Shown piece after piece: positions 1-64,000 of a stretch of DNA of 64,000 nucleotides. The notes under the pieces are model-generated. The model saw nothing but the letters and a program-made list of their open reading frames with translations, did not search any database and was not told the DNA's origin. Position 1 is the first letter of the stretch. Every line of letters begins with the position of its first letter. The DNA comes from Octopus sinensis (lineage: Eukaryota), in the NCBI RefSeq assembly GCF_006345805.1, contig NC_043004.1, positions 40,486,001 through 40,550,000 on the forward strand. The letters are read 5' to 3'. The position numbers and the translations under genes were made by a program.

Positions 1-164
1 ATCATGTATGTCAACCATATGTCTTTCCATCAACCCCAAACCTACCTTCCTAGTTAACCTCATATCATACGTAAATATATGAGCTAACTAAAGTGTCTCT
101 ACATGGTTATTAAATTTTCAAAAACTAGGCAGCTAAATTTTCTTCAAACCATATCTTAGTGTAT

Positions 165-357
165 TGGTTTCGAATTTTGTCACAAGGCTAGCAAATTCAG
201 GGGACCCCAGTGTTTATATGGTACTTATTTTATTGGCCCCCTGAGGATTAAAGACAAACTCAACTCAAGTGGTATTTGATCTCAGATTGTGAAGGCAGAC
301 GAAATACCGCTAAGCATTTTGGCTGGCATGCTAACAATTCTGCCAGCTTGCCACCTT
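165..357 (-). mobile_element. Meta-domain-like SINE, degenerate copy
   Basis: Reverse complement matches the 6327-6557 family (ggtggcaagctggcagaattgttagc... head; aataagtacc...cactgggg body). Boundaries approximate. Confidence 0.7.
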
Positions 358-850
358 AATTATATCACAATATATTGATTTCAAACTTTGATGCAAGGCC
401 AGCAATTTCAGGGGATGGGGTAACTTGATTGCATTCACATACCTCCTTTTTACATACACACACACACATATACTTACACAGAGTTGAAACACTGTTTTGA
501 TGCTTTTTTCACCGTAGAATTTCCATCATCCCAGTACCAAGTTTGCCATTACCCCTTCCTTCCTTATTCATCTATCACCCCTTCCTTTCTCATTCATATG
601 TTGTGACGGAGAAAAGCACAAGAGTATTATTATAGCAGATAATTAGGAATTTGTAAAATTAAAGATTCATTATTTTTCTCAGGATAGATGTGCTCTCACA
701 AATTCTAAAGCACTTGTAACTATTCTGTGGCAATAAAACAAAAAACTTCTTAAAAAGACAAGATATATTGGATAATGTAATCAAAGAAAACACTTTATCT
801 GGAAAAAGAAAATACAATAAAAAGAACAGGAGTGTCATAGTTGGAATGTC

Positions 851-1265
851 GGATCTTTTCGACTTGAACGGCAGTTTTTCTAGCGGTGTCATATGAAATT
901 GTCACCCATAATTATGACCCTAGTATCGATCTATTGCATTTCAATCTATTTTAGGGTTAGGGTTAGGGGTGGGGGGAAGGGTACCTTTTTTTCTTCACAA
1001 ATGTACATAAACCCAATTTGTTTCTTAAACGAGGGACATATTCATACGGCACAGAATGTTGTTTACCTCAATGGATGTCAGTGATTGGTTGAAATTGCAG
1101 AAATTGAAGAAAAAAACAACAAATATCTTACAAACTATAGAATTTTCTCAATAAAGCCAAGAGAAAAAGATGTTTTATAAACACATTCTACAAGTGTACG
1201 AAGTTTAAAATTTTTTAATTACCTAGAAATTATGTTAAAAACTGCCGTTCAAACTGAAAAGATCC
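851..1265. mobile_element. MITE with ~28-bp TIRs, 8-bp TSD and internal (TTAGGG)3
   Basis: GGATCTTTTCGACTTGAACGGCAGTTTT ... AAAACTGCCGTTCAAACTGAAAAGATCC; flanks GGAATGTC (843-850) and AGAATGTC (1266-1273); second copy at 12623-13056. Confidence 0.9.
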
Positions 1266-1429
1266 AGAATGTCTTTCAACATAAATCTACTCAATTGGCA
1301 ATTTGTAGTTAGGCAGCAATAATGAAGGTTATCAACCGAATGTCAACCTATTCAGGCCTGAAAACTAGATATGCAAATATATAAACCCTCTGTCAGTCAT
1401 TTGCCATATTTTGAATGCATTACTTCTCC

Positions 1430-1720
1430 AGGTTATAACACTAAAGTCTCAAAATTTAACAGCTGACTTGATTAGAAGCACACAAAGTTATCTACCATCT
1501 TTCCAACAACAACTTTGGTTACCATTTTGAATACAATATTTTGCACGCTCATAAGCATGCTTATAAAACTTTAAAATAACAGCACAATACGCATTCAGAA
1601 GCACTTTTCCATTCTCAGGAATATTGAAGCATGGAATAAACTACCCACATCAACTGTTAAATGTCAGAATACTGCATTCTTCAAGAGTTTCATGTTTCCC
1701 AAAGTTCACCAGTACTACTC
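1430..1720 (+). pseudogene. Decayed 3' end of a CR1/L2/Jockey-group LINE
   Basis: Translates to ...KHFSILRNIEAWNKLP..., resembling the F-x-R-x4-WNxLP C-terminal motif of these LINEs. Confidence 0.5.
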
Positions 1721-1722
1721 CA

Positions 1723-2450
1723 GGTGCAGGAGTGGCTGTGTGGTAAGTAGCTTGCTTACCAGCCACATGGTTCCGGGTTCATTCCCACTGCATGGCACCT
1801 TGGACAAGTGTCTTCTACTATAGCCTCAGGTCGACCAATGCCTTGTGAGTGGATTTGGCAGACGGAAACTGAAAGAAGCACGCTGTATATATGTATACAT
1901 ATATATATATCATCATCATCATCGTTTAACGTCCGTTTTCCATCCTAGCATGGGTTGGGCGGTTCAACCGGGGTCTGGGAAGCCAGGAGGCTGCACCAGG
2001 CTCCAGTCTGATCTGGAAGTGTTTCTACAGCTTGATGCCCTTCCTAACGCCAACCACTCCGTGAGTGTAGTTTGTGCTTTTTACATGCCACCGGCACAGG
2101 TGCCACGGGAGGCTGGCAAACAGCCACGATCGGATGGAACTTTTTACGTGCCACCAGCACAGAAGCCAGTCAAGGCATCGCTGGCATATATATATATATA
2201 TACATATATATGTATGTATGTATGTATGTGTGTGTGTGTATATGTTTGTGTGCCTGTGTTTGTCCCCCCCCCCAACATCGCTTGACAACTGATGGTGGTG
2301 TATTTACATCCCCGTAACTTAGCAGCTCAGCAAAAGTGACTGATAGAATAAGTATTAGGCTTACAAAGAATAAGTCCTGGGGTCGATTTACTCAACTAAA
2401 GGTGGTGCTCCAGCATGGCCGCAGAAATGACTAAAACAAGTAAAAGAGAG
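1723..2450 (+). mobile_element. tRNA-derived CORE-like SINE (family A), interrupted by an RTE 3'-end fragment
   Basis: A box TGGCTGTGTGG, B box GGTTCATTCCC, ggcaccttggacaagtg CORE-like segment, central TA/TG microsatellite, conserved tail; more than 15 related copies in the window. Confidence 0.85.
1911..2186 (-). mobile_element. RTE LINE 3'-UTR-derived short copy
   Basis: Reverse complement matches 20430-20626, including the (GAT)n tail. Confidence 0.85.
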
Positions 2451-2668
2451 AAAGAGAGAATACCATCCTATGTACCATTTCCTCTTAATGGTTCTTTTCC
2501 AGTTCACTTTTCTGTTCTGAGTGTTTTATTCTAAGTACTGTGCATGTTCTAGCTTCCATGGCTGTCTGTCTTTCCTCTCTTGTAGCTGCTTTCTGTTCCG
2601 TTCTTTTAACTTTTTCCATTGCATCTGAGTACAGTATAAAATAATCTTATTATTATGACATTATATTA

Positions 2669-2875
2669 AGGCAGCAGGTGGCAGAATGCTTAGCAGCATA
2701 TTGTCCGTTTTATGTTCAGAGTCCAAATTTTGCTAAGGTTGACTTTACCTCTCATCCATTAAAGGGTCAATAAATTAAGTACCCAGTTGAGTACAGGAGC
2801 TGATGTAATCAACTATCTTCACCCCACCCCACGAAAAAAAATTACAGGCCTTGTATTTACAGTGGAAAGGATTAT
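2669..2875 (+). mobile_element. Meta-domain-like SINE
   Basis: gttgactttacctctcatcc...gggtcaataaattaagtacccag segment shared with 6327-6557. Confidence 0.7.
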
Positions 2876-3205
2876 TATAACACTATATTACCACTACAAC
2901 AAGCCAATGAAGGAGCTTCTATGTGGTTATTCAGTTTGTTAGAAATAGCAGTTAAAAACACCCTTAAATCATCCTCCTCTTTCCATCTAAGAAAAAAGGA
3001 TACATTGAATAATGTCATCTAAGGTAGATAAAAAAAAAAAGAAGTAAAATTACCTTCTTGTGTCATATTGACTCATAAGGGCACCTTCTCAGTTTCATGA
3101 CATATATTCTCTATCTTAAGGGGACACTGGTCCATTGCTGGATTACTCCATTTTTGCCTGCTGAATGGATTGGAGCAAAGTGAAATGAAGTGCTTTACTC
3201 AAGAA

Positions 3206-3607
3206 GGCATAGGAGTGGCTGTGTGGTAAGTAGCTTGCTTACCAACCACATGGTTCCGGTTCAGTCCCATTGTGTGGCACCTTGGGCAAGTGTCTTCTAC
3301 TATAGCCTCAGGCTGACCAAAGCCTTGTGAGTGGATTTGGTAGACAGAAACTGAAAGAAGCCCGTCGTATATATGTATATATGTGTGTGTGTATATATGT
3401 TTGTGTGTCTGTGTTTGTCCCCCCAACATCGCTTGACAACCGATGCTGGTGTGTTTGAATCCCAATAACTTAGTGGTTCGGCAAAAGAGACCGATAGAAT
3501 AAGTACTAGGCTTACAAAGAACAAATCCTGGGGTCGATTTGCTCGACTAAAGGTGGTGCTCCAGCATGGCCACAATCAAATGAGTGAAACAAGTGAAAGA
3601 GAAAGAG
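3206..3607 (+). mobile_element. SINE family A, full length
   Basis: A/B boxes, CORE-like segment and tail as in 1723-2450; nested in an older minus-strand SINE. Confidence 0.85.
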
Positions 3608-4059
3608 AACACAAAAGATTCCCAGTCCAGGAATCGAAACCACAATCTTACAGTCATGCGTCCAACACCTTAACCACTAAACCACATGCTTCCACATCTT
3701 GGGAAAGAGAGGACTGATAAAACACAAATTAAAAACAGAGTGATGGTCACAGCTGGAATACCTTTGAACCTAGATCTATTGAGTTAGCCTGGGGCTAAAC
3801 AACAATTTATGCATTACGCATAACATTAATATCTCCTAGCTTGAAGATGGCAGCGTTTCCTGTCAATTGATTATTTGTATATCTTCTCTCACTAATGTTG
3901 CAGCTCTTTGTCGTCAACATAGCACTTAGCTTTATCTAATTTAGTTTGAGTTGAATTGGTGATTATGTAATTGATTCATTGATTGATCAATTTGCAGATT
4001 TGTTGCATGAAATCGCCGAGAACAGACATCATGGAAGAAGAATAACTAAATGAATAAAT

Positions 4060-4414
4060 CAAAATCAAAATCGAAATCGAAATTGAAATCGATCAACATC
4101 AATGGAAATTGTAGCTGTGATACCAGTGCCGGTGGTACGTAAGAGAACCATCTGAACGTGGCCATTGCCAGCGCCACCCCAACTGGCCTCCGTGCCAGTG
4201 ACACGTAAAAAGCACCATCCGATCGTGGCCGTTTGCCAGCCTTGTCTGTCACGTAAAAAGCATCCACTACACTCACAGAGTGGTTGATGTTAGGAAGGGC
4301 ATCCAGCCGTAGAAACATTGCCAGATCAGTCTGGGCCTGGTGCAGCCTTCTGGCTTCCCAGACCCCAGTTGAACCATCCAACCCATGCTAGCATGGAAAG
4401 TGGACGCTAAACGA
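4060..4414 (+). mobile_element. RTE LINE 3'-UTR-derived copy
   Basis: Repeated cacgtaaaaagca motif, ttaggaagggcatccagccgtagaaac, aacccatgctagcatggaaag as in 20430-20610. Confidence 0.8.
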
Positions 4415-4426
4415 AATGTTCCTTAA

Positions 4427-4606
4427 CCCTTTAGCATTTAAACTGGCCGTATCTAGATCAAATATTCTACGTGTTATATTGTCAAGATGGACAGATCTGG
4501 CATTGCATACCTATCCTACAATGTCATTCTAAAAATGCCTGAGTAGTTCAAAATAATATTAATACATTAGAGTCGCATTTGAGAAAGTAATCTGAATACT
4601 AAGCGT
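4427..4606. mobile_element. piggyBac-type MITE, degenerate
   Basis: TTAA|CCCTTTAGCATTTA start and TTAA at 4607-4610; homologous to 37875-38094. Confidence 0.65.
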
Positions 4607-4974
4607 TTAACTGTGAGAGGAACTGGTGTTTAACTCTAGTTTTAAAGAGGGAAGCAAATGGGAGATAAATTCTGCCCACCCTTGGACGGGACACCAGTAT
4701 ATCTAAAGCAACATTCACAGAAAATACGACAGTTATTTCAAACAACTTGGTGTATTAGAACACATATAGTATAAAGAGCATTGTTGTAAATACACAAGGA
4801 AATTAGACAGGATAGAGGTTAGATCATACACACACACACACACACACACACACAGATACATGCATGAATATGCATACATATATATATGTATGCATATATG
4901 TATGCATATATGTATGTATATACACGCACATCCATATGTATGTATACACATGCACACGCACACACACAGGCACA

Positions 4975-5157
4975 CATATACATATATATACATATATACG
5001 ACGGGCTTCTTTCAGTTTCCGTCTACCAAATCCACTCACAAGGCTTTGGTCGGCCCGAGGCTATAGTAGAAGACACTTGCCCAAGGTGCCACACAATGGG
5101 ACTGAACCCAGAACCATGTGGTTGGTATGCAAGCTACTTACCACACAGCCACTCCTG
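4975..5157 (-). mobile_element. SINE family A, 5' half
   Basis: Reverse complement of the head and CORE-like segment. Confidence 0.8.
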
Positions 5158-5185
5158 TATATATATATATATATTTATGCATGTA

Positions 5186-6683
5186 CCAGGTTGGGCCGAA
5201 AGTTTTGGAGGATTTTCGCTGATGACTTTATGGCAAGTTGTATTTCCATGATATATCGTTATTTTCATACAATTTGTTGTCCAATTGTTACTGAATTGTT
5301 TACTCTTTATTTTCATATATAATATATGAACATTAATTGTTTCTTCTTTAGATTACAGTTGTGATAATCAGAGGTGAAAAAACTGTAATTAGAATCATTT
5401 TAGGTTGCCAGTGGGTATAATGATTGAGTGAAAAGGGCAGTGGTAAAATAAATTAATGATGTTGAAGACCTAGGAACTGGCAATTGATGTGTGGCACAAA
5501 ACTGGCTGAGATATTTCAATGAAGGTGACACCAGCCTCAAAGACAAACCAAGGTAGAAAAAATCATTCTGTTGTGGAAGATGAGGTCTTGGCTGAAATGG
5601 TTGAACAATAGCCAAGCGCAAGCATTCATACATTTGTTGGTAGAACTTGTTCCTTCACGAAGCACCATTTGTCAATGCCTTCATAAGTTTGGCCTTGTGA
5701 ACAGATACCGTGAAGAAGCTCCTTATGAACTGACCAATGACCACACTCAACAACATGTGAACATTTGCAAACAACTGCTGGCAAATCCTTGACATGTCCA
5801 TTTTTGATGTTGTATTGTAAGTGGAGATGAAAATTGGGTCTATCTCCATAATCCTAATGAGAAAAATATGTGGCTCCAGAACTTGTCAAACAAGTGCAGT
5901 TTGAACAGAAGGTCGTGTTGTGTGTTCCATGGAATTTTGAGGGGGATGTTGCACCGATCTTGTACCAGATGGTCAAGCTAAAAATGCTGGCTTTTATACT
6001 CAACAGCTGCAGTGAGTGTATGATGTTTTGAGAGCCTGCTACCTGACATTGACCAAGTGAAGATATGCACTTGTACAGCATGACAATGTTCCAGCACCCA
6101 GACTAATAGTGTGCCCAAATGCAAATTTAGGGAACTTGAAGGACTGGAGGTGCTGCTTCACTCTGTCAACAGTCCAGGCATTGCACCATCAGACCATCAG
6201 AGCACTACCTTTCATGAGACATGGTTGATTTCCTGTATGGCGGGAGGTTCAACAATGTGGATGAAGCTGAAAACAGGTGCAGGAAGTGATTTGCCTCTAA
6301 ACCATCTAAATGGTATAAAAGTGGAAGGTGGCGCGCTGGCAGAAACATTAGCGCGCCGGGCGAAATGTTTAGCGGTATTTCGTCTGCCGTTACGTTGTGA
6401 GTTCAAATTCCGCCGAGGTCGACTTTACCTTTCATCCTTTCGGGGTCAATAAATTAAGTACCAGTTACGCACTGGGGTCGATGTAATCGACTTAATACCT
6501 ATGTCTGTCTTTGTTTGTCCCCTCTATGTTTAGCCCCTTGTGGGTAATAAAGAAATAGGTATAAAAGTGGAATTGAGATTTTGGTACAACAATGAATATG
6601 ATGGGATGTATTCTGATGAATATGTAATTTGTTTGAATAGTTAATTAAAACTTGAAATATGAAAAACTATTGACCCAGCCTAG
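5186..6683 (+). mobile_element. Decayed mariner (DD34D-type) DNA transposon
   Basis: TA + TIR CCAGGTTGGGCCGAAAGTTTT / AAAACTATTGACCCAGCCTAG; broken transposase motifs PYELT, GDENWVY, QHDNVPA, NSPGIAPSD. Confidence 0.85.
6327..6557 (+). mobile_element. Meta-domain-like SINE, young copy with 15-bp TSD
   Basis: TSD GGTATAAAAGTGGAA at 6312-6326 and 6558-6572; B box GAGTTCAAATTCC; gtcgactttacctttcatcctttcggggtcaataaattaagtaccag Meta-like domain. Confidence 0.9.
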
Positions 6684-6933
6684 CATATACATGTGTGTGT
6701 GTGTGTGTGTGGGTGTGCATGTGTGTGTGTATGCATAAATGCATATATGCATACACATATATATTTAGAATATATACATATACATACATAGAAAGGGCAT
6801 CCAGCCATAGAAACCATGTTAAATCAGACTGAAAACTGGTGAAGCCCCCTGGTTTGCCACCTCCGGTCATGCCCTCCAACCCATGCCAAGATAAACAACA
6901 GACATTAAATGTTGATGATGATGATGATATATA

Positions 6934-7325
6934 AGTGCAGGCATGGCTGTGTGGTAAGAAGCTTGCTTCCCAACCACATGGTTCTGGGTTCAGTCCCATT
7001 GTGTTGCACCTTGGGCAAGTGCCTTTTACTGTAGTCTCAGGCTTGTAAGTAGATTTGGTAGACAGAAACTGAAAGAAGCCTGTCGTATATTTGTATGTGT
7101 GTGTGTTGTGTGTTGTGTGTGTGTGTGTGTGTCTGTGTCTGTGTGTGTCTGTGTGTGTGTGTCTTTGTGACTGAGCTTGTCTCCCCATCACCGCTTGTCA
7201 ACTGGTTTTTGGGGTGTTTACATTAGTTTAAAAAAATAAGCCTTGGGGTTGATTTGTTCAACTAAAACCCTTCAAGGCAGTGCTCCAGCATGGCCGGAGT
7301 CAAACGACTGAAACAAGTAAAAGAA
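6934..7325 (+). mobile_element. SINE family A
   Basis: Same head, body and tail as 3206-3607. Confidence 0.8.
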
Positions 7326-8250
7326 TGGAAGAATGAGTGTGTATGTGTGTGTGTGTGTGTGTGTGTGCACGTGTGTGTGTGTGCCTATATGATTGTGTGT
7401 GTATTTCATTGATATATATTGGAAAAGGATAGAAGCATTGATGGAAAAATGAAAAGAAATGCAAGTTTTCTTTCTGCATGAAGTCCCTTGTGATATTGCT
7501 TCTGCAATGAGACACAGATACTCCCTTGTTGCTTTTTACCTTAAGGAATACAGTGCACCAGTGATTGGCTTGTTAGAAACTTGCAATCAATGATGCTATT
7601 GTTTACCAACTGTGATAACATCTTAATAAAAATCAATCAATAATTCTCCAACACTCCATATTTCAGATATTTACAGCAACATGAAGTAACAAGCAAGAAA
7701 CATAAAGAGACGGATACTTCATAACACTTTACAGCTTTTTAAAGCTAAAAGGCAGAAACTGCATATGCTAACATATTCATTTTCTTTCCAATGCATTAGT
7801 TCTGCCTATTAGAAAGAAGTTTCACATTTAATGCTCTTCCAATATTCATCAAGACTTTCCTTGAAAAATATTTGGTTTTCTTTGGCTTGGCACCCTCTCT
7901 TGTTAATTGATCTGAGTTGGTATGGAGCCTGTAGGAAAGGTTTTCTATAAACTTGACTAGGTATTTGCGCCATGCTGCTTTGTAAGAAGAAAAAATTTGT
8001 GTATGTAGAACAGAAAGGTGTACACTACTTAAGTGTATATATATACTTATCGACCGTCAGAATACATTAGGATGCATGACAAAGCATTAGAAATGCAAGG
8101 ATTTAGCAAGATGGAGTCTTACATGGTCATTTAATTTGTTAGAAATAGCAGCCAAATCTCTGTCAACTCCCACCATACAACACCATCATAATCATCATAG
8201 TTTTCACATCTACTTTTCCATGGTAGCATGGGTTTGAAGAATTTCATTGA

Positions 8251-8665
8251 GGCACAGGAGTGGCTGTGTGGTATGTAGCTTGCTTACCAACCACATGGTT
8301 CCGGGTTCAGTCCCACTTCGTGGCACCTTGGACAAGTGTCTTCTACTATAGCCTCGGGCCAACCAAAGCCTTGTGAGTGGATTTGGTAGACGGAAACTAA
8401 AAGAAGCCCGTCGTATATATGTATATATATATGTGTGTGTATGTTTGTGTGTGTCTGTGTTTGTACCCACAACATCGCTTGACAACCGATGCTGGTGTAT
8501 TTACGTCCCCGTAACTTAGTGGTTCGGCAAATGAGACCGATAAAATAAGTACTAGGCTTACAAAGAATAAGTCCTGGGGTCAATTTGCTCAACTAAAGGT
8601 GGTGCTCCAGCATGGCCGCAGTCAAATGGCTGAAACAAGCAAAAGAGTAAAGAGTAAAAGAGTAT
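8251..8665 (+). mobile_element. SINE family A, full length
   Basis: Same head, body and tail; (AAAGAGT)n 3' tail. Confidence 0.85.
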
Positions 8666-8906
8666 ATTTTCTACACCCAGATGCTCTTCTTGGTACTAAC
8701 CACCACTTGTTTCCAGGTAAGGTAATATAGATAATATTTGCCCTTGACTGGACGTGTTTTCACATGAGATTGAAAATGTATGACATTGATTGTATGTAAG
8801 CGACACTTGTTTACAGCTGTGATCACAGGAAGTCAAATCAAGGAGCCACAAAAATGCAGCCTTGCACACACATACATACACACACGCACACACACACACA
8901 ATTGTG

Positions 8907-9212
8907 TGGAGGCACATGGCCTATTGGTTAGAGCAGCGGACTCGCGGTCGAGGGATCGCAGGTTCGAATCTCAGACCAGTCGATGCGTGTGTTTATGAGC
9001 AAAAACACATAAGCTTCACGCGGCTCCGGCAGAAGGTAATGGCAAACTTCTGCTGACTCTTTCGCTACAACTTTCTCTCACTCTTTCCTCCTGCAACTTG
9101 CAGCTCACCTGCGATGGACTGGTATCCCATCCAGGTGGGGAACCTATACACCAAGGAAACCGGGAAACCGGCCCTTATGAGCCAGGCATGGCTCGAGAAG
9201 GAACAAACTAAA
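8907..9212 (+). mobile_element. tRNA-derived SINE with V-domain-like segment (family C)
   Basis: A box TGGCCTATTGG, B box GGTTCGAATCT; cctgcgatggactggtatcccatccagg resembles the V-SINE domain; second copy at 15525-15810. Confidence 0.8.
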
Positions 9213-9465
9213 CACACACAATTACATACATACATGGACGTATGTATAATGGAATATACTTACCCAAGGTGCTAACACTATAGGACAGAATCCAAAACCA
9301 TGTGGTTGGGAAGCAAACTTCTTAACCACACAGCCATGTGTGTACCTGTGTACATGTGTGTGTGTACATGTGTGTGTGTGTGTGTGTATTCATCCATTCA
9401 TATCCAGAATGTCTCATAGTTAAACTATCATATAAACATGTTTCAATATTAAAATGAACAAATAA

Positions 9466-9646
9466 GGTGGCACGTAAAAAGCACCCACTACACTCACGGA
9501 GTGGTTGGCATTAGGAAGGGCATCCAGCTGTAGAAACATTGCCAGATAAGACTGGAGCCTGGTGCAGCCTTCTGGCTTCCCAGATCCCCGGTCAAACCAT
9601 CCAACCCATGCTAGCATGGAGAACGGACGTTAAACGATGATGATGA
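9466..9646 (+). mobile_element. RTE LINE 3'-UTR-derived copy
   Basis: Matches 20436-20626 with (GAT)n tail. Confidence 0.85.
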
Positions 9647-10086
9647 AGGCAGAAAACTGTCAGAATTGTTAGCATGCCATGCAAAATGTTTAACACCATC
9701 TCATCCATCCTTATTTTCTGAGTTCAAATTCCACCAAGGTTGACTTTGCCTTTCATCCCTTTGGGGTCGATAGAATAAGTACCAATGAAACACTGGGGTC
9801 AATGAAATCGAGTCATCCCCTCCCGCAAAATTGATACCCTTGCGGCAAAATTTGAAACCATTATTAAGGACCAGGCAAGCCAGCAGAATTATTAGCACAC
9901 CGGGTGAAATGCTTAGCTGTATTTCATCTGCCACTACACTCTGAGTTCAAATTCCGCCGAGGTTGACTTTGCCTTTCATCCCTTTGGTGTCGATAAATAA
10001 GTACCAGTTGAACACTGGGGTCGATGTAATTGACTCATCCCTTCCACCAAAATTGCTGCCCTTGTGGCAAAATTTGAAACTATTAT
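9647..10086 (+). mobile_element. Two tandem Meta-domain-like SINEs
   Basis: Two consecutive copies (~9647-9866 and ~9873-10086) of the 6327 family. Confidence 0.8.
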
Positions 10087-10467
10087 TAAAGATCAGGAGA
10101 CAGCTACTAAATATTTGATCCATCAGTTATTTGAAGATAACATCCATGTTGTAATAGAAAATAGGGATTTGTACCCTAGCAGTTGGAAGATAGTGAAGGC
10201 ATTTACTGGCCTTGTGCCAAAATTTGAAGTCAATATTAAAATAACAATCTCTACCTGATAGACATATGTGACACTTTAAAGGATGGATTCCAACAGCAGA
10301 GTTAACATCAAAGACATGCCAAGAGCCAAGCCTTTACAACTTCACACTGAATTTAAGAGAATTGTTAGTCAGTTCACAAATTGTTATAATTTCTGGTCAA
10401 TACTTAAATGAACATTATTTACATTATTTACATTCGATGGATATTTGTCCTCATCTTGTTTGTTGTT

Positions 10468-10513
10468 AACACAACATTTCGGCTGATATACCCTCCAGCC
10501 TTCTTCAGGTGTC
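10468..10513 (-). ncRNA. Type I minimal hammerhead ribozyme motif (stem III CpG-decayed)
   Basis: GACAC-CUGAAGA-A-GGCUG(GAGGGUAUAU)CAGCC-GAAA-UG-U-U-GUGUU. Confidence 0.7.
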
Positions 10514-10641
10514 TTGGGGAAATTATCCCACTATGCCATATGCCCGTAGCATATGGCATAGTGATTAAAGTGCAGGCTACTTACCCTAAGATTCTGAGTT
10601 CCATTCCAGCAGTGACCTGAACAATAACAACAATAACAATG

Positions 10642-10707
<66 letters not shown>

Positions 10708-10755
10708 TCGAAAAATGCCTTAGGAATGAGAACCCAGATTCAAAATTTCCCCCAG

Positions 10756-10801
10756 GACACCTGAAGAAGGTTGGAGGGTATATCAACCGAAACATTGTGT
10801 T
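10756..10801 (+). ncRNA. Type I minimal hammerhead ribozyme motif (stem III CpG-decayed)
   Basis: GACAC-CUGAAGA-A-GGUUG(GAGGGUAUAU)CAACC-GAAA-CA-U-U-GUGUU; stem II covaries with the 10468 copy (C-G vs U-A). Confidence 0.75.
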
Positions 10802-11408
10802 AACAACAAACAAGATGAGGACAAATATCTGTCAAATGTAAATAATGTAAATAATGTACATAATTCTTCATCTCTTAAATGTAGAACTGACTTAAATGAA
10901 TGTTCCGAGATCAACTTTGTCTTACTTCCTTTTGCGAATTGATAAAATAAACACCAACTGAACACTGGAATCGGTGTAATTAACTTACCCATCATTCCAG
11001 GACTTGATGGCCTTGTGCCAAAATTTGAAATCATATTTAGATGAATGTTAATCCAGTTGGAAACTTCAATCCTCAGTGGAGATGTAGCAAAGATGGCTCG
11101 GCTTAGTGTAACATGATATTTGACAGCTCTGCAAAGGATTATAAAGTTTGTATGTTTTTTGAAACTTCTTGGAGAAATATGTCCTTGGGTGGAGATTAAC
11201 ACATAAATAGATTAGTAACATAATCCATTCTGGCCTGAATCTCCATCGGTTATAGCAACAAGTACTCCAGCTGATATAATCAACTGAATAGACTGCTAAT
11301 GAACGTAATTTGTAAGTGGCTGAGTACTCCACAGACACACATACCCTGAACATAGTTCTCAGGCAGATTCAGCATGACACAGAGTGTGACAAGGCCGACC
11401 TTTTGAAT

Positions 11409-11454
<46 letters not shown>

Positions 11455-11466
<12 letters not shown>

Positions 11467-11620
11467 CGACAGGCTTCTTTCAGTTTCCGTCTACCAAATC
11501 CACTCACAAGGCTTTGGTCGGCCCGAGGCTATAGCAGAAGACACTTGCCCAAGGTGCCACACAGTGGGACTGAAGCTGGAACTATGTGGTTGGTATGCTA
11601 CTTACCACACAGCCACTCCT
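11455..11620 (-). mobile_element. SINE family A, 5' half, followed by a mariner TIR stub
   Basis: Same SINE/TIR junction as 4975-5206. Confidence 0.75.
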
Positions 11621-11928
11621 ATATATATATATGCATGTACCAGGTTGAGCCGAAAGTTTTTGCCAGCTGAGCAGACTAGAGCAATGTGAAATAAAGTACC
11701 ATGCTCAAGGACACAACTTCCTCCCAGGAATTGAACTCATGACCTTACAATTATGAGCCCTAGCCACTAAGTCACTAAGCTTTGTGACTTCTCATAATCC
11801 ATTCTACATCGACATGAAACAAACACAAATAAACAAAAACAAGATTCTCCTTTTCCTAGACATATAAATTAATTTTGAGGAATTAATTCTTAATTTCTTG
11901 AGTTTTTCTCCTGTTTGCTCTGAGATTT

Positions 11929-11968
11929 ACTAACAATTTCGACCATGCATGAGGCCATCTTCAGAGGG
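11929..11968 (-). ncRNA. Degenerate hammerhead motif
   Basis: CU-CUGAAGA-U-GGCC(UCAUGCAU)GGUC-GAAA-UUG-U-U-AG; stems I and III weak. Confidence 0.4.
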
Positions 11969-12622
11969 AATGTGTTAAAGAAATGTTAAGGTTAGTGTAT
12001 AAAAGAGTGACTGAACATACAAATAGATTCACTGACAGGTGGTGGGTATTAGATCAACAATCATTTTTACAAGCTGAGAAAATGAACGACTGTAAATGAT
12101 AAGTTGGATCAGTCGATTGTTATTATGTTGTGATTGGCTGGTATAAACAGAAGCTGTTGTATTGTGATTAATTAAAAAATATTGATTAAAACAGCCATCT
12201 TCAACAAATTACAGAAATAACCACTTAAGAAAACTGTATAAGAATAAGAATATGAATAGATAGAAATAGAAAAAACCACGGCTTCCATTCATTAGGATTT
12301 CGCCACATCCATTACATAATAAGCAGCCGTTTCTCACCAGTTGCTGAACAATAATAATACAGAAGCTTTTCTATTATGCCAATCAATCATAACACAGATA
12401 CTAGTCAGCCCTTAATGCAAATCTATCATTAGTTTATGACTCAACTACTCAGAGCTATGAAAATCATTCTTGACATAACAGAGCAGTGGAAATATTTTCA
12501 TGTTTGCTGATCTGCTCTTTAAAAGACAAGCCTTAATATTACTTTAACAGTCACCACTCGAGAACATGGCTACATGGATGGATGAAAGATCTCCCAGCAT
12601 TTTTTTTTTTTCTGTTTCCCTC

Positions 12623-13056
12623 GGATCTTTTCGGTTTGAACGGCAGTTTTTTCTAGTGGTGTCATATGAAATTGTCACCCATAATTATGACCCTAGTAAC
12701 GATCTATTGCATTTCAATCTGTTTCAGGGTTAGGGTTAGTTAGGGTTAGGGTTAGGGTTAGGGTTGGGGGAAGAGTATCTTTTTTTCTTCACAAATGTAA
12801 ATAAACCCAATCTGCTTCTTAAACTAGGGACATATTCATACGGCACAGAATGTTTTCTAACTCAATAGATCATTGATTGGTTGAAATTGCAGAAATTAAA
12901 GAAAAAAACAACTAATATCTTACAAACTATAGAATTTTCTCAATAAAGCCAAGAGAAAAAGATGTTTTATAAACACATTCTACCAGTATACGAAGTTTAA
13001 AATTTTTAGTTACCTAGAAATTATGTTAAAAACTGCCGTTCAAACCGAAAAGATCC
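12623..13056. mobile_element. MITE with ~28-bp TIRs, 8-bp TSD and internal TTAGGG array
   Basis: Perfect TIR GGATCTTTTCGGTTTGAACGGCAGTTTTT; flanks TTTCCCTC / TTTTCCTC; TTAGGG-type array 12724-12763. Confidence 0.9.
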
Positions 13057-13467
13057 TTTTCCTCTTTTAGCTGGGGCATCACCTTGAAGAATGTTTAGTT
13101 GAATGAATCAACCCCAGTACTTTTTTTCTTTTTTAAGCCAGGTACTTATTCTATTAGTCCCTATTGTCAAACCATAAGTTATCAGGATGTAAACAAACCA
13201 GCATCAGTTAAGTTGCAGTAGAGACAAACCCAGACACAAAGACACATACATGTATGTGTACACACACACACACACACACACACTTTTTCCAGTTTCCATC
13301 TACCAAACCCATTCACAAAGCTTTCATCAGCCCAAAGCCATGGTAGAAAACAGTTACCCAAGATGCCATGCAGTGGGATTGAACCCAGAACCATGTGGTT
13401 GGAAAGCAAACTTCTTACCACACAGCGAGGCCTATACATATCTACATATATATATGCATACATATAT

Positions 13468-13500
<33 letters not shown>

Positions 13501-13507
13501 GACACAG

Positions 13508-13562
<55 letters not shown>

Positions 13563-13799
13563 TACAAAAGCAAATGTATACGGGTATATGAATGTGTCCA
13601 CACATACATATACATGCATGTGTATATACACACACATTAATCCTATTGGATGGAGTAGATATCAACAATGCTGATTGGATCAGCATTGAATATTGCCAAC
13701 ATCCATTAGGATTAATGTCCACCCAGATAAAGGCAGGAAATCATATTATTGATCTAATGATACAGTTACTATGATATATATATATATATACACACACAC

Positions 13800-13830
<31 letters not shown>

Positions 13831-14594
13831 CATATATACATATACAAATAGGCATATACAGCAGACTCAACATATTTCTAAGGAAGTTTGTATCAAGCAT
13901 TTTAAGGTTGCTAGCATGAAAACATCACTGCACACACTAGTATGCATGCACACACACACACATGCACACACACACATGCACACACACACAAATACATGCA
14001 ATTTCAGAGTGGAAGGGGCACATTAGCCATTCAGAAGCGCATAAAGGTTGCTTCACTTAAACGCTGTTAGTAACCAGGTAGCAGTTTGTTACCATAAAAA
14101 TTTTAAACACACCGGACTACAAACAATAGATGTTTTAATCAGGTTAACAGTTTTTGTATGTCCTTGAATGGGACTGATATGTGTCTTGTATATTGCAATG
14201 CTTTAGTTTCAATATGCAATCTCAGATGAAAATATTTGCCATGCAAGTACATCTCCATAATAGGTATATATGATGGACTCTCCTGTTGATGATGATGTAT
14301 AAGTGTTCAGCTTTTGCCAAACGACCTGCACAAAGGATTTGTTTATAGCGATCAAATGTTCGTGCTGCTCATTAGCTTATTCTCTCCTTCAAATTGACAT
14401 TCAGTTCTATATTTAAGAGATAAGGAATTATGTACATTATTTAAATCATTTATATTTGATTTAGTTATCAAAAACAAACACATCTGAAACAGCTGTAGTG
14501 AACCTCAGCCTGTTTGTGCTATTTAATATCATCATCATCATCATCATCATCATCATCGTTTAGCATCCGCTTTCCATGCTAGCACATATATATA

Positions 14595-14965
14595 TCATCA
14601 TCATCATCGTTTAACGTCCGCTTTCCATGCTAGCATGGGTTGGACGGTTCAACTGGGGTCTGAGAAACCAGAAGGCTGCACCAGGCCCAGTCTGATCTGG
14701 CAGTGTTTCTATAGCTGGATGCCCTTCCTAACACCAACCACTCCGTGAGTGTGGTGGATGCTTTTTATGTACCACCGGCACAGATGTCAGACGAGGCTGG
14801 CAACAGCCACGATCAGATGGTGCTTTTTACATGCCACCGGCATGGAGGCCAGTTGGGACGACGCTGGCAACAGCCACATTTGGATGGTTCTTTTACATGC
14901 CACCAGCACTGGTATCACAGCTACAATTTCCATTGATTTTGATCGATTTCACTTGCCTCAACAGG
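14595..14965 (-). mobile_element. RTE LINE 3'-UTR-derived copy
   Basis: Reverse complement matches 4060-4414 and 20430-20626. Confidence 0.85.
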
Positions 14966-15010
14966 TCTTTGCAAGTAGAGTTTTGTGTCACAAGAAGGAA
15001 AGGTATGCAT

Positions 15011-15042
<32 letters not shown>

Positions 15043-15049
<7 letters not shown>

Positions 15050-16123
15050 TGAAAACTGAAAATGCAAATCTTAGGCAGTCAAACAGATTTCCAGACACAT
15101 AAATGAAAACATTCATTCAAAGTAGTTTGAATCGTATATATTTATACACATCAACATAAATCAGGCATGTACAGGCATGAAGATTCTCCAAGGCCATAAA
15201 GAATAAAACCAAACATACATAAAAATATATAAAAATACATATAAAATTACATATAAATAAAAATTACATGTAAGAAGATATGCATGATAAATATAGGAGG
15301 TGCATTGCATATATGGAGTATTTAAGTTTGAACCGTGACCGGAAATATACCCTTGAAATGGCTGTAGATGGAACATCCTCCAATTTTTGGATCCTATTTT
15401 GTTTATGTTTTTTTAACCTTGATATCTAGTGTAATTTCTACCTTGCATTTTATATATATAAGTGATATTTAGACGATTTAGGCAGTTTGCCATTATAAAA
15501 ACTGACGTTTTTATTCCTATATTTGTTCCTTCTCGAGCAATGCCTGGCTCATAAGGGCCAGTTTCTCGGTTTCTTGGCATATAGGTTCCCCACCTGGACG
15601 GGACGCTGGTCCATTGCAGGTGAGCTGCAAGATGCAGGAGGAAAGATGAGAGAAAGTTGTGGCGAAAGAATCAGCAGGAGTTTCGCATTACCTTCTGCCG
15701 GAGCTGTTTCGTTCATAAACACACACATTGCCCGGTCTGAGATTCAAACCCACGATCCCTCGACCGCGAGTCTGCTGCTCTAACCATTAGGCCATGTGCC
15801 TCCACATTCCTATTCCTATATTTATCAACCTCTCATTTGTTCTGCACCTCCTAAATTTATCATGCATAACTCCTTACATGTAATTTTTATTTATATGTAA
15901 TCTTATATGTATTTTTATATATTTTTATATTTCTTCTATATTTTTATGTATGTTTGGTTTTATTATTTATGGCCTTGGAGAATCTTCATGCCTGCATATA
16001 CATGATCTATGCTGATGCGTATAAATATATACGATTCAATTACATTGATTGAATGTTTACATTTATGCATTTGCAAATTTGTTTTGACTGCCTAAGATTT
16101 GCATTTTCAGTTTTCTCTACTCT
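15043..16123. mobile_element. Foldback element with ~260-280-bp inverted arms
   Basis: 15043-15304 is a diverged reverse complement of 15843-16123; non-coding spacer carries a SINE insertion. Confidence 0.75.
15525..15810 (-). mobile_element. SINE family C (V-like) with 13-bp TSD
   Basis: Reverse complement of 8907-9212; TSD TATTCCTATATTT at 15512-15524 and 15811-15823. Confidence 0.85.
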
Positions 16124-16177
16124 ATATTTTTTTGCATTGGCTCTCTATGAGCACTCTGTAAACAGCCCATACATTTC

Positions 16178-16220
<43 letters not shown>

Positions 16221-17113
16221 TCCTATCTCTCTCTCTAAAAAATTTAACCTTAGGCTACCTCAAGCCGTAATCCCATCTTTCCCCATCTTTCCGGCATCGG
16301 CGGTCTTTCCTCCTCTTCTTCTTCTTATGCTAAAACTTGAAAATCGCCATTACCATTACGATTCTACAATTTAAATTCCCAATTCAACTTACTTTCTTCT
16401 TCAATTTCAACTCCCGGTCGATGCCCGCAGCAAGTTCTTAAAAATTTATCTTACTATTTTTATTTTTCCATACATAGCGCGACATACATTCATTCGTTGT
16501 TACTACGTTTATTCATACATTGATAACTTGATTCACCCCCACCACCAATACCGGTGAACACTGTTCTCACCGCCACCACCAATACCGGTGAACACTGTTC
16601 TCACCCCCACCACCAATACCAGTATACCCTGTTCTCACCATCTACACCGGATACGCCCTACTCATCTACACCGGATACGCCCTACTCCCTCCTCCTCCCC
16701 CCACTACCCCTTCTCCTCATATGCTTTCACTGTGAAAAGACAAGCTGCTAGCGCCATAGCTCATCAACTGCCCACCGATCTTACGCTTCCTCCTGACACT
16801 GCCTCAATCCGACCATCCCCTTTTAGTACCCTCCCGCCTCGTAATATCCTACGTTTTTATTTCTTACGAACCTACACCAACCCTTCCTGCCATCGTTCCT
16901 CCTTACCCCAACCTTCCCCACTGGTTGCTCCCCTATATTACCCCACCACCCTCTACTATCTCTCCTCTCTTTCACTGGTGAAACTTTCTCAACTGGACCC
17001 CCCCCCCTCCCCAACTCAACTCTAGAATATCTGTATTTCTTTCCTCTACCTAATTACGTTACTCAGTGACGATAACGAATGTCCACTGCTAACACCAGCT
17101 CCTGCCCACGCGC

Positions 17114-17923
17114 GTGGTCAGGTTGGAAGAGAGATCAAAAAAAAAATACCACGAAAACTATCACCACCACAACAACCCTCCTCTTCTCAGGCGCCGAATC
17201 CCCCGTCCCCCCCACATCTCCTTCCCAGTTTTCAGAGTTGGCACTATCAATGTTGGTACATTGACAGGCAAGTCTAGTGAGATTGTAGAGATGCTAGAGA
17301 GAAAACAGGTTGATGTATGCTGCATACAAGAGGTAAGATGGAGAGATGCTTCGGCTAGGGTCCTCACGGGCAAGGCACTTAGGTACAAACTCTACTGGCA
17401 AGGTAACGCGGAAGGTGTAGGGGGTGTAGGCATTCTCCTTGCGGAGGAATGGGTGGATAAGGTCATAGAGGTTGTCAGGGTTTGTGATGAGGTGCTTAAG
17501 CTCAGGTTGGTCCTACAGAGTGGCACAGCTATGATTATCTCAGCCTATGCCCCACAAGCGGGACTACCAAATGATCAGAAGGACAACTTTTATGATATCC
17601 TTCTGCAGGCTACTTCAAAGACTAGTAACAAGGACCTCATCTTTGTAGGTGGAGATTTTAATGGGCATGTTGGGCGGGAATCGGGTATCTTCACTGGGGT
17701 ACATGGTGGCTATGGTATGTGCACCAGAAATGATGAGGGAACTAGACTGCTGGAATTCTGTGATGCATGTAACCTTTCAATCTGCAACACTAACTTCAAG
17801 AAGCCAGTCTGCCACCTTATAACTTATCAGTCAGGAGACTCCGCTAGCCAAATAGACTTCATCCTCACCAGACAACGGGATGCAGGGTTGCTCTTGAATA
17901 CAAAGACCCTCCCGGTGGGGTGA
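17114..17923 (+). pseudogene. RTE apurinic-like endonuclease domain (ORF fragment)
   Basis: RVGTINVGTL, CCIQEVRW, SAYAPQ, GGDFNGHVG, QIDFIL motifs. Confidence 0.92.
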
Positions 17924-18171
17924 AGAATGTATCCCTCAGCATAGACTAATCATCAGTGACTTTAAGCTTGAGGCCAGAAGGACCCAAGAAACAAACCAAT
18001 CCAGAAAAGAAGGATTTGGAGGCTAAAGAACCCTTCGCATGGTCAGAAATTTAGGGACATACTCATCAAGAAATTTGATGAGAGGGAGGAGGAGCTTCAG
18101 ACGTCAGACATAGAAGGTAGCTGGGAATTCCTACGGGACAGCTTGCTGAGTGCCACAGACCAAGTCTGTGG

Positions 18172-18627
18172 ATGGTGCAAAGTCCCTTCCAGACTAGAAT
18201 TACGTGGTGGTGGAATAGTGCAGTAGATAAAGCCATCTGTGAAAAGAGACGGGCCTGGAAAGCCTGGAAGGATGGGGGCAGCAGGGAACTGTACCAGATA
18301 GCCAAAAGGGAGGCTGGGCGGCAGGTATACATTGCCAAAGATGTAGCAGAAAAGAAGAAGTTTGCCAATGTCCAGCGTCGCGAGGATCAAAGAGCTGAAG
18401 TATTTCGGATTGCCAGACAGTGTGTCAGAGAAAATAGCGATGTTATAGGAGAGAAATGTGTCCGCATGGATGATGGGGCACTTGCTTTTACTACTAGTGA
18501 AAAGAAAGAGGCTTGGAGAAGCCATTATGAAAGACTGCTGAATGAGGAGAATGAATGGGAGGAGGAGAGCCTGCCAAATGTTGACCCAGTAGAGGGACCA
18601 GCTACCCGAATAGACAGCTCCCTGTAG
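18172..18627 (+). pseudogene. RTE inter-domain linker (ORF fragment)
   Basis: TWWWNSAVDKAI...W..HYERLLNEE, typical of RTE ORF2 between EN and RT. Confidence 0.8.
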
Positions 18628-18644
18628 ATAAGGCAATTAAGGAT

Positions 18645-19535
18645 ATGAAACCAGGCAAAGCCCCTGGCCTATCAGGAATCACTGCTGAGATGCTTAAAAC
18701 AGCTGGCTATGTGGGCTATGCCATAGTCACCCGCATTGTAAACCAGGTAGTTCACAATGGTGTCATACCCAATGACTGGTGCAGCAGCACCATAGTCAAC
18801 TGCTACAAGGGTAAGGGTGATGCTCTAGATAGAAATAACTACAGAGGTATCAAACTGTTGGACCAGGTGATGAAGGTCTCAGTGAAGGTCATAACCAATC
18901 TCATTAGGCAGAGAATTTGTTTAGATGAAATGCAGTTCGGTTTTGTACCAGGTAGAAGCACCACTGATGCTATATTCCTGGTCCGACAACTGCAGGAGAA
19001 GTACCTAGCTAAAGATAAATCCCTCTACATAGCTTTTGTAGACTTGGAGAAAGCCTTTGACAGGGTTCCCCGTTCCCTTATCTGGTGGTCGATGCGGAAA
19101 CTGGAGATTGAAGAATGGCTAATAAGGGCTGTACAGGCTCTATACAGAGAGGCTGTCAGCAAGGTTAGGATTGGCAACGAATATAGTGAAGAATTCCGGG
19201 TAGAAGTAGGTGTGCACCAGGGCTCAGCCCTCAGTCCCCTTTTATTCATCATAGTCCTTCAGGCAATAACAGAGGAATTCAAAACGGGATGCCCCTGGGA
19301 GCTCCTCTATGCCGATGACCTAGCTCTCATAGCAGAATCACTACCGGAACTAGAAGAGAAATTTCGGGTGTGGAAGCAAGGGTTGGAATCAAAGGGCCTT
19401 AGAATAAATGTAGCAAAGACCAAAGTATTAGTAAGCAGCAAGAGGTACTCAGCACACACCCCCTCGGTAGGTGGCCCTGCTCAACCTGTAGGAAAGGTAC
19501 AGGTAGAGAAACTCCATAAGATGCACCCAATGTAA
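18645..19535 (+). pseudogene. RTE reverse transcriptase domain (ORF fragment)
   Basis: KAPG, NYRGIKLL, QFGF, DLEKAFD, GVHQGSALSPLLF, LLYADDL motifs. Confidence 0.95.
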
Positions 19536-19839
19536 GTTATGGACACATAAGAGGTGCAGCAACATTAAGGGGAAATGGGAATTAACAGATAAGATAGCTT
19601 TCATGTGCGGCAGATGCACAGGACAATAGACACAACAGACACTCAGAAAACAGATTCATCACACTCCAGGGAGAGAAACTAGAAGTAGTTGATAGTTTCC
19701 GCTACCTGGGTGACCAAGTTAGTAGCGGAGGTGGATGCACAGAGAGTATCACCACTAGAATACGAATAGCTGGGCAAAGTTCAGAAAGCTCCTACCCCTA
19801 CTGGCAACAAAAGGTCTCTCCCTCAGAGCAAAAGGTAGA

Positions 19840-20240
19840 TTGTATGATGCATGTGTGCGAACTGCCATGCTTCACGGTAATGAAACATGGGCTGTGACTG
19901 CAGAAAACATGCGTAGACTTGAAAGAAATGAAGCTAGCATGATCCGCTGGTGTAGTGTCAGTGTGCATGCAAGACAGAGTGTAAGCATCCTGAGAGAAAT
20001 GCTGGATATAGAAGCATCAGATGTGGTGTGCAAGAGCGACGCTTGCGATGGTATGGTCATGTGCTGCGGATGGATGAAGAGAGATGTGTGAAGAAGTGCC
20101 ACTCCCAAACAGTTGAAGGTATCAGGGGGAGAGGTAGACCCAGGAAGACATGGGATGAGGTGTCAAGCATGACCTCAGAGCATTGGGCCTCACTGAGGCA
20201 ATGGCGAAGGACCGAGATCTCTGGAGATATGCTGTGACTA
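19840..20240 (+). pseudogene. RTE C-terminal region (frameshifted fragments)
   Basis: LHGNETWA, RRLRWYGHVLRM, RGRGRPRKTW motifs. Confidence 0.85.
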
Positions 20241-20291
20241 CAAAGACCCGGGCTGCTTTCTGCAGCAATTCCACATACCCCTACCCATTCT

Positions 20292-20358
20292 AAGTACCCC
20301 GGATCCCCAAAGTACCCTGGATCCCCAAAGTACCCCGATCCCCAAAGTACCCCGGACC
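20292..20358 (+). repeat. 18-bp tandem repeat in the RTE 3' UTR
   Basis: AAGTACCCCGGATCCCCA, about 3.7 copies. Confidence 0.85.
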
Positions 20359-20724
20359 TCGTGCCCCCGTGCCGCTGACACGTTAAAAGCTCAAACCGAT
20401 CGTGACCGATGCCGGACCCTCCGGCCCCTGTGCAGGTGGCACGTAAAAAGCACCCAATCCACTCACAGAGTGGTTGGCGTTAGGAAGGGCATCCAGCCGT
20501 AGAAACTCTGCCAGATTCAGACTGGAGCCTGGAGCGGCCCCTGGCTTCCCAGACCCGGTTCGAACCGTCCAACCCGTGCTAGCGCGGAAAGCGGACGTTA
20601 AACGATGATGATGATGATGATGATGATATATATATATGATAGATCGTTAGCCACTACACATATTTTTTTCTCTCCTTCTTTCCCTCCTTATTTTTTCTGT
20701 GTCCCTTTCTGTAGAAGAGCATAA

Positions 20725-21052
20725 GTCGACCCCAGGACTTATTCTTTGTAAGCCTAGTACTTATTCTATCGGTCTCTTTTGCCAAACGCTAAGTTACGGG
20801 GACGTAAACACACCAGCATCGGTTGTCAAGTGATGTTGGGGCAACAAATACAGACACACAAACACACACACATATATATACATATATACAACAGACTTCT
20901 TTCAGTTTCCATCTACCGAATCCACTCACAAGGCTTTGGTTGGCCCGAGGCTATAGTAGAAGACACTTGCCCAAGGAGCCACACAGTGGGACTGAACCCG
21001 GAACCATGTGGTTTGTAAGCAAGCTACTAACCACACAGCCACTCCTACGCCT
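20725..21052 (-). mobile_element. SINE family A
   Basis: Reverse complement of family A head and body. Confidence 0.8.
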
Positions 21053-22049
21053 ATATATATATATAAATTACCCTTACAGTTTGAAAAATTCAGGAAAAAC
21101 AAAATATAGATGACTCAGGAGGTTGCATGCAATCAATGGAGCTCAAACGGAAATGTTCTGATATTTTTAACCAAACTTTATTTATTTGCCTGTGTTTTCC
21201 AATAAACTCTGTAGAAGTATCCTTATTTCTTTTCTGAATTTCTCAAATTTTAAAAGTAATTTATGAACACACTGTGTGTGTGTGTGTGCATATGTGTCTG
21301 TGTGTGTGTATATGTACATATATAAATTCTTTGAAAGTGTTTATCCACCAATGCAGTATGGAATACTCATTTTCACTGTTCCACACTAATGTTCTCTTCT
21401 ATTATTAAAATTCCCCCCAACTCCACTGTGCTCAACCATACCCCACCATCTTTAAAAAGAAAAGGCAAAGAATGGATAATATAATGTAGTCCTACATACA
21501 ATACGTCTGCAAAAAAGAAAAGCAGAAAAGAAAACAATAAGGAAAACCAGGATGGTTATGGCTGAAATGTCATTGATCAATAAGGGCTGGTCTGGTGCTA
21601 AACAAAATGGCCAATAATAATCCAGTGACTAGAACCAGTAAAAGAATAAAAGAATACAGGCATTCACATTTTTTTTATATATATCTATAATGCCATTGTA
21701 TGTCCATTTTCTTTTTCCGCTTGGCTGAGCTGGTTGATTAATTTTGTTTGGGACAATTGTATTTTCACAGCTGGGTGACTTTTTTTTTCATTGTTAACCA
21801 TTCAACTGGGAAGTAGGCAGTCAACACCTTTTTTATGTCAGGTAAATTGGAATGTGTATAGTTTTGATTGGAATTAGTCATTTATTTAAGGCATTAGTGT
21901 GGTTGAGTGGTTAAGAAATTTGTTTCCCAACTATGTGGTCTTAGGTTCAGTTCCACTGTGCTACGCCTTAGTCAAGTGTCTTCTATTATAGCCCCAGGCT
22001 GACCAAGGTCTTGTGAGTGAATTTGGTAGATGGAAACTGAAAGAATCCT

Positions 22050-22094
<45 letters not shown>

Positions 22095-22097
<3 letters not shown>

Positions 22098-22808
22098 ATA
22101 TGATGGATAAATTGTCACCATTTTAAGTTTTTAATTTCACACATGCGCATCGTTTGTTTTTGATTTTATCAACTACACAGTATAGTAGGGTCAGTTGGGC
22201 ACCATCTGTGAGAAAAACAGCACCATGATGCAATTTACTCTGCCAGAAATTTGGAAACAACATGCTCTACTGCTTGGCATTTGCACAGGAAGCTCCAATA
22301 TGAACATTTCAGAGTGTTTGAACATCCAGTCAGCATCGTGGTGTTTGGAGTGATCACAAATGATGACGATGTGATCTTCCATTCATCTTTTCACATGACC
22401 TCCTATTCAACACAGAGGCCTACATCATGTGCCTGGAGGAGGTAGTGCTGCCCTGGGTCAAGAGGGTGGTTGATGGAAGACCCAATGTCTGGCAACAGGA
22501 CGCTGCACCATGCCACACTAACAGAAGAACCCAGTCATGGCTGTTAGACAACTTCTGCGACCACATCATCCCTGACATCTGGTGGTAACTGCAACTGCCT
22601 TAATTATTATGTGTGGGGTGCAGTTAAGAGATTCTGAAGTCATCTGGAGGCAGTGGTTGAAGCCAATGGCTATTTTATTGAATAAATTTACTCTTTAGCA
22701 TTTCAGGATATTTTTATGTAATCTTGGTAAGTATATCTGTTAAAATGAGATGTCAGTATTCTCGCATTTTTGCGTAATTTAGATGACAGTTTATTCATCG
22801 CAGCCTGT
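22095..22808 (+). mobile_element. Internally deleted DD37D (maT-like) Tc1/mariner transposon
   Basis: HPVSIVVFGVI, WQQDAAPCH remnants; ends homologous to 54733-55478. Confidence 0.75.
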
Positions 22809-22880
22809 GTAGAGGCTTTTACATGCCGAAGACTACTTGGTGTAATTGATAATTATTCCAAATAATTAATTTCACCCTTC

Positions 22881-22961
<81 letters not shown>

Positions 22962-23000
22962 TATACATATATATATATTATATATATATATATATATATA

Positions 23001-23940
23001 GTAAAGAAAAATAAGTTGGCTAGCAGCAAGCTGTTTCGCCTCATACCAAAGGAATTAGAAATGGCAGTCAAAGACCGTTTTTTCCATTTCTATAAGTGGA
23101 GATTCCAAAAAACGAAGGCCCGGTTTTGTGTATGTGAGCCGCAAGGGCCTTCGTTTTTTGGAATCTCCACTTATAGAAATGGAAAAAACGGTCTTTGACT
23201 GCCATTTCTAATTCCTTCGGTATGAGGCGAAACAGCTTGCTGCTAGCCAACTTATTTTTCTTTACTATATACTGAACCTTACAAAGGTCTTGACAATTAT
23301 TTTGTCGTATTTACATACCGAAATTTACCGGTAAATAATTGTTGGTTACATGAAAAACCACAGGAAAATTATTTACCATTTTTATTGTATTACCATGTGG
23401 ATTCCTCATTCCATTACGATTACCCAGAAGGCGCGCATGGCAGAAATTTGGAGGGAAAATTTACGTTCCCAGTCATTACTTGGTTTTAACATCTGCGCAC
23501 TTCCCCCCACTATCTGATGTCGCGGGGTCAGAAGTGAGGGCTGGTGGCATTTGATAAAGCTATCGAATATAGCGCTGATGACGGAATTCAAACTCCCCTT
23601 TTTTTATATGTTTGTGATCCAGAAACACCGTGTTCGCTATTAACGGTAAGTGACTGAATTCGTATATTTGCCACTCCGGTTTTGTGTATGTGAGCCGCAA
23701 GGGCCTTCGTTTTTTGGAATCTCCACTTATAGAAATGGAAAAAACGGTCTTTGACTGCCATTTCTAATTCCTTCGGTATGAGGCGAAACAGCTGCTGCTA
23801 GCCCACTTATTTTTCTTTACTATATACTGAACCTTACAAAGGTCTTGACAATTATTTTGTCGTATTTACATACCGAAATTTACCGGTAAATAATTGTTGG
23901 TTACATGAAAAACCACAGGAAAATTATTTACCATTTTTAT

Positions 23941-23941
<1 letters not shown>
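23001..23941 (+). mobile_element. Hammerhead-bearing partial-tandem element (556-bp period) with inverted 5' arm, in (TA)n
   Basis: Inverted arm 23001-23121 vs 23145-23265; direct repeats 23120-23386 and 23676-23941; hammerhead 23569-23640; long TA tracts on both sides. Confidence 0.85.
23569..23640 (+). ncRNA. Type I hammerhead ribozyme motif
   Basis: AUAGCG-CUGAUGA-C-GGA..CAAAC(loop)GUUUG..UCC-A-GAAA-CAC-C-GUG-U-U-CGCUAU; 6-bp stem I, intact core. Confidence 0.75.
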
Positions 23942-23976
<35 letters not shown>

Positions 23977-24023
23977 ATGTATATGTATGTATATGTACAT
24001 ATATGTATATATATATATATGTA

Positions 24024-24057
<34 letters not shown>

Positions 24058-24096
24058 TATATACACATATATATATATAATATATATATATATATA

Positions 24097-24155
<59 letters not shown>

Positions 24156-24175
24156 GTATATGTATGTATATGTAC

Positions 24176-24219
<44 letters not shown>

Positions 24220-24283
24220 ATGTATACACACATATATATATATACATATTATATATATATATATGTATATATATATTATATAT

Positions 24284-24328
<45 letters not shown>

Positions 24329-24368
24329 CATATATATATATAATATATATATATATATGTATACACAC

Positions 24369-24400
<32 letters not shown>

Positions 24401-24435
24401 GTATATATAATATATATAATATATATATATATACA

Positions 24436-24478
<43 letters not shown>

Positions 24479-24495
24479 TATATATATATATACAC

Positions 24496-24580
<85 letters not shown>
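23940..24580. repeat. Long imperfect (TA)n/(CA)n microsatellite
   Basis: Direct inspection. Confidence 0.95.
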
Positions 24581-24581
<1 letters not shown>

Positions 24582-25333
24582 CATGCTCATCATCATCTAA
24601 TGCTCATTTTCTGTGCTGGCACAGGTTGGTGGGTTTGACCAGAGGCTCAGTTCAAATTCCACTGAGGTAGACATTACTTTTCGTCCTTTTGAGATCAACA
24701 AAATAAGTACCAGTTATGCACTGGGGTTGATGCCTTACTCCCAAAATTTGTTCTTATAGAAGAGAGGATTATTATTATCATTATTATTAACAACAATAAT
24801 AATAAAAGGAACATTTGTAATAGTAGCAATAAAAATACACAGTAAGAAGATGTGCAACATGACATACAACAAAATACAGAACAACTCTGCCCATTGATCT
24901 GAGCAACACTTTGACTCCATGGCTGTTCCAAAATGCAAAATGTAAAATACACAGAAATACAGAAACTTAAAATATCTTGCATGCCATTCAAGACAAAACG
25001 ACATTGTCAATCTTTGCTTTCTCATAACTGGTAACAAGGAAAAAGAAAACAATAAAAAAAAGAAATAAGAAAAAAGAAAATAGGAAAGAAGACTTTTTAT
25101 CAAAAGGTTTTTGTGTAAATGTGATGGAAATTGCCTGTTATTTTGTTTATTCATCCAGAATGTACTGTTAGTAATTCTCAAATATATTTATCCAGGTGTT
25201 TTCAGGATTGAAATTGCAGTGGAGTAAGAATATTTTTTGGGAATGTGATCTTTCAGATGTTCCTCAAATTTACACCTGTTTGATATATACTATTTGAGAA
25301 GGACAGTCAAACTATCATTATTGTGCCAGGCAT

Positions 25334-25375
<42 letters not shown>

Positions 25376-25575
25376 GTGTGTGTAGATAGAGTTATGATCA
25401 AAGCTGTATCCTCATGAAGCACATCTGCATATTCCAGTACCCCCAAAGTTATATGTAGATGCTATAATTGTGTGAGGCATACATAAGAGTTGAAAAGGAG
25501 GATGCCAAAAACCAGGCAAGATGGTGTGAGGGTGGTTGCTATGGCACTGAGGGAACAAAACTCAGATTTAAAACA

Positions 25576-25607
<32 letters not shown>

Positions 25608-25924
25608 GATTGTGCCAAAATTTGAAACCATTATTATTTGACTCTCTGTCTTCTGCAGAGTCTATCAACCAAGATTTTATTCACAAGACATTGGTCAAGC
25701 TAAAACTATATTAAAAACCACTCACTCATAATACATAGCGCTGTGCAATGTGATTGAACCCAGGACCATGTGATTTACAAAGCAAACTTCTTAACCATGC
25801 ACTTATCCCTATGTGAGTCTGTGTTTATATTTTATACATACATTGGTGTTAGTTATATGTGAATATATAATATACACGTGTTTTTGGTGATGTGATTAAT
25901 GCTATATATTCTTTTATTCTCTTA

Positions 25925-26388
25925 TTCTTTTATTTGTTTCAGTCATTTGACTGTGGCCATGCTGGAGCACTGCCTTTAGTCAAACAAATTGAACCCAGGA
26001 CTTATTCTTTGTAAGCCTAGTACTTATTCTATTGGTCTTTTTTGCCAAACTGCTAAGTTACAAGGACATAAGCACATCAGCATCAGTTGGCAAGCCATGG
26101 GGTGGGGGACACTAACACAGACCCCCCCACACACACACACACATATATACAATGGGCTTCTTTCAGTTTCCGTCTACCAAATGTTGATGTATAATACACA
26201 TGTAGGACATGTCCTATAAGAAATTCATTAGACAGAGAATCAAAAAATATTATTATTTAATTTTCACAAGGCTGTAGTCGGCCCAAGACTATAGTAGAAG
26301 ACACTTGTCCAGGGTGCCACACAGTGGGACTGAACCCGGAACATGAGGTTGGGAAGCAAGCTTCTTACCACGCAGCCATGCCTGCACC
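25925..26388 (-). mobile_element. SINE family A (interrupted)
   Basis: Reverse complement of family A with a ~90-bp insert near 26180-26265. Confidence 0.75.
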
Positions 26389-26961
26389 TATATATACATT
26401 CATTTGTAACGTGGCTTTATATGTTGTTTATATTCATGTTTATGCTATATATATTCGCCTACATGATGACCGTAAATATGTATGTATATGTTTATGCTTT
26501 GTCTCTGTATATATATTGCTTGTATAAATATAGAACTGTTGATATGAGAGACTGCATGTGTGTGTATATGTATATATTTGTAATATATCTATGAATATGT
26601 TTTATTTATATATTTGAGTGTGTATGTATGTGTGTATTTGTACTATACATATGAATATGTCTTTTATCTATATATTCAACTGTGTGTGTGTGTGTATGTA
26701 TGCATATTTGTGTGTATGCCTGTATATTCTACACGTCTACATAATGAATGTGTTTGAGCATCCATTCACGTGTATGTATGTTTGTATACTCTATCTATGA
26801 ATGTGTTTGTGTTTGTATTCAAGTGTGTGTGTGTATGTGTTTGTGTGTGTGCATGCATGCATGTACATGTTTATGATGTATGTATGTGTGCATGTATTGA
26901 ACTGTATTATGCCTGTCTATGAGTGTATAGATGCGTGTATGTATGTGTATATATATATATC

Positions 26962-27087
<126 letters not shown>

Positions 27088-27519
27088 CACATACACACAC
27101 ATATATGGCATAAGCATAGCCCTGTCCACCAGAGCAAACCATTAATGGATATATATATGTTTATGCGTGCATGTATGTGTCTTTCTGTGTATGTGTATGT
27201 TTATGAGTATCTTTGTATGTGTATGAGTCTTTGTATGTGTGTATGTGTCTTTGCATATGTGTGTATGCATGTGTGTGTACGTATGTGTGTTTGTGTGTGT
27301 GTGTGTGTGGTGTGTGTGTGCAAGTATGTATGTGTTTGTGTGTGTTCATACATATTTATAAAGATAATCAAATAAAGAACTTCCACTGGCACAAATCAAG
27401 CTTCTTGACTTCGGTTTAACAGGAGTAAATCGAGATTGCTTTCTGCTGCCCCACAACCCACCCCTATTTTACACTGTCACCGACACGTCCGTCCGTTGTC
27501 TCTACATTCCTTGAAAGCA

Positions 27520-28890
27520 GCACCAACTGCAACACCATCCATCACTGCCACCATCAATACCAACACCAACATCACTATTGCCACTACCACCAATACTACA
27601 GCACCACTACCACCACAATCGTTACCACTGTCACTACAACCACCACTACTACTAGCACCACCACCACCACCACCACCACCATCACCACTATCACCACTAC
27701 CACCAGCAACACTACCACTACCATCATCCTCACCACCACCACAACCGCCACCGCTACCACCACAACCGCCACCACTACTACCACCACCATCACCACTATC
27801 ACCACTACCACCAGCAACACTACCACTACCACCGCCATCACTACCACCACTACCGCCACCGCCACCACCACCACCACCACCATCGTTACCACTGTCACTA
27901 CAACCACCACTACTACTAGCACCACCACCACCATCACCACTATCACCACTACCACCAGCAACACTACCACTACCACCGTCATCACTACCACCACTACCGC
28001 CACCGCCACCACCACCATCGTTACCACTGTCACTACAACCACCACTACTACTAGCACCACCACCACCACCACCACCATCACCACTATCACCACTACCACC
28101 AGCAACACTACCACTACCATCATCCTCACCACCACCACAACCGCCACCGCTACCACCACCACCACCACCACCACCATCACCACCATCACCACCATCACCA
28201 CTATCACCACTATCACCACTACCACCAGCAACACTACCACTACCATCACTACCACCACTACCATCATCCTCACCACCACCACAACCGCCACCACTACTAC
28301 CACCACCACCACCATCACCACTATCACCACTACCACCAGCAACACTACCACTACCACCGCCATCACTACCACCACTACCGCCACCGCCACCACCACCACC
28401 ACCACCATCGTTACCACTGTCACTACAACCACCACTACTACTAGCACCACCACCACCACCACCATCACCACTATCACCACTACCACCAGCAACACTACCA
28501 CTACCATCATCCTCACCACCACCACAACCGCCACCGCTACCACCACCACCACCACCACCATCACCACCATCACCACTATCACCACTATCACCACTACCAC
28601 CGGCAACACTACCACTACCATCATCCTCACCACCACCACAACCGCCACCACTACTACCACCACCATCACCACTATCACCACTACCACCAGCAACACTACC
28701 ACTACCACCACCATCACTACCACCACTACCATCATCCTCACTACCACCACTACCATCACCACCATCACCACTATCACCACTACCACCAGCAACACTACCA
28801 CTACCACCACTACCATCATCCTCACCACCACCACCACAACCGCCACCACCACCACAACCGCCGCCACCACCACTGCCACCACCACCGCTG
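27520..28890. repeat. (CCA/CTA/TCA)-derived complex minisatellite with higher-order blocks
   Basis: Recurrent blocks such as ccatcaccactatcaccactaccaccagcaacactaccacta and atcgttaccactgtcactacaaccaccactactactagca. Confidence 0.9.
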
Positions 28891-29368
28891 CTGTTGTTGT
28901 TATTACTACTACATCATCTATTTCATGATATTTTCTTCAATCTCATCTCTTATTGTAATCATATCTTCATGCAAAGCAAAGATGTATCAACATGAACAGG
29001 TTGGTGATATTCCTCCCACCACATGGTGCCAAATATATGCATTTTTCTCCTAAAAAAATCTGAACAATTCCAACAGCTAAATTAAAATATGGAAATATCG
29101 AAATTTATGAATAAGTTTTGATTTTGCATCTCAATGGAAGAATTAGATATTCACAACAAATATGACAATATTGGCGCTGGTCTTGCCCAAAATGCTATAT
29201 CACTTCCTAGCACCAAACAACATCACACACAGACCAATGAAGGGGCTATTACATGATAGATATAGCACCCAGTTCTTCTTTAAAAATCTCTGTCTGCCAA
29301 ACTTAAAATAAAAGGAAGGACGTATTACCTAATACATTTGTAGATAAATGAGATGGAATGGTCAAATC

Positions 29369-29576
29369 AACCTGGCTGATGACAGTCAAGGCTGACCTAG
29401 AACCCAACCTAGGCCCCCATATCTACAGCGTTTGCCACTGGAATAAGGAGTGGTTGGAGATCATGCAGTTGTTAGCCTCAAATCGCCAGGCCTGGTCGGC
29501 GTTTGTGAGAGATGCAGCATTGAGGATGAATGAAGCCAGGTCAACCCACCCCAGGTGAATGCTGTCAAGTCAAGTC
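29369..29576 (+). mobile_element. 5'-truncated RTE-like LINE 3' end (second family) with 12-bp TSD
   Basis: TWLMTVKADLEP...W...LASNRQAWSAFVRD...STHPR*; (CAAGT)n tail; TSD AATGGTCAAATC at 29357-29368 and 29577-29588. Confidence 0.85.
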
Positions 29577-29670
29577 AATGGTCAAATCTGGAATGATTTT
29601 TAATCATAGCTCTGCTTGAACAGTAGTGTGTTGCAGGTTAAACAGCAACAAAAAATACGACAGAGTTTGC

Positions 29671-29894
29671 AAGAATCTTTATTGAACACAACAATCGTTT
29701 TGACACATCCTGCATCTGTTCCTTATGGATGGGATGTTGCACAGCTAGTTGTGTTGCATCCATTGGCAAACGTGACACCTGATGAGATGCAACCTGCAAA
29801 AGTGGATGCAACATAACTAGCTGTGCAATATCCCAACCATAACGGACAGATGCAATGTGCATCGAAACAATCGTTGTGTTGAACAAAGATTCTT
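29671..29894. mobile_element. Outward-facing palindrome whose right arm is a hammerhead
   Basis: 29671-29762 is the reverse complement of 29803-29894. Confidence 0.8.
29774..29880 (+). ncRNA. Type I hammerhead motif with long stem II insert
   Basis: GACAC-CUGAUGA-GAUGCA(~66 nt)UGCAUC-GAAA-CAAUCG-U-U-GUGUU; stem III is one CpG change from the palindrome ACGAUCGU. Confidence 0.75.
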
Positions 29895-29924
29895 ACTAAG
29901 TCCACTTTCTGTTTCCCTCATTCA

Positions 29925-29991
<67 letters not shown>

Positions 29992-30184
29992 TTATATATA
30001 TATATATATCATCATCATTTAGCATCCGTTTCCATTCTGTTATGAGTTGAAGTAAATATATATATATATAAATATATACTTAAATAATGAGGGAGATAAA
30101 TTGAAAATTAATTTAATTAATATCAGTTTAAAACCAGTAGCCTAGCATACAAAAATCTGAAAAATCAGAGAAAATTCTAATACA

Positions 30185-30316
30185 TGTGTATATTTAAAGG
30201 GCTAAAAAACGACTAGGTGGTCAGCCGTATGCTAGAAGTAGATCACCTACGATCAGATCGTAGGTGATCTACTTCTAGCATATAGCTGACCACCTAGTGG
30301 TTTTTTAGCCCTTCAA

Positions 30317-30325
<9 letters not shown>
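30185..30325. repeat. Near-perfect palindrome (~70-bp arms) with an extended left tail
   Basis: Centre ...cacctacgatc-a-gatcgtaggtg... near 30255; tail to ~30085 resembles other palindrome tails. Confidence 0.8.
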
Positions 30326-30388
<63 letters not shown>

Positions 30389-30389
<1 letters not shown>

Positions 30390-30768
30390 CAGGGTGTGGT
30401 GAATAAACTGTTGTCTAAACTACGCAAAAATGAAAAAAACTCTGACATCTCATTTTAACAGGTATATTTACCAAAATTACATTAAAATATCTTGAAATAC
30501 TAAAGAGTAAATTTATTCAATAAAATTGCCATTGCCTTCAATTATGGCCTCCAGACAACTTTGGAATCTCCTGCAACTCTTCTGGATGGTCTCCTTGTTT
30601 AAGTTGGTGAATGCTGCCACAATCCTTGCCTCTAGTTCATCTTTAGTTTTACAAGGAGTTTTGTTGGTCTCTTGCTCAACTGCACCCCACAGATGCAAGG
30701 GGGTTGCAGTCTGGAGAGTTAGGTGGCCAGATGTTAGGGGTGATGTGGTCGCAGAAATTGTCTGACAC
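30389..30768 (-). mobile_element. DD37D transposon 3' fragment
   Basis: SDNFCDHITPNIWPPNSPDCNPL and WGAVEQE...AIIEGNGNFIE; terminal CAGGGTGTGGTGAATAAACTG after TA. Confidence 0.8.
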
Positions 30769-31610
30769 TAGAAATAGCAGCCAAATATCGCTCATATCAC
30801 ATCCTGCTATCTTTAAAAAAATGAAAAAAGCAAAACAGAACAACGAGAGGGAGTGCATTGGTTAATATGTAGTCCTAGGGGGAAAATATTATTGGTTGAT
30901 CTCAATTGAAATAGATTTCATCATGGGTTTACTTAATTAGAGCTGATCTAAAGCTAAACAGTAGTAGTAGTAGTAGTAGTAGTTACAGCAACAACAATAA
31001 CAAAATCCTACACAACACTGGATCGGAGTGCTATTTAATCACCACCACCATCATCATCATCATCACCACCACCACCACTACCACCATCATCCCCACCATC
31101 ACCACCATCACCACCACCAATACTTCCCCCACTTCCCCTCCACTTCTATATCTCTGACTTGTTTATTTATCCATTTCTTCATTCATTGAAACAGCTGCTT
31201 CGGACACCATATGTACATTTTCCAATAAATGGACAAATAATGAATTTCCTGTTTAAACTATCCAGTGTAGCTAATGGGGAAGTAGAAGTTTATCTTCAAA
31301 CCAGATGGTTTCAGGTTCAATCTCATTGCATAGCATATAGGGTGACTGTTGTACAATATATGTATATATATATGTACATTTTTATTTAATAATAATAATA
31401 ATCCTTTCTACTATAGGCAACAAGCCTGAAATTTGGGGGAGTGGATTAGTCAATTATCCCTTTGTATTGAACTGGTGCTTATTTTATCGATCCTGAAAGG
31501 ATGAAAGACAAAGTCGACCTTGGTGGAATTTGGACTGAAAACATAGCAACAAGAAAAATGCCGCTAAGTATTTCATCCAGGATTCTGCTAACTCACAGCC
31601 TTTAATAATA

Positions 31611-32057
31611 GACATATATAGACCATTAGAAAATAATAGACCAGACATTATGATCATAGATAAGGAAAAGTGAAGTTGCTTACTGATTGACCCATCATGC
31701 CCATTTGATTCCAGGAAGGATCATAAAGAAAGAAGAAAAACAAAGAAAATACAATCCTTTAAAAGTTGAAATAGGAAGAATTTGGAGCATGAGAAAAGTA
31801 AAGGTCATGCCTATAATAATTGGTGCATTTGGAATAGTAAGCCAAAATATAGACAAATGGCTGAAGGCGATTGAAAGAGAATGCCCAGTAGAGCTCCTAC
31901 AGAAAGTTTGCTTCTTAGAGACAGCAAGGATTATCAGGAGGGTTCTAAGCAATTGAAAGACTGCTGAAGACTTGTGGATATCTAAGTTTACAGTTAATAA
32001 TCTACTACCCATATAGATCCTACCAGGAATAAGACCAAACCTGAGCTTTGTTTCTAT
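31611..32057 (+). pseudogene. R4/Dong-like non-LTR retrotransposon 3' fragment (RLE domain)
   Basis: NRPDIMIIDK...LID..CP...K..KY..L...W...V.V.PIIIGAFG...LQK..L.TARIIRRVL; flanked by (TAA)n. Confidence 0.8.
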
Positions 32058-32114
32058 AATAATGATAATAATAATAATAATGATAATAATAATAATAATG
32101 ATAATAATAATAAT

Positions 32115-32590
32115 TACAAAAGATCAGACAAAAAAGGTGTGCTTTTAATCAACATGAGTATTCCTTGCGATCACAATATAGCTGCGAAAGAATTTGACAA
32201 GATCGGTAAATATAAAGACTTGCTAATAGAAATTGAAAAAATGTGGTGCATCTCAAGATGACTACAGTACCAGTGATTGTAGGATCTCTAGGAATGATAA
32301 AAAAAAAAGGGTACTGAAACCTATTTGAAAATGATACCAGGCTTACCATCCCTACAGGAGGTGCAAAAAATCGTATTAACTGGAATAGCTCATGCACTAA
32401 GAAGAGCATTATCGCTGTGAAAACAACATCCATTCATAAATTTATTTATTTATTAATTTTTAAATACATATTTTACCTGTGAATTTGTGCGTGTAATCTG
32501 GGAATGCATACAATGAGCTTCTCTGCCCTAGGTGTACGGAAAACACTCGGCAAGAAATGGAAGAAAATTTGAAGAAAGAAGGAAAAAACA
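32115..32590 (+). pseudogene. Second R4/Dong-like RLE 3' fragment (different family)
   Basis: MSIPCDHNIAAKEFDKIGKYKDL.IEIEKMW...PVIVGSLG...QKIVLTG.AHALRRAL; flanked by (TAA)n. Confidence 0.8.
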
Positions 32591-32604
32591 TAATAATAAT
32601 AATA

Positions 32605-32704
<100 letters not shown>

Positions 32705-34818
32705 TCTTTCTAATTTTGGAGCCATGTCAGCAATATTGAGGGGATGCAACAAGTCAATTACATCAGCCCCAGATGTGGAGATACATTGCTTTGGTGGTTA
32801 GGGTGTTGGACTTATGATAAAGATGGTAAATAAGGGAGATGTGAAAACGATATACGATGTGAGATGAAAATGAATTGGTAAACGATTTATTCTCCATTAT
32901 AAAATACAATCATTGCCATACATGAAATAAAATGAAATAACAGTTTACAACAGAGATGTGAGAGAGACTTCATGGTCAGGCTGGACTGGTGATCTTGTAG
33001 ACAAAGTTGACATACTGTTTGGTGGTGTGTAGAGGCAGATCAATATCTGTGATGTTCATACAGCAACGATGTTGGCAAGTATCTGGCAGAGATGAAAGCA
33101 GAGACAGGCTGGTGTCAGAGATGAGTTGCATGTGGTCAGTGGCATGTGCCAAGGACCTAGTGCAGTCAAGAACTGCCGTTCTTATAGAGATCAAGAGGCT
33201 CCCAGGGCTGGTGATTAATTTCCTGCATAAGGAAAAAGGAACTGTTGTGCCAAGATGATTGGATGGCTGGAAACCGACCAATAGGAACAACAAGTTTGGC
33301 TAATCATAAGATCATGTGACCTGCTGGAACAAAAAGGCCTTTGGAGCCAATATCTTAGTATTTACACCTAAACAACTCGCAACAAAAACATCTCACACAT
33401 AATGACAGTATAAATCACTTCTGCTACAGACACATGATTGTATGATTGTTTCTTTGATTCCTGGATTGGGAGGTGTGCTGTGTTTTTGAGCAAAGCACTT
33501 CATTTCGCATTGCTCTAGTCCACTCAGCCGGTAGTAATCAGTAATCCTGCAACAGACTGGTGTCCTGTACAGTGAGGAATATATGCACCACAGAAACCAG
33601 GAAACCAGCCCTATGCTCCTTATGAGAAATGTGGACAAACAAGCACTTAACTGGTATTTTAATTTACTGACCTCCTAAAGGATGAAAGACAAAGCTGACC
33701 TTCACATAGTGCACTTAGATTACTCCAAGAGAGAGAAAGGGTACAGTTGTCCTAGTACTTGGCAAGTATTTTATTTGGCAGATTTGAACTCTCATCACAA
33801 AAAGCCTGAATAAATACAATCTAGTCAATAGTTTAATGACTCTGCCAGTTTTCTACCTGCGTGTGTCAATGTAAGTAATTATTGTTGTATAACGGTATAC
33901 TGCAACTCTACTTACTTAAGCCATTCTCTCCCTATATATCACAGGCCATCGATTATTTTTCTCCACTGTTTGAGATTCTAGTCTGTCTTTTCCTTGAAAG
34001 GAGTCCATCTTCTCCAAGGTCCTGTTAGTGTTGGATTGTCATCGATGTTTCAGTAAATTTGCTTTTTTGTCTAGATACAGCTGTTGACAATAGACAAGTC
34101 CTGTAACCCCTTATGGGTTGTTGGGGCACTGCAGACATACAACATATCAAGGGCAAGGAAGCCTGGTGGAGCCCATCCCTCTCCAGACTAAACTCATTTC
34201 TACAGCTGAGTGGACTGGAGTAGCAGAAAACGAAGTGTTTTACTCAAGAACACAACGGGTCACCTGGTCCAGGGATTGAAACCACACTCTTACAGTCATG
34301 AATCCAACATCCTAACCACTAAGGGGATGTTGGTCCTACACAAGCATACTTTTATCTCTGAAAAGAGGTGGTCCATTTTAGGCTGGCCTCTATCTTTTGA
34401 TCTGTCCAGTGTGGGAGGCACTAACAGAACCTTAATCTCCACTGGCATAGCTCTTAGGATCATTGTGGTATACAAGCCACTCCACTGCAACAGGGACTGG
34501 ACACTGTGGTGGACAGATTTCATCTTTGGCTATCGTATATTATATTCTGATTCTTTGGAATTTTGTGTGACTATATACGTTTACCATCTTTCTTTTATTT
34601 GTTTCAGTCATTTGACTATGGCCATGCTGAAGCACCAACTTTTAGTCAAAGAAATCAACCCCAGGACTTATTCTTTGCAAGCCTGGTACTTAGTCTATCG
34701 GACTCTATTGCCAAACCACTAAGTTATGGGGATATAAACACACCAACATTGGTTGTCAAGTGATGGTGGTTGGGACAAACACACACACAAAGATACACAA
34801 ATATATAATATATATATA

Positions 34819-36100
34819 GGCATAAGAGTGGCTGTGTGGTAAGTAGCTTGTTTACCAACCACATGGTTCCGGGTTCAGTCCCACTTCTACTATAGCCTCG
34901 AGCCAACCAAAGCCTTGTGAGTGGATTTGGTAGACAGAAACTGAAAAGAAGCCTGTCGTATATATGTATGTATATATATACTAGCAGTATCGCCTGGCGT
35001 TGCTCGGGTTTGTAAGGGAAATAACAATATAAGCATTTTTAGCGAGTTATAGCAAAAAAATGCATTAAAAATGGAATAAAAAATGATGGTAATTTTTTTT
35101 TAAATCGTTGACTCATCGTAGACATTTTTAGAGAGTTACTTCCCTTATATAATAGCGAAAAAATGTATTAAAATGGAAAGAATGATGGTAAATTTTTTTT
35201 TAATTCGTAGACTCATCGTAGACACGCGCTAATACCCAGAAGGGCTCGATATGAATCACGACTATAAGATACCCGCTTTTGGTTAAACTGCACCGCAAAA
35301 TGTGGGAGTATTTAGGAATCTAAATCGTAGGAGACAGACACACAACTTCACTTTTATATATAAAGATTTGTGCAACAACTAAAACATTCAGTTGTGCAAA
35401 TTGTTTGCACAGGAAACCTGCCCTGTGTGGCGGTAATTGCCGTTTTTGTGGATCTGTTTCAGCTTTTTTAGCGATTTCTGTTTTGGCGATTTCAAGCCAT
35501 GAAGTCGTTGTTCTAAAAGAACACTGGTCTCCTTGACAACGCTTTACGACGTTGATTTCCTTACACTCCCTTCTCCACAGCTTCACGAGGGAGGGAAGAA
35601 GGGGGAGAAGCAACACAGGTGAATGTGTGAGCATGGACGCCAACACACGAAAAAAATATGCGTTAAAATGGAAAAAAATGATGTTAAATTATTTTTTAAA
35701 TCGTAGACTCATCATAGACGCACGCTAATACCCAGACGGGCTCAATATGAATCACGACTATAAGATACCCGGTTTTGGTTAAACTGCACTGCAAAATGTG
35801 GGAGTAGTTAGGAATCTAAATCGTAGGAGACAGACACTCACACAACTTCACTTTTATATATATAGATATATATATGTATGTATGTATGTGCGTGTGTATA
35901 TGTTTGTGTGTCCTCCTAACATCACTTGACAACCAATGCTGGTGTATTTACATTCCCGTAACTTAGCGGTTTGGCAAAAAGAGACTAATAGAATAAGTAC
36001 TAGGCTTACAAAAAATAAGTCCTGGGGGTCGATTTGGTTGACTAAAGGCGGTGTTCCAGCATGGCCACAGTCAAATGACTGAAACAGGTAAAAGAGTAAA
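34819..36100 (+). mobile_element. SINE family A split by a Helitron
   Basis: Head 34819-34960, tail 35880-36100. Confidence 0.8.
34981..35866 (-). mobile_element. Non-autonomous Helitron with duplicated 5' end
   Basis: Minus strand starts TCTATATATATAAAAGTG and ends with a GC hairpin + CTAG; inserted between A and T with no TSD; 35155-35366 repeats at 35655-35866. Confidence 0.8.
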
Positions 36101-36760
36101 GATACAATGGGTTTCTTTTAGCTTCTGTCAACCAAATCCACTCACAAGGCTTTTGTCAGCCCGAGGCTATAGTAGAAGACACTTGCCCTAGTTGCTATGC
36201 AGTGGGACTGAACCCGGAACCATGTGGTTGAGAAACAAGCTTCTTACCTCACAACCACACCTGCACCTTTGTGAATACATGTAACCATTTGTATGGTTGT
36301 GTGCTTGATTATGTATGTGTGAGAGAGCAAAAAATGTGTATATGTTTGCGTGTATCTATCTCTGTGTATGCTTGTATACTGGAGTGGTGGTGTGTATCTG
36401 TGTAAGAGTGTATGTGAGAGAGAGAGAGAGAGAGCTTATACATATTTGTTAGCATGTATGTTTGCTGCGTTTGAGTCTCTAAAAGTGAGTGTGCAAACGT
36501 TTCTGTACATATAATCATGTGTGTGTATGAGAGAAAGTGTGTGTGCATGTGTGCATATGTGTGTGTTTGCAAATGAAGCAAAGGAATGACTCACAAATAC
36601 ATCTTACATATGTACATACATACATACATCATATATACATACATACATAAATACATACATACATACATATATATGTATGTATGTGTATTTATATATATCC
36701 ATATATATATATCTATCAATCTATATATGTGTATGTATGTATATATATAATCAAAAAATC

Positions 36761-36794
<34 letters not shown>

Positions 36795-36856
36795 ATATGT
36801 ATGTATGTATGCATGTATATATATATATATTATATATATATAATATATATATATAC

Positions 36857-36927
<71 letters not shown>

Positions 36928-37357
36928 CATACATACATACATACACACTCACACGCACACACATACAGGTAAAGAGACGAATAGACAGTGACAGAATGAG
37001 AGCTACAGACAGAGGGTGAAGCAGGGACAGAGATGGAGAGACAGAGAGTATTTCCATTCTAGTTAATCTTGTCAATCCAAAGTCTATTTTACATTTACCT
37101 TAAGTGTTATTCCATTAAAGCATCTCAGAATAAAAGTTTTGTGTCAGGTGCGTCCAAATTACACACCTGAAACCAAAATAAATCTTCTTCTCTGATTGGC
37201 AGTTCTTGTTGTTATTGATGCCACTCAGTGCCAGGTCAGCACCGATCCACCAGATATAGTATCAAAGACATTCTGAATGTGACCATCTCATTTATTTTCT
37301 GTTTCGGAAGTCCAGCACTATATTATCATATGTCTCCTTTTTTTTTTGCATACATAC

Positions 37358-37392
<35 letters not shown>

Positions 37393-37874
37393 ATATATAT
37401 ATATGTATGTTTATATATATGCATATCTCTATCTATCAATATATATATATATATATACATACACGCACTCACACACACACATACACACACACACACACAT
37501 ATATATATTTATATATATATATATATATATACAGGCAAAGGGACAAATAGACAGAGACAGAACGAGAGCTACAGACAGAGAATGAAGCAGGGACAGAGAT
37601 AGAGGAAGGTCATGCTTGAAGGTCATGCTTGACCACCGTATCCCATGTCTTCCTAGGTCTACCTCTATTCCAGATTCCTTCTACTCTGGAGCCCATTCAA
37701 AAGTACCTTGGACCGTAGGGCAACTTTGCTGTGCTTGAGGAGACCTGTTGAGTCAAGTACATCAACATCAAAATGAAAATCAAATGGAAGTCAATCTGAA
37801 TGTGTGTATGTATGTGTGTGTGTATTATGTGGTAATGCTTCAACATGTAGAAAAGAGAGTAAAAATAATCTTAA

Positions 37875-38094
37875 CCCTTTAGTATTTAAATCGGCCATAT
37901 CCGGCCAAAATAGTTAATCTGTTTTATGTTCAAACTGACCAGATCCAAGCTCTCACACCTACCCTACAATGTTATTCTACATTAAGCAATTACACCATCA
38001 AGATCTTGAAGATATGAGATAATGCATGATTAATTCAAATCAATGTGAATCAATAAGCATTATGTTTGACAGGAATAGTCTGAACGCTAAAGGG
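37875..38094. mobile_element. piggyBac-type MITE
   Basis: TTAA|CCCTTTAG ... CTAAAGGG|TTAA. Confidence 0.85.
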
Positions 38095-38437
38095 TTAAAT
38101 TAAAAACCACAAATCTTGCAAATAGCTATCCATGGTTTCCTAGTTGAAATAGTAATCTATTCTGTCATTTATCAATCTGAAAGCAAGACCATTTGTCTGT
38201 TGTTTCTTGAACAGATAATGTTTGAACAAGACATGCTTGTAAAGAAGAAAACAAAAAGGAAAAAAAACATCACAAGTGAGACAACTAATGTTACAATAAT
38301 TCAATGTCACGCAAGGGTAAATCAGATGTTAATGGTTTACTAAGTGTCCAGTGGTCTACTCTTCAATTCCTACAAGATGTATTTTTTGAAATTTGGACAT
38401 AAAGAAAAAAATCTTCTTCCTCGAATATATGTATATA

Positions 38438-38900
38438 CTAGCTGAATAGCCTGTCACTGCCAGACAATTTTTACAATAAAATGTCTTAAAATTTTTGTTT
38501 ATTCCATGTCAGACCATACCTTCTCCAACAGATAGGCCTCTTGATCAGGGTAGACTTGTGCAACTTTTCACAAAAACTTCGGTGAAGAATTTCTTCCTTT
38601 TTAAATTATTTACATGTCTGTTCAACTGTTTCACATGACTTTGTTCATTGCAACTTATTAAAGCTTCAGAAGTTCTTACAACTTTGGTCGTTATAATGCT
38701 TTGCTTTCATTCGTTTAATAAAAATTCCTCCTCTAAATGATTTTGCTTTCATTTTGTGATAGACAGCTATCATGCAGAAAATGGCAGCTTCCAAATCCTG
38801 TTTTCTGATTTGGTAAAATTTATTAAACTTTAAACCCCGGTAACATTTTTCTGCAATTTTTCTGGAACAAATAATTCACAAAATTGGATTTAATCATTAT
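38438..38900 (-). mobile_element. Possible decayed Helitron-like fragment
   Basis: A|CTAG terminus followed by a weak GC hairpin (gcctgtcactgcccag); other end not defined. Confidence 0.3.
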
Positions 38901-39060
38901 CATCAACACTTAATGTTTTTATTTATTTCAGTCCCACTGCATGACACCTTGGGCAAGTGTATTCTACTATAGCCTCGGGCCAACCAAAGCCTTGTGAGTG
39001 GATTTGACAGATGGAAAGTGAAAGAAGCCTGTCATATATATATATATATATATATATATG

Positions 39061-39200
39061 TAGGAAGGGCATCCAGCTGTAGAAACACTGCCAGATCTGA
39101 CTGGCCTGGTGCAGCCTTCGGGCTCCCCAGACCCCATGAACCGTCCACCATGCTAGCATGGAAAACGGACGCTAAATGATGATGATGATGATGATGATGA
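39061..39200 (+). mobile_element. RTE LINE 3'-UTR-derived copy
   Basis: aggaagggcatccagctgtagaaac ... (GAT)n. Confidence 0.8.
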
Positions 39201-39450
39201 TATATATATATAAATAAATGAAAGAATGGAGTCGAACGACGATTTAACAATCGTCGTTACTCCATTCTTTCATCTATTTATAGTAAAAAAAACACACAAA
39301 TTTCCACACGAAAGCACGTGATCTCTGCCCTTGGCATGTAGCTTCAACCGTGTTTTCTGACATGAATTTGCTACCCAGGTATTCGTTAACTGAATTATCC
39401 ATACTAGGATAATTCATTCAACTACTTAATATATATATATATATATATAT

Positions 39451-40260
39451 GTCATAAGATACAGTGTACATTTAAACACATGAGGAACACCTAAGTTCTA
39501 TAACCACAAAAATTAGGGATAAAATTTGACAGGAACGAAATGAAAAATAAAAACATTTTACCATCTAGTTTCCTGGACCAATTGGTTTCTGATTTTAGTT
39601 TAGCATGTAAATGAACCCACCAGGTGTAATCGTCTTCAGCAGGAACACCTAGGGTTAAACGTATACACACGGGGCAATCAAACTATGTGCCCCTTATTTA
39701 TATGTTCTAACTTTTTCAAAATCTACTGTGCAGCTGCAGTCCTTCACCAGCAATAGAAAAAATGCCAACTTTTAAAACCGAAAATTATCCAAAAACTTAC
39801 AATATTTCATGATATCAAAGTGAAATGGAAATTAATTGGTCCAGGAAACTTGATGGTAAAATGTTTTTATTTTTCATTTTGTTCCTGTCGAATTTTATCC
39901 CTAATTTTTTGTGGTTATAGAACCTAGCTGTTCTTTCTAGCATGTTGAATCCTATGAGTGGATTCCTTATGTGTTTAAATATACACTGTATCTTATGACT
40001 ACTATATAGTCCTTTGGACTAGATTTTTACACGTTAGACCACTGGAAATGTAAATTTTAATTAATTTCCATTTCACTTTGATGTGATGAAATATTTTTTT
40101 GGATAATTTTCGGTTTTAAAAGTTGGCATTCTTTATTACTGGCGAAGGACTGCGGCTGCGCGGTAGATTTTGAAAAACTAGGACATATAAATAAGGGGCA
40201 CGTAGTTTGATCGCCCCGTGTGTATACGTTTAACCCTAGGTGTTCCTGCTGAAGACAATT
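39451..40260. mobile_element. Hammerhead-bearing element: two oppositely oriented, circularly permuted partial monomers
   Basis: 39451-39583 inverted at 39834-39998; 39628-39837 inverted at 40059-40260; complete hammerhead at 39570-39645 (-). Confidence 0.8.
39570..39645 (-). ncRNA. Type I hammerhead ribozyme motif, intact core
   Basis: UUCCUG-CUGAAGA-C-GAUU(33 nt)AAUC-A-GAAA-CCAAUUGG-U-C-CAGGAA; 6-bp stem I; stem III is the palindrome ACCAAUUGGU; GUC cleavage triplet. Confidence 0.8.
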
Positions 40261-40884
40261 GGGAAAAAACGTTTTAACCACACAGCCATGCCTGCATCTA
40301 TATACAACCACACCTGCATCCCATATATGGGAAATGTGCAACAGGCATGAAAAATATATGCAGCAAGTAATTATGATGCAAACCAACTTGATACTAGAAA
40401 TAGCACCAAATATTGGTAAAAAGTTTAGAAAGCCACTGATAGTTTTTTTAAGATTTACCAAGAGGAAAGCCTGAGGCTTAAAATTTATGTGGTGAGGTTA
40501 TGCAGAGAAAGAATAAAATATTGAACAGGAATAAGAATTGAAATTACTACAAAGTTATAAATCATACAAGTGAAGTTTGTCCTAGAAAAAAAATCTAGAA
40601 TATAATTTTGCCATAAAAAAATGTCATTTGTGGAAGAATAACAGATTTAGATTAAATAAAAATATGAATAGACAATATCAGAATAGTAATAAAAAGAATT
40701 TGGAAAGAAAAACTGAGTTAAACAATTGTAAAGAAGCTAGTTGGAAAATCACATTGAGAGACGAAAGTATTAACTATACTGGGAAGTAATGTTTAGGGGT
40801 TCAATCCCCTGTTTACAATATATATCTAGATTCAATTAAAACTATAGGAAATATATGATAACATAGGAAAAGTGGTTCCCTTTT

Positions 40885-41105
40885 TTACCTTTTTTACTTG
40901 TTTCAATCATGTGACTGTGGCCATGCTGGAGCACCGCTTTTAGTCGAGCAAATCGACCCCAGGACTTATTCTTTGTAAGCTTAGTACTTATTCTTTCGGT
41001 CTCTTTTTTGCCGAACCGCTAAGTTACGGGGACGTAAACACACCAGCATCGGTTGTCAAGTGATGTTGGGGGGGACAAAGACACACAAACACACACATAC
41101 ACACA

Positions 41106-41140
<35 letters not shown>

Positions 41141-41303
41141 GACGGGCTTCCTTCAGTTTCTGTCTACCAAATCCACTCACAAGGCTTTGGTCAGCCTGAG
41201 GCTATAGAAGAAGATACTTACCCAAGGTGCCACACAGTGGGACTGAACCCAGAACCATGTGGTTGGTAAGCAAGCTACTTACCACACAGCCACTCCTACG
41301 CCT
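40885..41303 (-). mobile_element. SINE family A, full length
   Basis: Reverse complement of family A. Confidence 0.85.
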
Positions 41304-41328
41304 GGTTGTGCTATATATTTTAGTATTA

Positions 41329-41632
41329 CAGTAATCCCTCATCATTTTGCGGTTCACCTATCACAGTTCACCTATCACAGTTCACCTATCACAGTTCACC
41401 TATCATGGTTCACCTACCACCGTTCACCTACCACCGTTCACCTACCATGCTTTACAGTCTATTGTTTAAGCTTACATCGATTCCTCTGTGGTGTTGTTTT
41501 GGATTTACAATAAAATAAATATATACAAATTATAAAAATAATAAAAAGAAATATACCATTTCTACTTCACAGATTTTTACCTATCACGAGGGGTTTTGGA
41601 ACGTAACACCCTCGGTAGTCAAAGAATTACTG
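41329..41632. mobile_element. Tigger/pogo-type MITE with internal 14-bp tandem repeat
   Basis: TA|CAGTAATCCCTC ... AAGAATTACTG|TA; GTTCACCTATCACA about 7 times at 41352-41448. Confidence 0.7.
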
Positions 41633-41670
41633 TATTTTAGTAGTAATTTTTTTATTATATTCATACATGC

Positions 41671-41707
<37 letters not shown>

Positions 41708-43089
41708 CGCGTGTGTGCTCAACTGTTTTTTTTTTATATTCAAATTTCTCAATAATAAAATTCCAACACAGAAACAGCTTTTTGATAGGAATTTAGATAT
41801 CAGCTCTGTCTGTCTGTTTGTCTGTCTGTATGTATGTATATATACACGCATGCATGTATGCGTGTAAGTAAATATGTATGTAGTTATGTATGTATCTATT
41901 TATGTATCTATCTATTGCCTATGTGTTTTTATGGATGTAAGCATTTGTGTATGTATGTATCTATATATGTATTTGTGTGTAAGTGCACCTGTATATATGT
42001 ATGCACATATGAATGCAAGTGTGTATGTATATGTGCACATGTGTGCCTGTAATTAAGTATGTACATGTATGTTTGTATGTGTGTATATGTACACATGTAT
42101 ATATGAGTGTATGTATGAATGTATGTATGCATGTATGTATGCATGTATGTATGTATATATGTATGTATTTATGTATGTATGTGTGTAAGTATACATGTAT
42201 TATGTATATGCTTAGGAGTATGCATGTATGCATATGTGTTGATGTATACATGAATGTATGTATGTACATATTTTTATGTATGCATGTATATGTATATATG
42301 TGTGTGTGTATACATGCATATAAACAAATATATAGTTTCATACATGCAAACATACATGCATACATACCACACATATATACATCATACATACATACATTTA
42401 CACACACATACACACATGTAATACACGTATACATACATAAATACATACATATGCACATACACAAATTCACACAAGCATATATACACACACTACACACTTA
42501 AACATCACACACAACACCAACTTCTTATATTTATAGTTTGATCTTTCAAAATTGCAATGTATAGTGTTTTGGCTGCAACGTCAGGTCTCTCATGTAGATA
42601 GCATTTTTCTGACATTTTCAGGCAGATCTTTATGATGTGGGTCACATCTTCGGTGTTAATTCCAAAGTCTGCTTTGATTACATCATGTAGGTGTTTGCCA
42701 TAATTCCCCTTCACCTTTTCTGCATCAGGTCTTTTGTTGTTACATTCTGTTCGTGGATTATAAAAGCATAACCTTCAAAGCAAGAGTTAATCTAATTAGT
42801 GCTGGACCAAGATAAACTACTTTAGCTATCTCTGTTACTGTCAGCTTTCTGACAAAGTTGCCGTACATGACTTTCTGCTGATAAGCCAAAAACCCTTTCA
42901 TCTAAAGTACTGTTGTGACAGAGCTGTGAAACTTTTCATGGTATGTATCTTTGGTCATCTGGTAAGAAATAGCTTACTGTATGCTGGTACATATGTAAGC
43001 ATGTACGTACGTATGAATGTACGTATGTACGTACGTATGTATGTACATACGTACGTATGTACATATGTATGTATTATGTACGTATATAT

Positions 43090-43495
43090 CACTCTTTTAC
43101 TCTTTCACTTGTTTCAGTGATTTGACTGTGGCCATGCTGGAGCACCGCCTTTAGTCGAACAAATCGACCCTAGGACTTATTCTTTGTAAGCCTAGTACTT
43201 ATTCTATCGGTCTCTTTTGCCGAACCGCTAAGTGACGGGGCTATAAACACACCAGCATCGGTTGTCAAGTGATGTTGGGGGAGACAAAGACACACAAATA
43301 TATACACACATACATACATATATACATATATATGACAGGCTTCTTTCAGTTTCCGTCTACCAAATGCACTCACAAGGCTTTGGTCGGCCTGAGACTATAG
43401 TAGAAGACACTTGCCCAAGATGCCATGCAGTGGGACTGAACCCGGTACCATGTAGTTCATAAACAAGCTACTTACCAAATAGCCACTCCTACACC
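43090..43495 (-). mobile_element. SINE family A, full length
   Basis: Reverse complement of family A. Confidence 0.85.
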
Positions 43496-43853
43496 TATAT
43501 GTATCTATATCTATTTATGTATGTATGTATGCATGTACACATGTATATATGTGTTTATGTATATTTGTATATATGTATGAACATATGTATATATTCTTTT
43601 ATTCTTTTACTTGTTTCGGTCATTTGACTGTGGGCCCTGTTGGGGCATCACCTTGAAGAATTTTTAGTCAAATGCATTGACTCCAACACTCGTTTTCCTT
43701 TTAAGAGCCTGGCACTCACATTATCGGTCTCTTTTACTGAACCCTTTAAGTTGAGGGGACTTAAACACACCAACACCGGTTGTCAAATGGTGGTGATGGG
43801 ACAATCAGACACAATCACACACACTTAGATATACACACACGCGCACACACTCA

Positions 43854-45290
43854 TGAGGGGTGTTTATTAACCCTTTCATTACTGTATTTTTTTTAGATGC
43901 TCTGTGTTTCTTTCAATTATTTTAAATATAACAAAGAATTTAGTAAAATAACTTAGTTATCATTCAGCTATTGTTAGGAACATAAATTGTGACTTAGGTT
44001 TGGTGGAAGATTTTAATTCAAAACTTATGAAAACAAGACATTTGTACTCAGAGCCAGAGCCGGTTTTAGCCGGGTTGGTAACGAAAGGGTTAAAGATTTT
44101 CCCTGACCCACTTCCGGTTATTGCAGGAAACAGAACTTGTACAGGTATAATCATACACGTCTCTATATGTCACATAGTAAATTACAGCTTTGTACTAGTA
44201 TTCGTTTGTCTTTTGCGGTTGCTGGAGTGGACTAAGGTGTTATAATGGAGGTAGTTGAATGCAGATTAGTGATCAGGTTCCTATACTTGATAGGTTGTAT
44301 ACCAAAAGGGACTTTCAATGAGATGAAAGAAGTTTATCGTCACAATGCCCCTCCCCCCCCCACCATATAATGTGGTCAAGCACTGGCATCACCAACTGAA
44401 ATGTGGTCGAACATCAGTGGAAAATGCTCCTGTTCTTGGACGACTACATCTTACCATCATAAAGTGGAAGGTGCTATTTTTGAGGATCGCCACATAACTA
44501 TTCGGCAACTGTTCCAAGAAGTGAAGATAAGTGTAGGGTCTATGGAAAAACATCATTCACAACCATTTTCATATGTGGAAGTTGTGTGCATGATGGATTC
44601 CCTGGATGCTCACACTTTTTCAGAAGCAGGAACAAGTCAATTGCGCCCAGGCTCATTTGGCAATGTGCCAAGAAAATGAGGAAGACTTTTTCAGCAGACT
44701 TATCACATTGGCTGAAACATGATAACTCACCACCTACAAAGAAGGCTCATGTCCATCTCTCACCAGGCAAGGTGATGCTCAGTCTTTTGGGACCAGCGTG
44801 GAGTAGTGATGATGGCAAAGGGCACCACAATTAACTTCTCTACTGCTGAAATTGTGGGACAGCATCAAAGCAGAGAGATGTGGCATGTTGACCAAAGGAG
44901 TCTACCTCCTCCAAGATGATGCCCCAGTTCCCCATGTGCATGTTACTCAGATGAAAGCACACTACTGGGGCTTTGAAATCCTTCCTTGTCCCCCTTACTC
45001 TCCCGACCTCGAACCATCTGCCTTCCACCTCTTTCCAAACATAAAGTTTTTTTTCAAGGGGAAGCAGTTTTCAGATGACAATGAACTTGTTTCTGAGGTA
45101 AAGTCTTGGCTCCAGATGCAACCTACTGACTTCTACAGACGAGATCTTCAAAGCTGGCATAAAATACTGGCAGAAGTGTGTCACTATTGGTGGTGGCTAT
45201 GTAAAGGAGGACTAATAATTATGCCAAATTTTGTTTATCTCAGTTCTTGGGAAGTGGGTCAGGGGAAATCATTAATGAAGAACCCCCTCA
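43854..45290 (+). mobile_element. Decayed mariner transposon
   Basis: TIR TGAGGGG...GATTTTCCCTGACCCACTTCC mirrored at 45249-45290; LLQDDAP and PPYSPDLEPSAFHLF in ORF 44852-45316. Confidence 0.85.
43871..44089. mobile_element. piggyBac-type MITE inserted in the mariner left TIR
   Basis: TTAA|CCCTTTCATTAC ... GTAACGAAAGGG|TTAA. Confidence 0.85.
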
Positions 45291-45997
45291 TCAAAAATAT
45301 ACATATATATATATGACAAGCTTCTTTCAGTTTCCGTCTACCAAATCCACTCACAAAGCTTTGGTCAGCCAGAAACTATAACAGAAGACACTTGTCCAAG
45401 GTGTCACACAGTGGGACTGAACCCAGTACAATGTGGTTGGGAAGTAAGCTTCTTACCACGCAGCCATGCCTGCACCTATGTATGTATGGATGGAGGTTTG
45501 TATGACATGTGACTGGATGGATGGATTGATCAATGAATGTGTGCATGTATAAGTTTATGCATGGATGAATGTATGCATGCATGTGTGTATATGTGTATGC
45601 ATGTATTCATGTATGTATCTATGTATGGATTGATGTGTGTGTGTATAAGTGTATATATTTATGAATGTATGTGTGTGTGTGCATGTATGTATGCATTTAT
45701 GTATGTATGAATGTATTTGTATATGTGTATGTCTGTCTGCATGTATGCACAGTCACCATGAATGACAACCTTATTAAATTGGAAATTCCAATTTGCATAA
45801 TTATTGCTATTCATTTGCAGTTAAGTTAATTAAATAATTAATGAAGCATAAAGGGGCATACTGGGCAAGTAACAGTGCCTAAGAGCATTCTAAAAGAGCT
45901 GAAACTAGCCATGCCAATACCATTTCGTATATCACATATATACATCATATATATATATATATATATATTAGATAATATATATATATAATATATTATA

Positions 45998-46050
<53 letters not shown>

Positions 46051-46060
46051 CATATCTATA

Positions 46061-46141
<81 letters not shown>

Positions 46142-46460
46142 TAGACATATATATATTCACACACACCTGCACATTCATATATACATATGCCAGTAACAAC
46201 CGACTAATTCAAAACACAAAAGCAACCAAACTAAAATGACATTTACAGTGAATGTTCTTATGATGCTCAATGAAAATTATAGAGGGGAAAATTGAGAGCA
46301 AAAATATGATGTTTTAGGTATAGCCATTCACTGGATAAGTAGGGGAGAGTCTAGAGAAGAGGAAAAAAGAGGAAGGAAGAGAAGATAGAGACAGAGAGCC
46401 AAAAAAAGCATGTGTGTGTATGTGTGTATGGTTACATGATTGAAGTACATGCATATATAT

Positions 46461-46507
<47 letters not shown>

Positions 46508-46880
46508 TCATATAGTGTACTGTTTCTGTGAAGGTGAGATCAACAAAATAGTAATCCATCTGATGAGGGATAAATATTATTTAATAAACACAGTATTTAG
46601 TTTTTATGAGCTTTTAATAGTTTCATGCAATGAAAACAACTCAGACAGCATTTTATAACACATCTGGTGCAATTCATACATTCCTCAGGATTTATATACA
46701 TACACAAATGTGTGTGTATGTGCATATACATATACATACATACATATATATATATATATAATATATATATATACACCAGAGTAAGCACATAAATGTGAAA
46801 TAAGGTGGGAAAAATAGTACTCGAATACCAGAGGTAGAGTAATATGCTTTATTAATAAACCTGTGAAAGCATCTCAACCA

Positions 46881-46924
46881 AAACTGTCTGACAAATGGGA
46901 ACATGAAACTCTGAGTAACAGTTT
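46881..46924 (+). ncRNA. Type I hammerhead motif (G8A, likely CpG decay)
   Basis: AAACUGU-CUGACAA-AUG(GGAA)CAU-GAAA-CUC-U-GAG-U-A-ACAGUUU; part of stem I may come from an inversion junction. Confidence 0.6.
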
Positions 46925-46947
46925 CCATTATGTTTTTGCAGCATTAC

Positions 46948-46984
<37 letters not shown>

Positions 46985-47075
46985 TGCACAGATATATATA
47001 CATACAGGACCGCGTGTGTACCGTTGGCGATTTTTTTCCTCTCTCTTCCCTTCTCTGGATCTTTCCTTCTCCTAT

Positions 47076-47110
47076 GTTTCTGACGAAGAGCTCCACTCGA
47101 AACGATAAAC
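47076..47110 (+). ncRNA. Minimal type I hammerhead motif (U16.1A) in a ~200-bp repeat
   Basis: GUUU-CUGACGA-A-GAG(CUCCA)CUC-GAAA-CG-A-U-AAAC; host repeat 47007-47212 recurs at 63629-63825 (-). Confidence 0.6.
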
Positions 47111-47230
47111 CCTCCTTCTTTCCTTCTTTCCTGAGCGTCCAATAATACTATATTTGTTCCACGTCCTCGCATTGCTGTGTTTTTTTTGTGCTTTCATGTT
47201 TGGATTAACTATATATATATACACATATAC

Positions 47231-47265
<35 letters not shown>

Positions 47266-47529
47266 AGATAATATATAGATGTAAGAAATTAGTAAGCTTC
47301 GAGCAGTCTGTAGAAGGTGTAAAAAACAGCTTTCAGGAACAATAGTGGTTTATTGACGTAGAAGGTTGTAAATTTTTCCCATATTGAAGTCTGATAACCT
47401 GAAAAATGTTATTTTATAGTTCACGGTTAGCAGCTGGTGTTGCTGTATTAATAATATTAATCCAAAATTAGGGAATGGAATAGATTCTATTCCTTAATTT
47501 TGGATATATGTATATATATATATACATAT

Positions 47530-47576
<47 letters not shown>

Positions 47577-47959
47577 TGCATTAAAGCAATGACAGTTAAT
47601 AACAGCTTATTTTACTAACATGGTTATTTTTTCAAATATTGCACACTTCCGTTATCTTATTTAACACAATCAACTCTTTGTGTTCGTACAACATTAAAGA
47701 CAACACAACAATAACTACAATATTATTACAACAGCAACAATAACAACAACCATTACCAAAACAACAGCAATGACAACAGTCTCATAATGGCAGTATAAGA
47801 ACAATAACTATGATAGCAATAATGATGAGAACCTAACAATCAGTGTGCAGATTTCCGATACAGCGAATATATAATTGTTATTGAGGACAACAAACATTAA
47901 GGCAAGGCAAACATCTCAAGCCATATACATTATTATTATTGGAAAAAAAAATATCCAAA

Positions 47960-48015
47960 GGCTTACAGCTGTTTCTGGAATATCCCAGAGTATGGGATAT
48001 TCCATCATCAGAGAC
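47960..48015 (-). ncRNA. Type I hammerhead motif
   Basis: GUCU-CUGAUGA-UGGAAUAUCCCA(UACUC)UGGGAUAUUCCA-GAAA-CAGCUG-U-A-AGCC; 12-bp stem II, palindromic stem III, weak stem I. Confidence 0.7.
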
Positions 48016-48070
48016 AAATAGGGAAAATGAGAAGGGTATACAGTTATCTATAGCGTTCTCCTTTTCCCTA

Positions 48071-49611
48071 TTTGTCTCCAATGATGGAATATTTCATACT
48101 CTGGGATATCCCAGAAACAGCTGTAAGCCTTTGAATTTTTTTTCCAATAATAATAATGTATATGACCCAAGATGTTTGCCTTGCCTTAATGTTCATTGTG
48201 CTCTTTAACAATTATATATATATATATATATCACTGTGATCACAGTGACCGACCAGGCTATCAGATGTTGCTACACATCGCTGGTCACAATGCGCTTTGC
48301 ATTGATTTAGCTTTCAAATGACGCCACCCTGCTGGCTAAGCGAGCAGGCCAACAGAAGAAAGAGTGAGAGAAAGTTGTGGTGAAAGAGTACAGCTGGGAT
48401 TGCCACCACTCCCTGACAGAGCCTCGTTGAGCTTTAGGTGTTTTCGCTCAATAAACCATGATCCTATATCCGTGTCCTAGTCTTTATATTCAACTAAGTT
48501 GTTCAATAATGTAAGAATTATTGATATCACATTTACTCTTTTACATGACTGTGGTCATGCTGGAGCACCGCCTTTAATCGAGCAACTCGACCCCGGGACT
48601 TATTCTTTTGTAAGCCCAGTACTTATTCTATCGGTCTCTTTTGCCGAACCGCTAAGTAACAGGGACATAAACACACCAGCATCGGTTGTCAAGCAATGCT
48701 AGGGGGACAAACACAGACATACAAACATGCACATGCATATATATATACATATATACGATGGGCTTTTTTTCAGTTTCCGTCTACCAAATCCACTCACAAG
48801 GCTTTGGTCGGCCCGAAGCTATAGTAGAAGACACCTGCCCAAGGTGCCACGCAGAGGGACTGAACCCGGAACCATGTGGTTGGTAAACAAGCTATTTACC
48901 ACACAGACATTCTTATATTTAATTTATGTGTATTGTTAAACCCCACAAAACTGCAGTATTTTGTCCAAAGGACATTCCTTTAAAGATGTATAATGTTAAA
49001 AAACAAAAACACTGCTTATTTCAACTCTGGGTGAACGGAAATCTCCTCCAAAAGTGAACGAGAGTGACAAATATAGACATTTGGCTGCTTTTCTGCTCAT
49101 CAGTGCCACATTCTCCTCCAGCTTTGGACTAAATTGTTAAACCAGCAAGAATTATATATGCAAATAGTGTAGAATCTATTTGCTGGAGTGTAAAAGCATT
49201 GCACCAAGGAAAACAGAATTCAAAGTTTGTTTTAAAAGCTGTTCAATAATGTAAGAATTATCAATATCACATATTTAATGTATGTGAGTTGTTAAACGCT
49301 ACAAAGTCATGATATTTTGCCCAAAGGTAGTCCCTTCAAAGTTGTATAGTGTTGTAAAACACTGCATACCTCAAAGTGAAATAATAACCATGAAATATTG
49401 GGATTTGTCACTCCTGTTCACTTCCAGTGTGATTTTGTTTCATCCAGCTTTGAAGTATGCAGTATTTTTTTTTAACAGTATACACCTTTAAAAGGACTTC
49501 CCTTTGACGAAATATTGCAGTTTTGTAGCATTTAACAACAACCACATACCATTATGTGATATTGATAACATTTACAATATTACTGAGTTGCTTCTAACAC
49601 AAACTTCAAAT

Positions 49612-49664
<53 letters not shown>

Positions 49665-49676
49665 TGTATATATGTG

Positions 49677-49728
<52 letters not shown>

Positions 49729-51525
49729 TAATATATATAGATATTATATTGTATATATAATTATGTATATATATAAGGATGAAAAGGAACACACGAGTTG
49801 ATATGTATGAAAAAGTAATTCAAATAGAAAATGCTAAAATAATATTATAAAGACATTTCAGTCCGGTTTCAGTCATNNNNNNNNNNNNNNNNNNNNNNNN
49901 NNNNNNNNNNNNNNNNNNNNNNNNNNNNNNNNNNNNNNNNNNNNNNNNNNNNNNNNNNNNNNNNNNNNNNNNNNNNTTTGTCTCCAATGATGGAATATTT
50001 CATACTCTGGGATATCCCAGAAACAGCTGTAAGCCTTTGAATTTTTTTTCCCATAATAAAATAATGTATATACCCAAGATGTTTGCCTTGCCTTAATGTT
50101 CATTGTGCTCTTTAACAATTATAGTGGATATATATATAATATCACTGTGATCACAGTGACCGACCAGGCTATCAGATGTTGCTACACATCGCTGGTCACA
50201 ATGCGCTTTGCATTGATTTAGCTTCAAATACGCACGCCACCCTGCTGGCTAAGCGAGCCAGGCCAACAGAAGAAAGAGTGAGAGAAAGTTGTGGTGAAAG
50301 AGTACAGCTGGGATTGCCACCACTCCCTGACAGAGCCTCGTTGAGCTTTAGGGTGTTTTCGCTCAATAAACCATGATCCTATATCCGTGTCCTAGTCCTT
50401 ATATTCAACTAAGTTGTTCAATAATGTAAGAATTATTGATATCACATTTACTCTTTTACATGACTGTGGTCATGCTGGAGCACCGCCTTTAATCGAGCAA
50501 CTCGACCCCGGGACTTATTCTTTTGTAAGCCCAGTACTTATTTTATCGGTCTCTTTTGCCGAACCGCTAAGTAACAGGGACATAAACACACCAGCATCGG
50601 TTGTCAAGCAATGCTAGGGGGACAAACACAGACATACAAACACACACATGCATATATATATACATATATACGATGGGCTTTTTTTCAGTTTCCGTCTACC
50701 AAATCCACTCACAAGGCTTTGGTCGGCCTGAAGCTATAGTAGAAGACACCTGCCCAAGGTGCCACGCAGAGGGACTGAACCCGGAACCATGTGGTTGGTA
50801 AACAAGCTATTTACCACACAGACACTCTTATATTTAATTTATGTGTATTGTTAAACCCCACAAAACTGCAGTATTTTGTCCAAAGGACATTCCTTTAAAG
50901 ATGTATAATGTTAAAAAACAAAAACACTGCTTATTTCAACTCTGGGTGAACGGAAATCTCCTCCAAAAGTGAACGAGAGTGACAAATATAGACATTTGGC
51001 TGCTTTTCTGCTCATCAGTGCCACATTCTCCTCCAGCTTTGGACTAAATTGTTAAACCAGCAAGAATTATATATGCAAATAGTGTAGAATCTATTTGCTG
51101 GAGTGTAAAAGCATTGCACCAAGGAAAACAGAATTCAAAGTTTGTTTTAAAAGCTGTTCAATAATGTAAGAATTATCAATATCACATATTTAATGTATGT
51201 GAGTTGTTAAACGCTACAAAGTCATGATATTTTGCCCAAAGGTAGTCCCTTCAAAGTTGTATAGTGTTGTAAAACGCTGCATACCTCAAAGTGAAATAAT
51301 AACCATGAAATATTGGGATTTGTCACTCCTGTTCACTTCCAGTGTGATTTTGTTTCATCCAGCTTTGAAGTATGCAGTATTTTTTTTAACAGTATACACC
51401 TTTAAAAGGACTTCCCTTTGACGAAATATTGCAGTTTTGTAGCATTTAACAACAACCACATACCATTATGTGATATTGATAACATTTACAATATTACTGA
51501 GTTGCTTCTAACACAAACTTCAAAT

Positions 51526-51578
<53 letters not shown>

Positions 51579-51590
51579 TGTATATATGTG

Positions 51591-51642
<52 letters not shown>

Positions 51643-51790
51643 TAATATATATAGATATTATATTGTATATATAATTATGTATATATATAAGGATGAAAAG
51701 GAACACACGAGTTGATATGTATGAAAAAGTAATTCAAAATAGAAAATGCTAAAATAATATTATAAAGACATTTCAGTCCGGTTTCAGTCA
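48071..51790 (+). repeat. ~1.8-kb near-identical direct duplication across a 100-N gap (probable assembly artefact)
   Basis: 48071-49876 matches 49977-51790, including microsatellites; Ns at 49877-49976. Confidence 0.85.
48074..48129 (+). ncRNA. Decayed partner hammerhead motif (core CCAAUGA)
   Basis: Inverted copy of 47960-48015 with core and stem II substitutions; repeated near 49980-50035 in the duplicated block. Confidence 0.5.
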
Positions 51791-52168
51791 TTTTGAGACC
51801 TTTTCAACCTGTAACGATTAAATAATTAAATTTAGAAAAATTAAAGAAATGTTTTTTTTAAGGAATATTTGTAAAGTGTTCAAATATAAGTGGCCATTTT
51901 CCTTGTTCTGCCTTTCTCTGTCTCTCTTGTTTACACAAGTGTAAACAACACAAGTGTAAACAGAGAGACAGAGAAAGGCAGAAACAAGGAAAATGCCACT
52001 TATATTGAACACTTTACAAATATTCCTTTAAAAAACATTTCTTTAATTTTTCTAAATTTAATTATTTAATCGTTACAGTTGAAAAGGTCTCAAAATGACT
52101 GAAACCGGTACTGAAATGTTCTTTATAATATTATTTTAGCATTTTCTATTTTAACTTATTTTTTCATA
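51721..52168. mobile_element. Outward-facing palindrome (~215-bp arms) with variant hammerheads
   Basis: Arms 51721-51935 and 51951-52168 nearly identical; short duplicated centre (acacaagtgtaaaca x2). Confidence 0.85.
52073..52116 (+). ncRNA. Type I hammerhead motif with U3-A8 core variant
   Basis: CAG-UUGAAAA-GGUC(UCAAAAU)GACU-GAAA-CCGG-U-A-CUG; stem III is the palindrome ACCGGU; mirror copy with indels at 51771-51814. Confidence 0.7.
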
Positions 52169-52986
52169 TATATATATTAAAATCTTAGGGTAGCAAGAAT
52201 ATTCATCAAAAAATTATTAGTTACCAGTGGTCTAGTGAGAAAGAAAAAATTAGTCAATAGACTATAAATTATTCAGAGAAGAATACAGTGTATGTTCAAA
52301 CACAAAAGAGATACCTGAAGAATAGGATATCTGACTCGCTAGAAAGAGCAGTTAAAACTCCAAGCCACCAATTGTTGTAATTCTGAAAGTGATTGAACAA
52401 TAAAAAACTTTCACCTATATATAAAATAATGGGAACACAGAAAACATAGTTGATATTAATGCTTTATATAATGTAAATGAGTTTCATGAGATGAGCAAGA
52501 CATCTGTAATGTGAACAAATGCCACATGTTCTCATTCATCGACAATACTCAGCAAAATACTGATTGTGACAAAAATACAGACTGTTTTTTTTGTGTGTTA
52601 CTTTTTGTAAATATTTGGTGTGTAGATTCTGCATACTAAATTATCTGCAGATATGACCTTGCCTTTGCTTGAAACCATGCAAAACCACCCTGTCCACTCT
52701 GCTGGGTGGTTGGTGTTAGGAAGGACATCCAGCTGTAAAAATAAAAACTGTTCCAAAACAGACACAGAAGTCTGGTGCAGGATCCTCTTTGGCCAGTTCC
52801 TGTCAATCTGACCAACCTATGCCAGCATGGAGGACGAATGCTAAACTATGAAGATAATGATGAAGATTGTATAACCTTGTCAGATACGAGTTGGGTCTGG
52901 AACTGATTGACTGCTCTCATACCTTTTGGTAATGTCTCATGCCTTTTGACATACCTTTCAATTGTGTGTGTATATACATACAGTAT

Positions 52987-53017
<31 letters not shown>

Positions 53018-53064
53018 CGTATATATATATATGTATGTATATTATATATATATATATATGTATA

Positions 53065-53364
53065 TTCACCGTGACCGACCAGGCTATCAGACGTTGCTAC
53101 ACATCGCTAGTCACAATGCGCTTCGCATTGTTTTAGCCTTCAAATGACGCCACTCTGCTGGCTAAGCGAGAAGATCAACAGAAGAAAGAGTGAGAGAAAG
53201 TTGTAGCGAAAGAGTACAGCCGTGATCGCCCCCTCCCCTGCCAGAGCCTCATGGAGGTTTATGTGTTTTAGCTCAATAAGCACTCACAATGCCTGGTCTC
53301 GGAATCGAAACTGCAATCCTCCGACCATGAGTCCGCTGCCTTAACCACTGGGCCATTGTGCCTC

Positions 53365-53365
<1 letters not shown>
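53065..53365 (-). mobile_element. tRNA-derived SINE sharing the family C head but with a different tail
   Basis: Head gaggcacaatggcccagtggttaaggcagcggactc as in 8907; tail ...ctgatagcctggtcggtcacggtga also at 48232-48455. Confidence 0.8.
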
Positions 53366-53398
<33 letters not shown>

Positions 53399-53699
53399 AG
53401 CGTTATACTAATACATCTGTTTGTTTTCTACATCACCTGTCTTCGTCTTTTGTTTTTTCGTGAACTCTCCCTATATATATATACATACATATACATATAT
53501 AAATATATATGTGTGTATATATATATATAATTATATATGTATATATGTGTGTGTATGTGTGTATGTATATATACATATGTGTGTGTGTGTGTATGCATAT
53601 ATATAATATATTATATTTATATACATACTAAATTTGATTAGAGATTATGTTAACGTTCTCTGTGGGACAAGCCCATTGTAGTTTAGGCTTCCACCACTA

Positions 53700-54662
53700 G
53701 AAACCACTTGATGTGACTCTTGGGCATCAGTCTGCTTACTGGCATCATTGTTGGGAATTGTACTACCATGTGGTGCGTCTTTGTTTTCCAGTGCTCCTCC
53801 CCTGTTTGTCAATTTTTGTGATGGCTGAAACAAAAGAAGAGCATAGAAATTCTGTGAAATTCTGTTTTCTTCTGGGGAAAAATGGCAGCCGAAACAGTTT
53901 TCATGCTTCCGACAGCTTACAAGGATACTGCCATGAGCAAGGAAACAAGCTTACAAGTGGTTTACACACTTTTAGAATGGTCATTTGTTGCTTGAAGACC
54001 AACCTCATTCAGGGCAACTGTTGACCTCCTGAATGAATGAAAATACAATGAAAATTCATGAACTGATCATGGAGGACCACAACCAAACAAATGATGAACT
54101 TGTTGATATAACTGATGTGTCCTGGAGCTCCTGCCAACAAATTTTGAGCGAAGAATTGGGAATGAAAAGAGTTGCAGCAAAATTTGTGCCTCGATTGCTC
54201 ATCATCGTTTAACGTCCACTTTCCATGCTAGCATGGGTTGGACGGTTCAATTGGGATCTGGGAAGCCAGAAGGCTGCACCAGGCCCAGTCTGATCTGGCA
54301 GTGTTTCTACAGCTGGATGCCCTTCCTAACGCCATGGTAGACCAAAAGCAGTCATGACTGAATTCATGTCATGAACTGAAAGAGTGGTTGGAAGCTGATC
54401 CAGACCTTTTTTTGTAAGTCATCACTGGTGACAAAAGCAGATATGGAAGAGGTGAAAAAGAAAAAAAAATATCTACAGAGGCTTTAAAATGCATCACTTC
54501 GTAAGAGTTCCAGGACTGCTTCAAACAGTGGAAAACACATCTGGAATGATGCATTGCTTCAAATGGAGAATACTTTGAAGGTGATCAAAGTGTAGATATG
54601 TAAAATTAAGTGAATAAAATAATATTGCAAAATTCCAGTTTCTTTTAGGTGTACCCCCTCGT
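53700..54662 (+). mobile_element. Decayed, internally deleted mariner with an RTE 3' insertion
   Basis: MAETKEEHRNSVKFCFLLGK, LGMKRVAAKFVPRLL, VITGDK remnants; right end ...GTACCCCCTCG; RTE fragment at 54200-54333 (-). Confidence 0.75.
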
Positions 54663-54665
54663 GTA

Positions 54666-54717
<52 letters not shown>

Positions 54718-54732
54718 TGTATATATATGCAC

Positions 54733-55478
54733 ACAAGGTATGATGGGTAAATTGTTGCCATTTTATATTTTTTATTTCGCACATGCACAATGTTTCTTTT
54801 TAATTTTGTTAACACTACACAGTATAGTAGGGTCAGTTGGGCACTGTCTGTGAGAAAAACAGCACCATGACACAATTTGCTCTGCCAAAAATTTGGAAAC
54901 AACAAGCTGTACTGCTTGACATTGATTCCAGAAGCTCCAATATGAACAGATAGTGAACACACAGAACAACTGTTGGCTTGCCGTGTCCTCAGAACATGTA
55001 CCAAGAGCTATAAAAATCAAACATCTAGTCGATATCATGGTGTTTGGAGTGTTCACTAGTGATGGTGACGTTATGCCTCCATTCATCTTCCCACATGGCT
55101 TCACACTCAGCATGGAGGCCTACATCAAGTGCCTGGAGGAGGTAGTGCTGCATTGGGTCAAGAGGGTGGCTGCTGGGAGACTCTATGCCTGGCGACAGAA
55201 CTCTGCACCATGCCACACAAGTAGGAGAACCCAGTCATGGGTGTCAGACAATTTCTGTGACTTCACCTGTCCAACTTAAACAAGGAGATTGTTCAGAAGA
55301 GTTGCAAGAAATTCTGAAGTCATCTGGAGACTGTTGTTGCAGCCAATGGTGATTTTATTGAATAAATTTACTCTTTAGCATTTCAAGAGATTTTTTAATG
55401 TAATTTTGGTAAATATATCTGTTAAAATGACGTGTCAGTATTATTTTCATTTAGATGACAGTTTATTCACCGCACCCT
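54733..55478 (+). mobile_element. Internally deleted DD37D (maT-like) transposon
   Basis: ORF 54953-55279 IMVFGVFTSDGDVMPPFIF...WRQNSAPCH; combined with 30676-30765, the D-to-D spacing is 37 residues. Confidence 0.8.
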
Positions 55479-55877
55479 ATACACACACACACACACATAC
55501 ACACACACACACATATATATATGTGTGTGTGTGGAGGCGCAATGGCCCAGTGACTAGATCTTTATATTCAACTAATCCAGAAACAGCCGTTCTCAAGTAA
55601 TCTTATGTACGTGTGATCTTTCATTATTTTTCCCTCTATACCTGTGTGAATTATCTTTGAGTATGCATTGTCCGGGAGATTTTTCTTATAGTAGAAGAAA
55701 TAGCTAAGATTTTTTGGCTGCTATTTCTAAAAGTTCGGTGTGTGGTAAAGTAAATTATTTTATTGAACCCTAATTATATAACGTAATGTTTTAAATATAC
55801 CGTAAATGGTCTTTTTACATACTGAACACTACTTGGTAAAATTAATTAATAATTAATAAATTTTACCCTTTTAGTAT

Positions 55878-55919
<42 letters not shown>

Positions 55920-55939
55920 TATATATATTTGTTGTGTAT

Positions 55940-56137
55940 ATATTACCCAAAATGTATAGTATTAAATATTCATCATGGCTGATCTTACCAATTGGTTTCA
56001 TGCAAAGAATACAATGGAGTGTTAGGTAACAGTCTGATTATATAACTTTACCAAACACTGCATTGTATTGTTTATGTGAAACCAGTCGGTAAGATCAGCC
56101 ATGGTGAATATTTAATATTACACATTTCGGATAATAT
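55940..56137. repeat. Hairpin/MITE-like palindrome (~90-bp arms)
   Basis: aaatattcatcatggctgatcttacc ... ggtaagatcagccatggtgaatattt. Confidence 0.75.
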
Positions 56138-56238
56138 ACCCACTTTACTGACAGATATACAAGTGCATCTTTTTCCTGACATATGGACTCATAGACAACT
56201 CATGCATATATGTATGTATATGTGTATATACATACATG

Positions 56239-56270
<32 letters not shown>

Positions 56271-56941
56271 TATATAATATATATGCATATATACATACAT
56301 ATATGTACATACTTACATATATATGTATATACATATGCCTGTGTGGGCACAGAATGTAAACAGGAAGTACAAATTATGAATACATGGAATATGAAATATT
56401 TCTGTGAACAACAAAAGAAACAAGTGGAAAACAAGACAACCAACATAAAGAATGACCCTTCGTCAGTCATTGGCTGTTTTCCTAATCCTTATTTTGAGCA
56501 ATTCACAACAAGATCTGCCTTTAATAAAACAGTTGCTCCCGCAAAGCAAATTAAATAAAATTTGGGATTTTGTGGAGGATTAAAATTGGTAACAAAAACA
56601 GAACAGTGAAAATGAACAGGAAGGGCTGCTAAGCTTAAATGAGGTGAGGTGGCAAACACGGAGGAAGAAGCTAGGACAGGAGACAGACAAGAATGCATCT
56701 GATTCCTGCAGTTGAATCAGAAGGAAAGAAATTCAAGTTAGGAAAAGAAAGAAAGATGACCGATGGTCACGTGGGAGCAATGAGAGAGCAAAGGAGGAAG
56801 AGTGAGGAAGAGAGAGGGACAGACAGAGAACGGTGAAGAGGAGAGGAAAAGAATTAGAGAAAGGGTGAGAGAGGAAAATAAATGAAAAGAGGAAAAGGGG
56901 AGATACATATTTATATATATACATATATATATATATATATA

Positions 56942-56988
<47 letters not shown>

Positions 56989-57024
56989 TGTATGTATGTA
57001 TATATGTATATATATATGTGTATG

Positions 57025-57067
<43 letters not shown>

Positions 57068-57274
57068 GTGTATGTGTGTGTGTGTGAGTGTATGTATATG
57101 TGTGTATATTGGCTCATCAACTGCATAAATAAGTGCCACACAGTGGGACTGAACCTAGAACCATGCTGTTGATAAAGAAATTTTTACCACACACCCATGG
57201 CTGCACCTCATTTTCTTCGGGATTTCTTAAGTATTTTGTATAAAAGTGGGTTGTGGAACAAGGGTCAGAGTTTC

Positions 57275-58223
57275 GCTAATGTTTCCATACTTATTTTGCT
57301 AATGTTTCCATAGTTATTTTGCTAATGTTTCCATAGTTATTTTGCTAATGTTTCCATAGTTATTTTGCTAATGTTTCCATAGTTATTTTGCTAATGTTTC
57401 CATAGTTATTTTGCTAATGTTTCCATAGTTATTTTGCTAATGTTTCCATAGTTATTTTGCTAATGTTTCCATAGTTATTTCACTAATGTTTCCATAGTTA
57501 TTTCACTAATGTTTCCATAGTTATTTTGCTAATGTTTCTATAGTTATTTTGCTAATGTTTCCATAGTTATTTTGTGCTAATGTTTCCATAGTTATTTTTG
57601 CTATGTTTCCATATTATTTTGCTAATGTTTCCATAGTTATTTCACTAATGTTTCCATAGTTATTTCACTAATGTTTCCATAGTTATTTTGCTAATGTTTC
57701 TATAGTTATTTTGCTAATGTTTCCATAGTTTATTTTGCTAATGTTTCCATAGTTCTTTTGCTATGTTTCCATAGTTTTTTGCTAATGTTTCCATAGTTAT
57801 TTTGCTAATGTTTCCATAGTTATTTTGCTAATGTTTCCATAGTTATTTTGCTAATGTTTCCATAGTTATTTTGCTAATGTTTCCATAGTTATTTTGCTAA
57901 TGTTTCCATAGTTATTTCACTAATGTTTCCATAGTTATTTCACTAATGTTTCCATAGTTATTTTGCTAATGTTTCTATAGTTATTTTGCTAATGTTTCCA
58001 TAGTTATTTTGCTAATGTTTCCATAGTTATTTTGCTAATGTTTCCATAGTTATTTTGCTAATGTTTCCATAGTTATTTTGCTAATTTTTCCATAGTTATT
58101 TTGCTAATTTTTCCATAGTTATTTTGCTAATGTTTCCATAGTTATTTTACTAATGTTTCCATAGTTATTTTGCTAATGTTGCCATAGTTACTTTGCTAAT
58201 GTTTCCATAGTTATTTTTCTAAT
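57275..58223 (+). repeat. 23-bp minisatellite, about 41 copies
   Basis: GCTAATGTTTCCATAGTTATTTT in head-to-tail array with no spacers. Confidence 0.95.
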
Positions 58224-58287
58224 GTTGTTGTTGCTGCTTCTAATGTTGCCTTTGCTATTGTAGTTGCTGATATTACTGATCTTGCTA

Positions 58288-58505
58288 AGGCAGCGAGCCG
58301 GCAGAATTGTCAGCACCCTGGACGAAACGCTTAGCGACATTTCACCCACCACTCTGTTCTTAATTCAAATTCTATCTTTGCCTTTCCCCACCTCTCATCT
58401 TTTGAGGCTGATAAATTAAGTGCCAGTGAAACACTGGGGTTAATATAATCAACTAGTCCCTTCCCCAAAAAATTTCAGGCCTTGTACCTTTGATAGAAGG
58501 GATAT
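58288..58505 (+). mobile_element. Meta-domain-like SINE
   Basis: ggcagcgagccggcagaattg head; gataaattaagtgccagtgaaacactgggg. Confidence 0.7.
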
Positions 58506-58574
58506 TACTGATCTTGCTATTGCTGTTGCTAATATTGAGGATATTGCTATTGCTAACGTTGTTGTTGTTTTGTT

Positions 58575-58605
<31 letters not shown>

Positions 58606-59063
58606 CTAATGCTGTTGCTGCATTCATTGAAGATATTTTGCTTATGATTATTGACATTATTGCTGTTATAAGAGTTGTTGTTTTTCTTCTTGCTGTCGTT
58701 TTTGTTGTTGTTGTCGTTGTTGTTGTTTATCTATTCTCCTACTCCTACCCCCACCCCGACTCCAGCTTGTCATTTCATCAGATCTCAAATTTTAGTGTGA
58801 TCAATACGAAGGATCAATAAGTATATGGAGAGGATAATATTAAAGTTACGTGAAAAAATATATAGAAATAAACAAATAAAAGTACAACAAGAGTAGCGAT
58901 AATAATATTAAATACAAAAAAAAAATCTGGTTCAAATATTAATATTTAACAAGATTGCCAAATGACGATATACAAAACAAAGATGTTGAGAATCATAAAA
59001 CAAGGAAAGGCAAGAGAGAAAGAGAGAGTGGCAGAGAAGAACACAGAGAGGCACAGAGAAAAA

Positions 59064-59112
<49 letters not shown>

Positions 59113-59377
59113 CACACACAACACAAGCACACGCATACACATACACACACATACATAGAGAGATATAGATATATATAGATAATAGATAGATACATACATA
59201 CATCCATAATACATATATACATACATATATATATTATATATATATATGTGTGTGTGTGTGTGCGCGTGTGCGTATGTGTGTGTGTGTGTAAATATAATAT
59301 TGACAATTATTCGGTAGCCATGATAAAACTCCGGGTTTCGGATATTGGGGCGGAAACCCACACTGCCATCTCTTCAC

Positions 59378-59725
59378 CAAGGACCAATCCTCAGTCCCCC
59401 CCTTGTTCATCATAGTCCTCCAGGCAATAACAGAGGAATTTAAGACAGGCTGCCCCTGGGAGCTCCTCTATGCTGATGACGTTGCTCTTATAGCTGAATC
59501 ACTACCTGAACTAGAAAAGAAGTTCCAGTATGAAAACAAAGTCTGGAATCAAAGGATCTTAGAGTTAACCTAGCAAAAACCAAAGTCTTAGTAAGTAGGA
59601 AGGCAGACAAATCAGAAATCCCTTCAGGTAGATGGCCCTGCTCGATCTGTAGAAAAGGCATAGGTAGAAGCTCCCCAAGATGCACCCAGTGTAAGATTTG
59701 GACATATAAAAGGTGTAGTAACAGG
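59378..59725 (+). pseudogene. Internal RTE RT/PHD fragment
   Basis: Homologous to ~19215-19560: LLYADDVAL...GRWPCSICRKG...RCTQCKIW. Confidence 0.85.
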
Positions 59726-60022
59726 GATGTTAAAAGATGATGATGATGATGACAACGACGGCGACAATGATATGCATGTCATAAATATATATATATATAC
59801 AAAATAAGAAAATGGAGAAATACATCTAAATCATTTATCAACTACCAGATAATACCCAATCATATACTTTATTAAACCACTACATAATAACATTAGGGTT
59901 AAACATAAAAATATATAACAAAACAGCGTACATGAATGAGTAATACAATACAAAAAGTACAATCATTATAAGAGGGTATAAATAAATAAATATAAATAGA
60001 TATAAATATAAATATACACTAT

Positions 60023-60149
60023 ATCTTACAGCTGTTTCGGCCATGCAGATAAATATGCCTCATTTTACCTATATTAGCCATGTATAGTATGCCAATATGA
60101 AGTTAAAATTGAGACATTCACAAAGATATCTTAAGGCCTCTTCGGAGAT
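60023..60149 (-). ncRNA. Type I hammerhead motif, U4C core, long structured stem II
   Basis: AUCU-CCGAAGA-GGCC(~90-nt imperfect hairpin)GGCC-GAAA-CAGCUG-U-A-AGAU; 3' tail runs to the TA tract near 59790. Confidence 0.75.
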
Positions 60150-60317
60150 TCTAAAGTATAAACCAAATTACATATACACTCATATAAGTGTGGGTACATA
60201 CCCATAATAAATCATTTACATATATATATGAGTGCATATACTCATACTCTTATACATACACATATACATATACATAATAATACAAATAATATTATAATAA
60301 TAATAGTAATAATAATA

Positions 60318-60349
<32 letters not shown>

Positions 60350-60752
60350 ATATATATTAAATATACATGTAGAGAGGAAAAGAGAAGAAAAGAAAGGGAG
60401 AAAGAGGGAAATAGATAGAGAAAAACTGGTAAAGTGATAAAACTAAAAGAAAGGAGAAAAAAAGTACCTTCTTTAAATATATATTTATGTAAATATTGCC
60501 AAGTTTATCCATTAAGATGCCAATGTTTCTAAAATCTGAAAAACTTTCTTTGAAAACCTCAAAGCACAGAAACATACAAACAGTGTAGCTGGAAACATTG
60601 TGTGTGTGTGTTTGTGTGTGTATAAATGGATGGGTGTGTGTTCATGTTTGTGTTCGATCATGTATATACATATGTAAATAGAAGTAGTTATAAATTATAT
60701 GATGTAAAAATATTATACAGATTCGTATCTTTCTCTTTCCTCCTCCCTCCCT

Positions 60753-60795
<43 letters not shown>

Positions 60796-61604
60796 ATAAT
60801 ATATATATATATATATAATATATATATATATATTAATATATATATATATTATATATATTATACATATATATTACATTATATATATATATATATATATATG
60901 ATGATTTTGATTTTTTGATTTGATTTTTCCAGTTTCAGCTTATACATTATATACATATATATATAATATACATATATATATATTATATATATATATATAT
61001 ATACATTATATATATATATATACATTATATATAATAATATATAATATACATTATATATATATTAATTTATATATATATAATATACATTATATATATATAT
61101 ACATATAATATACATATATATATATATTTATACACACACACATGCATGTGTGCATATATGCACACACAGATACACACGCATATGTAAATGCATATGCACG
61201 GCCACCCAGAAGAAATAACTAAGATCATGATGATCCCTCCAACCCATGCCAGTCTGGAAATCAAACACAAAAATGGTGATGGTATACATAAGTCTGTGTG
61301 CATGCATGCATGTCTGCATGTGTGTGTAACGTGAGAGAGAGAAAAGTCTATATATAGGATTTTACAAGAAACCTCGTTAGTAATTATAGACTTGAAAATA
61401 AAACTTCAGTTTATTAAGTCATCTGTCTTTTAAGAAACTAGTGCATTAACTATGCTCGCAACTAGAGTATTGTTTCAAGAGCTTGCATCATTTACTAGCA
61501 ATAAGAAACCCTGCAATCTATGTACCTTGGAATGTTTTGTTATATTATTTGCCAAAGATGTCAATGAAACGATTTTGCTTTATAGACATAGGTTTAAATA
61601 AAAA

Positions 61605-62007
61605 GGCGTAGGAGTGGCTGTGTGGTAAGTAGCTTGCTTACCAACCACATGGTTCTGGGTTCAGTCCTACTGCATGGCATCTTGGGCAAGTGTCTTCTAC
61701 TATAGCCTTGGGCTGACCAAAGCCTTGTGAGTGGATTTGGTTGACAGAAACAGAAAGAAGCCCGTTGTATATATGTATATATATATGTATGTGTGTGTGT
61801 ATGTGTGTATATGTTTGTGTGTCTGTGTTTGTCCCCCTAAACATCGCTTGACAACCGATGCTGGTGTGTTACGTCCCTGTAACCTAGTGGTTTGGCAAAA
61901 GAGACCGATAGAATAACTACTAGGCTTACAAAGAATAAGTCCTGGAGTCGATTTGCTCGACTAAAGGTGGTGCTCCAGCATGGCCACAGTCAAATGACTG
62001 AAACAAA
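61605..62007 (+). mobile_element. SINE family A, full length
   Basis: A/B boxes, CORE-like segment, tail. Confidence 0.85.
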
Positions 62008-63119
62008 TAATACAGTAAAATAGTAAAAGAGTACTCTGATGGTTGAAAAAAAATTGTGAATATGTTATAATATGATGCATGGATGCCAGGGAAGAATGTC
62101 CTGTGCATCACATGCATGTAAATAATACATGTGACCGGCCATGGGTGAACTTGCATAACTTTCATAACCAGTTCTGGTTAATACATGAACTGCATAATTT
62201 CACAATTACGCTGTGATTTTGTAAATGACATTACAAAGAGTGTGCCAAGTATATTACTTTGCTTCCACCTACACCTATTGACCCTTACTAACTTTGACTA
62301 TAGTCCCAACCCACACTATTCCTTTTGGTACTACCTTTAACATATCTCTGCCAATTAAGATCAATTATCGCATTGGAGACTTATCACCTAGATTATAATT
62401 ACAATCTTTAAATAAGATCCTTTTATAAGGTCTTAAATACATTTTTAAAGAATTTCTTTTTGGAAAGTCTTTTTATGCATCTCTTTATTAACATCATAAA
62501 ATATTCACATCCATTCTTCATATTCATACTCCAGTCTAATTTCCATTATTTTCTCTACCATTCTTAATCCATCTTCCCAATTATTTTCTCATCACCCCCG
62601 ACCACCGACATAAGTTTCAGTTGCCTGATTTACTCCAATCACCATTTAACTGCAATGATTTAATTTTTTAATTATTTGATAATTGAATTTAATTATTTCA
62701 TTACATAATTTTTTAATTACCCATAATTTGTTACAACTTGCAAGAATTACTCCCTTTTCAACCTTGTACAGTCATTAGCATACAGCTTCTTAAACTTACA
62801 TGCTCATACTCTACTTGTTTAGTCATATTTAACACTTCATTTTCATTAACTTAAGAGTGCATGACTTTATTCCCCACATTTTTCTTTCCTGTCTAATTTC
62901 AACACTTTTCTGCCAATAAATTGCTCCATATTTCATTCACATCCCTTTCACTTGTCCTACATTTTAATCTTGAATTCTAATTATACATCTTAATTTTTTT
63001 TTTAATTTGCCTTCTTTAAGAAACTGTCCTCTCCTTTAACCCTGGACTGACAAACCCTTGTGAGTGCATTTGATAGATGGAAGCTCATCGTATACATATA
63101 TATATTATATATATATATT

Positions 63120-63365
63120 GTGCCGGTGGCATGTAAAAAGCACCATCCGATCGTGGCCGTTTGCCAGCCTCGTCTGGCACGTAAAAAGCACCCACTACAC
63201 TCATGGAGTGGTTGGCGTTAGGAAGGGCATCCAGCCATAGAAACATTGCCTGATCAGACTGGCCCTGGTGCAGCCTTCTGGCTTCCCAGACCCTAGTTGA
63301 ACCGTCCAACCCATGCTAGCATGGAAAGTTGACGCTAAATGATGATGATGATGATGATGATGATA
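63120..63365 (+). mobile_element. RTE LINE 3'-UTR-derived copy
   Basis: Matches 4190-4414 and 20430-20626; (GAT)n tail. Confidence 0.85.
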
Positions 63366-63394
63366 TATATATATATATATATATTTATATAATA

Positions 63395-63545
63395 AGATAA
63401 AAATTGTTATGGCTAGTCTATGGGGTTACCCAGGGTTTCACATCCATAAGGTGCTTAGCTTTACAGCATCACCACCAGTCATTAGGGTCTGAAGAGACAC
63501 CATAAAGCTAAATGCCAATAGACTGGCCGTAACTGTCTTTATCTA
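63395..63545. mobile_element. Decayed palindrome with split hammerhead halves
   Basis: Right arm GGGU-CUGAAGA-GACACCAUAA; left arm (-) UUAUGGAUGU-GAAA-CCCUGGG-U-A-ACCC. Confidence 0.5.
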
Positions 63546-63726
63546 ATTACTCAACTGCTCTATAACTTAGAATGTGCTTCTCTTTCAGATTTACAATTTA
63601 CTGATGATATATATATATATATATATACAGTTAATCCAAACTTGAACAAGCAAGAAAAAGCAACATGAGGACGTGGAATAAGTACAGTGTTATTGGACGC
63701 TCAGGAAAGGAAAGAAAAGAAAGAGA

Positions 63727-63761
63727 ATTTCATGTTTCGAGCAAAGCTCTTTGTCAGAAAT
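63727..63761 (-). ncRNA. Degenerate minimal hammerhead (same family as 47076)
   Basis: AUUU-CUGACAA-A-GAGC(UUU)GCUC-GAAA-CA-U-G-AAAU; G8A and G17 predict inactivity. Confidence 0.45.
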
Positions 63762-63848
63762 ATAGAAAAAGTCCAAAGAAGGGAAGATGGAGAAAGAAAA
63801 TCGCCAATGATACACATGCGGTCACATATTGAATATATATATATTTAC

Positions 63849-63907
<59 letters not shown>

Positions 63908-64000
63908 TAAGGAGTGTGTGCGTTACATAAATAATATTTTCAGGATTAAATACAAAGGCAACAGATAGAAAACATGACCTACCTATATATATAATTAAAA

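Follow-up and report, generated by a model that had tools for sequence, protein, structure and literature searches.

How the Octopus sinensis genome came to hold two opposed arms of one non-coding repeat, each passing through a predicted RNA cleavage site, is the question raised by positions 39451 to 40260 of the stretch analysed here (the window; 64,000 nt, NCBI RefSeq assembly GCF_006345805.1, contig NC_043004.1, positions 40,486,001 to 40,550,000 of the forward strand). The window is AT-rich and full of microsatellites, and the locus consists of two head-to-head arms of a single 471-nt unit. The original prediction, made from the sequence alone, of interleaved inverted repeats (A-B-A'-B') is borne out by three pairings in a self-BLAST of the window: 39628-39837 inverted versus 40059-40260 (90%), 39485-39601 inverted versus 39817-39933 (90%) and 39442-39487 inverted versus 39963-40008 (89%). 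The head-to-tail monomer of ~470 nt (~407+64 nt) that it proposed agrees with the 471 nt obtained from the window.

The locus and its predicted ribozyme

With position 1 of the unit defined as the first base past the predicted cut, the features of the locus are:

39429..39450, no strand: (TA)n microsatellite, the target adjoining the 3' end of the left arm (from the sequence)
39451..39837, minus strand: left arm, unit ~218-478 then 1-158, with its 3' end at fixed site A
39570..39645, minus strand: complete type I hammerhead, predicted cut 39576^39575
39828..39837, no strand: head-to-head (5'-5') arm junction, AATT at 39834-39837 exactly common to both arms
39834..40260, plus strand: right arm, unit 471-478 then 1-425
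39999..40008, plus strand: fixed 3'-end site A, traversed internally in the right arm (from the 3' ends of the family)
40080..40094, plus strand: fixed 3'-end site B, traversed internally in the right arm (from the 3' ends of the family)
40243..40255, plus strand: helix I 5' strand and CUGAAGA core of a second, truncated hammerhead (from the sequence)
40259..40304, plus strand: 3'-terminal fragment of a common repeat, presumably SINE-like (from matches to copy ends)

As predicted, the minus-strand piece from 39837 to 39451 reads upstream region, complete hammerhead (39645-39570) and downstream region; it is without ~30 nt that are present in the right arm (the equivalent of 39934-39962), an internal deletion that sits between 39485 and 39484 with TTC on both sides. 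The right arm does begin in helix III, 8 nt upstream of its predicted cut (39841^39842), then traverses the downstream region followed by the upstream region, and stops 5 nt past CUGAAGA (40249-40255), the motif after which it had been said to end. The strand switch was rightly placed at AATT microhomology, a 4-nt exact overlap inside a 10-nt imperfect match (39828-39837), and overlaps of 1-14 nt are found at 34 of the 54 head-to-head junctions of the family. Positions 39230-39428, which border the TA target on its left, belong to another repeat of very high copy number; in each of the four DNA runs, its contig depths add up to far more than single copy.

The repeat carries an RNA motif predicted to be self-cutting, which on the minus strand (39645-39570) reads, in order, UUCCUG, CUGAAGA, C, GAUU, a loop, AAUC, A, GAAA, CC, AAUU, GG and UC^CAGGAA. 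Helix I (UUCCUG/CAGGAA) has 6 bp, the core CUGAAGA lies at 39639-39633 (C3-G8 in the window copy), helix II opens with a C-A mismatch and continues as GAUU/AAUC with a long loop 2 before GAAA, and helix III has 3 bp and a palindromic AAUU loop. A hammerhead descriptor has one match in the window and none in 100 block shuffles; an Rfam scan of the window at the gathering threshold gave no matches, hammerhead included. The hammerhead fold (-9.6 kcal/mol, z +0.73) lies 1.2 kcal/mol above the lowest-energy fold (-10.8 kcal/mol), and the energy of pairing between two helix-III strands is -14.4 kcal/mol, as is expected of ribozymes acting as dimers (PMC4209133, in the part examined). One complete and two partial hammerheads are present in the window copy. 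The type I motif and its helices are seen both there and in 86 aligned arms, in which 89.5% of helix cells are paired (84-96% per helix) versus 26-45% for slid controls; the core helices show little two-sided covariation, and the two-sided changes, mostly at the 3-8 pair and the loop-2 hairpin, are not independent events.

A dispersed family with two fixed 3' ends

The family was searched in the 2.72-Gb assembly, where a 27-mer across the cut site occurs exactly 169 times (reversed control, 0); first-look candidate counts of 876-1961 should not be read as copy numbers. The first 150 loci represent 116 independent places, a non-random sample made up of the best matches to parts of the window copy or the first 30 pattern hits. 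Besides the 471 nt of the window, unit lengths of 478 nt (family majority) and of 473 and 484 nt (between natural sites) were found. The unit has a GC content of 0.32 and no ORF (longest stop-free stretch, 78 codons), and a Pfam search with a 146-aa stretch gave no match. The passage from downstream to upstream region (40000-40059) is spanned in all 40 best-scoring places, the window included; with 39960-40130 as query, 35 of the 40 best places reach at least query position 154 and 5 stop at 135. The adjacency, foreseen as constant across copies, is therefore general and no one-off local rearrangement.

Arm 3' ends concentrate at two sites ~90 nt apart, site A (unit 140-172, 76 of 177 ends) and site B (unit 237-258, 64 of 177), so that 140 of the 177 fall within 11.5% of the unit. 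TATATA occurs within 40 nt of 65 of 78 site-A ends and 53 of 65 site-B ends, versus 10 of 46 other 3' ends, 31 of 189 5' ends and 12% of background intervals. Head-to-head pairs make up 54 of the 116 loci: 27 have both ends at fixed sites (25 A+B, 2 A+A and 0 B+B, P=2e-6 versus independence), 26 have one atypical end and 1 has two. Two fixed 3' ends on (TA)n together with this A/B pairing are a Penelope-type footprint. In L1 twin-priming, the inverted arm ends where the main arm starts, with microhomology at the junction. The octopus family resembles this in its junction microhomology and in the geometry of 12 of the 26 one-atypical-end pairs (3.9 expected), but it is without a poly(A) tail and most of its other pairs use the two fixed sites.

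The window copy itself is 207 nt off the twin-priming geometry, and its right arm ends at unit position 425, at neither site A nor site B and without TA. The arm is joined via TT to the last 46 nt of the SINE-like repeat, the 5' part of which is missing (40259-40304 matches the ends of copies at 6928-6973, 26349-26394 and 45437-45482, 80-83%). The TT junction is likely a deletion junction, and the 3' end of the right arm was probably lost by deletion; from the A+B pairing rule, we infer priming at site B followed by this loss. None of the listed contigs from four DNA runs bridges the 40260 junction; the repeat family is present in all four, and the right flank is single-copy.

Both arms of the window copy are from the same subfamily. 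They differ by 6.3% over 190 nt, at the first percentile of comparisons with other loci (median 12.8%); the second overlap, of 85 nt, falls at the 27th percentile and is uninformative. Across the family, overlapping parts are closer within a locus than between loci, both inverted (0.070 versus 0.110, n=54) and tandem (0.071 versus 0.116, n=41), in comparisons that are not mutually independent and with pooled means that include one triplicated locus (L118).

At that locus (G000:C16:1475080-1478145, positions 144-1718), one A+B two-arm insert with its TA flanks is tandemly triplicated, with 96% between copies, differences that are mostly indels and a core GAAA changed to GCAA. The triplication is a local duplication or an assembly artefact; a reading as a three-round array was rejected in favour of triple local duplication of a single A+B insert. 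L118 is left out of the crossing, hazard and junction counts and counted once among pairs, but is still included in the 177-end tallies, the first core-variant tally and the editing tally. Insertions multiplied with their flanks by segmental duplication (L110-L112 and L114; L010 and L030) were likewise counted once.

Nearly all family copies are shorter than two units and few hold two cut sites; a double-site pattern gave 5 hits, one of them a diverged arm that has three sites. Locus L233/L237 (G000:C9:85069291-85070646), of a diverged subfamily (75% to the majority), is a candidate source locus, L233 having a 2.4-unit arm with three cut sites and two intact CUGACGA cores as well as an inverted B arm. 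A diverged fragment of a related repeat lies on the minus strand of the window at 52213-52415 (profile E 3e-11, ~71% to 39925-40048) and ends beside a short TA run. Another two-arm, TA-flanked family (L217 1174-1600, L222 5336-5929) is remotely like the A-B region of the unit (E 0.004), which may be the part recognised by the reverse transcriptase (RT). A family contig covering the hammerhead, from a related copy, is found in three of four presumed-RNA runs at depth 87-175, the contigs being uninformative on strand, ends or circularity; no listed piece from the four runs spans the whole unit. Two further candidates were rejected: A-to-I editing carried over into the genomic copies (on the sense strand, 13.3 A>G versus 13.0 T>C per 1000, P=0.81), and a TATA-like box at 40186-40193 as promoter, which is absent from diverged subfamilies.

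Template and mode of copying

The 5' ends of the arms bear on the template. Across 164 ends, with L118 removed and left truncation by arm selection taken into account, the 5'-end hazard is nearly flat (0.0077 per nt) and a fixed 5' boundary is absent. Unit positions 476-10 hold 9 ends versus 3.5 expected (P=0.011), and among 37 bins the one at positions 1-13 ranks first, followed by one at 287. Clustering of 5' ends at the cut site, which the original prediction proposed to check, is seen only as this modest excess just downstream, which fits some cleaved linear template; of 36 arms at risk, 28 continue across the site. The idea that the start of the plus-strand arm near the cut reflects cleavage is not well supported: a start 8 nt upstream is not obtainable from cleaved RNA, and the zone in which it lies (unit positions 464-475) shows no excess (4 ends versus 4.7 expected). 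Five loci, L118 aside, cross the cut site twice and one diverged arm three times; indel openings at crossings number 4 in ~118 (0.034) versus 0.115 per arm elsewhere. Such seamless crossings mean that the template extends through the cut site as a circle, as an uncleaved multimer or by precise jumps, and they support the predicted circular or tandem template as a pair of alternatives. Subfamilies show no difference in how often arms stop at the cut site (5 of 24 versus 3 of 12) under a nearest-neighbour assignment that is unreliable.

The reading that we prefer, with some reserve, is that the window copy is an insertion of a dispersed non-coding ~475-nt hammerhead repeat by Penelope-type two-ended copying of a likely circular monomer. 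A genomic copy with two ribozymes would be transcribed, and its RNA would cut itself with the assistance of a dimer and be ligated into a circle; a borrowed Penelope-type reverse transcriptase-endonuclease would cut a TA-microsatellite target and prime from both broken DNA ends, using site A for one and site B for the other; the cDNAs would be joined by their 5' ends at AATT, and the ~300 nt at the 3' end of the right arm would later be deleted with part of the neighbouring SINE. The Penelope-type step is highly probable; the circularity of the RNA template is somewhat favoured. Linear copying only shortens arrays, yet two-site arrays are rare and subfamilies succeed one another, so length must be regenerated; on these grounds, and because the junction is seamless, a circle is preferred. 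As circles, two natural monomers fold better than shuffles (z -3.6 and -2.1, 20 shuffles each).

An uncleaved linear multi-unit transcript, inserted by the same two-ended Penelope-type route with a ribozyme that is weak or irrelevant to copying, is a possible but less probable template. Poseidon insertion in vitro is unaffected by hammerhead mutants and has uncleaved RNA as its main substrate (PMC11167929, in the part examined), the L233 array has three sites in units 2.2% apart, the U3-G8 lineage was amplified, and the measurements made here fit a circle and a long tandem RNA alike. The shortening of arrays under linear copying, with two-site arrays rare and subfamilies successive, speaks against such a transcript, its start is not marked by any pile-up of 5' ends, and A8 goes with U3 in the core, a hint of retained activity.

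Core positions 3 and 8, tallied in 100 arms from the first 116 loci, are C-G in 54, U-G in 29, U-A in 9 (three of them from L118), C-A in 3 and other in 5. A FastTree tree was made from 97 arms, a set enriched by a search with a U3-A8 copy, with core positions 3, 7 and 8 excluded. In it, 45 of 47 U3 arms group together with weak support. Nested in this group are two clades, one in which 16 of 17 arms are U3-G8 (support 0.957) and one in which 20 of 27 are U3-A8 (support 0.865), the second taking in every U3-A8 arm of the tree. A8 co-occurs with U3 in 20 of the 47 U3 arms of this enriched set, versus 3 C3-A8 arms, an association that probably reflects one or two events. To judge from the sequences, the core pair changed from C3-G8 to U3-G8 and U3-A8 in subfamilies that continued spreading. 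A U3-G8 mismatch should weaken hammerhead cleavage. The U3-A8 core is known from Schistosoma Penelope-like elements (PLEs; PMC4209133, in the part examined), and a literature search for cleavage kinetics of C3U found none. It is conceivable, if rather doubtful, that the switch from C3-G8 through U3-G8 to U3-A8 shows self-cleavage to be selected in master copies, dispensable though it was for insertion in vitro, and that every insertion stems from a dimeric Penelope enzyme that reads one ribozyme-made circle from both ends of the DNA break, using two start sites dedicated to this.

End-to-end jumping is known for the RT of R2, and an RT that copied self-cleaved linear monomers in this manner would regenerate the tandem junction. 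The 5'-end excess just downstream of the cut is what such copying could leave, but the crossings are seamless and hold fewer indels than other places do, and successive rounds within an arm mostly share subfamily alleles (0.15 versus 0.40 mismatch at polymorphic sites), which makes this account improbable. An origin of the locus as a solo pseudo-LTR left behind by an autonomous PLE, as two separate insertions or by DNA-level inversion is largely refuted and very improbable: opposite hammerheads 100-700 bp apart have been ascribed to truncated PLEs (PMC4209133, in the part examined) and the right end of the window copy is atypical, but arms pass from downstream to upstream region without an ORF, the adjacency is general, the two arms of the window copy are closer to each other than in 99% of other comparisons, and the two-arm form is common to 54 of 116 loci.

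Relation to known elements

The preferred circular-template reading calls for a Penelope-type enzyme from elsewhere, and no RT+GIY-YIG ORF between pLTRs is present in the window copy or the unit. The genome holds RT+GIY-YIG ORFs of 775-781 aa, in elements that have (TA)n at their ends and contain short motifs resembling a hammerhead. BLASTN, TBLASTN and nhmmer against 50 GIY-YIG loci found no autonomous partner sharing unit sequence and no homologous pLTR; of these loci, taken from 147 matches and 5029 candidates, 30 were short and 20 were longer stretches. The lone weak unit hit among them, in L217, is to a distant repeat that was inserted there separately, and a short-loop hammerhead pattern gave one hit, a member of the retrozyme family. 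The 3' UTR/pLTR of a 781-aa RT+GIY-YIG family with intact ORFs (L212, L213 and L216) contains, by eye, a hammerhead-like motif of minimal form, its core U3-A8, a short distance ahead of the (TA)n end. Directly behind a PLE, at L228 5799-8227 (G000:C19:9246799-9249227), a very young (99%) array built from another unit of ~545 nt in tandem and inverted order lies between TA runs; hammerhead scans gave no match in it.

The family is a further member of the metazoan non-LTR retrozymes, an element kind known in animals, and the window copy is an incomplete member without two whole ribozymes. As in those elements (Cervera and de la Pena 2020, PMC7229834; Li, Clavereau and Pollet, bioRxiv 10.64898/2026.07.22.740005; in the parts examined), a non-coding, low-GC (32%) head-to-tail unit carries a type I hammerhead; no LTR, PBS or ORF was seen, copies are dispersed and PLEs are present in the genome. 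Circular RNAs are described for metazoan retrozymes (PMC7229834), and 8 of 9 Xenopus dimers were without cleavage in vitro (bioRxiv 10.64898/2026.07.22.740005), as far as the examined parts of these sources go. The octopus unit (471-484 nt) exceeds those of coral, mussel and axolotl retrozymes (220-390 nt) and lies within the 51-972 range of a later survey, in the parts examined of these works. Unlike the active elements of Li et al., defined in the part examined by at least two consecutive complete ribozymes, the window copy has one; since nearly all copies fall short of two units, a two-ribozyme tandem criterion misses them. Plant LTR retrozymes differ in having a type III hammerhead in their LTRs, along with a PBS and a PPT, whereas the octopus hammerhead is of type I and no LTR-bounded copies were found. 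Two fixed 3' ends with head-to-head arms are not described for metazoan retrozymes in the portions of the literature examined. A literature search for an octopus or cephalopod retrozyme found only PMC8557442; published supplements may list such families.

The features of a Penelope-mobilised element are present in the family: fixed alternative 3' ends, 5' truncation, an inverted arm and a microsatellite target. In the parts of these sources examined, PLE copies show partial tandems, an inverted 5'-truncated arm and a (TA)n bias (PMC8557442), and the Poseidon protein, a predicted dimer, has two RT start sites and cuts and extends both strands (PMC11167929). The octopus family is like PLEs (Poseidon PAc, PMC11167929; Naiad and Neptune, PMC8557442) in its partial tandems, inverted 5'-truncated arm and (TA)n/AT-rich target, and like PLE pLTRs and their minimal hammerheads (PMC4209133, in the part examined) in its palindromic short helix III, extra base before helix II and U3-A8 variant. 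It shares with PLEs two alternative 3' ends, which lie ~90 nt apart here as against a 30-40-nt tail, and differs from them in being without an RT or GIY-YIG ORF. Its 6-bp helix I and long loop 2 (~35-45 nt) with an inner hairpin are unlike the PLE minimal hammerheads in the sources examined.

The class of element is already known, and a single locus adds little alone. How retrozymes are mobilised and what role the Penelope hammerhead has are posed as open questions in the examined parts of PMC7229834, PMC11167929 and the 2026 preprint. With hundreds of insertion footprints, a strict A+B rule and three natural cores (C3-G8, U3-G8 and U3-A8), this octopus family makes both questions testable with short RNAs.
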